A stretch of 63,169 nt of DNA, the filler included, from Reticulomyxa filosa (taxonomy: Eukaryota > Protista > Foraminifera), in assembly GCA_000512085.1 (NCBI GenBank). It is 24 parts of 24 records of this genome, joined end to end, with 100 filler letters (N's around TTAATTAATTAA, not from the genome) between each part and the next. Parts side by side here need not be neighbours in the genome. Positions count along the whole stretch, not along the records: positions 3,098 to 4,275 come from ASPP01050601.1; 23 more parts are not named here. One strand, 5' to 3'. Below the pieces are notes generated by a model. The model was not told the origin of the DNA. It worked only from the letters and a program-made list of their open reading frames with translations, and ran no database searches. A program made the translations under genes and the position numbers. Of this stretch, positions 1 through 63,169 are shown piece by piece. Each line of letters starts with the position of its first letter. Position 1 is the stretch's first letter.

Positions 1-429
1 TTCTTCTTCTTCTTCTTCTTCTTCTTCTCTTCCTCTCGTCGTCAACATATTGTCGTTTGTACTCTTGTTGCTGCTGCGCGTATCCAACCCGATACTCGTC
101 GGTGATCGACTCACCACTGATTTATTGCCATCCTTTGGAGTCAAACTTGAGGGATGCAATCTCCCCACTTGAAATGATGCTGGTCCAACTGCTGATGAAT
201 GGCGTCGAATCTTTAACAACGTATCTCCATTCTTTATTTCTGGAGTGTGAGTTGTTTCTAATTGAAACCGACTTGGAATAATTTTGCTCATGAATATTGA
301 TATTATATGATCAAAGTCAAGGTATTATTCTTATTTACACACGAAAAAGAGGACCTGAATTATATATACTTTTTTTTTTTTTTTTGTATATCCTCCCCTT
401 GTTTGCCTTTTTTTTTGTTCTTTAAATAC

Positions 430-700
430 AACTGACTGCTTAGTTGTTGCAGTATCCCATATTCAAGCGATTGTTTCGTCATATGATTTAGAATACAGAC
501 ACTACCGTTAAAAGGTAAAAATTTAATTCCACAGTATTGTTAATATGTCCATTGAATATTTGCAATAGTTGATTATATCTTTGACCAAAAATTATTTAAT
601 TTTGGTCTCATTTTGGTATCTAAACTAATCTTTAATCATTTGTTGCAATGGAACATTTCAACGGTTTGAGAAGATTGTGAAGAAATATAGATACGTTCCC
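430..700 (-). pseudogene. Decayed WD40-repeat fragment
   Basis: Minus strand gives broken WD40 motifs (FNGH; SYDETIA*IWDTATTKQ) resembling the adjacent intact gene, with stops and frameshifts. Confidence 0.5.
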
Positions 701-845
701 TCTGTCAAAAGAGTATATACTTAGAATGTTCCAATTTTATTTTTAAATGTATCAACACAAAAAAAAAAAAAACTTCAACGACAAAAGTGACTAACTATCA
801 TTTCATGTGAATATTAGCAAAAGTGGTTTATTTCTTGTTGGCAAA

Positions 846-2231
846 TTATCCACTAATACGAATGAAACCTTTTGATGAACCATAACACAAGTTTAAACCA
901 TCATAAGTATTTTCTCCTTTTTTTTTTTCACTGTTCTTTGGTTTCTTTTTCAATGATACAAATTTAAGACATGTTATTCCACATTCTTCTTCAAGCACAC
1001 ACAATTCCTTCTTATTTGATCGAATGTCCCAAAAACGAATTGCTTTATCTGTTGATCCAGAACATATCACATTTGATCTATAACCAACTTCAATATTCTT
1101 TATTCCAAATGGTGAATATTCGACTGCATTCATTTGACCATAATTTTTTTGAAACTGTTGAATCTGTTTGCCAGATCGAATATCCCACAAACGAACACTT
1201 CTATCAGTAGATCCAGATAATATTGTATTTGCACCACCATTAATTCCCAATTCATTTGATCCATATTTTACACTAAGTACTGCCCATGAATGTCCTTCGA
1301 ATGAAATAGTTTGTTTGGTTTTTTCAATATCCCATACACAAATGGTTTTATCGTATGACCCAGAGCAAATTGTATATCCATTGCCACCAATCACACCAAT
1401 GCTATTGTGTTTATTACTGTTGCTGCTGCTTTGCGGTGGTGAAATACTCACACACCAAATGCTATCTAAATGTCCCTTAAAAACATGTAATGATTTAGAT
1501 GTCTCAATATCCCATAAGCGAATAGTTTTGTCACCTGACCCAGAACATAAATATCGGCCATTATTAAATGATGAAAATTCAATGCCATAAACACCATTCG
1601 TGTGTTCATTCAATACATTTAATTGTTGATTATGTTTGAAATCCCAAAAACGAATGGTTTTGTCATTTGATGAAGAACAAATAACAGTTTGACGATAATT
1701 ATGATAATGAAATGCCGAAAATTTTACACAAAATACAGAACCTGAATGTTCATGAAATGATCCAATTTGTTCACTTATATCTGTATCCCATAAACCAACT
1801 GTTTTATCTTTTGATCCAGAACAAATAAATTGATTGTCATCAAATATCGAATAATCAATACTCCAAAGCTCTTTGGTATGTCCACTGAAAGTTTTAAGTA
1901 ATTGAGATGACGAATAAATAAGTTCAAACGATATGGAAATTGCCTGTGTCAAAAAAAAAAAAATGACAATTAATAAATACATACATAAATAAATGAACAA
2001 ATAAATAATAACATATTTCACAATAATCTTGTCAAATTCATTGATCCATCCTAATTTAATTTTTGATTTTCCAACCCAATGTTGAACAATGAGTTGGATA
2101 CCTTTTTCTTCTGACAGACTCTGTCACAACCGCATAAAACATCACGTAATAAAGCTAAAGAAAATTTGGAGACAAAAACTTACTATTATTTGCTTTTTAG
2201 AACTTGGGTTTTTTTTAAAACTAGAAAACAT
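846..2231 (-). CDS. WD40 beta-propeller protein, lineage-expanded family; exons 2231-2184, 2120-2013, 1943-846
   Basis: Repeated GH...CSGSxDKT(I/V)RxWD units. ATG at 2231, GTAAGT and GTTATT donors, CAG acceptors, all phase 0. The N-terminus in the ORF track is intron read-through. Confidence 0.92.
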
Positions 2232-2997
2232 TTCTTGATTTCTTTGTAGACGCCAGAAAAGGGAAAAGTCTTTGAACTTTTTTTCTCTCAAGTTACCAAA
2301 AAAACTTTTTAAGAATTTTGTTAAAAAATTTAAAATAGATGAAGAATAAAAAACGATTCATTACACATTTAGTTTAATAGAAAATATAAACATTTCAACT
2401 ACCTCTGATGGAAGAACTCTAAAAATTGCCAGATTATTGCTTTTTTAAACATTATGTGATTCATTCTGTTATTCAAAACATTGTCCTTTGTAATAAAAAA
2501 ACGTCATCAAAGCATTAAGTTTTTGACTGATCAATAGTCATTTTTTTAAATTCTAACTGTTCTTCAGTCTCTCATAAAGCAATGATGAGAAAAGGTTAAC
2601 AGGATCCAGAGGCAAATTGGAACCAGTTATTCTAAATGATAAACGCACTTCTTTTTGTAAAGAAAGATATCTGGATGATAAAATTGAAAGTGATGATGAT
2701 CCAATTGCCCGAATCTCCGTTATGAAATGAAAAAATGCATAAAATTTTTTTCTAATTTCAAAAACATACACAATGAACAAATAACAAAGATGGAAACGGA
2801 TGGAAGACAATCATATTCACATTTTGGAATAGATATAAAAATACAGTAAGTTGCAAAGAAAACTGAACGCCTAAAACGATATCCTATGATGATAATTAAT
2901 TTTCTCCATGAAAAATCAACATTTAGACCTAATTTTTTTTTTATTTTAAAAAAAATATCTACAAATCTTGTAGTTTTTAAATATGAAATTTGTTTTT

Positions 2998-3097
2998 NNN
3001 NNNNNNNNNNNNNNNNNNNNNNNNNNNNNNNNNNNNNNNNNTTAATTAATTAANNNNNNNNNNNNNNNNNNNNNNNNNNNNNNNNNNNNNNNNNNNN
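2998..3097. other. Artificial contig spacer N44-TTAATTAATTAA-N44 (first of 23; others start near 4276, 7825, 9108, 11755, 12855, 16092, 19260, 21408, 29054, 30394, 33431, 35192, 39004, 40201, 41315, 44703, 46049, 47649, 54766, 55959, 57395, 60277)
   Basis: Identical 100-nt N-padded linker with stop codons in all six frames, repeated throughout the window. Confidence 0.99.
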
Positions 3098-3796
3098 TCC
3101 ATTCACCAACTAAACAAGCACTGGGGAAGGTGATTGTGTTACCTTTCTCTTTTGTAAATACTTATATTTAAGCCTTGGTATTTGTATTTCTCTATTTGAC
3201 ATAATCCATTTTACCTGAGTCAAGTCGGCATTTGCTAGTCTTGCTTTCATTGATCATCTTTTAATTTGATTGGTAGTTTGTTGTCGATCGTTAAAGTCTT
3301 TGCTCTATTAACTCTTGCTGTGGTGATTAATAAGATAAATTAAAGTTGTAATTTGGAAAAAATGCTTAACAGTAAATTTGAAAAGGCAGTGTCAGAAGAT
3401 TGTAACTTGTCAATGATGGTAAGACACTTCGTGATTTCATTGATATGAGAAAAAAAAGGTCAAAGTTCTCATCAATTTGTTTTTTTCATTGTGGCATTTC
3501 TTTAAACCTCCATCGTCTTCACCATTTTTCATCGGTTTTTTTTTTTTTTTAAAGAATCACATGTACTATATCATTTACATTCCAGAACATTGCACTTACA
3601 TACCCTCCCATGATTGAACAAAATAATCGGTGTCAAAGTGATAAAGTCAACGACAAAGAACATCACTATACATTAACTACTTTTCAGAAAACGAATGTCT
3701 TTACATTTTTGAGAAACGACAAACTGGACAACATTTACAAACAACATTAGTGGAAGAAGGTCTCCACATGACCATAATAATTTTTTTTTTTAAAGA

Positions 3797-4101
3797 GATT
3801 TGGTGGGGTCTGGCCGGCCCCTAGGCTCTCATCTGCTACAACCTCCAACATAAACCCTAGAAGTGAGAGAAGGGGTTCCTCCAATAAAATTGGCGGTTAC
3901 TCCTCGGGTCAAGCCCTGCTTCCCTAATTACTAGGGCCTCTGTTGAAGGCCATAGAGAAATGAGAAAGCCTCAGCCCTATTATATGTCTCATAAAGAAAC
4001 ATATCGTCGGGGAGGCTTATAAATAATTCTTAATATGCTACCAGGCCATGTGACATACATTGGTCTGTACTGATGATGTTGCGGGGTCCCAATATTTTTT
4101 T
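3797..4101 (+). ncRNA. Candidate structured ncRNA (~300 nt), possibly telomerase RNA
   Basis: GC-rich island with no credible ORF, many hand-identified helices with G-U pairs favouring the + strand, TAAACCCTA at 3851-3859, T7 at 4095-4101. Confidence 0.45.
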
Positions 4102-4375
4102 GATCAATATTTGTGGTCGAGTTATCCATACCACGCAAAATCTGTGATTTATTGGAATGGTAGTTAAGTCATTCTCAAAATATCCAAAAAGTGCAGCAAT
4201 CAAAAATTTTGTCTTCACTTGCAAAGATTTGAAATTTTTTGTTTACCAACAGAATCGTGAAAATGTTTGTTCTAANNNNNNNNNNNNNNNNNNNNNNNNN
4301 NNNNNNNNNNNNNNNNNNNTTAATTAATTAANNNNNNNNNNNNNNNNNNNNNNNNNNNNNNNNNNNNNNNNNNNN

Positions 4376-4407
<32 letters not shown>

Positions 4408-4429
4408 GTTATTATTTGTTATTATTATT

Positions 4430-4814
4430 ACCAATTTTTGAACATCTGGGTCACTAATTTTCTTTGCAATGACGGCAGAAGGATCATACTTGCTATCCTT
4501 GTAAGCCAATAACCTTTCGTGGTCAAACAAGACTAGTCCGTCCATAAACACTTCGGCAATCACACAGCCAACGCTGAAAATGTCGGAACTGGGCAACAAG
4601 CTTCTCTCGGCCTGCGTCACATAAAACCGCTCCGGGGCTATATAGCAGCGAGCCCTTTTGGCGTCTTCAAAAAAGTAGCCCCATTGAAAGGGGTTCGAGT
4701 ATGGTAAGCTGTCAGGTTTGTAAGGATGGAAGTCTATGCGACAAAAAAAAAAAAAAAAATGTAGATATATGGCATAGGCACATATAAATACATATATACA
4801 TATACATATATATG

Positions 4815-4845
<31 letters not shown>

Positions 4846-5533
4846 TTGTGTTTGTTTGCCTGTCAAAAACACCCAGTTCCATGTGGTCAACATAATGTTT
4901 TCGGTTTTGATATCGCCATGTACGATCTTGGTGTTATGCGCTTGAGACACTGCCTGCAACAATTGATAAATGATCCATTTTTTTTCAATAGGTTCCAAAT
5001 ACGGCGGGGTGTGAAAGCGGTCGTACAAATTGTGCGCAAAATATTGTCTTCCCAGAAAATAACACCGGTTCTCTTGGATTTTGTTTTTGTTTTCAATTGG
5101 GATCAACGGCACCAATCCTGGCTGCGAGGCCGTACTCCACAACGATTGGATGTGCTTGTACTTTTTCTTCTCCTTTTCTATCGCGTCTTCCAATTTCGCC
5201 GCGTTCATGTCTCCGCCATCCAATGTTGGTTTTATGTAGGCTTTCACTAACAGTGCTGCTGTGTCCACGGTGCACCGAAATGACTTCAACACTTTCCCTT
5301 GTCCCCTTTTTTTTTTTTTTTTTTTTTTTATTTTTATTTTGGATGTTAGAGATTGTTTGTGCTTTCCTTCCGCTGTCTCTTTCTCCTCTCTCTTTGTCTT
5401 GCTTCAAGTTTTGATGCTGTTGCGTTTGTCATACCAGTTGATCATTCCCATTCACTGTAAATGGTAACTCCACTGCGAACAATTGATACCAATCTTGATC
5501 ATTTATTCCGTCACTTGGAGGAATATTTCCCAT
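4430..5533 (-). CDS. VPS15: Vps15/PIK3R4 kinase domain, 5' part (truncated by contig end)
   Basis: MGN myristoylation start at 5533; [82 protein letters not shown] match Vps15. Introns about 5433-5306 and 4859-4734. Confidence 0.93.
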
Positions 5534-6052
5534 ATTTTTTTCTAATTATTAAAAAATAAAAAATTTTATATATTCTCTTTGTTTTTACTCTGCCTCCCTT
5601 TTCTCCTTTTTAAGTTTACGTACAGAAAAGTGTTATATCATTGGTGCACCTTTTCAATGAATCCAATTACCCCAGATGCATACTAGGGCTAAACTAATTG
5701 TATTCTAATGCTATTGGTTAATTTAAAACTTATTATTCACGGAAAACTTTGCTTTTGAGTTTCGTTCGTATTTGTACCGTTCGCTCGAAATACGTGCATG
5801 TAATTCGATGTGAAAAATACTGCCAGAGAGCTCTCTCCGTTTTCAAAGCAATCCAAAGCCTGAGCTTTTTTTTTTAACAAAAAAAAAAAAAAGAACGGCT
5901 CATTTTTCGTGCCAAAGAATTTTTGAGATTTACTTTTTTATAATCACTTCTTTCCTTGCAAAACATCTCAAACCATAAAAAGGTTTTTTATTTTATCTTG
6001 TTTTCTTAGATAAGGGATAATTGAAAAACAACAACGTGCTGGTTTGTACAGA

Positions 6053-6319
6053 ATGACTCGTAAAATTCCAATGTCAGAAGTGGCAAAAAGAAACGCACAA
6101 GGCCCCAACAAGGAGGCATGGATTGTCATCGACGGAAAAGTATACGATGTCACCAAATTTATTGAAGAACATCCTGGTGGAGAGGGACCATTGTTAGCCT
6201 ATGCTGGTACTGAATGCACAGAAGCGTTCAAACAAGTTATCCACTCTCAAGCAGCCACAGAAATCATGAAAGAACTTTACATTGGTGATGTAGAAACCTC
6301 ACAAAAAGCTAAACTTTGA
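6053..6319 (+). CDS. Soluble cytochrome b5 (88 aa) with C-terminal AKL
   Basis: WIVIDGKVYDVTKFIEEHPGG heme motif, second ligand His in HS, no transmembrane tail; ATG at 6053. Confidence 0.93.
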   Translation: MTRKIPMSEVAKRNAQGPNKEAWIVIDGKVYDVTKFIEEHPGGEGPLLAYAGTECTEAFKQVIHSQAATEIMKELYIGDVETSQKAKL

Positions 6320-6981
6320 GATTGGCAACAATTTGTTGATTTTTTTTTTATCCTTTTTGATGCGATTGTCTTTGTTTTAAGCCGCTCAGTTGTATTTGAA
6401 AAAAAATTTGCACAACAAAAAATCAAATTTCGAACATTCCCTTTTTTTTTTTTAAGGAAAATCTTTGGGCACATTTAGAAAAAACTAGAGATTGATGGTA
6501 ATATTGGATTGTGCTTTTTTACAAATTTGGAAACTGGTTGAGATGTTCCAATATCGATTTTCCGCTGGGCTTGTTTCACAAAAAAGCATTTTGTGAACAA
6601 ATTGACTCAGTTTATGATATACATTTATTTTCTTTTACAAACGGATATTACATTTTTCGTCCTTTTCACTTAATACTAGTCCAGCAAAAAAAATGTTTCA
6701 TTTGCGATACAGTTCCTAGTTATTTCAATCTTCTTTTTTTTTGGATTAATGCATAAGAAATAAAAGGCATATCCTTTATAAGTTATACATCTTTGCTGAA
6801 GATTACAAATCTATTCTAAAAATAGTTAGTGCACTTTTTTTGGTGCTTTTTCTCGGGCGGTATTTTGATACAGCAAACATGCAAAGTTAAGAATATATAT
6901 CAAATGATGACGGCATCAAGAATTCAGAAAAAAGAAAGAGTTTTTTTTTTCTTTCCTTTGTTTGTGCCTTTGGCAGAGATA

Positions 6982-7790
6982 ATGGGACACTCAAATTCCA
7001 AAAAACTTTGGGAATATGCCCGCAATGGGCAGGAAAATGAAGCAATTCAGTTGTTGGACTCGTGTAACTTGATTGATCCAAATTATCCAAACGTCGGTTT
7101 TCGTGTGTGTTTTGTGTTTGATCTTTCAAAAAGAAAGAAAAGTAACATATAATTTTTTTTTTTTTTTGAATATTAAGGTTTATCGTGAGTCACCATTGCA
7201 TTTGGCGTGTGCCAACAACATGACAAAACTAGTAAAAAAGCTGATCGAACATGGAGCAAAAGTGGATGTAAAGAACCGGTTCGAATCGACTCCTTTGCAT
7301 ATAGCGACCCGTATGGGTCATCAAGAGATAGCAAAGCTGTTGTTAGAAGAGGCGAAATGTGATCCGAACATTCCAGGAGCATATGACTTTCGAGCGATAA
7401 CAATAGCATGTGCCGTTGGCAACATAAGCATCGTGCGTTTGCTATTGGAGCACAACGCGTTCATTGAAGACAAGACATTGATGCTTGCAGCGATGCAAGA
7501 GCCCAAAGCACGAACGAGTCGGGCACAGACAAAGAGAAAAACCACGCCGATGAAATTGAGGCATGTTATTAAACCACGGCGCCAACGTGAACAGCACTGA
7601 CAAATACGGCAACACGGCACTCATGCAGGCGTGTCTTCGATGCAATAAACAAATCGTCGATGTGCTCGTCAATCGCGAGTGGACGCCCAAAATCGATTTG
7701 AACAAACAAAACTGTATGGATGGAGCGCTTTGCATTTCGCTTACGCTGCAGAAACGGAGCATCCCACTTCAAAACATTCTATCATTGGTT
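6982..7790 (+). CDS. Ankyrin-repeat protein, 5' part, with three apparent single-base deletions
   Basis: MGHSNS start; intron 7093-7178; SPLHLAC, TPLHIAT, GNTALMQAC and GWSALHFA repeats spread over different frames. Confidence 0.85.
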
Positions 7791-7943
7791 ATATACATAT
7801 ATATACATATATATACATATATATNNNNNNNNNNNNNNNNNNNNNNNNNNNNNNNNNNNNNNNNNNNNTTAATTAATTAANNNNNNNNNNNNNNNNNNNN
7901 NNNNNNNNNNNNNNNNNNNNNNNNACAACAACAAAAAACATAC

Positions 7944-8343
7944 CGCTAATGTAATCGGCTTCCACAAACCCAGGACAACCATCTTTGGATTTTTTATGAA
8001 AAATGACCTCGTATGAAAATAAACTGTCTTCCTTTCGGATGCAATAGTCTATCATGACAAGTGCGTACTGTTGGACGTGCTTACACTTGATGCGGATTTC
8101 CGTGTCGTTGACAAACTCCACGCCGTCTCCATGCTTCTTTGGGTCATTGTTCCATCGTAGTATCATTGTAAAGTCCATAATCAACAGCAACAACTCTTTT
8201 GGAAACACTCGCTCCCTGCCCAACTCGTTTTGGATCAATACTTTCAATGCTTCTTCTTTTTTTTTGTCAATCGACGCCAAAAAGCGTGTTTTCCATCTTG
8301 GGCGTGTTGATATTTTATCATTTGTTGTTGTCAAATCTGACAT
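7944..8343 (-). CDS. Hypothetical protein exon: F-box-like helix followed by a beta-rich (SPRY-like?) region
   Basis: Open frame from ATG 8343; FPKELLLLIMDF then WN..KHG.GVEF; GTATG donor near 7943. Confidence 0.5.
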
Positions 8344-10075
8344 TACGTTCAATTTTTTTTTTTTTTAAATAAACGGGGGAAGACGAAAAACGAAGAAGGA
8401 ACGAGTGAAAATGTTGCATCATCTATTTCAGTTTTTGCACTTAATTTGCTCAAAGTAGAAAGATTTAAATTATCAAAAATTGAAGAAACAAAATTACTTT
8501 TGAAGGATTTTATACTTTATTTAGATACACTTTTTTTTAACGGCCAAGTAAATTTGCAAAGATTTTTCTTTTTTGTACGATGCACCTAATGCATTATGTA
8601 TTTTTTTTAAAATAAATAATCTAATTTTCATTATCCGTTAGTGTTAGCAAAGAAATGATCAACTTTTGTTTTAGTTCAATGAAAATGGTTAGTCAAACTG
8701 CATTGCTTGATTTGCAGTGTTTGCTTGAAAAAGCCAATGTGAAGGAAAGGGAAAAAAAGCACAAATTGTGAACACAAAAACAAATTGGAAACAAAAAAAT
8801 TACAACAGTTTTCTTTTTCCCTTTCAGTCACGATGTTCACAAGTGATAGAGAGAAAAGAAAAAACAACCGCGAAAGAAAAAAAAATAGGCAGTAAATTTA
8901 ACCCCCCAAAAAAAAGCGCAAAAGCACACCCCGCCACAAAACTACAAACCCCAAAAAGCGTTAAAGAAATAATATTCCAAAAAAAAGAAAACATATCAAT
9001 CACAAAAAAAAAAAAAAGGAAGTCGAAAACCCCGGGGCCCCACACAATTCGAAAAGCTCTTCGCCTTATAAACTCTGAAAGCCAGCTAACATGTCAAAAA
9101 AAAAAAANNNNNNNNNNNNNNNNNNNNNNNNNNNNNNNNNNNNNNNNNNNNTTAATTAATTAANNNNNNNNNNNNNNNNNNNNNNNNNNNNNNNNNNNNN
9201 NNNNNNNGTGTGTGTGTATGTGGCTTGTATGAACTGATGAAATATCGACGCTTTGTGCATTTGCATACGTGTAGTATGATATTGCCGAGTTTGGAGTCAC
9301 TGCACTTGCGCAGTTGAAGCCACCAGGTATAATAAAGTTACATGTCGACAATCAATGACTGACCGCCGAAATTTTGAATGAAAACAAGGGGCTGACGATT
9401 TCGCTGAAAACAGAATACATAATAATTGGGGACAACAATATAAAAGAGATCTATCACGCGTTGCTCAACAAACCGCTGCGTCTCCATCAAAATATCATTC
9501 AAATCCACGAAGGGATCAACAATTGTGAAACATGCACATATGCATTTCGCTTTCGGTTTTATTGAAACTGCAGAAATTCCATTGTTTCAATTGGAGTGGA
9601 CTTGATACAGGTTCACGAAAACAAAAGGTTAATTTTATTTAATTTTGTGAATCCGATAAATTGCGGACGGTTAAATTAACAAAACAAATAATAAATTGTT
9701 TAAACATTCATTTGCTCACAAAATTTCTGAAACACCACGTAGCATGCATCTAAAAAAAAAATCTGCATTTTTGTTTAATGCCAAGCCTTTTAATTGTTTT
9801 CATTTAGATAAAGAAAAAAAATCGCATAAATTAAATCACCAATCAAATAATATTGAACAATAACTTTTGCAAAAAGTGATGTATAAACCGAACATATTGA
9901 ATATCTGTACACAACAACACCCGAATTCGATACGAACTATCTGCGATTGTCAAGTTTTTGTTTTTATCTCATTTCTGACATTATCTTTGCTCATCTTGGT
10001 GTGCAAAACTATTTGTAATTTATGCATATTTTTCATCAAACTCGATCGAGGAAAAATAGAAACAAAAAAACTTAC

Positions 10076-11700
10076 CTGAGACGGAATGACGTTTTGTCGG
10101 CCACATTTTCCACATGTGTGATTTGTTAATCTTTTATTGATTACACTTTTATTTCAAAGCATAACAACAACAACAACAACAAAAGAAATGTAAACATAAC
10201 AGAATTCAGAAATTTAAATAAACATTAAAAAAATATATAACTCGTGTTTTTTCTTGCAATAAATGCATTCCCATCCATACTTCTTTCCTTTTATCTTTCG
10301 AACATAGTCACGATGCTCCATGCAAAATGTATTTATATACTCTGTTGGCTTGCCTTTCTGCCAATCACAAAACAAAAATAGAAGTAACAAACAAAGAAAT
10401 ACAAAGAGTACAATAAGTGCATACCAGTGGGCATTTATCAAAGCGACATATGTAAACCGCAATGTCCGCACATTGAGGCTGACGACAATGTTGTTGCTCA
10501 GTGTTGACCACTCCCTCTTCAGTTACACTCGTTTTCGCCTTCTAACAAAGCATACACCAAAAAACAGAGTGTTGTTGCACATACACACACACACACACAC
10601 GTGGATATACCATTATTATTATTGTCATTTTAAATTTGTGGAAAAAAAGAGAGAAAAATGTAAAAAAAGAAACTGGTTGATCAGCAGGTGTTGCTTGCAC
10701 ATGTTCAATTGCATCCGCTGTTTCACCCAATTTTCACGTTTGGTACTGCACATATTTGTGTCGTCACTATTTTCTGCGAGCATGTTTGATCGTATTTTAT
10801 TTGATCCATCGTTTTTTTTGTTGTTGTTGTTGTTGTTGGTATTTCAATGATAAGAGGGAGCATTCAACAAAAAAAAAAATCATACCGTCACACATTTGAT
10901 CAAATTTCCTTTTTTTGGACGAATAGTGACACGGTTTGGGCGTGCAAGGTTCAATGGGTAGACATTGATCTTGCTTAGACTTGCAAGGGGTATCATCCAT
11001 GTGCAACAAATTGGTGGTGAGATAGTTGGAGGGGGTACGTGCCACAAGTCTGTCCATTGTTTTTGCAAGGGGTGTCTTTGCGTCAGCATCCTTTGTAATC
11101 ATTTCGCGTAGCAACGAGCGCTCGAGTAACTTGGAGTGAGTTGGAGTCAGACAAATCGTGTCGCCTCCATCCCAATGGCGTCCCAGGACAGGCTCCAACA
11201 TTTCCTCAGACTTGGCAGGTTTGGGAGTCTCTGGTGGCGCACACTTTTTTTCACCAATTTTCTGAGTGAGATAAGACATTTGCTGTTCCAATTCCCTTTC
11301 GCTCTTTTGCTGTTGTTCTTCCAATGCCATGGCCATTTGGACAGCTTTGGCTCCATGACTCTTGCGTGACATTATGGATTGCACGCGTTTCATGGACTCC
11401 AAATCGTGGCCGCTCGGCTTGTCGCAAGCATTGTCGTTCTTGTCCTCCATATTTGAGGACACGACAATCATTCGCGAAGCGCTGCGATTCCTCACTTTCG
11501 CACTTTTGCTGGAACCATGGACCATGGCATCTGGCGACAACACAAACGTACTCCCTTTGCAACGTGTGCTCTTCGATCCCACATTGCTTCCCTTGTCGCT
11601 ACTAAACATCCTCCATTTACTATGGTTCGTATCGTTGCGACGAGAGGATGCCTCCAAATATTGTTGTTTTGCATGATACAAACAGTAATCTCTTTCATTT
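10076..11700 (-). CDS. Multi-exon Cys/His zinc-finger protein with a disordered middle (partial)
   Basis: Long exon ~11700-10887. Spliced exons give CRQPQC..AVYICRFDKC...FCMEH and WECIYCKKKHELTNHTCGKC (RanBP2-type spacing). Confidence 0.65.
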
Positions 11701-12475
11701 CTATTTTTTTTTTTTTTTTTTTTTTGCAAACAACAGCCAACGACGTATATCAAGNNNNNNNNNNNNNNNNNNNNNNNNNNNNNNNNNNNNNNNNNNNNTT
11801 AATTAATTAANNNNNNNNNNNNNNNNNNNNNNNNNNNNNNNNNNNNNNNNNNNNAAATAAATAAACACTTATTTTTATGCAAATGTTGGAAAAAAAATAA
11901 ATATTGTATTATTCATGGTATGTCGTTGGAAACATTATCTTTTTTTTTATAGCATAATCTATTTCGAAAATCAAATCCAACAAAATGTTGTCCTTAGTTT
12001 TTTTAGTACATTTTGTTTTGGAAAGGACAACATGACACAACACATCAACAAAAAAAAAAAATTGATATTGTGTCCAAGGTTAGTTATTTGTAAGCAAAAA
12101 TGACACAATTGGAGCCTTAAAAAAAAAGGATGAAAAGACAATAATCCAATTAGTATTATTTCTCCAACTCTCTTATGGATGGTATATGTTTTGAGTTTTA
12201 AATGTTAAATAAATAATAGATAGAGAGGAGTTTTGTTAGCACGCTTCAGAGCATATAAAGAATGAATATAAACCATTAAATTAAAAAACATCCTTGGCCA
12301 ATCAATAACAACAACAACAAAAAACAAAGACAAATCTCAGAAGTAAGTAAAAACTCTTTCCACTTTTGTTTGCGACGAATTTTGTTGTTGAGTGTTTCAA
12401 CGACTTGCGATTGAGTAACAACATCAACAATATCTTTTGCACTGACTTGCATTTTTTTTTAAAACGAGAAAACTA

Positions 12476-12854
<379 letters not shown>

Positions 12855-13031
12855 NNNNNNNNNNNNNNNNNNNNNNNNNNNNNNNNNNNNNNNNNNNNTT
12901 AATTAATTAANNNNNNNNNNNNNNNNNNNNNNNNNNNNNNNNNNNNNNNNNNNNCTCTCTCTCTCCTCTTCTTACTATTTGGATATCTGATAGGCCAAAT
13001 ATACTTTGTTTGTGTGGTGTCGGATTTTTAG

Positions 13032-13802
13032 AAAGGAGATACTGTCCTATTTCCAGCAGTAAACTACGGTGTCGAGGACGTGGTGGAGCAGTTGATTCAA
13101 AATGGTGCAAATGTAAATCATGTGAATAACGAAGGCCAATCGGTGCTTTTCAAAGTCCAAAAAAAGCCTATTGTTGAACTGCTAGTGCGAAATGGAGCAA
13201 ATCTAGAAATTGTTGATAAGGTTATTTATTTCTCTTCCGACAATTCACACTGTCCAAGTTTTTTTTACCACTCGCTTCTATTCAAATAAAACAAAACAAA
13301 AAAAAAAAAGTAACATATTGTATGTCTGGACATTGGTGGGAATGGACAAAACAGAATGGTGAGACTCCAGTTTTTTCTTGCGTTCGAAAGAGATTGGTGT
13401 CATTAATAGAAGTATTTGCACGTCTTGGTGCAAATCTCAATCATCAAGATCTTGTTAAATCGAAAAAAAAACATTTATGCTCTTTACTAACAAGTAAATG
13501 TATTAAATAACAACAAACAGAACGGCGACACGATTTGCTCGCTACTCGTAAAAAAAAATGAGGATGGATGTGTTCAAGGGCTAATACAAACGATGGAGGA
13601 CAGGGTTGACATAACCTTGGCTGACAACGAAGGCAAAACGATATATGATATCATCAAAGAGCGCAGTGACGCGGGCGACGAATCCGCCATTGAATATCTT
13701 TCTTTTTTTCGAGAAGAGTTTCAAAGGCAATTACTTGAAAAAGATCGCGGTGACAAAAACAATAAAGGAGTGACACTGATAGGTGGAGAATATCCTCGAT
13801 GA
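13032..13802 (+). CDS. Ankyrin-repeat protein, 3' part (exons ~13032-13220, 13356-13453, 13521-13802)
   Basis: GDTVLFPAV..LIQNGANVN, GQSVLF, GETPVF..GANLN, NGDTICSLL; GT..AG introns between repeats. Confidence 0.85.
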
Positions 13803-14516
13803 TGGCCACTCTATTGTAAAGTGATGTGTTTGCACGTTTTAATTTGATATGGTGCATTTCGAAATGTATATAATTTTTCTTTTCTTTTGCACAACATATC
13901 CAGCTTAAACATGAAAAATTTGAGACTCAAGGATTGAAACACTTCCACAAAGGTTACACCAAATTTCTATTTACCTTTGTGTTTAAAACAACACGAACAT
14001 GGTTTAAAATAAAACTTCAACGCATTAATTAAAAAAAAGTGCAATAACTTCAACAAAAGGATTGCTTTACTTGCTCATGTTGGTGCTTCACCAAGAAAGC
14101 ATGGCAACTTGTAAGCTACCAAAGTTTTATTGTTTAATATAGTCCAAAATTTACACATACAGTCTGAACATCCTCTTATTTTTTTCTTCCTCTGTTGCAA
14201 AGTTTTACTTCAAAGAGGGAGATCAAAAAAAAAGGCATATAACAAACGAAAAAAAATTAAAAAATTCAATGAACACCCATACCCTTTCCATTTCCCTCCC
14301 ACAAGCAGCGTAAATAAAATAACAAATAAGTAATCAAAGCAAAGAAAAAAAGAAAGCCCTACCAAGTAAAGCTCACATAGTCCGACATATATGATCAATA
14401 TTTCGGACAGAATTACAAGAAAAATGACACATAATAACTTTTTTTTTTTGGCTTTCTTCTAAACAAGAAGTGCCAAAAAAAATTGTGGTGTAAGATTTCA
14501 TTAAAATATTAGTCAT

Positions 14517-16070
14517 TTACGAAAATGATTCGCAAACTGAATTGGAAAAAAGTCGTGATTTGTTGTCGTGCGCCAAAGACAACATTGGATCAAATCCCGA
14601 AATTAACCATTGCTCCGAACACGCATTTTCAATGACTGTTGTTTCATTGCAGCCGGGCTGTGGAACCAAATTGAAATTTGAGTCAATTTGGTTGCTATTT
14701 ACCGGCATCATTGGAACACTGGTGGGTATTTCGGCATTGCTCACCAACTTATGTTTGTTAGCTTTTCTTTTTTTATTCGGTGAAGGCAGCGATCGTGGGG
14801 CACTCAAATCTAAGAGTTGTTCATTTTGGAAGAATTGATCAGCAAAAGGTTTCAGTAATGGAGGCAATTCAAGCTTTTGCTGTCCAATAATTTGCTTGGT
14901 TGTATATTGAATTAATGATTGAATAAATTTAGACAACTCCAAGTTCAATGCACATTGTTCATGCAATGGAGTTTGTGGATCAATAAATGCTTGTACAATA
15001 TCCGCTGTCTGTCATAAGAGAGGAATACAACAACCAACAACATCGACAAATAAAAAAAAAAGGGGGGGGGGGAAGGGTCCACTATAAAATGAATCCATCT
15101 TTTTTTTTAGTGTTACACAACTTTGGAAAATTGACCGCAGCAATAAAAAATGAATCCATAGCGATACCTCGCAACAGCAACGGAAGAAGTTTTTTTTACT
15201 TCTTTGTCTTTGTACAATTTCATATGGTCAGTATATAAATCCATCAATTTTAGAGGCTATTGTTATTAAATTGTACTTGATTAGGCTTTTGAAAAAGGGG
15301 GAAGAGAAAATGCTATCTGCCTTCCTCCAAAAAGACAAACAATGAAAATAACTTTCACAATCTCCCATTTTTGTTCAGCTGTCAATGTGTTGTCGGAGTC
15401 ATCTATCCAGTGCATTAATTCATCTGTGTAAATATCCAAGTAATCAAATAGCAACTGCTTGCGGTGACGACCAGCACGGCCTCCTTTTTCCTTATAGACT
15501 TGATCTAAATGGCTCTTTGCCATTGCCCAACTGTTCACATTTTAAACAAATTGTCTTGTTCAACGTGCATGCATATTGTTTGTTTTTTTTTTTAATCAAC
15601 TTCTGTTGCTTTGCGTAATGTATTCCAAAGTAAGTGCAGAATCTCCACATAAGATCTGAATCTTTTCCATAAACTGTACCTACAACTTCGGTACAGATTG
15701 CTTTTCCCTATGAAATTGAGTAAACACAAACCATCCAAAAAAAGTGCGTTTTTTTTTTTTTTTTTTTGTGATTGTTTGTTTGTGTGATTATACGTATGTA
15801 ATACAAAAATGATATATCATTTTGAGTTGCATTTGTAAAATGATGAGATTATTTTCACTTTGTCTATTAATTCTTCTTTTTCCGATTGCAGCAACAGACA
15901 TCCAAGATAGGATCTTGCATTTAGCAATTTGATTTGTCGGTCTTTTTCATCCATTCCTTTTGGCAAAGCCATAACCATAATGAGTTCAATCAAACGATCA
16001 CAACACTTTATGCAATACGCGAGATCACCATTTGAAGAGGCCAAGTGAGTTAAATGCTCCACACAAGCTA
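14517..16070 (-). CDS. Multi-exon helical (TPR-like?) hypothetical protein, 3' part
   Basis: Chain of minus-strand coding-like exons (~16070-15858, ~15710-15545, ~15540-15355, ~15230-15115, ~15005-14517) separated by AT-rich introns. Confidence 0.6.
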
Positions 16071-16191
16071 CTAATTTTTTTTTTTTTTTTTNNNNNNNNN
16101 NNNNNNNNNNNNNNNNNNNNNNNNNNNNNNNNNNNTTAATTAATTAANNNNNNNNNNNNNNNNNNNNNNNNNNNNNNNNNNNNNNNNNNNN

Positions 16192-17024
16192 TCTTTTTCT
16201 TTTTCTTTTTCTTTTTCTTTCTCTTTACTCTTATCAGAAGATTGAACAGGATTGAATTGATCTTTTGTGAGAAGAGAAACGGCATGTTCCAACACGTCGA
16301 TTCCCAAAGGGGTGATGGACGGAACAGAGATGACGAACTTGTCATTGGTATCGGCGAAAGAAAAGCAAGCAACGTCATTGACGTGGGAGTGTAGTTTGAA
16401 AATGCGAAAGGCGACGGCGCGACCATTTTTGATTTTGTGTTCTCGAACGGGCAAAGGGAGGTCAGTTTCGAGGAGATGAAAAGGTAGAAACATTTTGAAG
16501 AACACTTGAAACCAGGCACTATGTCCGACGACGATGATGTCATGACTATCGCCACTCTGTGCAAACGTCCACCGCAGAAATTCGTGGAAGCGCTCTTGCG
16601 AGCTGATTTTGGACGCGTCCCCGTGGTAAAAGTCCAGATTCAAGCGCGACGCATAGCACTGCTGCATATCGATGTTCAGATGGTCGAGCAGCTCGCACTC
16701 CATCTCATAGCGCGATGGTAGCGGTACGTCTTGCTTGTGCACCAGCGTGGATCTGGAGTCGGCATTCAATCCGAGCTCCTGCAGGCACGACAGGACAAAG
16801 ATTTGCTCATTCATGTTGTGTTGCAAGCGATGCCACAGCGAGATAAATGCCGTCGATATGGCACGTCGCAAGTTCGATGTCACAATCAAACTTGGTCTGC
16901 CATTCGTTGAATTACTATTGCTATTGCTATTGCTGTTGCTGTTGTCGTCATCAGTATTCTGTAATAACAACGATTTTATCGATGACTCTGTCAGTCGTCC
17001 CAAGAGATTATGTTCTTCCAATTC

Positions 17025-17067
<43 letters not shown>

Positions 17068-17677
17068 GTTGTGTCGTTTAACGATTTTATCTCTTGACTC
17101 GATTCTGTACTGATCGCTGATGTGACACCTGTGCCATTTATATCACTCGTGACCAAAGGGGCACTTGCGACATTAGACAGAGAGGACAAGGAGGAGGAGG
17201 AGAGACAAGAATGAAAAGTTGGACAATGACAAGGAAGACGAGAATGCATCCGACGCAAGTGTCTTGTTGACGGAGAGGAAGACAGACGACTCAAGAAGGG
17301 CTGACAGTGGTTGCTGTGGGGCTGTCGTCACTACTGTCGGCTCACTTGTTGCCAAGCTATTCGATGACTTGGACGACGAAGTTGTATTCCAAAGCTCCAT
17401 TTGCTGAAGCAACGACAGCACTTTGCTGGAGAACAGCTCTTTGTCGTTCGTCTCCACAAATGGTCCAATGTCTTGCTTCATCGCTGTGTCACACATGTGC
17501 ACTGCGGCCTTCAGCCGATTCAAGTGCTCACTCATTGCATATTCTTTCAATATCGAGTACAAATGCAATACCTCCAATATTCCCTCTCGATTCAATGGTG
17601 CGTCCATTATATTCAGGTCACTACTACTATTATTGCTACTATTGTTATTATTATTATTATTATTATTGTTATTATTA

Positions 17678-17720
<43 letters not shown>

Positions 17721-18348
17721 TATTATTACTACTATCATTACTAATGCCAATACTACTACTACCTCGTTTACTTTGTCGCTTACTCTGATTACTCGGCTTA
17801 TTGTTAATGTTTGTTCCCTTTCGATGCTTATACAACTCCCAGAAACCCTGAGCTGCTGCCACTGTCTTTGATATTGTTGACGACTCTGCTGCATTCCATC
17901 GACTTTTCCCGTGGCGGATGAACACTATTGTTCGCCACGCTTCTATGTCGTCTTTTCGCACTTCTCTCCATTTCTCGCTTGCTTCCTCTTTCTTCGTCTT
18001 CGACTGCTGTCTCGGACGTGCTGTTTGCCGCAGTGTCTCCACTGGCTGCTTCACTCGGGATTTGTCCCCTACAAACAGTTTCTTATATAATGGAAACATC
18101 CTCTTTGATCCTGTCGCCGCTGCTACTGCTGTTGTCGCAGTCGTGGTCGTTGTTGTCGTTGTTGTCGTTGCTGTTGTTGCTGTTGTTGTTATTGCCGTTG
18201 CTGCCATTGATCCTGTTTCACTTGTTGACTGCTGGTCCAACGGTTGCAACGATAACGTCACCATGTCTTCTATACCTTCATTGTCTATATCATCTAGTTC
18301 TGATTTTCCTGCATCTAATACTTTTTCTTCTTCTAATGTGGTGCTCAT
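16192..18348 (-). CDS. Histidine phosphatase (phosphoglycerate mutase-like) with large poly-Asn/Thr/Ser inserts; one frameshift near 17200
   Basis: IVFIRHGKSRWN, DAPLNREG, TSNLRRAISTA, LQE and IIVVGHS motifs in correct order across two overlapping ORFs. Confidence 0.88.
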
Positions 18349-18984
18349 TGATCGTTATTGATTATTCAATTTTTTTTCCCTCCACGATTTGACCACGTTT
18401 TTTTAAGTCGCCTCTGAAAAAAATGATTTATGTACACTCACACTCCGAAAAATAACCAAAAACTTACATGTTATATGTTATACTTTAAAAAAACATAAAC
18501 ATTTCTTTTCAGATGACAAGCAATTTTGCACTTCTGAAAACAAAGGAACACCGATGTAAAATAACAAGAGAAACAGTTCTTGATTCTCGCAACTTTATGG
18601 CATAAAATTAAGTGGGCTTATCCGTTAGGTAACAATAAAAAACACATAAAAATACAATTTGTTTAATAGATAAGTTTTAAATAACATAAGGCAAATTAAA
18701 CCACAAAAATTCAACACCAATTGAAAAGTATATTCTCTGTGTACTACCACAAATTTAATAGAATTGACAGCAGGCATGATTTTTTCAATTGTTTTGTTTG
18801 AAAGTTTTTGTAATTACTTTAGTACTCAAATGCTGAGCAAAAAGGGGAGGAAATATGGAGATTTCTAACCGTCAACTTTCTCTTCGTAAAAACCTTTGTG
18901 TGTTGAAAAACAGTTGACCCTTTGCAATCTTTTTGAGGTGAAGTCATTTTTAAAAAAAGTAATGCATCTTTCCCATCTTTCAGA

Positions 18985-19259
18985 ACCCAGTCGAGCAATA
19001 ATTTTGACAGAATTTTGTGAATGTTGTGCGTACCATGGGATTTCTTCTTCGTTACAGTTGTTTTTACGAAGTCATTTAAAAATAGGTAGTGCAGAAGCAA
19101 TAGTTACAGTAAATATGTTTTCTGCAATATGTTATTTATCTCCATTACTAAGTGGACATATTGCAGATCATTATACGGAAAATATGAAGAATTTTATTTT
19201 CATTATTTGTATATGCATTTAGTATTGCAATAGTAACAATTCTTGCATTTATATATGAA
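18985..19259 (+). pseudogene. POT/PTR peptide transporter N-terminal fragment, decayed
   Basis: ILTEFCECCAYHG (degenerate ExxERFxYYG) and YLSPLLSGHIADHY; reading breaks down after TM2. Confidence 0.7.
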
Positions 19260-20384
19260 NNNNNNNNNNNNNNNNNNNNNNNNNNNNNNNNNNNNNNNNN
19301 NNNTTAATTAATTAANNNNNNNNNNNNNNNNNNNNNNNNNNNNNNNNNNNNNNNNNNNNGTTATACCTCTTTGAACGGGAGGATATATTCAAATTAAATA
19401 ATTTTTTAAATATAAATAATTTAAAATATTTTAATTATTTTATTTTTATCTAAATGGACTTGCATAAAAAATAAACATCTTAGTCACTTGTACCCGAAAG
19501 GGTATAAAGCATTCTGATGGTATTTAAAATAATTTATATAACTTTATTATTTTGTATTTTATATTTTATTTTTTTATTTATATTTATATATTTATATACT
19601 TATATATATATTTATGTTTATTTTTTTCAATTCAAAAATCTTTTTTTTTGTTTGACTTTCATATCGATTTGTTTTGTTTGCTTGATTTAGTGTCGAATTG
19701 TTTGTGCTTGTGATTATTTGTGCATGTTTTCTTTTTGCACAAATCTTTATCTTAATTTTTTTTATCTTATCGACTTTTTCTCATCGTGAAAAACTTTAGC
19801 ACTTCGCAATATAACTTATATTTTCTTTTAAAAATGGAAAGCATTTGATTGACATTATAACATATCTTTTCAAAGATTTACAATTAAAAAAATTCTCATA
19901 TTTCTAATTTCATAGAAGAATTTTATTTTTGCAATTTTGTCTTAAACAAAAAGAAAGTGGTGCCACTTGCACAAAGTGTAATACGAAAGAATTGCTCTTT
20001 TGAGAAACTTTAAGAAAATACAAACTACTTAAAAAGAGTACTTATGACTAACTCAAAATAATGATAAAAGAGAAAAAAAGTTTATCAGAGATGAGAATAA
20101 GCGTTGTTTAAAATTTGTCTTTTTCTGTTGTTGATTGCATTGACTCTTACAATAAATTTTCGAATAAATTTTGCTGAATGTTTTGTTTAATTTGTCTATT
20201 GTGCAATTAAATTCTTCAGCTGTGATATTTTATTTATTACGAAACATATCACAAATTATTATTTTTAATTCAAAATCAAGAAGAGAATATATTTGTATCT
20301 AATATATTCATTATTTTCCACAAAGTTCAAAATTTTAAATGTATGATAAATATATTATCTTCTTAATAACAAATGATCATAATA

Positions 20385-21407
20385 TTACTTTGACGATTTT
20401 AAAAAATTTTGAATTTTTTGTTGCAAGAAGTGGTCAGGAAATAGCTTTAACTCTCCATCAATTGTCAAAGAAGAATTTGAAAGATTATGATAATGATTAA
20501 TAATTGATGATCGATCATAAGTAACACCATCCAAGGCAATGACAGGGTCAGTCATTATACGTGTGGATAATGGACATAAATATTCTTTTGGAATGTCTCT
20601 TTCACCATAAGACATAGCATCCATCGGATAATTATGACAAATTTGAGCAAATGAATCATAAACTAGACACGCTTCAAAAAATTTTTTCAATTCAAATGTG
20701 TCCATCCAATCTTTTTTTGACATTTTTAGTAATGCCATTGAATCTATTGTGTTTTTTTTAATAGTTTCATACAAAATACTCATCTTAGATTTTTCGCATT
20801 TTAGAGTGTGACCAATGAAAATGGCAATTTCTTGTGAATTCCATTTGCACCATTTTTCTTGTAATTCTTTCCAGTGTTCATCAATCCATTTTTGATTATC
20901 TTGTGTTAATTTTTGTATATTCTCATTGAGTCTACAAAAATCTTTGATGAGTTTATCATTAAATGCAAGTAGTTCATCAATATAACCTATTTCTTGTTTC
21001 TTTTGTTGTTTTTCAAATTCTAAGTCACTTTCCATCCAACACAAATTATTGTATTGTTTTACACATTCAGTATATCTCATAATCGCTTCATCTGCTTCTT
21101 TTTTTAATTGTATTTTTTGTAAATATTTTTCATCAATCTTTTGTTTTGTCGAGTTTTGCTTTTCAATTATTTCATTAAATTCTTTTGTTGTGGTATTGAT
21201 ATCCGTCTATACAATCCAAACTGACTCAATCTGATCTTTTTTGTATCACAAAAAAACAAAAAAAACAAACTTTGATTGCTGTTCGATGTCCAAGTAATGT
21301 TTTAATGATTGATGAAATAGAATTTGATCTGATATAGTCATTGCTTCTGGCTTGTTCAAAGGTACCATCAAAACTCCAAATATCATCCCAATTCATTTCA
21401 TTTAATT
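20385..21407 (-). CDS. Coiled-coil + SAM-like + U-box protein, frame disrupted near 21207
   Basis: IPKEYLCPLSTRIMTDPVIALDGVTYDRSSI..LFPDHFLQQKI U-box; W..QEIAIFI...IDSMALLKMSKKDW SAM-like; in-frame TAG at 21209-21207. Confidence 0.85.
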
Positions 21408-22224
21408 NNNNNNNNNNNNNNNNNNNNNNNNNNNNNNNNNNNNNNNNNNNNTTAATTAATTAANNNNNNNNNNNNNNNNNNNNNNNNNNNNNNNNNNNNN
21501 NNNNNNNCTGGGACGAATTAGAAAATGATGAAATTGTTTTTTTATTCTATTTATTCGAAATTTTGTCAATAATTTGTTTGCAATTTCCAATGCAACCAGC
21601 CTTTAAAGCTTTGCATGAGAATACTCATAAAAAAGTTTTTTTATTTGAAAGTTATGATAATTAAACAAAAAAAACGTTCAAAAAAATTTTAAAAATATTA
21701 TTGTAAAACTAAATATATGCTTTTCAAAAACAAATAACTTGTAAAAAAATTAAGAGTTTATGAAATTTTCAAAAAGAAATGTTGTATATTATGTACAATG
21801 TAATCAAATTTAATTTAGATTAATGTAATAGTTAATATTTGAAAAAATATAAAGATTTTTTCATAAAAACGTATCATTGATCTTCATTTGTTTACTGTGT
21901 CTTCTTTTGTAGTACATTGTTCTTGCTTATTGATACACTCGTTAAATTTTTATTCAATTGTCCAAATCAGACTAAACAAAACATTTCTAAAACTTATTCA
22001 TCGAGGAGTGTTTATTAGTTGTAGTGATAATATTTTCTTTGAATTAAACATCGAAAAACAGATTATTCTGGATAACATCACATACAGAGGAATTACTGTA
22101 CACCCAAATCTCGTAGCTTTGTAAACAATTAATAAAAAAAAAGTTTTCTTATTGACAAACAGCTGTTTACAAGTTACTAGCTTAAATTGGAAGTGTTCCA
22201 ATTTTGAAAACAAATAAAAATCAT

Positions 22225-24556
22225 TTAACCATCGCTTAATTCTTGGCTTGTTACAGTGTCTTCTTGTTTACTGGAAATTTGGAGAATTCCCAAATTTAGT
22301 TTAGAACCGGACCCACGCATTCCTAATATCGCCGATTTTTCCAAACTCACGCGGGTATTCTTCAATTTGTCATAAAAGCTGGGTGATTTATTGATCGCCT
22401 TTTGGAACATACGACGGACTTCCAAATATTCCTATTTCATGTCCATTTTGGAAACGTGTTTAATTGCCTTTAACTTTTGTTGTTACTGTTTTGTGTTTGT
22501 TATTATTTAAAAAAAGCATTAAACTGGTGTTGCAACAAATCGAGTATACGAGTCCTGTAACAATGATAATATACCCTGTCCAGCTTCGTCAAATATGCAA
22601 GGCAAAGAGCTCCTAATCATAGGAGTATCTTGTAAAAACCCAAGTTCAAAATATGTTTTCAGTCGTTTTCGAACGCCATGTGATACATTTAATAACAGAG
22701 GCGCATTCTTTATTCGTCAAATCACAACATCATTATACACGTTTAATCAACAAGATGTGTATGTGGATATGTTTTTTATTTTATTTATCTTCAGAAAGAA
22801 TGAAAAAAAAAAAGAATACCTGTGCAAAGTATTTCTCCCAAATATGTTTTGCTTTATCCAGAGGGTTAACGATTCCACGTAACATTTCTGCGGACAGATC
22901 AGAAGGCAAGTCAACAGAGAATCCTTGCATTTCTTCGCCACTTTGTTTCAAAGTTAAAAAAAAAAAAAAAAAAAGCAATGTACACAAAAAGAGAGGGGAA
23001 GATCAAATATGAAGCAAAAACAAGCAAATTGTCTAAAAAAGAAGCAACTCAACTCTTTTACAAAACTCTTCTTGTATTCCATAAACTCGATTAAAAACAA
23101 TAAATTTTCTGATCACATATAATGTAAAAAAAAAAAAAAAGAGATGTCAAGAAGTAAGTAAGAGAAGAGAGGAAATGAAAGAATAATGAACCTGTTGAAA
23201 ACTCTTTTTGTAAATGTTGCATGAACAATTCCACTGCGTCAACAAAGCACATAACAATATTCATAAGAGAGACAGAAAGATAAGGGGGACATTACAAAAA
23301 TATACGGATTATCAAAAAATTTGAAATGTTAACAAGTGATTTTGGATTTCAGCAATGCAACGAGATCGATGAAATCTGAGTCCGATTCGTCTTTGTTGTC
23401 GATTTCTGCAGTTTCTCGCTCTAAAGCAAAGCAGACAAACTAAAGTGAACAGAAAAGTGTGGTTGCAAAAAAAAAATAAAATAAAAAAATCCACATCGTC
23501 GCGAACTTGCTAATAAAAGAGCATAAAAAGAGGAGATCATAGCAGCGACAAATACCACAAAGGAAAAAAGCAAGGTCAAAAAAAGGGAGCGTTGGTGTTT
23601 TGGGACGAAATAAAGAGTCCCGCCATACACCACCATTCCAAATAAAGCCGTGTAAATGGAATATTTGATTTCCATTTTAATTAAAAAGCGGTCATTCCAT
23701 TTGGGCATTCGTGTCCAGATTATTGATGTTATTATCATCGGAATAAGTAAGCAACCTACGTACACCACAAAATACACGCTCTCGCTACTAAATATGCGTA
23801 CCATCCTATTTTTTAAAATTTTTAATGGCCAAATGGTGGCTTATTATTTATGCGTCGATACATATGCATATGTATCGAAAGGACATTGGACTTAACGAAA
23901 CAATGACAACCGAAAATAACCAAAGAGGAATTCCCAAGTATTTTATCAACCAAAGTGGCTTTCCGAATGTCTGTCGATGCTTTAGAAACCAATTGTTTTC
24001 GGCACTCTCACTTAACTCTTTCTTCCAACCCAAATTGATTTGTGCATTTTGTAATTGTTGATCGAAATAAAGCATCCATGTTCTAATGGTTTTATTCACA
24101 AATTTATATACAAATATGGCTTTATTTTTTGCAGTATGTTATTCCTCTCTCTCTCTCTCTTGCCTTCTTCTTTTACTTTGCTGATCTCGCGTGTTACCTT
24201 AAGACAAAAACATATATTAGTCCAAAGGCAGAAGGGGCCCACAACGCGGAACGATATAAATACGCTTGATCGTCGATGCACTCAAGAATCACTTGCACTG
24301 TACGAAATATCAATATATGGGACCAACAAAACCATAAAAATACTATCACTATCTGTGGACGTCGACGGATCAAAAAGCCACCTGCTTTGGACGCCTCATT
24401 TTTCCTCTCTCTTTGTTCCACTTTTACCCTTTTCATGTACTTTATTGTCCATATTAAAGATATTAGCCCTGCCACCACGTCGAAGCACAACACCACCCAT
24501 GTAAATACAACACCCCCTCGATCCACTTCCAAAATATTTTTTGATCGAAATGTCAT
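22225..24556 (-). CDS. 7TM-RGS protein (multi-exon)
   Basis: Seven hydrophobic segments in the first three exons, then FMQHLQKEFSTENLLFLIEF, IWEKYF, APLLLNVS and IFDEA..LLQDSYTRF RGS helices. Confidence 0.85.
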
Positions 24557-25921
24557 GTTCGCTTGACGTTACTTTTTTATATTTCAGTCTTTTGCGAATA
24601 GTTCCATGTGGTCTGGGGTTCTTGGTAGTGTCAGTTTTAATCTCTCTTGTACTGTTTACTTATTTTTAGCATTGTATATGACAGCGAACAAATTACACAC
24701 AAGTAGCACTAGTTACTTTATGAAGAAATTCACATTTTTTCCAAGTTTGTACTTATGAAATGCTTGTCAAAATAACAACTAGCACTACACTTGAAAACAA
24801 GTTTGCAGCATTATACCAACAGCACATAGTGCGCGAAAACAAAACAAGTTGTTATTGCAATTTAAAAAATTTCAATATAGATAAGTGTAAAAATGTAATG
24901 CGACTAATTGCCACAATATGATACTATATGAATTTTATTCATTTATTTACGTAGTACAAAAATGGATGAATTTGGATTTCACAAACAATGGGGACTTGAC
25001 CTTATTTTTATCAGCAATAGCTTCTTCTTACACTTGACATCCAACAAAATGTCAAAGGTAAGTTCATATGGATTAGTATAAAGTGAAAAATTTCATTTGG
25101 TGTCAGATACAAAATTACAATTAATAGTAAAATGATATAAACATGTATTATTATCATTAAGTGATATGCTACTTATGTTGTTATTTTTATTGTTTACTAT
25201 TTTCACTACAACCTTTTCATTAATTCGATATCACTGGACAATAATATATAAACTTGTGTTTGTTTTTAAACTTGTCACTAGATTTCGTGTTTGTGTATCA
25301 CATATTAAGACTGTCAAAGTGTGCCTGAGAAATTTTCCAAAATTTGAAAGTGAGTTATTTTACTTTTGTTTTGATTAATTACGCTAATGTCGCTGAATTA
25401 CTAGAAGTTTAAAAAGGGAGATAAATAACCTTTGAACTTTTGTCTTTTTGAGGTCTTTAAAATTTTTTTAATAAGTTGTTATTGAATTTGTTTTTGTTGT
25501 CAATTGTCAAGTTATGTAATAATATAGCATTTTCATCAAATTACAATGTGAAGTCATAAATCATAGTCGTTCGTTCACATTGTTAGAATTATGGTAATCT
25601 CAATCTCATATACATTGACTTAGCACTTAGAAAAAAGTTACTTTAGCAAAACATTTTGACAATCCTTTCACAAAGTTTTATTATTATCGACCATACAAAG
25701 ATTTAATGGACAACACCTAATTTGTGTTGAAAAAAGAGATTGAAGTTTAAAAATTGGTGTATAAGTTTTTGCAAAACATTAATAATTTTTGTCATTCGAA
25801 AAGAAAAAGTGTGGTTAAAACGTCAATCTTGAAAAAACAATGGCACTATGCCAAAAAAACAATAGTTGGAAGATTTGTTCGCACAGAAGAGTAGGGAAAG
25901 TGAAGACGAGAAAGATATGTG

Positions 25922-26863
25922 CTAATAGGATTGAGCCAAGGGCCTATTGAAACCACCTCTGCGGTTCATATATTGTCTGTATTGCCTTCTACTTTTTATT
26001 CTTGCAGTACTCATGACACTTGATTCGTCCCCGGGTTGTCCTTTGGTGGTGACGAATCCATTCGCAGGTAGGCCTAAGCTAGCAAAGAATTTGTTCGTAT
26101 CTTCCTCAGTAAAACTGGAGCGTTCCAAGTCCTCAACTTCTGTTTTCGAAGAGGTGATCATTTCATTTTTTTTTTCCTCCATGTCAATTTTGTTTTCTCG
26201 TTCTTTGTCTTTCCCCGCACGTTTGTTCTTTCGACTTCGGCTTCGACTTCGGTCCTGACTCCTGCTTCGGTTTCGACTTCTGCTCCTGCTTCTACTGTCA
26301 CTGTATTTAATCGATTCACGCTTCGAATCTCTACCTTTAAGTCGTTCTTTTTCCCGGTCTTTATTGTTGGCTGGCTTGTCCGTCACGTCCTTCTGTTTTT
26401 CTTTTCGGACTTCTTCTTCGCGGCGTTGCTGCTTTTTGCGTTTTTTCCTGGCTCGCTTGCGTTCCTTTGCAGTCATTGGCGCCTTCGATGAAAAATTTTT
26501 TTCTTGATGGTAATAATCATAATCCGACTCTTTGTCTCTGCTCCGACTAGTTTCGCGCTTACCATGCCGTCTGCGGGGACGTGATGCACTGCGACTGCGG
26601 GTCACTGATCGTCGGTAACGATCGAACTCGTCATAATAACGACTACGGTCCTTTTGTCTGTTTCAAGATCAATACTTCACTGTTCTATTACACAATTCCA
26701 AAAAAAAAAAAAAAAATGCACTTATGAAAACTTTATCCAAGCGAATACCTGTCACGACGGCTAAACTCTATGTAGAGAGAAAAGAAGTGACAAAAAAAAC
26801 AATGTCAAAAATGTCGTAAGCCCAATATAATCCACATACACCTGGAGAACGGCTTCGGGGCAT
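25922..26863 (-). CDS. SNRNP27: U4/U6.U5 tri-snRNP 27 kDa protein
   Basis: RS-rich N-terminus (MPRSRSP at 26863) and C-terminal GFVTTKG...RQYRQYMNRRGGFNRPL signature. Confidence 0.93.
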
Positions 26864-27342
26864 GAACCAATCCAATAATCACTCGTATTTGGATATGTGC
26901 CGGGGTATTCACAAACAAAATCTCATAAAAAAAACAGCGTGCCGTTGTTTTAGTTGTGGAAAAGTCGACCGAATTAAAAGATACAATCACAAGAAATGTT
27001 TAAATGTAAGGAATGTAAAAATTATCGTGCTAATGAAAGAAACAATAACAACTGGGCCAGAAAAGAAAACTTTAGTCGAGCACGACCAGGGAGTGCGATA
27101 GATGTGTGAAATCAAAATTTTTCAAATAACAAAAAGTTAACTCAACAATAATCATAGTGCTTTCCAAAAGCAAAATACAAAAGCATGCGTACAAGGTGCA
27201 GTTGGAGAAAAAAAGCAGAGCCTCAAAGTAATAATCCAACAATAAATAAAAATATATATGAGATGATATTACTTTTTTATTTGTATTTTTAGTACAATTT
27301 AAAATGGGAAATTACGGGCATTCTTTCGCATAACTTGAGTAT

Positions 27343-29030
27343 TTATCCGCACATTGCCTCCATTGACTGAGATGTAATCTTGTTTGTTTTTTTAAATTTT
27401 TTTGTTTGTGTTTGAGATGTATTATTCTTTTTGTTGTTTTCTTTTTCTTTGGAAGTATTGGAATGACTTATTTGCGTTTGTGTTTGTGATTGTGATTGCT
27501 GAGGTTGGTTAATCCTAAATTTGTTTGCCAGATTAGGTATAATATCGTCTAACCATTGAATATGTGGTATTTCCACACACTCTCTCAACCAAATTTTGTC
27601 TTCGCCTATTCCCTCCATTTTCTTTGTTTTGATCATGGCATTGTAGAGAATGCAAGCTGGTTTGGGTTTTCGATGGAACAGTACGGAAGAGGGATGGATA
27701 TCGCAACCGAGATGATTAATATAGGTTTGATAGCTTGCTCGATTGTTGTTATCTTTATCATTTTTATTGGAAGGAAATTTTTTGTTGTGATCCTTTCCCA
27801 AATAAGCCACATTTAAAAACAGTCCCTCCAATAGGCACTTGATGATGGGGTCGTATCCACTGACATGATCAGCACGTTGTTTGCGTTGTTGCAGAAGCAA
27901 GTCCGGATCGAACATTTGCAGCAATTGGTGTCGAATGCCAAAGGCTTTAACCAACGATTTGTAATTGAGAAAACGTTGTTTGCACCACTCTTCGCTATTT
28001 TTGTTTTCCACAAATGACTCCAACACGTTTAGCAACGTGATGTGATCGCCGAGGGTATCGCCAAATTGTTTGTGTTCATTGTAGGCTTGAAGTTGCGCAT
28101 TGCCCGTAGTCGAAGGCAAGTGAAACACATTGTCCACGGACAGCATGGACACAATGCCCACAATTTCGCTTGTGCATTGATACTCGGGATGTGTGTGGGA
28201 CATGGCCAACGCCTTGGAATACATTGGCTCCAATGGAAACGAGCTCATCTCTTTTCCCAATTGTGTTATGTCATGATTTTCGTCAATCGCACCAAGCAAC
28301 AGCAAATGCAAAAGTGCCTGGCGAATTCGCAATGCATCCGGTTTGTCGATTAAGTCAAACGAGGCAATGTCCTTGATACCCAACACTTTGAGTTGTAAAA
28401 TCACATTACCTAAATTCGACCTGTGTATACCCACATTGTCCCATGGAATAGAGAGAGAGAGAAGAGGAATCACATGCATATACATATATATGCACATGTA
28501 TGTATATGCATACGTATATACATACATATATACATACATATATGTGTATGTACATATAAATACCTATATGAAAAACAAACTACCATACCTCAAAATTTCA
28601 GGCTGCATATCATCGGCAAAAGATTCAAATTCCCTTTCGGTATACAAGCGCAGTGCATGCCCTGGACCATCTCTCCCAGCTCGTCCTGACCTCTGCCACG
28701 CCTCCGACTTGCTAATATTCACCACTTCGAATATGTCAACGCCGGTGAAAGGGTCGAAAAATTTGCGTTTGACTTTGCCGCAGTCGATAACGTATACAAT
28801 GTTGGGGATGGTCAGTGACGTTTCTGCGATATTGGTCGCGATGACAATTTTGCGATGCGTCATTGGTGTTTTCTGAAACACGCGTGCTTGCAAATGCGGC
28901 GGCAATGCACTGTACATTGGTAGCACCAAATACTTTTCTTTTTCCGGAGGCAGTAATCGTGCTCGTTGTTGTAAAATATTTCCAACGCGTTCAATTTCCT
29001 CTTGACCAGTTAAGAAGGCCAGGATGTCCC
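27343..29030 (-). CDS. DEAH-box RNA helicase, 3' part, DHX33-like (RecA2, HA2, OB-fold)
   Basis: DILAFLTGQEEIE, LPMYSAL, ATNIAETSLTI, AWQRSGRAGR, FPLEPM, GDHITLLN, IHPSSVL; intron ~28588-28422. Confidence 0.92.
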
Positions 29031-30011
29031 CTTTTTAAAAAAAAAAAAAAAAANNNNNNNNNNNNNNNNNNNNNNNNNNNNNNNNNNNNNNNNNNNNTTA
29101 ATTAATTAANNNNNNNNNNNNNNNNNNNNNNNNNNNNNNNNNNNNNNNNNNNNAAACAGATGTCACACTTGCAGTGCGCAGCGCATTTACTGCTTTTTTT
29201 TTTAAAAAAATATTATCAAAGCCCTTTTATTTTTATTTTCTGATACCGTATTGTTAATTTCCTCAATCAAAAAATTATCAATTGAAATTCTTTATTTTTA
29301 TCATTTTTTTTGTGCATTGAGCCAACAGGAGTTCAATATATATTGCATAGTTGTTCTGACAGTCAAATCAAACAAAGGTCACCATATTGTTTCAATTTAA
29401 TTTCCGACAAAAACACAATCAACACAGCGTGCAAACAAATGGCCGAGCAAAACAAGACTACAACGGCTATCAGGTTTGAGTTAAATAATGAAAAAAGAAA
29501 GAGTGTGTGAAGTTGGTTAGTGTCATATCTACTGGCAATATCCCAAAGAAATATTAACACAGTTTTTTTATCATAATCAACTTACGTGAATAAGTTATAT
29601 CTTATTTATGCTGATTGTTGAAATTAAACATTATTCACTATATGGCATTACAGTTATTTCGTCGGTGCGACTTCCTTTCTTTTGGCGCAATATATGCTCA
29701 ATTTTGAAAAATTTTATATTGATACTAAGAATATAGATTAAGTTTTTTACTGTTGTTATTTTTTATTTTTCTGTTTAGATCGTCGCAACAATCATACTAA
29801 AGCAATGTCCTGCAACAGTATTATTTGCCGTGTAAACAACAATAGCTGATCCGAAATCAATGTCCAGCCCAACACCCCAAAAACACACATTTATGTCAAC
29901 TATCTATGCATTATCTTGATTTGACATGTGATCACAACGATAAAGTGTGAAATGGAAGTTAATGAGCTAAGTAATTTCTCGAGTTTATTTTATACTTTTT
30001 TTGTGAAACAT

Positions 30012-30393
30012 TTCAAAAGGACCCTGGCATCGATGCCAGCAATGTATCCAGTTGATCTAACGCTTGTTTTTCGTCCGTGAGTTCCAAGTCCAAATATGCT
30101 TCTGATCAATTCATACACACATACAAAAATGTGAAGATATGATAGAAACAACGAACGAGAGACAGAGAGAGAGAGAGAGGGGGGAAAAAAAGGACACCTG
30201 GATCATCAATATTATCCAAATCATCCAAAATTTCTTCTTCTCTGTTATCATCATTAGCTGCGTTATTCATAGTGACATCCTCAAAGTCATCAGCCAATTC
30301 GATATTTTCTTCATTGGGATCAGTCGGAGGAAGGGCCACATCTCCTAAGTGTGGATTAGGAAAAGCATTGGTATCTAAATTCATTGGTTCAAC
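30012..30393 (-). CDS. Acidic C-terminus of an unknown protein
   Basis: Two coding-like exons (DDFEDV..., EAYLDLELTDEKQALDQLD..) separated by a GT..AG intron. Confidence 0.5.
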
Positions 30394-30493
30394 NNNNNNN
30401 NNNNNNNNNNNNNNNNNNNNNNNNNNNNNNNNNNNNNTTAATTAATTAANNNNNNNNNNNNNNNNNNNNNNNNNNNNNNNNNNNNNNNNNNNN

Positions 30494-30942
30494 TAACAAG
30501 GGAAACATCCCAGAAGACTCAAGAAGGCATCAGAACAACCGCATGAGTAGTTTTTACCCAGAAATCGAAAAAGAAAAATTAGACAAAGTCAAAAAACTTC
30601 AACCAGTTGAACTCTTGTTTTTATTTGTTTATTTTTTTTTTTAGTTTTATATTTTTGTTTTATTACTTTTTTTTTTATCAAACTTTGTGATAGATTGCCG
30701 ATAAATTGAACACGACATTGTCCGTCTTAGCTGTGGCTTGGTGCTTGAAAAACAAAAACGTTTCGGTGATCTTGTTGGGTGCAAAACGAGCAGAGCAATT
30801 GGAAACTTGTGCTGCAATTAAACTTCAAGATAAATTAACTCCAGACATTCTGAAGGAAATTGAGAAAATACTCAATAATAAACCCATTGAGGATCCTGCT
30901 TTGTACGGCTCTTTCTTAAGAAATCCCAATGCTCGCTTGTAA
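30494..30942 (+). CDS. Aldo-keto reductase, Kv-beta-like, 3' end; ends ARL
   Basis: NKGNIPEDSR; IADKLNTTLSVLAVAWCLKNKNVSVILLGAKRAEQLE; intron ~30606-30693. Confidence 0.85.
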
Positions 30943-31504
30943 TGGTCTTTTTTGTTTCCCATTTCACGGTCTAATTGTTTGAAGGGCTTGACCTTCCTTA
31001 CAAAAAAGATAATTTACATTTTAAATGGTGTCATTCATATATTTTTCTTTCAATGAAAAATCAATTTGGTATTGTAACAAAAGGTGTTGCATCCTTACTT
31101 TAAAAAAAGGAACACATGTTTTATCACCACTTTCAATTGAATTTCTTTTGGTTCAAACATTACTTAATTTTTCAATTTTTTCACATTTTTTTTTGGCATG
31201 TTAATTGCTCGATTCGTAATTTTAGCGTCATTTAGTTCGAAACACAAGCCTCGCAGATAACACTCATAATTAAAAACTAGCATGTTTTTAGTGCACGTAA
31301 GTTGATGTTGTTTTTTGCAATGCACAGCTCATTGTGCATTGATATATAGAAAAAATGGCAAACATAAATGAGTTTGTGGGCACATTTTGTTGACGACTAC
31401 AGAAAAAACCTTATTTGAATTTAAAGTAATAATAAATTTCCGAGAAGTGTTTTTTTATGCATATTATTAACAATGTTGATAACATTAAAATTGTTTCACA
31501 CATC

Positions 31505-32392
31505 TAGCTACAACTATAAGTGACAAATTGAAATAAAAAGTTTACATTAATTTATCTTTGGCCGAGGTTTCAATATAACAAATATTATTTTGTTGACAAA
31601 ACTTAACACTAAAGTCCAAATTGTGTTTATAGTTTGGAAAATCGTGTCTCAAATTAGTTTTTGTGCCTGCAACAATTATAAGAATATTCTCATCGATACG
31701 ATGAATTAATGAAAGAAAAGGCTTAATGACAGATTCCATACAAAGTAACTCATTTATATAATATGAAATAATCACACAATGACTTTCACAAAACCAACGC
31801 TCTTGTAATGACGAAAATAGTTCATCTCCAGAAACGTCTAAAATGTGAATCAAACAACTTTGTTGGCTGTTCAACTGCATTTGTTTTTCATAAACTTGTT
31901 CAATTGTTGGATCGTATTCCTCAAAAAACTCATCTTTAACAAATCGAGTCACGAGAACTGATTTTCCAGAATACAGATGTCCCAGCATTACTATTTTCAC
32001 TTTTTCTATTCTATGTTTTGTTATGATATAATGCATATGTGAAGGCGTGATGTGACTCATTCATATTACTATATGTATATAATGCATGATATAAAACGGA
32101 TATATAGAATAATTCATTGAAAGTGTGTTATCCTCATAAACGTCACAAAGATCTGACGTATCAGACGATAATAGAGCCGAAAGTTATCGTATTCTCTAAG
32201 CATTGAGAATATTATGTCTACTACGTCTCGCAAGTTGTGACGAGAAAAGACCTCTTTTGTTGTCGCTTTATGCTTCTCTGTGAAGTACCAACCTGTTGAC
32301 CAATTTCGCAATTCTAAAGGAAGAAATGAGTCACTTCTTCGGAGCACACATCGATCTTTTTCGAGAGGTCTTTCGAAACAATGATTGCCCAT
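31505..32392 (-). CDS. Divergent Ras-like GTPase with N-terminal extension; frameshift after G5
   Basis: GHLYSGKS, YDPTIE, DVSG, TKTN, ETSAK; first exon starts MGNHC; NINVNFLF continues in another frame. Confidence 0.8.
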
Positions 32393-32794
32393 GCCTCATC
32401 CCATACAGTCCCCCGTTTGTTCAAAAATAAATACATACAGATTATGTAAGTGTTTTTGACTATGTACCATTTATATTAGATATCGGAGTAGTGATAGTTC
32501 AAATGTAATATGTTCTGAATCAAAGGTATTCGCATGTGTTATGGTTCTTAAAACAATACTATTCGAATTTGGGCAATATCATTTTTCCAATTTTAAGTTT
32601 GATGAAAAATTAATGACAATTTGTACGATTATGTTTTTTAAATTAAAGTTTGTTTGTTTCAAATGCACTAATTGAAACAATTATTGTTAGAAAACATACA
32701 AGTGGTATTTTTCAAAGCATGAGACTGCATATTTAAAACTTATCCTTAAAAAAAATTTATTACACACTACATCCATTTTTTTTCAAAAAAACAT

Positions 32795-33430
32795 TAGGTT
32801 TTGTTGTCGCAACTGACCCCATCTTGGCCAATACTTTTGCTGCATTTGAACAAATTTTTCAATCTGTGTGCTGTAAGGCAATTAATAGTTGTTTCAATAC
32901 ATGTTCTGTTGCTTTTGTTAATCCTAGCGAAACCAATGTTTTATTGCAATTGAGGAAATATCTTGATCATCATCTCTTAGAGCTTCCATCAATCGATCCA
33001 ACACATCTTGTTGCAAAGTATTTGAAGCTACCCAAAGCATTGATGGTTCTTGTACGGGCAGTATTGTTTGTGATATTCAGCACGTAATAATCGCTCATAT
33101 GATAATACATTTGCAACAATACACGAATAATATCCGATTGGCTGTCCAACCAAGGCGTATCAAACAGTCCAAAGGGTGCAAAGCTGGTATATCAGAGCCA
33201 CTTTGCCAATGATGCATTGGGCCACATTCGTGAGATCCAGCGAGTCGATACAATTGCACTGACAAACGCAAGTTGGAACGTGTCTATTTCAAAAATATAG
33301 TAGGCTTTGCTTTTTTTAACGTGGAAATTGTTGTGAGCTTCGGATAGGACAGCATCATAATCAATCTTTGTTCGATTGTATTGATCGTATTTCGGACCGG
33401 CTTTTTCTTTAATTTTTGGATGGCCATATC
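32795..33430 (-). pseudogene. HEAT/PBS-lyase-like repeat protein remnant
   Basis: VLDRLMEALRDDDQDI and VLKQLLIALQHTD*KICSNAAKVLAKMG, with stops and frameshifts. Confidence 0.6.
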
Positions 33431-33530
33431 NNNNNNNNNNNNNNNNNNNNNNNNNNNNNNNNNNNNNNNNNNNNTTAATTAATTAANNNNNNNNNNNNNN
33501 NNNNNNNNNNNNNNNNNNNNNNNNNNNNNN

Positions 33531-34200
33531 GAGGAACGATAATGTCAAATACTTAGGACTCATCATCGACTCCAAACTTACGTATCGACAACATATCAAC
33601 TACGTATACGGAAAAGCAGCCAGGAAACTTGGATATCTGTCATTTCTGTGCTATAAAGGAATCAGTCCCAGCTTGGCAGCGTACAACATGCTTTATAGAT
33701 CAATCATTCGACCAACAATGGAATATGTTGCGTATTCTGGAATGGAACAGCAGAATATTACAAGCGTCGACTCGAAAGAATACAGCGAATAGCGATGTGA
33801 AGATACTCGGAATAATGAACAGCACTGCATATGATACTGTGAATATCATTTCACAGACTCCCCCGTTGGAGTTGCACAGACAGCAAGAAGAAGTAAAGTT
33901 GTAGTAGATCAGACTCCATTTTGGAACAAACATCCAATACAGATTACTAGGCTTCCTCACACATCCAAGCTCCATTTCCAAAATGGAGAAATTAGAAGTG
34001 AATGAAAGGAAAATAGTGTGTCGACTTATCACATGCAAAGTGGGATTAAATGGATACTTGTTCAAGATCATACACTACAGGTGGTGTAAAGAAGAAGAAG
34101 AAACAGTGGAACACTTCCTGATCGAATGCCCACATTATCAAAGACTTAGAAATGTATGGTGTGCAGCAATCAAAGTATAGCTGCCGCATTCTTTCTCGAA
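33531..34200 (+). mobile_element. Non-LTR retrotransposon ORF2 remnant (RT C-terminus + CCHC), RNase H region absent
   Basis: VKYLGLIIDSKLTYRQHI, YRSIIRPTMEY, STAYDTVNIISQTPPLELHRQQEEVKL, EETVEHFLIECP; closely similar to 52970-54400. Confidence 0.9.
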
Positions 34201-34959
34201 CTCTTCGAATGACTGGACATAACACTGAATCACTGGCATGTTTTCCACGACACATGATACACTTTTGATTACTTGGTTCTTTTTGTGGTGGCAGTCTTCA
34301 GACTTGTGATTCTTGCACGCCTGTTTTCTTTGTGAAGTGATTTAATTTAAAACACTTTTTCTTTATCTTCTTTGTTTTCTTGTTGGTGCAAATCATTAAA
34401 TGATGTTGCAATTTTTTCCAACTTAAAAAAAATTTTCAAACTACTAAAAAAAGAATTTTTTTTTTTAAATAGTAAAATTTTTTATCGTGATAAAAATTTT
34501 TCTTTACTGTCAGATATCTGATGTTGCGATTTTTCTCGAGATCAGATATACACAAGACAACAAACGAAACACCGAAACAAAATAATATTAACAAGAAAGA
34601 ATGTCGAACAAAAGTTAGTAACTTTTTTATTAAATAAGCCGAAATGGCAATAGCAACAACATTCACATGCTTTTCTTAATAATAAGCGTTTAAATTTTAT
34701 TTTTTGTTTTAGCGTGCTTTAATTTGTCAAAAGATGTGAATTGAATCTCAATATTTCCCTGAGACTTCAACACTTCGAAAACAAGGCTCAGAGTATTCGG
34801 TTAATTCCGCCAAATTTGTTCACAACCGTTGATTGATCTCACCGTACAATATTTAAGATTTTATTTGTTTTTTTTGATATTTTAAAATTTTTTTCACTTG
34901 TTGATATGTTTTATTGATCTTTTGTTTTCATTAGAATACTGTGTTCCTTTTGGGACAAT

Positions 34960-35180
34960 GTGATCATTTTAACTTGGATAAGATCTCATTCTTGCTAAAA
35001 AAAAATGTACTCCTGAAGAACATCTCTCTAAATGAAATCAAAGAAGAGATTGCAGAAGACATGGGATTCAAAGTGGAAAAAGTGGAGAAATTCAAGATCT
35101 CCCAATTGCAAAAGTGCATGGAATGATTTAAAAAAAGCATTGGGAGATAAAGAAATAAGAATTGGATACAGATTTAAAAA
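34960..35180 (+). mobile_element. Possible LINE ORF1 (gag-like) fragment
   Basis: LLKNISLNEIKEEIAEDMGF resembles FKNVSIRESEQEIKETLEDLGF at ~40690. Confidence 0.45.
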
Positions 35181-35291
35181 AAAAAAAAAATNNNNNNNNN
35201 NNNNNNNNNNNNNNNNNNNNNNNNNNNNNNNNNNNTTAATTAATTAANNNNNNNNNNNNNNNNNNNNNNNNNNNNNNNNNNNNNNNNNNNN

Positions 35292-36185
35292 AACATTAGC
35301 ATTGATATTGGATTCTGTTTTTGTGTTTGTGTTTGTGTTTGTGTCAATCCTTGATTCTGACTCTGTTCCGATGGTCATTTCAATTTCCATGCAAGAAGAA
35401 TCCGCATTGGATTGCGTGCGCTTTGTGGCGCTGAACTTTGCGTCCATTTCATCGGATAGCCTCTCAGGGATGTGCCAGATGTTCAACACTGTGCGAAACT
35501 CGTCCAGTCGTCGCTGCACCTCCTTGTTCTTATTCAGCGTGCCGAACGTAGACTCGTAGTCACGCTTCAAGTACTCCGACATCGCCTTTGCACATCGCGC
35601 TTGTTCCGGAGACCAGTCGAGCTCTTCTTCTACACTCTCCCAAATCTCGATCAATTCTACCAGTTTCTCTTTCCTAAACTTGCCATCGATGCTTACCATT
35701 TTTGTCGACCCCTTCGGGATTGCCACATAATTCGCATAAAAGCCTTCGTTCTTTTTACTTTCTTTTTTTTTTTTTTTTTTTTGATTGGTTTGAAAAGTGA
35801 TATTAGAATCAGATTGGGTGAAAGAACTGTCAGACAGCAAAGATTCAAGTTGTTTGGGACTAATATCACTCCCGCGATATTTCATGGACGGCACGGATGG
35901 AGTGTACGTGCTTTGGATGGAAGAACGCTGCGATGACGGAACTTGGAAGTCTGCATGTGGATCAATTTGTTTCCATTTCTTTATGTCTATTGCAGCTATA
36001 TGCATTTCTTTTGTCTTTGCTTTTCCTTTTGCTTTCGCTTTTGCTTTCGCTTTTGCTTTTTTTGCTTTTGCATTTGTGTCTGCAGAAGACTGGTTTTTGG
36101 CTTTCAATTTGTTCGCTACTTCTTCATTTTGCTTTGATAATAGTTGCCGCTTCTCTTCATTTTTACTCCCAATGCAACAACCCAT
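35292..36185 (-). CDS. Hypothetical lipid-anchored protein (MGCC start, EKRQLL dileucine)
   Basis: Single ORF of ~298 codons from ATG 36185, truncated by contig end. Confidence 0.75.
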
Positions 36186-36776
36186 TTTTTTTTTTTACAA
36201 GTCTTTTTTTTAAAAAACCCAAATTTGAGAAAAGTAACACAAACACAAGGGAAAAAGCAAAAGCGTCGCAAAAAAAATGGAGTCAGCGGTGTTAATTTCT
36301 CTCTGTTTGCTCCCTTTGGACAAATGGCGTGCTTTTGGCAAAAGCGATTTGACGTTTTGCTTCAACTAAGCATATACCTTGCTTTTCAGAAGGAAAAAAG
36401 AAGGTAGGCATTAAACTCGAGAGATACTTGTGAAAAAATTGAGGAAAGAAAAGCTACCACTCCAAAAATGAAACAAAACGGCAAGAAATGAAACATACAC
36501 AGTGGTGTTATTTTCGTTGAGGATAAAGGGAAGGGTATAATAACAACAATAAAACGATATCATTATTTCGAATCGGTTAGTAACAAGAAAAACAAACAAG
36601 TTATGGATAAAAAAAAAGATTAACAATATTCGAGCTATTTGGTCTTGTCTTTTTCGCTCGTTGTTCGATTTAAAACAAGTATTATAAGATGTTTTTATGA
36701 CCGTCTCAAGGGATGGGACGATCTCTATATAAAAAAAAGAAGAAAAATAAAAAAGGGTGTTTTTGGTTCCATTGAT

Positions 36777-37961
36777 TCAAAGCATTGGCGATGATTTTAA
36801 TTTTTTGATCAACTTTGAGCCAAAATCAGTTTCATTTTTTGCATTTACTAACTTTCTATATTCCTGTTCGAAAGAAGAAGAAAAGATGTATATTGTGCAC
36901 ATTGGATTAAAGAAGCAAGAGAAGAAAAACGCATATATGTATGGTGGTCTATTCCAAAAAAAAAAAAAAAAAAAAAGATGCACTAACTTTTCGGCTAGTA
37001 AAGCGACGAAAAGCATCTTTCATTAACCCAAAAGCCTCTTCTGCGATTTCATCAAACAGGACAAGCACTTCAGGCAGTATATCTGAAAGTGGGGTATTTA
37101 TATTATGAGAATGAACCATATCCATGTTTTTATTAACAAAGGTTTTTTTTTTTGTTTTGTTTGTTTCCTGTCCCTCCTCTCCTTTCGACCCATCACTTAT
37201 GATTATCTCTTAAACTTGTCATCATCAGGTCTTGCATAGTAACATCGTAAGGCGCATTCTCATCTTGAATTAACAAGACACGCACACAGAAAAAAATGTG
37301 TTTGCAAGAGGGGAGGAGAGGGCTATGCTACGTTTTGCAATATGTAGGTTAAAAAAAAAAAAAAAAAGCAATAACTCAAACACAATGGGTCAAATTTGAT
37401 GCTGTGATCGGACTTGCTTGAATTCGTATGCGTGGATACAAGCGTTGTGGCGGCATTGTCGTCTTTGTATGCAGGCAGGGCTGAGTCAACCGAAACGTAG
37501 GCGTCAGGTAACCCAGACTTGTGCTTTGAAGGATATGAGTGGTTTCGAGGGTGTAATTGCAATCCAAATTGAAGCTGCCAGTTGGATTCGTTCCATTGTT
37601 ATTGTTATTATTATTGCTACGATAATGGAAAAGACGACTTCTCAATGTGGAAGAAATGGAAACTGCACGTTTGGAAGAGGGATTAGGATGCATGTTGGAT
37701 GGATGTTTCTGCATGCAATCCTCAAACTTCTTGAAGGCAGACACAGTTTTTTTTTTTAACGGATGAGGCAAGTTCAAAGGGAACTTGGCTGTGTCGGGAA
37801 TGTATTTGTGATAAAAGATGAAAATGCAACGATGGGGGTTGTCCATTTGATGGATCAAATGGCTTTGTGGCACGTTCGATGGCAGTTTTATATCAACCCA
37901 CGTCAAGTTATTTGACCGAATTTTTAATGTGTTGTCTAGCCATTGTTTGTTATTTACTTTG

Positions 37962-37992
<31 letters not shown>

Positions 37993-38995
37993 CATTGTCG
38001 TTTTTACCGTTATTCTTAAGTAACTCGTCATCAATTGTGATCGTTCGATTTGTTCCGTTTTCTTTTTGTTTTTCAGTACTGTCCATGTTTACATTGTCTT
38101 GATATAGCAAGTGTAGTGATACATTATTCTCATCTTCATCATCTTTCATTTTCAGTACTTCTGCGTCCTCTTCCGTGTCCTTCAATAATGTTTCTTTTTT
38201 TCTTTTGTTTGGTTTGCCATTGTTTTTTTTTTTAAAAGTATATAGGTTTGTGTGTGTGCACGTGGGAGGCCTTTTTTTTTAAAAAAAAAGAAAAACTAAA
38301 CAAGTATTGAATCAGCTTTTCCGACAATTGAATCCATTCTACCACAAACAATAAATTTTCATTTGCGAACTCGGACACCAAATGTTGCTATTTTTTTACA
38401 AAAAGGCAATAACAATGATGTTTGTCTGTTTGCATGCAATTGATATTGCATATGTGTACTTTTTTTTTTTTTTGAGAACAATATAAAAAAACAAACAAAC
38501 CATAAATAAAGTGAAGCCATCATTACAAGCTAAAACTTCAACTAATGTTAACTGAACCCCAGAGTCATTTAACGCCGAATCTTTGCAATTACAAAAAGAC
38601 ATCGATTAGGTAAGACAATCGAAGAGATATTAAAAAAAAAAAAAAAAAAAAAAAAGAAACATGAAGGCGTGGCGTGGTCAGTGTCGACAGGACGATGATC
38701 AGGAGGATGAAGAGATGTAGCCAGAGGAGGAGGAGGAGGGGGAGGAAGAGGGACGGAGAGGGAGGTCGAGGTATCTTTGGACGAAGCTCGGAACACCCAA
38801 ACCGTGGCAAAATAGCAGATGCCAAGAGCGCTCCACACCACAATTTCGTCGTTGATCGTGTACACATAAAACGTTTGCAACGCAGATGTCCATGTCACAT
38901 AGCGATTGATCATATGATATGATATTATTGGATTCATCGTTAGCAATGTCAATGGTATCAATGACCAAAACATTTGTAATTTGAATTCATCTTTT
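36777..38995 (-). CDS. Second TM-RGS protein, 3' part, with Asn-rich inserts
   Basis: Two TM-like segments, then LVEVLACNDGFTLFM-QHLVSEFANENLLF, FYHKYIPDTAKFPLNL and LFDEIAEEAFGLMKDAFRRF. Confidence 0.8.
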
Positions 38996-40300
38996 TTCCC
39001 CCCNNNNNNNNNNNNNNNNNNNNNNNNNNNNNNNNNNNNNNNNNNNNTTAATTAATTAANNNNNNNNNNNNNNNNNNNNNNNNNNNNNNNNNNNNNNNNN
39101 NNNATATATTTTCAAAAAAAAATCTCAATTTTAAATTTTAATTATACTCCGGATCATCACATGAATTATGATTTTTATAATTTTTTATTTTTTTAAAGAA
39201 TAAAATAACTTTATTATAGTTATTGATAACGAAATTTATGTTAAAAACTGATTTTACAATTGAAAAATTGAACAAAAATTTGTTTTGTTTTCTGTCACAT
39301 ATAACGAACTAAATTTTTCTCTTTTTATTTTCTTCCACATATATTTCATCATATGTGGAACTGATGAAAATGTATGTTTGTTTAATCTAATACAGTTTTT
39401 TTATTAGTTGAAAGTTTGATTCTTCAGAAAAATTTGTAGAATTTGGGAAGTCTTCAAAGCGCAATAATCGCATTGAAATTTCTGTTGCAGTTAATCCCTT
39501 GTTCGAAATTGACCTTGGTTTCTTTTAAACTTTTGAAAAGTTTAACTAACACAACAGTCATCTTACACAAAAACTGGAATCGATTTTACAGTTTTTGTTT
39601 CAATATCCTTTTAAAAAAAACCCAAATTTCAGAACTTTTATTATTTAGTCTTTGTAGGAATATTGAGACGACTAAATGCAATACGAAAGGAACTTAGTTC
39701 CAAAAAGCAACTTCAGTAAAAGGAAATTAAATTAACAAAAATAATTTCGACACAAGAAAGGAAAACATGTAATGCAAGCCCCTATTACACATGGCTGAAC
39801 TCTTATGGAACTGACGAACTTTCTTTGGGTTAAACTTCTCCACAAAACTTTCTTCACTTCTTGTTTTTGGTCTTTCTTTTTTACTTATTGAGTTATTCAT
39901 TTTGGTTATTAGTTTACTTTGTTTTACTGAAAGCCAATCTCAATTTGAGTAAAACCTTTTCGTAGTGTAGCTATCTACAGTAGACACCCCACAAACAAGT
40001 AAAGAAAACACAACAGTGAGTTGTGTTGTGAATGGGATTTTAACCCATCGGGGTTCCACCGTTCCATTAGTATTTGAGATTGTATAATATGGACTTACCC
40101 TACATCTTAATCCAAATTGAAAATTGCTCAACAATTACATACAGTAAGATAAAAAAGAAAGTTGACACCTAAAATGCCACCTTATATAGATGATTGTGTT
40201 NNNNNNNNNNNNNNNNNNNNNNNNNNNNNNNNNNNNNNNNNNNNTTAATTAATTAANNNNNNNNNNNNNNNNNNNNNNNNNNNNNNNNNNNNNNNNNNNN

Positions 40301-41314
40301 CAAAAAGAAGAAAAGAAAAATGAATGAAAAGAATGTTTGGAAGCAGAAAATGAAGGTCAGTAAGGACTTTTTCTGCAATAATTTTCCAACATTAATGATA
40401 GGTCATAACGGAAATCACAAACATCGATATTGAAGATATTTGGGAAAAAAAGGAAAGACATTGGCAAACTCGGTCAAGCTTGGAAGACTGTATTTGTACA
40501 TTTTCAAACTCCAACAACAATTGGAGAATCTTGTGAATCATTTTAATGAAATGCAACAAGAAAACGAACAAAAAGACAATGAAACAGAAAATGAAAAGAA
40601 AAAAAAACTCCGAAATGCTCTATCTACAATTTCGGATGTAGAAGATCAGAAGAAAAGAAGAAATAAAAAATTCAGAAATCATCTGTTTAAGAATGTGTCC
40701 ATTCGAGAATCGGAACAAGAAATAAAAGAAACTCTTGAAGATTTGGGGTTTAATATTGATTTAAAGGTTTACCAATGGTGAAGGTAACATTTTCAAATAT
40801 TGTTTTAATGTGGCAGAATGTGAATACTTTGATATTTCTGCCAATGCAAAGAATTGTTTTGGATTGAACCAGGAAAAAGAAATGCAAGTATTATAGAAGA
40901 TTCAATCATGCGTCTAAAGATTGTTTCCACAAGAAGAAAAGACAAAGATGCATATTGTACAAAGGTAATCATGCAAGTGATTTAATTGTTTGTCCTGTTA
41001 TTCAAAAGACAACAAATTGAAATCAATCTGTCTCGACGCGAAAAACAAATTATTCAAAAGAAGGAAAAAGCGAAACAACCTGAAAAACCAAAGATACGGA
41101 AAAAAGATTGTATGGAAAGTAAACAAACCATGGTGGAGTGATGCATTACGAAGGAAAAGAAAGAATGTGCATCAATTGAAAAGAAAGTTTAGAAAGAACA
41201 GAACAAAAATAAATTATTGGAAATACGAAAAGGCAATGGGAATATTTGATAAAGTCAATTGGATCACTGCAAGAAGGTAATACAAAACAGTTTTTTTCGC
41301 AGTTCGGATCCATG
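40301..41314 (+). mobile_element. Decayed LINE: ORF1 (coiled coil, broken Cys/His knuckles) followed by ORF2 linker
   Basis: Coiled coil; KNCFGL; CTKGNHASDLIVCP; KPWWSDALRRKRKNVHQLKRKFRK (PWW motif between endonuclease and RT). Confidence 0.7.
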
Positions 41315-42189
41315 NNNNNNNNNNNNNNNNNNNNNNNNNNNNNNNNNNNNNNNNNNNNTTAATTAATTAANNNNNNNNNNNNNNNNNNNNNNNNNNNNNN
41401 NNNNNNNNNNNNNNCCTAATTGTGCGATCCTCTGTTTAAGATGTCATTGGCACACATATCAATGGCTGCAAAAAACAAGAGCTACGTGTATCAGTAGAGA
41501 CACGGCCAACAAAAAAAAATCAGACATCATTCAATAATGGAAAAGAAAGTGCGTTGACAGGCGCATGAATTTAAGGAAATGGTCATTGCAATCTACGTGA
41601 GGACATTGCTCTTTGGTTACATGCTGTACGGGAAATTTGAAGTGAAATGTGACTGGTTATGCAAGACGTTCATTTGTGACTGTGTGTAAGGGTAATCAAA
41701 TTGAGATGTCGTTCCAACTACGAGTTGAAAAAAAAATATTGGGCAATATTAAAAACTTCAGGAGCTTTTGTACAGTTGTTTCTCTGTAATATGTCATAAG
41801 CCAAAATCTAATAAAATTTAGAATGCCACAGATGACAAGGAGCAATAACACCACACTAGTTTTCATTTTAAAGAGCTTGTTCAACTGTTCATAGATTTAG
41901 AGCTTTCTTAAAAAAAAACTTTTTCTTGGTCTAGAACTCACTCTTTGTCGTAAAAAAATATTGATAAGTTTTTTGATAAAATATTCTGATAAAAATAAAC
42001 TATTTTGATAAAATATGACCATTGAAATTCAAATTACAAATTTCTTTTTTTATGGATATTGTGCTGTTGGGTGATTGTAAAAACTCTCTTTTTCTTTTCT
42101 TGGTGAGGTTGGAGTTCTCTAGTGCTGACGTTGGATGTTGATCATGCCTTTCAATATTTACTTACGAATGAAGCGCATGTCATTCGCTT

Positions 42190-43020
42190 CAAAGTTGGCC
42201 GTTACCATTTCGCAATTCACAACAAGGCCACTTATCACCAGTCCACTCACTATCATATCAACAATTATATTAACAATTTCACATACGATCACACAAACTA
42301 TCATACCAAATATCGTGCCAATTATTACACCAATAATTGCACCAACTCTAAGATCAATCACTGTAATACAAATCGCGATCATAAATATGGAATGTCAAAT
42401 TTGTGGGTATTTAACATGCTTTGCAAAAATGGTGAATCTGGAACATTGGATATTACGGGTGAACCTTTCAGTTAATTTCGTTTATCTTTTTGTCAATTAA
42501 AAAAATACATAAACAAAAAAATGCTGATAGAAGTATGAACAAAAATTTTGTAATAATAATGTATATTTAATTTATTATACATATACAAATATAAACAGAC
42601 ATGGACATTGACTTTGGGCAACGTTGTGCTTGGACACTTGACAAAGTCCACAACTGCGATATAACAGCCAAGACAATGAGCGCACTAGGGATTAGATTGT
42701 TGGTGATGTTGGTATTGTGACTTATTGCTTGGACGATTTCAAGAGTCCTGTCAGCATGGTGGCTTATAATGAGCCAAGTGTGAATGTGATATCATATATC
42801 CATGAACACGAATGCGCCAGGTAATTGTCCGTCCAGGTGGAAGAATTCGCAATAAGTTGTGGAGGTGAGTAATTGGCTGGTATTGTGCACATTGGTCTAA
42901 TTTAATCGACAGGGGACTCAATATGTCAAATCACACAGACGCCAACAATGACCAGCAAATGGAGAAAATAGTGAATGGTCAATCCACGACGATCGCGCCA
43001 GCAGCAACAAACAACAGTTA
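42190..43020 (+). pseudogene. Decayed surface-protein-like gene with PTxx repeat stalk and TM remnant
   Basis: 12-nt periodic Thr/Ile/Pro tract at 42220-42350; later hydrophobic segment with stop; several frameshifts. Confidence 0.45.
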
Positions 43021-43734
43021 AGCACAATAAACTATGATACGACCAATTAGTATATGTCGACAATTTGCTTGACATAAGTATTATATGAACACACTTTTTT
43101 TATGTAGAATTATACGCAAAAACAACGTATAACTTTGATGATGTATATGTTATATACATAATTGGAAAAAAAATATAGATAACGCGCCCGACGATGATCC
43201 AGTGACAACAAGAAAAAAGGGGTAGAAGCCAACTCCGTCTCCGAAAGGAGCTTAAAAGGTTTGTAATATCTTTTTATATATATGTAAATATGTTTATGTT
43301 ATGTGTTTGTGTACAGGATTCACCCTCCTGAAACAAGTTACCTGTTTTAAACCCCATCCACACACAAAAAACATTGGGGTCGAAGACCGACCGGCGTGCA
43401 AAATGAAAAATAATGGTTTGTTATATTTTACATATTTGTATCTTTCTTTTGTTAAAATAATGTGATTATGTGTATATATCATATATAGGAATTCCCCATC
43501 ACAAAGAAAAAAATGTATTTATATTCTTTTGTCCACCTAATCTATACACAAAACAAAAACATTTTGAGTGTTTGTCACACAGGGAAAAAAAATTGAAATT
43601 TAGTTTGAAATATACTTTTACAGGTAACTATATTTTTCTTGTGTTATCTAAAAATATATAAAATAATTTTGTTGTTTGTGTAATAGGTGCACATGATCCA
43701 AATTATTTTTAAAAAGAAAAAGTTTTAGAAAGAG

Positions 43735-44020
43735 TGGTGGTGGGAAAAAATAGAGAAAAAGAAAATAGAAAAAGGGGGAGGGGGGGAATGGATAATAGAA
43801 GAGGGGGGAAAATAGAAAATTGAAAAATGGGGAAATTTGAAAATTGAAAAAGGGGGGAAAAAAATGTATAATTGAAAAATGGAGGATGGGAGGAAATAGA
43901 AATAAATTAGAAAAAAAAAGATTGAAAATAATAAAAATAGTGAAAAAAAGAAAAAAGAAGTATAAGAAAAAGAAAAAAATTAGTGATAAAAAAAAGGAGA
44001 AAAAAAAAGTATAATTGGAG
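43735..44020. repeat. Polypurine (A/G) low-complexity tract
   Basis: C is absent on the + strand over ~280 nt; G-runs and A-runs. Confidence 0.8.
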
Positions 44021-44802
44021 AATTGACTCCAAAAATCATTTCTATCCCAGAGGATAGCAAAACTTAGTTAAGTAAATAAAAATATTTTTATATATATGTG
44101 ACTTGTTTTAACAAAAAAAATTATAGACGAAAGCGTTGCAGCGAGCAAGTTCCAATATTTAAAATAATCAAACTTGATCTCTATGCAAAAGGATAAATGT
44201 TTTGTGATATTGTTATGCGCTATTGGTGCAAAATGGAAGACTACTTGCCTAGCACAATAATGGAACTCTAGACTGCATTCGCCATCAATTGAAGCCTTTG
44301 TTCTCAATCGCACTGTCATCTTTTATTGACCAATTGCATGTCAAATCACTATCATACACAACAACATACAAGATCACCTTCATATAAATCTACTTCGCCT
44401 CCAATGCGATATATGTCCTATTCTACAATATAGATCACAACTTTTTCTCTAGCTCCATATCTTGCTGTAAACACTCTGCAACAATTGTATCAATCTCATC
44501 ACTCGCGTTTCCCAACAAGAGCTCGACTTTGCTGCAAACACGGTACCTCTCTATTCACAACAAGACATCCTACAATGTTTCCACACATTTACACTACAGT
44601 TGTGAGCAATCATAGTTTGTTACAAAGCTGTCTTGAATTGTGATGTGTTTTTTGAATTGTATAGATTGGATTAATGGCATCGATAGTGAAAAGCAAGGAC
44701 GTNNNNNNNNNNNNNNNNNNNNNNNNNNNNNNNNNNNNNNNNNNNNTTAATTAATTAANNNNNNNNNNNNNNNNNNNNNNNNNNNNNNNNNNNNNNNNNN
44801 NN

Positions 44803-45620
44803 TGCGCAACTTTCATTTGAAGTTTGTTTTTTTTTTTTTTTTTTTTGCAGTTGTTGTTCTTGTCGTTCTTTTTTTTTGTTTCTGGGAATCTTCTTTTGCT
44901 GACTCATGCAATTCTTCTCCTTTTGCCGTTTCCATTCGGACCAAAGAACAAGGTAATTGTGATAGGCTTGGACTTGGCTTGTGTTTGTTTGTTTTGACAT
45001 CGAGCACAGATGCTACTTCTCCATTTTGTGCAGTAGACGTTCGCTTCTCCCATCCAAAATAGCTTTCCAATTTGTGATGAGATGAGTCTGTTGTTTGTCC
45101 GCAACGGCTGTGGATATACGGCTTAGGCTTTGCTTCTCGCGCACTTTTATCAATGCTCTCACAAGATACGCTCAAATGTATTTCTTCATTTGCACATTTT
45201 TTTGCCTTGTTCCCGTCTTGTAATTTTTTCTTTTCATCACCTTTCCGCTCGTTGTGCATTGCTTGGGTCTTTGGTGATGCTTCATTTGTAGTCGTGGTGG
45301 CTACTGCATTTGACGACTTCTGTTCACCAATATGTTTTCTTTTTAAGTGTTCTCGGATATTGCTGCGCAGAAAAAAAAAAAAAACAACAAAACAACAAAT
45401 CATTGTAAACGCAAGGTTGCACTCTGTCGTACCTCGGCCACAAAGAAGAAATCAAGGCAATTTTTTTTGGATTCAACGTGTTTGTGCTTTTTTGTCAATT
45501 TTGACCTCATTTCATCTCGTTCGCAAAAAAAAAGAAATGAATTGTCCTGATTTATTAATACAATGCGTATTCCACAACAGGGGAAACACCAGTGTTTTGT
45601 CTCTACTACCAGCGACAAAG
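44803..45620 (-). CDS. Hypothetical protein with possible C2H2/BED-like finger
   Basis: Coding-like exon SNIREHLKRKH...; Cys-containing upstream segments; exon structure unresolved. Confidence 0.45.
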
Positions 45621-46919
45621 TTCAGCGCAAAACCAAAAAAAAACGTGAGTCTCTTGCTTGCATAACAAAAGTAATCCTTTATTGGAGAATTTTTGATTAT
45701 CAAGTTATTTATAAAAAGAGTTCAACCCAGAAAAAGAAGTTGTTTTATACATTTTTATTTGTAAATGAATACACGAAATGTCAACGTTCGGAATCAGCAT
45801 GAAGCGCTTCAGCTAAAAGTAGACAATTTATTGACATCAACACATATAGTGACGTAGTAATTGCATTTTCTAAGTTCTGACTTATTGAACACAAAATTGC
45901 TTACTGACATGAAAGACTGCCTTATAAGATATCAATTTTATTCATGAAAACACTTTATCAAAATTTTACAAATATCACAAATACTATAGTTTTTAGCAGA
46001 AAATTTTTTTTTGATCGAAGAAAATATGTATTGTTGTAAATTTTACAGNNNNNNNNNNNNNNNNNNNNNNNNNNNNNNNNNNNNNNNNNNNNTTAATTAA
46101 TTAANNNNNNNNNNNNNNNNNNNNNNNNNNNNNNNNNNNNNNNNNNNNGTGCAATACGATTCAGTCATGGGACATATATAATCCAATGGCTGCATCATCA
46201 TTTTTTAGTGATTTTGATGAAATTTGTTTTTTAAAGGGTTTTTCAAACCTAGAATTTTTTTCTCCAAAAAAAACATAAAAAAAAGTTCTAGAATTTTTGC
46301 CTTTCATACCTATTATCTACCACCTTATTCTTATCCTTACAAGAATGGCAGAAATATTCAAATATCGATTAAAATCAAAATCAAAAAAGCTTAGTACGCG
46401 CAGATTGGAACCTAAAACAATTTAATTATATTAAAATTTGGAATGTGATATGCTTTTTATTAAAAAAGAATTTAGCATACCTTCTTATTTAAATTGCAAT
46501 TGCAATTTTTTGAGGATATATAAAAGATGAATGATGCGATTTCAAACAGCATTTTCTTTTTTGTGGCTTTGCTTCTTGTATCACATCTTTTTGGGCTGTT
46601 ACAAACAAAGAACAAAATTTATCAAAACAATCTTATTATTTCCATTTCTCCTATATTTAAATCAATAAAAGCTTAATTTGTTATCTAATATGAGTAATTT
46701 TTTCTTTCTCTTATTTCTTTGGTAGATTTTAAATAAAAGAAACTCTGTTTTTTAAAATTCTGACTGAATATTAAAAACACCATAGTGGAATACCTTGATG
46801 TTAATTTTTTTTATTTGCGTGGATAAAACTCAGTTTTAAGTATTCTTGTTAAATACATGTATTCTCTTCCAAACTTTTTATTAAAAAAAAATTGATTTAA
46901 ATATTGCTGTTATTCTTAA

Positions 46920-47200
46920 CAAATGATAAATTAATTCTCATTTGTGATTGCAATGATCAACAAAGTGATTTGATATCTACCAGTTTCATTACAGTGTCCA
47001 ACTAATTTAGTATGACTTATATTGATTTTTGAGTGTATGATAAGAATAACAGTCTTTTCTAAGATAACCTACAATATTGATTGTATCACAATGGCATAAT
47101 TATATGCATCATGTTTTTAATACGATAATAAAGTCTTGATTTAACTATTTGTTATAATATTCTTACATTGTCGATGTTCCATCTGCAATCATTCACTATT
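46920..47200 (-). pseudogene. Kelch-like family remnant
   Basis: RKDCYSYHTLKNQYK, LVGHC and QITLL match the gene at 58747-60011. Confidence 0.75.
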
Positions 47201-47463
47201 CATTTTAATAATGTTTTATAAAATCACAAAAATACAATCTAATTCTTTTCAAGTGCAATTTTCATTTATTATATTTTTCAATTCTTTAAAAAAACATTGA
47301 ATGCAACTATTTCAATTTATTGAAACAACAAAACAAAATAAAACACATTCTTCAATGCTTGCATTCAATTAAATCAAATAAGTTTAATATCACTTTATTT
47401 TCCTTTAATCAAACTTTTCAAACAAAAAAAATACTTTCATTTCTTATTTCATAAAACAACAAA

Positions 47464-47648
47464 TTATCCCCAAATACGAATGGGACCATTGCGCGAACCA
47501 TAACACAAATTCAAATTATGTGTGATATTCTTTGTCTCCTTTTTCTTTTTCAATTCAATAAATTTAAGACAAATTATTCCGTTATCTTCTTTCTCATCTC
47601 CTTTGATCATATACAATTCATTCTTATTTGATCGAATATCCCAAAAAC
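47464..47648 (-). CDS. WD40 family paralog, 3' end
   Basis: FWDIRSNKNELYMIKGDEKEDNGIICLKF...LNLCYGSRNGPIRIWG*, paralogous to the C-terminus of 846-2231. Confidence 0.9.
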
Positions 47649-47748
47649 NNNNNNNNNNNNNNNNNNNNNNNNNNNNNNNNNNNNNNNNNNNNTTAATTAA
47701 TTAANNNNNNNNNNNNNNNNNNNNNNNNNNNNNNNNNNNNNNNNNNNN

Positions 47749-47787
<39 letters not shown>

Positions 47788-47863
47788 CTCAATTCGATTG
47801 TTTATGTTTTTAATACTGCTTTGATTAACATCTCTCCTTTTTTTTTTTTTTTTTTTGTAAAAA

Positions 47864-48232
47864 GCCCAATGATCGAAACAACGAAGAAATAAAGAACAAA
47901 AAAAAAGAAGCAACAAACAAATCCGAATGAAACGGGAAAGAAATTGCGCACTTGTGAAGCGCCTGATGGACGAGGCTTTTATGAAGAGCTCTTGTCCAAT
48001 GGCAATGAGGATGATGAAATGGCTGGGCTTGACCCATTTCAACTACTCACACCAGTAGCTTTTGACCTGTCAAATGACAATGACAATGACAATGACAATG
48101 ATAATGTTGAGATCTTTGAACCTTTCGACGATAATCTCGGAAATGACGAAGATGACGAAGATGACGAAGATGATGACGACAATGATAACAAGGACACTAC
48201 GGCCGACAATACTAATATCAATATCGATGCTG

Positions 48233-48272
<40 letters not shown>

Positions 48273-50351
48273 TAGTAATGAGAGTGTAAATGATGAACAC
48301 AAAGAAAAGTCTGTTGCATCCGTACCTCCGAACATGCCATATTCGAACCCTCCCGACTCCATCTCGGCAGCAGTCAAACATGACCAACACGATGATCGCA
48401 AAGACGACGATAGTCACAAGCCCAATGCAAACGGCACGATTCACGACCCAAATGACGGGAAAAAGCAAAAATTTTACAATGATGGCATCACGACGAACAC
48501 GAACATTGGCAATGAAATGGGGACCAATGCCAAGAGTCAAAAGCAGCCTAAACCAAATCAAAAGCATGATAAAACAAAAAAAACAGAGACAAGCTAATCA
48601 AAGTACTGACAATACCGAGCAATCCAAAAACCAAAAGGAAAAGGAAAAGGAAAAAGAAAAAGAAAAAAGAAAGAAGAAAGAAAGAGAAAAGAAAAAAAAA
48701 AAAGAGAAAGTAATAGTGGAAACAAATGTGGATGACAACAGTGATGAAGTAATAAATATGAACGAAGAGGAAGATGTAGTTGACATTGAAAATAAGAGTG
48801 TAGTAGACAAACAGGAAAACACAGAAACAAAAGCGAAAGAAGAAGAAGAAAAAGAAGGGGAATGGCAAAGTGGTGCTTGGTCCGTTACTCGAAATAAGAG
48901 AAAAAAAAAGCACAAAAACCAAAACGACAACGACAAAGACACAGAAAAAGAAAAAGAAAAAGAAAAAGAAAAAGAAACAGAAACAGAAAAAGAAAAAGAA
49001 AAAGAAAAGGAGATTGACAATAATTTGATAAAAGAAAAAGTAGCAAAGCCAATACCCAAAGGAAAGCACATTGGTGTGCATACAGAGGTGCCAACAACAC
49101 AGGACAAAAACTTTCAAAAAACCAAAGTGGCTCCCAAGAAAAAAGAAAAGAAAGGGAAGAGTCAACATGGGCCGTTGGCAAAAAATACGGAGATTGTTTC
49201 GTTCACGACGACAGCTGTGACCGATTCCAGTCCTCCTCGAGACACTGTTGAATCTAAACGAACCGTGCTAAAGCCATCTCAGTTTATTGGTCCTTATATT
49301 CAAACTGTCAAACCACCAAAGTCGCAAGATATTTCAGACCCTTTCAACAACACGCCCATTACCATCACTCTTCCTCCACTTGAAATGGTCCATCAAAGCG
49401 TGCCTTCAAATACAACTACAAACTTATATGCACATGTGGACGACGCAGATACAAATACAGCAGCAACGACAGAGGTCAATGTACATACTGGCGCAGTCAC
49501 AAAGACGAGTGTGAGTACCAATGTTGCAATCACTGATACAAATGCACATCCAATCTCTCGGAATGACGAAGCCCCAATTGATGTTGTGCCCAAACAGTCA
49601 CCATTATCTTCGTCTTTGGCCTGGCCAACTCGTCCTCCCATTGCCGTTTTGTGTTTTCTGTATTGTACTTGTTGCTTTTTACTTTTTACTGTTGACAAGT
49701 TCCTTTGCAGTTGTTCAATGTATGTGTGTGTGTGCATATGTTTAGACTGTGAGCAACTCTTCGATAACGACAATATCCACATCTACATCCACATCCACAC
49801 CCACACCCACGCCTATGCCTATGCCTATGCCCATGCCGATGCCTATGCCCATGCCTATGCCTACATCCATACCCAAATCGACCAAAGTAGAAGAGAATGC
49901 TCAACCTGAAAGCTCCACGCGCATAGCCTCCGTTGTCACACCAACCGTTTCCGAAACAATGTCGTATCAACAACAATTCCAAAGATTATTGGAATCCATT
50001 TGTACGCTTCCGATGCCTGTTCCTCCTCTTTCCTCTTCGGCTCTTTGGAATCCGTCCATCACTACTTTTCCCAGTGTTTCTACTGTCCCTTTGGGAACCC
50101 CCAATGCAATGACCAATATTTTCCCAAACCGAATCAACAACCAATTCATTGCGCAAATGAAAGCTGATTCGAATCCTCATGACTATTTTATCCGAGATTT
50201 ATCCCTCACTGAGCAAGCAGACGAAGTGGTTAACCTAGATCTCAATCCACGTATCTATCTGAGCTCTTTATGGACCTTAAATTTGAGATCTCTCAAAATT
50301 CACTCTGAATGCTCCTTAGATAAACTGAAAGCGTTAATGAAAACAACATAA
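47864..50351 (+). CDS. Large low-complexity (D/N, K/E, P/T) protein, 3' part
   Basis: Three overlapping ORFs joined by a poly-A frameshift (~48580) and an intron at ~49646-49746. Confidence 0.7.
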
Positions 50352-50368
50352 GCCAATTGTCTTTATTT

Positions 50369-50399
<31 letters not shown>

Positions 50400-52239
50400 G
50401 TTTGCTCAATTGATTTGTGTCAGATAAGTTAGTGGAGTATTTTGCACAACATGTTTGAACTCTTTCTTTGAAAAGTGTGTTTGCTTTGTAGTCAACTTCA
50501 AGTAAAATAGACAGAAAGACACAAGATTATTTTATGTGTAGAAAAAAAAGACAAAATCTATTAATGTATGCAACACACATCTCTTCGTGTTGTAGCAGCA
50601 TCTTCAATATATATGTCTTATCATTGCATGTTGCTCGAATCAAAATAATCTCTTCTTATCAAAAAGAATTACTAACTGCATAAAACATCTAAACTCTATT
50701 TTTTTCAATTTCTCAATTAAAATTCTTAAATCTGCAAAATTTTTCAAGTTGTGAAGCAAAACATATAAAAGTTTGCAGTCAACCGCACGTTCGAGTAATC
50801 CTATTTTAAATTATATTTGTATTCATATTGACTAAAAAACATTCTCAATTGTAAAATTGTTTTTCTGGGCCAAGGTCTTCAAGAGCTATCTTTTTATTTA
50901 CATTTACATGACCAGACGTAATATGCTTTCCAACAAATATAAATTAATGTTGTTAATGATGAATATCTTGTTTCATTGAATTTTGTCTTCACATTTTGAT
51001 AACATCCAATATTATTGTCTTTTCTATTAAGTTTTTCACAAACACAAAAGACTCAAAAAAATTTTCCAAAAAGGGCGTCGAAGACAGTCAAATACTTTAA
51101 TAAATTTCAAGTGTAAGAATTTATTTTTTAATTTCTTATAATAAGAATCTTCGTCAAATTGTCACATCATACAAATACGACAGCATCTATTTATATGTTT
51201 AATACTGTTATAATTTTCAAACGAATTAAGCTGTTACTGTTTCAAAACTCCAAAAAGCAGTTGAGCTCATAGCAGGTAAAACTATATAAACGACAATAAG
51301 TTTTTTATTGTTTCGGAAAAAATTTTATTTCATATTACTTAGTCTTAATAAGTCATCATATGACTCGAACTTAGCCAGTTTTGATGAAATTTAAAATAAA
51401 GTGAAATATTAATCACGAAATCTATCAATGTACGTACCAGTACGTCCATGTAAAAATTGATATTTATCTTAGTCATAAGAAAAAATCAACTTAATCCGAG
51501 AAATGAAATAAAGGACACCAAATTCATAAATAAGCAAAAAGGTAAGTGAAACATTAACAAATTCGATTATATTGTAAAAGTACTTTTTTAAATTTAATTT
51601 TAAAAAGTCTTTTAAGAAAATTTTCGTGACTTATGAAGTCAAGCATCAATGTTTAGATAAATCATGACGAATACATTCAAAGAAATCACATACTATCATA
51701 TATTATTTTACTCACAATGATCATATAAATGACTCTTTCGTCATTATATGAAATTTGTTTTAAGCTTTTATTAAATTAATACTGCTTATTTCATTCATGA
51801 AAATGCATTTCTATTGTATGTATGATGTTATTGGGTTAACAAGTTGTTTTTGCTCTTTGATTTTTAAACGTAATGTCCTTTTTTGTATAAGGCAGTCTAA
51901 GTTGGTCCGCAAGTTTATCGCTTATGTGTGCATTTTATATCTAAAAAAAAATTTTCAAAAATGAAAAAACATTAACGATTTTATATTATTTGTTAAAAAC
52001 TAAATACATTTTTAGATTCTCCAATATGTGTATATATCATTTAAAAAAAGAATTTGAAATACATCAACTTTTACTATAATCTTTAAATACAAGGTGACTG
52101 TTTGTTACATTAATTACAAGCGTGTAGAAAAGTGAGACCAAGTAATACAGAAGGAACTTGGTCCCGAAAACAATTTCAATAAAAAGAAAATGATTAATAA
52201 CAAGAATTACAACAAGACAAATAAAAGAGCAAAACAATG

Positions 52240-54545
52240 AGAAAGTGGGTTGTGCTTTGAAGAAAGTTTAGTCCACAATTCTCTAGAAAGCCATTCATAA
52301 TATGAACTTACCCTACAAGCAAAAGATACTGCCCTGTATTTAAATGAAAACAATCTATTTACACAATATCAAGCAGGATTCCAATCTTAGCACAACACAT
52401 CAGAATTGTTATTACAGATGATTGAGTCAATTCGATAACAATGTAGTATCATATGCTGTATTATTAGACATATCATCGGTATATGATAGCGTATGGAGAG
52501 ATGGATTAATGCACAAGATGAAATATGAATTTGGATTAAAAGGAATAATGTACTGTTGTTGGACAGCTTTCTCAAAAATCGAATTGTGCAAGTAGTATTG
52601 AATGGAGTCAGTTCAAGTGAAAGAAAATTTGAAGTTGTTGTACCACATGATCATCGCTATCTCCACTGTTGTTCCTGTTATACACCAACGACATTACGAA
52701 ACTGTCAAAGATCCAATTCAATGTGAGATGTTTGCAGATGATTTACCACTTTGGACGTCTATTTATACTAGTGATGAAAATGAAATGAAAGACAATTGTC
52801 GTTGATTCCAAACAAGTTTGGATTGTGTCAGTTTATGGGCTTCAAAATGGAAAATGCTATTGGCTTCAGATAAAATTCAATCGATCAAGTTCAAGATAAA
52901 GAACAAAAGAAAATATCTAAACATGAAGTTAAAATTGAACGAAAATAACATTGAAGAAGAGAATCACGTGAAATACATGTGATTAATTATTGATCAACAA
53001 ATGACATTCCAGCAACATATTAACTACATTTATGGCAAAGCATCAAAGAAACTTGGATATTTGATATTACTGTGCTCACATAAATAAATTCATCCAAGCA
53101 TATATGTGTACAATTTATTATATACAAAAATTATCAGACCATATTTGGAGTATGCATGTGCTTTCTAGAATGTAGCGGCAGAATCTTTCAGAAAAGACTT
53201 GAAAGAATCCAAAGAATTGCAATGTGTAGGATCCTTGAGTTATAAATTCCACTGCATATGACACTGTGAATGTTATATCGCAGATTCCACCATTGGAACT
53301 CCGAAGACAACAAGAAGAAGTAAAATTATATCACAAATTTATTCGATTGAGTAAAAAGTTTCCGAATCACGATCTGATAATGGCATATCAATTATGGAGA
53401 AGCAATCATGATATTTAAAGTGATTTAAAGATAATTTGGACATAGAGTATATTCATAGATTTGAAGTATGTATTCCAAATGCAAATCCTGACCAATATAC
53501 ACACCAGCATAAATTATTAACACATATTGTAAAATTACTACATCTAATTAAGTCACCTTTTGATAAATTGATTGAACCTACACAATAAGAAATTTTGAAC
53601 ACATTTGATGAAAGAATGACTGCGATATTTATTGATTGAAGCTGCAAACCAGATCCAGGACTTGGATGGGCAGGATTAGTCTTCCAAGGCCAATCTTCAT
53701 CAAAATAGATAGAATTGTAATCTCATGTACAAGGAACTACCACTATGATTGGATGCGAAATTGATTCAATCCGCCAAGCATTGATATACATTAACATAAT
53801 CTAAGTGGCAAAGATGAACTAGTTGTGATTCTTTCTGATTGCAAATTTGCTGTAAATGCGATTCATAGCAAATGCAATTCAGATATTACAACTTTCTGCT
53901 ATCTGATTATCAAAGATTAATGAAAGAGCTTGTAGAAAATGATGTTCCTGATATTTATTGGATACATTGATATTATGTCATTCCTGAAAATGAAAGGTTG
54001 CAAGAATAGTCAGATTCCAAGCATAATTTGATCAACTTGAGTTATTTATGAGACCAAATCGAACAGCTCCATTCCTGAATTTCCACTTATTAAATACATT
54101 TTTCACTGAAGAATGGAATCGTCATTGGACAAATGAATGCAATGAAATATAACAACACAAGCATCCCAAGCAATATTTACATAATCTTATTGAAGCACAG
54201 TCATTTGAAAAGATTATTTTGCATCGATTGGAAGTGCATGAACGCATATATGTTTGCATGATCATTACTGTTAAAGTTGGATTAAATTATTTCTTGTACA
54301 AGATCAAAATAGCGTAGTCTCCTACAAATGTTATGAAGATAAAGATGAAACTTTGGAATATTCTAACGGAATGTCCACACTATGAAAGACATAGAGAAGC
54401 ATACCGAGCATCAATCAAGATATTATTGCCTTATTTCAAATTCAAGACATCGAACCTGATAAGTTTGAGTATTGGAGACAAATCATTAGATACTGAAAAA
54501 AAAATCAAAGTTGTCAAAAGTTCGTTTTAGCAACTGGAAAGCAAA
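52240..54545 (+). mobile_element. Non-LTR retrotransposon ORF2 pseudogene: RT + RNase H + CCHC
   Basis: QAGFQ, FLKNRIVQVVLNG, MFADDL, WASKWKM, RPYLEYAC; RNase H IFID*SC..PG, CEIDSI, ILSDCKFA; ECPHY; many stops. Confidence 0.92.
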
Positions 54546-54939
54546 TTTAAGTTTATCTTAAAACTTTAAAAATTTTTGCATCTTTTACTTTGCTTGTTTG
54601 TGTTTTGTGGACGATTGTAGTTTTTATTTATGTTTTTCTTTTATTTTGGTGCCATGACCTAGTTTGGTCCAGTTGCTTTAACTCGCTTTTGTTTGCACTT
54701 TCGGAGAATAGGAGTTAGTGCAAATAACAGTGATAAGTGAATGACGAAGCAAGGATTAGTCGGACNNNNNNNNNNNNNNNNNNNNNNNNNNNNNNNNNNN
54801 NNNNNNNNNTTAATTAATTAANNNNNNNNNNNNNNNNNNNNNNNNNNNNNNNNNNNNNNNNNNNNCCCCCCCCCTCTCTCACCTCCTCCTTGACAACAAA
54901 GACAAAAAAAAAAAAATAATAATAATAAAAATAAAAGCC

Positions 54940-55958
54940 TTTCCTCGAACGAAGAGCGAAAGTGGACAAAGTCGCGACGATTCGTCCGTGTATTCGGATA
55001 TAATAATAGCCAAGCGAACTCCGCTGCCAAAGCCGCCGAAGAACAAACACAAGACGGACGACAAGTTCATGCGATCAACGCTGTCGAAAATCACTCCGGA
55101 AGAAGAAGAAAGCGAAGAAGAAAAGGGCGGCGGGATTGGAGGAGGGGATGTTCGCTTCCACGAGTCCGGCACCGACGACGCACTGTCGTCCAATTCCTCC
55201 TCGTCCTCTTCGCCCCTCTCCGTTTCGTCTCCTTCCAATTCCATTCCCTGGATTCACAAGCACTCCGACGTCGACAAAGAAAAGAAAAGCTGTCCAAAAT
55301 GGAGAGGGGTCACATTCAAATGACTGCAATTCCTCCACGTGCAAATCACAATTACATTAGCAGTAACTATAATCATTATAATAACAATAGTATTTTGAAC
55401 AAACATAGAATGATCAGTCCCAATAATAATGTGACAATGGATTTGAATGAAATTTTGTCACAACAATGTCACTGGTATGATCGCTATGCGGTGGAGCAAA
55501 AGTATTTCCAGAAACGCTTGTATCTCGTTTGCGATAAAAAAAAAGGCATTAGCAACAACGAGAGTGAAGGGGGGTTGTCGCGAAAACTGCATCTCTCACA
55601 AATCATGGAAGAAAACAAAATGGAAGAAGATCGACAATTGAACAGTCCCAGCAATAAAAAACATAATTGGAACAGTTATTACAAAGATGTCAATGGCAAT
55701 GGTAATGGTAATGGCAATGGTAATGGCAATGGAGTGGATGACACCGCGCTTATTAACCAATACTTCAAAATGGTATCATTGAGTGCCTTTCAAATGCAAC
55801 CCAAAGGGACACACATTTTTGCAAGGGACTACACGGAGATAATTACTCCTCTGGCTGCGACGACAGTCAATGCAGCCGAGATCAACTTTGCGAGTCTCAA
55901 TCAGCCAACTACTTCGAATGATTCCAATGCAACTTCAAATACAAATACAAATGCAAAT
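54940..55958 (+). CDS. Low-complexity hypothetical protein fragment (frame change near 55305)
   Basis: Two overlapping coding-like ORFs with S/E/N/G tracts. Confidence 0.55.
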
Positions 55959-56439
55959 NNNNNNNNNNNNNNNNNNNNNNNNNNNNNNNNNNNNNNNNNN
56001 NNTTAATTAATTAANNNNNNNNNNNNNNNNNNNNNNNNNNNNNNNNNNNNNNNNNNNNAAAAAAAAAACTTTACAGCAAAAAATATCAATTCAGTACTAA
56101 TCGAACAATCTCAGCTGAGCGTTTTCGAAAAAAAAAACAATATTGATGTTACATACCTCTCTCACAAGACGTTTTGTGTTAGCCAATTTTTCATTCACGA
56201 AAGTGCAAAAACTATGCCTTGGTTTTATCCCTAAAAACATTTTTTCTTTAAGTGAAAGGCAAAAAGTTCTGATTCTCCCTTTATATCAAATTGACAACAA
56301 ACTTTTTACCCTTTTTCAACTTAAAAAAAACTTAGGTGAGTTTAAGATATTTTAGTTCATAATAATATGTCAATTATTTTAGCAGTGAAAATTATTTACA
56401 CAAATGACCATTTTGTCAAGTGACAGAAAGCACTCAAAG

Positions 56440-56615
56440 CATCATATAAAAGAGGTTTTTTTCCATTGTTTTTCTTCAAATGCATTTGTAAACATTCTTT
56501 TCCTACCAGATAAACTTGTTCTGCATTTTCATGTTTATTACACTGTAATCCTACTGCAACTCCACTGCATTATTTGTAATTTGATTACAAAGACAACATC
56601 CTTTGTCAGATAATA
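56440..56615 (-). pseudogene. RING/TRAF-type zinc-finger N-terminus remnant
   Basis: CCLCNQITNNAVELQ, CNKHENAEQVYLVG and ECLQMHLK, broken by indels. Confidence 0.65.
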
Positions 56616-57494
56616 TGAATATTAGTTTGATAATTTAATGTTGCTGAAATTTTAAGTAGTTTACTATTTAGAATATCATTAAATGTAATTTTTTAAAAAA
56701 GTTAAACTTTGCAAATATTAATCTATTACACAATGCCTAACCAAATGGAACGAAAAGAGCTTTGCATAACATTCAAATTTTGTATTTCAAATATTACTTT
56801 TATTATATATTATTTACTTTTTGATTTGGAGACTGATGAGTTCGATTCTTTTTAACGAATATGTAATTTATTCACTCGACATTGAAATTAATTATAAAAT
56901 GTCCTTTTTTTGTTAATATTTCTTCCCCCGTGATAGAGTTTTGATAAAATTTACTGAATTTGTTATTAGCATCAAAATCTTCGGAAAAATAATTTCAATT
57001 ATTTTTCGGACAATTAAAAAGTTATTATAAAACTGTTTCAACCACATAAAGCAAAAGAAAAAAAAGATGACTAAAAAGGGTAGTACTTTTTAAAAAATTC
57101 ACAAAGTTTTTTTTATTTACAAATTTTTAAGTAATTTTGTTATTTTAAATTTATAAACAAACACGAAACAACGTCCTTCCAAAAACTTATTTATTTTTTT
57201 TTTTGTGATTTTGTTCATTGTCATCTCGAAATTTCCATTGCTTACATTTAAACAATAATTTAGATGTTTTATTGATATTTCTTTGCACTTATATTTGAAT
57301 AAGATTTGCATCCATATTGCACCACAACAAGTTGTTCAAAAGAGTATTTGTGTCCAATTATAAATCAATATCAAAATATCCAAATTATTTTTTTNNNNNN
57401 NNNNNNNNNNNNNNNNNNNNNNNNNNNNNNNNNNNNNNTTAATTAATTAANNNNNNNNNNNNNNNNNNNNNNNNNNNNNNNNNNNNNNNNNNNN

Positions 57495-57628
57495 GATAGG
57501 GTTGTCTACCATGTTCTCTGCATTAATCGGGCTGATCATTATCTATCTCATATGGGGAGGCACTCACCAAAAGGACACCAAATATTTGGTTGGCTTTGGG
57601 TTCGGTGCAAGTATTATCGCCCTTTTTG
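57495..57628 (+). CDS. Internal exon of a membrane protein
   Basis: Two hydrophobic segments followed by a GTTTGT donor. Confidence 0.45.
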
Positions 57629-57642
57629 GTTTGTTTTTTTTT

Positions 57643-57675
<33 letters not shown>

Positions 57676-57706
57676 GAAGGAACAAAAAAAAAAAAAAATA
57701 AATGAA

Positions 57707-58290
57707 CTCGTCATCGTCGTCATCACTCTCTTTTTGTTCTGCATCATCGTCGTTGTCATCCTCATCATCGTGATCATCATGATCATCATGACCATGGCCA
57801 TAGTTTGCATCACCATCGATTTCTTTATTTGTATGCTCGGGAGGATGCTTATGTGCGGCGGATCGATGAGCGAAGAAAATAACCGATGGGGTTACTGTGG
57901 ATACTGATGTTCGGATTCCAAGCAAAAGGTCATATGTTAACTCAAATTCGGGGTGCTGCTTGCCAATTTGCTTCAACTCTTTTTTTTTACTCTTTTTCTT
58001 TTTTTTTCTTCTTTTGTTTCTTTTGTTTCTTTTGTTTCTTTTGTTACTGCTTCCTCTTCCACTCTCTTCACTTTTAACTCATTTGTGGCTTCTACTTTTT
58101 TCTGGCTTTCTTCCGCGTCGCCATTGTCGTTTTCTTCTTCTCTTTCTTTTCGTTTAACATTACACTGTCGTTACTAGGGGATGGATATGGTGTCAAAGTT
58201 AATGTTTCATCTGTCAATGCTGAATCTTCGTTTTCTGATTTACCCATGCTGAGCTTCAAGGACTCCATTTCAAACACAAACGTTGCCCCT
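57707..58290 (-). CDS. PIP5K-family kinase N-terminal part (frameshifts in A-runs)
   Basis: IGKQHPEFELTYDLLLGIRTSVS resembles the conserved helix opening the PIP5K domain; GTT donor near 57707. Confidence 0.65.
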
Positions 58291-58746
58291 CCTTAAGGAA
58301 AACTTTAAAGTAAGCACGAGCTAAAGTTATAATCTTCTAAAAGAACACTGCAATATCTTATTTGGATAATGTGCAAAAATTTTAGTATATAACCAGTCTA
58401 AAAATGGGACGTTGATTTGAATAACACAAAAAAGTTTGTTTTGTTCATTTATTACTTTTGGAAGTTTTTGTATGCTTTTTGAAAAACATCAATTTTTTTT
58501 TAATTTTACAACCAACATGAACTAGTGCACAAAAAACTAAAAAAAAGTTAATAAATCGTTGCATTTCACATATTTTTCTAATTATTATTAATTGTGCAAA
58601 AAAAAAAATATATATAAAAACATAAATAAAACCAAATTTGTAAAAAAAATTTCAAAAACAACCTGATAACGCAATAACAATGAGGTAACTTTTTATTGAA
58701 GTTCTTATGTTTACTAATAAATCAAAAATGCTGGAGATCAATGATT

Positions 58747-60011
58747 TTAGCTACTGTACTTGAAGATAATTTGATCAAAATCATCGATCCATCCCAATTT
58801 TATCTTTAAATTTCGAATCCAATATTCAATAATACATTTTATTTCATTTTTTGACTGTTTATTATGCATTATTCATACAATACATTTTATTTTTGTTTCA
58901 TAAAAATAAATAAACAAATGATTACTAACTGTGAAGGATCCCATTCACGTACTTCAGTCTTCACATGAATCGATATTATTGACATTTTATCTCCTCTTCC
59001 AATGATGTGTATGTGAGTGTTGTCTTCACTTAATATTGCAACACAATCATATAATGGACTGGGCAAAGTATTTTGAAATGTCGTCCATTTGTTTTCTCGA
59101 ATTGAATATTTGTAAACTGATTTTGAAACAGAATTGTAATTCCTTTTCCAATAACTTCCACCAAAGAACAAGATGATATCATTGATACAGACATATGAAT
59201 ATCTATATAACAATGCAATATCATCACAAACATATAATTTATGAAATTGGAAAGTGTTGTTATCTTCATTATATTCAATTGATAATCCTGTCTTTTTACA
59301 AAACAACAGCATTTGATAATTTTGTTTATGTATTTTCATTATTTCTTGTTTTTGTATATTTTTTGATTTTGATACAAAGCAATGATAACCAATATCATAA
59401 TTAGTTGGTAAAATATTATGTTTAATAAATTGAAATGTATTTAAATCAAATACACTAATATTTTTATAAAAATAAGTAATAAATAACAAATGATTGTTGC
59501 TTCCACCAATCAATGCACGCACTCCAAAATAATCATGATCTCGATCTATTCCAATGATAATTGGATGGTTGTGATTGTTTGTGAAAGGAATCCATTGGAA
59601 TAATATATCAGATATATCAAATAAATTAAATCAAACACTTACATATTTCATCACCAATGAATGTTTATTTGATCCACCAAAAGACAATAAAGTAATTTGA
59701 TTGATATCTTTGTTGTTGCTATTATTTATTAATTCCACTACACAATGTCCTCTTAATATAACATTACTTGGATACTCGCAGATAAACTTATATTCATTTT
59801 TGAGTGTATGATAAGAATAACAAGCTCTTTGTTCATAACCTCCACAAATGAGGAGTTCGTGTTTGTGTAGCACACATTGAGGTTGATCAAGTGGAATAAG
59901 CAACTCCTTCAAAGTTTGAAAGGAAGTTGAAGTAATAAGATGTTATTGATTTTGTTCAATTTGCTCAGTTTGTCTTTCGGAAGATTTCAGTATTGTAGTT
60001 TGATTAGACAT
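58747..60011 (-). pseudogene. Kelch-like beta-propeller gene with two in-frame stops; last exon 58854-58747
   Basis: LLICGG..CYSYH, LLSFGG, ALIGG, ILFFGG..VYKYSIRENKW; TAA near 59944 and TGA at 59633-59631. Confidence 0.85.
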
Positions 60012-60392
60012 TGTTGTTAAAGTTACCGAAGTTTTTGACTACCCTTTTGAAAATAAAACAACGTCGCAGTAAATTATTCAACAAAAACTTAATTTTTTTT
60101 AAGAAAAATAAATCTTTTTCTTTCCTTCAAAATTAGAGACATTCTTTTGTTAAGTATATTTTACTAAATTTTATTTTCTTTCGTAAATGTGCCCCTTCAT
60201 TTGTCTTTAATCATTTTTTCCTCTGGCATCATTTAAGACTAATTCAAAAAAGAAAAAATTAAGAATGACCACTCATNNNNNNNNNNNNNNNNNNNNNNNN
60301 NNNNNNNNNNNNNNNNNNNNTTAATTAATTAANNNNNNNNNNNNNNNNNNNNNNNNNNNNNNNNNNNNNNNNNNNNCGGAGCATAATCAAGG

Positions 60393-61367
60393 ATGGCACA
60401 AGATGAAAGTTCTGATGAGAAATCAAAGAGCATAGAGTCATTAACTAAAGTGTTGCGTCTGAAAAGCGACGGGATAACAAATGACACAGAAGCAAGCGAC
60501 ATAGTGAAGTGCATGCGGATGATACTGCACATACGAACTACATTGGCATCAGGGGATCATGATACAGGGAACAAAAAGAGCACAACAGGAGGTCGAGTAA
60601 GTGAGATAGCAAATCATGGTATAGCAATGACCTCCCACGTAGTGCGTGTGCAAATCAATCACGAAAGAAAGATGGCATTTATAGAGTTCGACAGCAAGGA
60701 AACCGCGACAGCCGTGTTAACCAAATACAAGACGAGCAGTGAGGCGCCATTATTCAATGAGCACAAATGCGAGGTCACATCCACCACCAGGGATAGTATC
60801 AAAATACCTGTTCCAGCTAATCAAATTGACATTACCTATCACGAATACAAAGCAGGTTTTTTCGCAGCAATAACCAAAAAAAGGAGGGACTAGGAAGAAA
60901 AAAAAAGGGTAAATACATACTTTTTCAAAAAAAAAAAAAAAGGTGATTATGAAGGACGACTTGCATTTGCACCACCACCCCCAAGAACGAAAAGACAAGG
61001 GGATGGACTGTATGAAGTGGAAGTGGCGGGATTTGAAGTGCACGAAAGTGGGAAGCATGCATTGTTTCAAATTGTGTTGTATGAAGAAAATGTAAAGAAA
61101 ACACAAGTGCTGAAACGCTACAGTGAAATCTGGACGTTGCACGAAAACTTGACCAAACTCAAAGACGTGTGGACTTTAGTTGTTATCAAAAACTTAAAGT
61201 TCCCTCCCAAAACTATTACCAAGTCTTTGGATGACAAGTTCTTGGAAAGTCGCAAGCAGCTTTTGCAAGGCTACTTTGATGACTTGTTCACGCGATTCAA
61301 CAAAGCTAAAATGCAAATTGCCGCCGTCCCATTGCTTTCCGAGTTTTTTGGGCTCATGAAAGGCTGA
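60393..61367 (+). CDS. RRM-like + PX domain protein (predicted intron 60856-60942)
   Basis: KMAFIEFDSKETA RNP1-like; KRYSEI..LH..L, FPPKT and FLESRKQLLQGYF PX motifs; the splice keeps the frame. Confidence 0.75.
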
Positions 61368-61699
61368 TGGATAGATATCAAATAATTTGTATACTACATA
61401 TACAATACACCTATCTATGGCGATTTGAACAAATAGAAGGACACAAAGAAAACAAATAAACAAACAAAATTGAAAGTCTTGTAATTAGTATTAGTGTTTG
61501 GGTGTAATATTTGGTTTGAAATTGGATTTGACTTGGCTTACTTGAATTCAGAATGAAGAGAAAAAAAAAAAATTTTCTTTGAGAGTGCATTAAATATTAG
61601 AGTCAGTACGTAAAAAACAAAGTTGAAAAGATCTGAAAATTTCTTGTGACAAAATCGTTTTGTTTTGTTTTTTTGCGAAGGAAAATCATCTTGAATAAA

Positions 61700-63135
61700 C
61701 AAGCAATGCCTTGTTTTTTTACAATTATTTCCTTTAATACTGTATTTTTTTCTTCTTCTCCTCACCGTATTCAGCAATGATCTTAATGTCCATGCATTAG
61801 TTTGAGAGTCATAGGCCTCTTCGTCTTTGCTGGTGACATGCAAATGAAAAGGGGAAAAAAAAAAAACAAAACAAAATTACAGAACAAACTCATTGATGTA
61901 GTTGTCCCGAAATCCTTCGATTTTGTCGTCGAGTGTGAATTTATTCGGTCTTGGATTGAGTGCATGTCTCAATAAGATACGCAAATATTTATCCAAGTTT
62001 TTGGGATGATATCTTTCGTCAGCGATTTGACGGGGATAGTCTTGAATTTTTTTTTTTTGTGATACACATCAGTGATGCCACGAAACACACCAATCAGAGC
62101 GCCGACGATGGGGCAATCTCCTTTGGGATCCCTCCCAATTTTGATGGTGTGATCAATGGCTATCTCGAAAGAACTGGCTCTGTATAAATGGAAGATAGCA
62201 TTTTGAAAGGGGACTTTGATGTGAGAAGGAGAGTCTGTAATATCAAGTTTGGGGCGGGCATATAAGCCAGTGAAAAGATAGTCAGTTTCTAAAAAGGATG
62301 AATACATGGACTCAGTGTTATTCTGTTCGAAATTGGCTGTGAAAATAGCGATTTGAATCCAAGAGACGACCATCTCGATACTGAGGATCTGCATGCTCCG
62401 AAAATCTTTCGGCATGGACGTGTTATGTTCTAGCCCCGTCTTTCGTTTTGCAAAAAGGTGTGCGCAAATGTAATGGCCAGTCTGTGTCGATCATTTTTCA
62501 TAGAATGACGAATCAAGTATTGTACAATCAGTCCGTACGCCGTCACGGTATAAAACACGACATAATTATATTGGATCAAAGAACATTGTAAGCGAATTAA
62601 GTTGAACAATTGATCGGGTTCCAATCGAATTCCATACACTATTAATGGTAGACATTAAATCAAGCAAGCTTTGTTAGGGTCATCATTATTATTAGACGAG
62701 CGAGCGATACTTTGCGCGTGTTCAAAAGCAGTTCGTCGCATTTCCGATATTGTGGGGGTCTTGTTCTGGTCTTGTGTTTTCTTCTGTTGTTGACCGAGCT
62801 CAAAGGCAACAAAGGTCATCGTTACATGATTATTGCTATTGTTGTTCAGATTGCTTCCAATCATATCGACAAGCGCTTTAATCACGCAAATCATCGACTC
62901 CATCTCCCGACTTAGTTTGCCCGAGCAGCTATTGGTCGCCAAATTTCTGGAGCTTTCGTAGTCGCACGCAATGGCGTTGGCGACTATTGCGCCGTTGTTG
63001 AAGGCCTTTACCAGTCGAAGTGTCGTTCGCTTGCTGTTGCCCGAGTAGTTATGAAAATTGAAGTAGAAAGGGTTTACATATTCGTTTATAGTCCAGGCGT
63101 CCTCTTTTCTCATCCACAGCAAAACAAACGAATTT
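61700..63135 (-). CDS. ADP-ribosylglycohydrolase (ARH/DraG)-fold protein lacking catalytic acidic motifs
   Basis: GAIVANAIA, GKLSREME, IKVPFQNAIFHL..SFEIAIDHTIKIGRDPKGDCPIVGALIG; frame breaks at homopolymers. Confidence 0.7.
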
Positions 63136-63169
63136 GAGGAGAGAAAAAAAAAAAAAAGGAGGGAAGGAA

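Follow-up and report, generated by a model that had tools for sequence, protein, structure and literature searches.

Telomerase RNAs are missed by routine annotation because they evolve very fast. The telomerase RNAs of plants, together with their Pol III biogenesis and their architecture, are already known (described 2019-2021), and the locus presented here would add one more member. The Arabidopsis and land-plant telomerase RNA was reportedly also the subject of Song et al. in 2019. According to Fajkus et al. 2019 (PMC6765143), the telomerase RNA genes of land plants are transcribed by Pol III and carry a USE, a TATA box and an oligo-T terminator. In the Pol III genes of Arabidopsis and in the telomerase RNA genes of Mimulus, 23-24 nt separate the USE from the TATA box. 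The Arabidopsis RNA, AtTR, which is the lncRNA AtR8, has 268 nt, with its template, CUAAACCCU (9 nt), lying around nt 43-50. The template/pseudoknot core of AtTR occupies nt 19-171 and P4/5/6 occupies nt 178-251. The P1a helix joins both ends of the RNA, with C259 as the last paired base before the U tail, and is required for dyskerin binding and RNA accumulation (PMC8450087). The pseudoknot of Viridiplantae telomerase RNAs is characterized by a U-rich J2/3 loop that contains an invariant U. Two AtTR segments are used repeatedly below: GGGGUGUGGG, which represents nt 2-11 and is also present at the 5' end of the Nicotiana RNA, and the UAAUUACU block, which surrounds the P2 strand (the mutated 'P2' G run).

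The locus lies in piece 3098-4275 of the window (the whole stretch of DNA that was analysed, 63,169 nt). An earlier note, made from the sequence alone, had described a GC-rich island in an AT-rich, gene-free contig and had proposed it as a telomerase RNA candidate. The composition scan of the piece shows that the island is real, with a GC content of 0.45-0.52 across 3748-3997 versus 0.28-0.35 in the flanks. It extends from about 3798 to 4094 and is the single GC-rich stretch in the AT-rich piece. A T11 run (3781-3791) lies upstream, and the T7 run that had been said to end the island is present at 4095-4101. The contig is also gene-free as far as this can be tested: no ORF in the piece exceeds 64 aa, and the longest had no match in a word search. 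Ten ORFs were absent from the protein collection by exact look-up, which is possibly an unfair test, since 5 of the 10 have TTG or GTG starts and their translation may differ from the gene caller's product. A scan for sigma-70 promoters and intrinsic terminators returned chance-level matches and is irrelevant to a eukaryotic Pol III gene.

The analysis shows the sequence features of the island, the order in which they lie and a blockwise similarity to AtTR. The island is very probably a gene for the telomerase RNA of a land plant, belonging to the AtTR/AtR8 family as either an orthologue or a paralogue; that it is the one working gene is held with less confidence. The features of the predicted transcript, in which the helices are candidates proposed from folding, are given here.

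3802-4101, + strand: predicted transcribed region of about 297-300 nt, with a putative 5' end and an alternative start near 3820-3825
3804-3811, + strand: candidate 5' strand of P1a, UGGGGUCU, which would pair with 4084-4091
3805-3814, + strand: 5' G-rich block, GGGGUCUGGC, 8 of 10 positions identical to GGGGUGUGGG
3805-3810 with 3816-3821, + strand: candidate helix GGGGUC / GGCCCC, 6 bp
3820-3837, + strand: CCUAG and UCUGCU blocks upstream of the template, 7 nt apart (8 nt in AtTR)
3823-3832, + strand: 5' strand, AGGCUCUCAU, of the candidate core-enclosing helix (P1b/P1c-like), from folding of the single sequence
3826-3832 with 3863-3869, + strand: candidate helix CUCUCAU / GUGAGAG, 7 bp
3846-3850, + strand: CAACA, predicted in the free and constrained folds to pair with UGUUG at 3941-3945; candidate template boundary element
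3851-3859, + strand: putative template, UAAACCCUA, the complement of one TTTAGGG repeat plus 2 nt
3871-3904, + strand: predicted hairpin that separates the template from the conserved block
3922-3936, + strand: candidate helix CCCUA / UAGGG, from folding
3925-3951, + strand: conserved block UAAUUACU-A-GGG ... AGGCC, corresponding to UAAUUACU-G-GGGG UCUU AGGCC in AtTR
3935-3951, + strand: candidate helix GGCCU / AGGCC, overlapped by an alternative pairing of CUCUGU (3938-3943) with AUAGAG (3952-3957)
3960-3971, + strand: 3' strand, AUGAG-AA-AGCCU, of the candidate core-enclosing helix, from folding of the single sequence
3966-4018, + strand: predicted first 3' hairpin, AAGCCUC/GAGGCUU with inner AUAUGU/ACAUAU; candidate part of a stem-terminus (P4-P6-like) domain
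4042-4067, + strand: candidate helix CAGGCCA / UGGUCUG
4049-4083, + strand: predicted second 3' hairpin, 8 + 7 bp
4084-4091, + strand: candidate 3' strand of P1a, GGGUCCCA, just upstream of AUAU7
4088-4101, + strand: 3' tail, CCCAAUA followed by T7, the putative Pol III terminator; AtTR ends in CCCCCAAAUAUUUU

Most of the AtTR sequence was pieced together from primers tabulated in PMC6765143 and PMC11093817, with positions taken from construct names, and was compared with the island block by block through searches with short blocks rather than by a scored full-length alignment. Within this blockwise comparison with fragments of a validated plant telomerase RNA, the island shows sequence homology. 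Both sequences have a 5' GGGGU(G/C)UGG start, CCUAG...UCUGCU before a 9-nt TTTAGGG template, GAA after it, UAAUUACU-N-GGG...AGGCC downstream and the 3' end CCCAA(A)UAUUUU of a Pol III-type gene with an oligo-T end. The distance from UCUGCU to UAAACCCU is 13 nt in the candidate and 10 nt in AtTR, with GAA following in both, and an A-rich purine stretch is also common to the two. The shared blocks are collinear, beginning with the G-rich 5' end, continuing past the template and finishing in the 3' tail. Each block pattern is unique in the window and occurred in none of 200 shuffles, except for the G-rich 10-mer (63 of 200) and the tail pattern (1 of 200). The naive joint chance of the blocks, given the template, is about 7e-18, which is an order-of-magnitude guide only and overstates the case because the blocks were picked after both sequences had been seen. 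Judged from these comparisons, the block series is beyond chance under any reasonable correction. The earlier reading of a telomerase RNA of the plant or ciliate type, a Pol III transcript with its template inside a core-enclosing helix, gains support from these collinear blocks, from a domain order that is the same as in AtTR and from ends similar to those of the telomerase RNAs in Arabidopsis, Nicotiana and Scilla.

The candidate also resembles AtTR in its general architecture, with pairable ends (P1a), a candidate long-range helix around the template core and a candidate 3' stem domain after it; the order runs from the G-rich start over the template, the core and the stem domain to P1a and a U tail. 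The two differ in several respects. The candidate is about 300 nt long as compared with 268 nt, and it has 39 nt more between the template and the UAAUUACU block, mostly in hairpin 3871-3904, and 5 nt more in the 5' region. The template register is off by one, UAAACCCUA here and CUAAACCCU in AtTR. The P1a 3' strand of the candidate, GGGUCCCA, has no long C run, and the corresponding strands of published plant RNAs are far more C-rich. A P2/P3 pseudoknot is not identifiable, the 3' third is predicted to form two hairpins in place of one long P4-P6 stem, and a canonical USE at 23-24 nt from the TATA box is lacking. The RNAs of Nicotiana sylvestris and Scilla peruviana, compared over primer-length ends from the primers in Table S1 of PMC6765143, have 5' starts of the GGGG(G)UGUGGGG / GGGGUGGGUG type and a 3' C run followed by CAA. 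The similarity of these ends to the candidate is consistent with a conserved P1a. The template context in Nicotiana (a long AAACCCUAAACC and no UCUGCU upstream) is unlike that of both Arabidopsis and the candidate.

The telomere-template-like 9-mer, TAAACCCTA, was found where it had been reported and occurs once only, at 3851-3859 on the + strand, with about 0.01 chance matches expected in the whole window. Other telomere-type 7- to 9-mers are absent from both strands of piece 3098-4275, which contains no telomere array. The candidate template comprises 7 + 2 nt, that is, one full repeat plus the at least 1-2 nt expected of a land-plant telomerase RNA. If the RNA starts as AtTR does, the template would lie at about nt 47-58, or about 47-55 nt from the G-rich start, as compared with nt 43-50 in AtTR. 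TERT would copy the single-stranded UAAACCCUA (3851-3859) into TTTAGGG telomere repeats, with 7 nt of the template specifying the repeat and 2 nt serving in realignment. The free fold pairs the template with CUAGGG at 3931-3936.

The folding of the island was compared with that of shuffled sequences, as the earlier note had proposed. The + strand folds at -99.1 kcal/mol (z = -2.39), and 1 of 100 shuffles folds equally well. This is beyond chance, modestly and not strongly. The - strand folds at -105.1 kcal/mol (z = -4.78). The argument that several G-U pairs favor the + strand finds no support in these energies, since the - strand folds better; it is the terminator and the template that define the strand, and energy does not. 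All of the helices that had been picked out by eye were recovered in place.

The candidate core-enclosing helix, AGGCU-CUCAU (3823-3832) with AUGAG-AA-AGCCU (3960-3971), has 5 + 5 bp and a 2-nt bulge. In folds of the single sequence, whether free, centroid or constrained, a helix stack joins 3827-3850 to 3941-3965, with the AGGCU/AGCCU pairing lying outside it. The innermost pairing of this stack, CAACA/UGUUG, abuts the 5' edge of the template and ends one nucleotide before it. The long-range helix of 3823-3850 with 3941-3971 would close the template core, and CAACA/UGUUG, directly 5' of the template, would serve as the template boundary. P1a would join the 5' G-rich end to the part of the 3' end that immediately precedes the U tail. 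This G-rich/C-rich pairing is found as UGGGGUCU/GGGUCCCA, followed by the AU-rich tail CCCAAUAUUUU, and its 8 bp consist of four G-C, three G-U and one A-U pair, with only three C in the 3' strand. Hairpins 3966-4018 and 4049-4083 lie at the position expected for a P4-P6 stem-terminus element, and by eye they show no sequence likeness to AtTR nt 189-205 and 225-245. The hairpins within 3966-4083 would form the TERT-binding stem-terminus element. The first of them competes with the enclosing helix for 3966-3971. A fold made to contain P1a and the enclosing helix and to leave the template open is about 15 kcal/mol less stable than the free fold, in which 3966-4018 is closed. An enumeration of H-type pseudoknots, restricted to perfect stems, yielded no convincing pseudoknot 3' of the template; the two candidates that it gave are weak, and both lack a U-rich J2/3 loop. 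The caveat of the earlier note, that a canonical pseudoknot is not evident, stands.

The transcript ends were considered together with the upstream region, for which the relevant features are the following.

3540-3555, + strand: first copy of a 16-nt direct repeat, TTTTTTTTTTTAAAGA; possible target-site duplication around 3556-3780
3760-3771, + strand: USE-like element, GTCTCCACATGA, with a CCACAT core; 6/10 to the plant consensus TCCCACATCG, or read as RTC + 1 nt + CCACAT
3774-3781, + strand: putative TATA-like element, ATAATAAT, at -31 to -24 from G3805, proposed from its geometry against Mimulus promoters
3781-3796, + strand: T11 followed by AAAGA, the second copy of the 16-nt direct repeat, containing an alternative TATA-like element, TTTAAAGA (3789-3796)

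The upstream region is not canonical, in its USE or in its spacing, when compared with known plant Pol III promoters, a comparison the earlier note had called for. The arrangement of a type-3 Pol III promoter, with a USE 23-24 bp before a TATA box that lies near -30, is not found. No match to TCCCACATCG within 3 mismatches occurs upstream of the gene, the consensus being that of plants. The best upstream USE candidate, CTCCACATGA (3762-3771, 6/10), lies 17 nt before TTTAAAGA, while the USE-like element at 3760-3771 ends only 2 nt before ATAATAAT. The position of ATAATAAT at -31 of G3805 fits the start predicted by AtTR homology; a 5/10 USE lies 24 nt upstream of it. Because no canonical USE is present at the canonical distance from a TATA box, two starts are possible, 3802-3805 or 3820-3825. 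A start directed by TTTAAAGA would fall near 3820-3825 and would therefore leave out the G-rich region.

The 3' end is marked by an oligo-T terminator (T7, 4095-4101) with no T4+ run before it inside the gene. TTTT is absent within 3792-4094, and the rest of the piece has 11 further T4+ runs (12 including T7). The probability of such an absence is 0.03 at the composition of the flanks and 0.36 at that of the island. Pol III would start at about 3802-3805 and stop in the T7 run, producing an RNA of about 300 nt. We infer the transcription of the island, its exact ends, all of its helices and its function from the sequence.

There are exactly two copies of the 16-nt direct repeat TTTTTTTTTTTAAAGA, one at 3540-3555 and the other, which abuts the gene, at 3781-3796. 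No similarity was found around the two copies beyond the 16-mer. A duplication of a promoter module was considered and rejected, nothing past the 16-mer being common to both sites. The two copies may represent the target-site duplication of a 225-bp insertion that spans 3556-3780, or the 16-mer could equally be a low-complexity coincidence. The 225-bp segment now carries the USE-like element and ATAATAAT, and deleting it restores no canonical USE-TATA spacing. Over the whole piece, the USE consensus is matched best by ACCTCCATCG (7/10; 3506-3515), located just upstream of the first copy of the 16-mer. It is unlikely, in our estimate, that the island is specifically a working plant telomerase RNA gene with a type-3 promoter remodelled by the 225-bp insertion, or a paralogue early in its divergence. 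In the case of remodelling, the insertion marked by the duplicated T11AAAGA would have split the gene from its old USE, and transcription would rely on the degenerate USE-like and TATA-like boxes at a non-canonical spacing.

Matches to other RNA families were sought with cmscan against all 4227 families of Rfam 15 at E <= 10, using both the piece and the island alone. Only chance-level matches were returned, two or three per scan. They were to three C/D snoRNA models and to a stem-loop of flaviviruses, with E values of 0.4-8.8 and scores well under the gathering thresholds. Thus SRP/7SL, RNase P/MRP and the U3 and spliceosomal snRNAs, U6 among them, are ruled out as far as the models reach; the earlier note had named a match to SRP, RNase P or MRP as a refutation. 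Covariance models of the ciliate, vertebrate and fungal (yeast) telomerase RNAs were also without a match at E <= 10 in the piece or in the island alone. Like the candidate as predicted here, the ciliate telomerase RNA (RF00025) is a short RNA made by Pol III from a type-3 style promoter and ending in a U tail, and it has a long-range helix that closes the template and a boundary helix 5' of it. However, the candidate is 2x its size, has a plant-type P1a and 3' stem domain, and gives no match to the model. The plant 7SL/SRP, RNase MRP/P and U3/U6 RNAs are likewise GC-rich and structured, with an oligo-T terminator and a similar size (7SL has about 300 nt), but these too are without a model match at E <= 10.

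A tRNA-derived SINE was also considered and rejected. ARAGORN found no tRNA, A and B boxes were not seen by eye, and the direct repeat flanks the upstream AT-rich segment. Attachment to a retroelement, which the earlier note had named as a refutation, is not indicated by any tRNA or SINE signature. Neither internal repeats nor inverted terminal repeats were found. Searches for homologues were negative throughout. A metagenome scan with CATCTGCT-gap-TAAACCCTAGAA returned seven loci, all of them chance matches with no similarity outside the pattern. An exact 31-mer had zero matches in the genome-contig and viral-contig collections, a gapped pattern derived from AtTR had zero matches in the genome-contig collection, and the full text of papers contained zero matches to candidate 17- to 22-mers or to AtTR 12- to 17-mers.

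Three explanations other than an intact telomerase RNA gene were weighed against these results. The functional RNA could come from another locus, in which case the island would be a telomerase RNA paralogue or a decaying copy with a broken type-3 promoter, the 225-bp insertion being one conceivable cause of the break. Paralogues of this kind are documented for the telomerase RNA of Mimulus (PMC12169523), and several properties of the island would fit one: a canonical USE is not present at the canonical spacing, an exact 16-nt direct repeat adjoins the gene, the closest resemblance to a USE is located before the first repeat copy, the 3' strand of P1a is weak and the pseudoknot was not found. 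We nevertheless consider this explanation improbable. The template and the terminator are intact with no internal T4 run, and the GC island and its conserved blocks are sharply kept against the AT-rich flanks. In addition, the 16-mer is of low complexity and possibly a chance repeat, the surroundings of its copies are unlike, and excision of the putative insertion yields no canonical spacing.

It is very unlikely that the island encodes an unrelated structured non-coding RNA, such as another Pol III or snRNA-type transcript, in which a telomere-like 9-mer occurs by chance. Telomere-like motifs are common in plant promoters (PMC6765143), the z-score is just -2.4, the similarity to AtTR is a blockwise one, and the searches gave neither a canonical USE nor a convincing pseudoknot. 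However, the collinear AtTR blocks include both ends and the template context, the 9-mer has the position expected of a template when judged against the enclosing helix and the 5' end, and no described RNA family in Rfam 15 matches the island. A repeat fragment without RNA function (a SINE, another retroelement or a GC-rich transposon) is scarcely credible. The flanking T and A runs and the possible target-site duplication nearby would suit such an origin, but the island has no tRNA-like region, A or B box, internal repeat or inverted terminal repeat, the putative duplication brackets the upstream AT-rich segment and not the island, and the similarity to AtTR also speaks against it. The preferred reading remains that of a telomerase RNA gene from a land plant, as a member of the AtTR/AtR8 family.

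For this family, the non-canonical promoter and the possible adjacent insertion are the sole unusual aspect of the locus. If the promoter has indeed been remodelled, it would be a natural example of a plant telomerase RNA that escapes the strict rule of a USE 24 bp from the TATA box. Alternatively, a paralogue at an early stage of its divergence would represent the path that changes in plant telomere motifs are believed to follow. With no match in Rfam 15, each new telomerase RNA has to be recognized from its promoter, template and architecture, and the present locus suggests that a reading of the raw sequence can pick out a telomerase RNA gene that standard RNA-family annotation misses. The gene would predict a telomere repeat of the TTTAGGG type in its host and would provide a handle for telomerase studies in the host species.

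The candidate telomerase RNA gene (+ strand) and the sequence around it contain the following features, among them three matches to C/D-box snoRNA models from the Rfam 15 scan:

3540-3555 and 3781-3796: direct repeat TTTTTTTTTTTAAAGA, 16 nt, exact, copies 241 nt apart
3922-3936: second telomere-like motif UUCCCUAAUU, in a small hairpin CCCUA/UAGGG
4011-4066: weak C/D-box snoRNA model match, 17.8 bits
3243-3297, - strand: weak C/D-box snoRNA model match, 16.1 bits
4158-4248: weak C/D-box snoRNA model match, 14.8 bits

The snoRNA matches are at chance level. Their scores fall far under the gathering scores of 45-60 for those models (E values 1.4-8.8).

The second copy of the direct repeat adjoins the RNA gene, and no further similarity was found around the two copies. 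The repeat may be a target-site duplication flanking a 225-bp AT-rich insertion (3556-3780), or it may be a low-complexity coincidence. Shortly before the first copy, approximately 290 nt upstream of the RNA gene, lies ACCTCCATCG (3506-3515), the top match within the piece to the plant consensus TCCCACATCG of the upstream sequence element (USE) of Pol III promoters. It agrees at 7 of 10 positions and matches CATCG, the 3' half of the consensus, exactly. Closer to the gene, GTCTCCACATGAC (3760-3772) is similar to GTCACCACTGAC. Table S1 of PMC6765143 gives this Arabidopsis sequence within FW2 and FW3, two forward primers for the constructs of the telomerase RNA. The likeness is only a lead.

Energy alone would have selected the wrong strand for 3797-4101, as the reverse complement folds more stably (z of -4.8 on the - strand versus -2.4 on the sense strand). 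Two copies of CUCUCAU/UCUCAU and two of GUGAGAG/AUGAGA (3826-3832, 3863-3869, 3960-3965 and 3987-3992) allow four mutually exclusive pairings, a crossing (pseudoknotted) combination among them. CUCUCAUG is also present in the Arabidopsis thaliana telomerase RNA, a short way 3' of its template. In the candidate, CUAGGG of the second telomere-like motif (3931-3936) is perfectly complementary to CCCUAG of the template (3855-3860), and the minimum-energy fold pairs the two. This modelled pairing could be a mere folding artefact, or it could represent an alternative conformer that masks the template.
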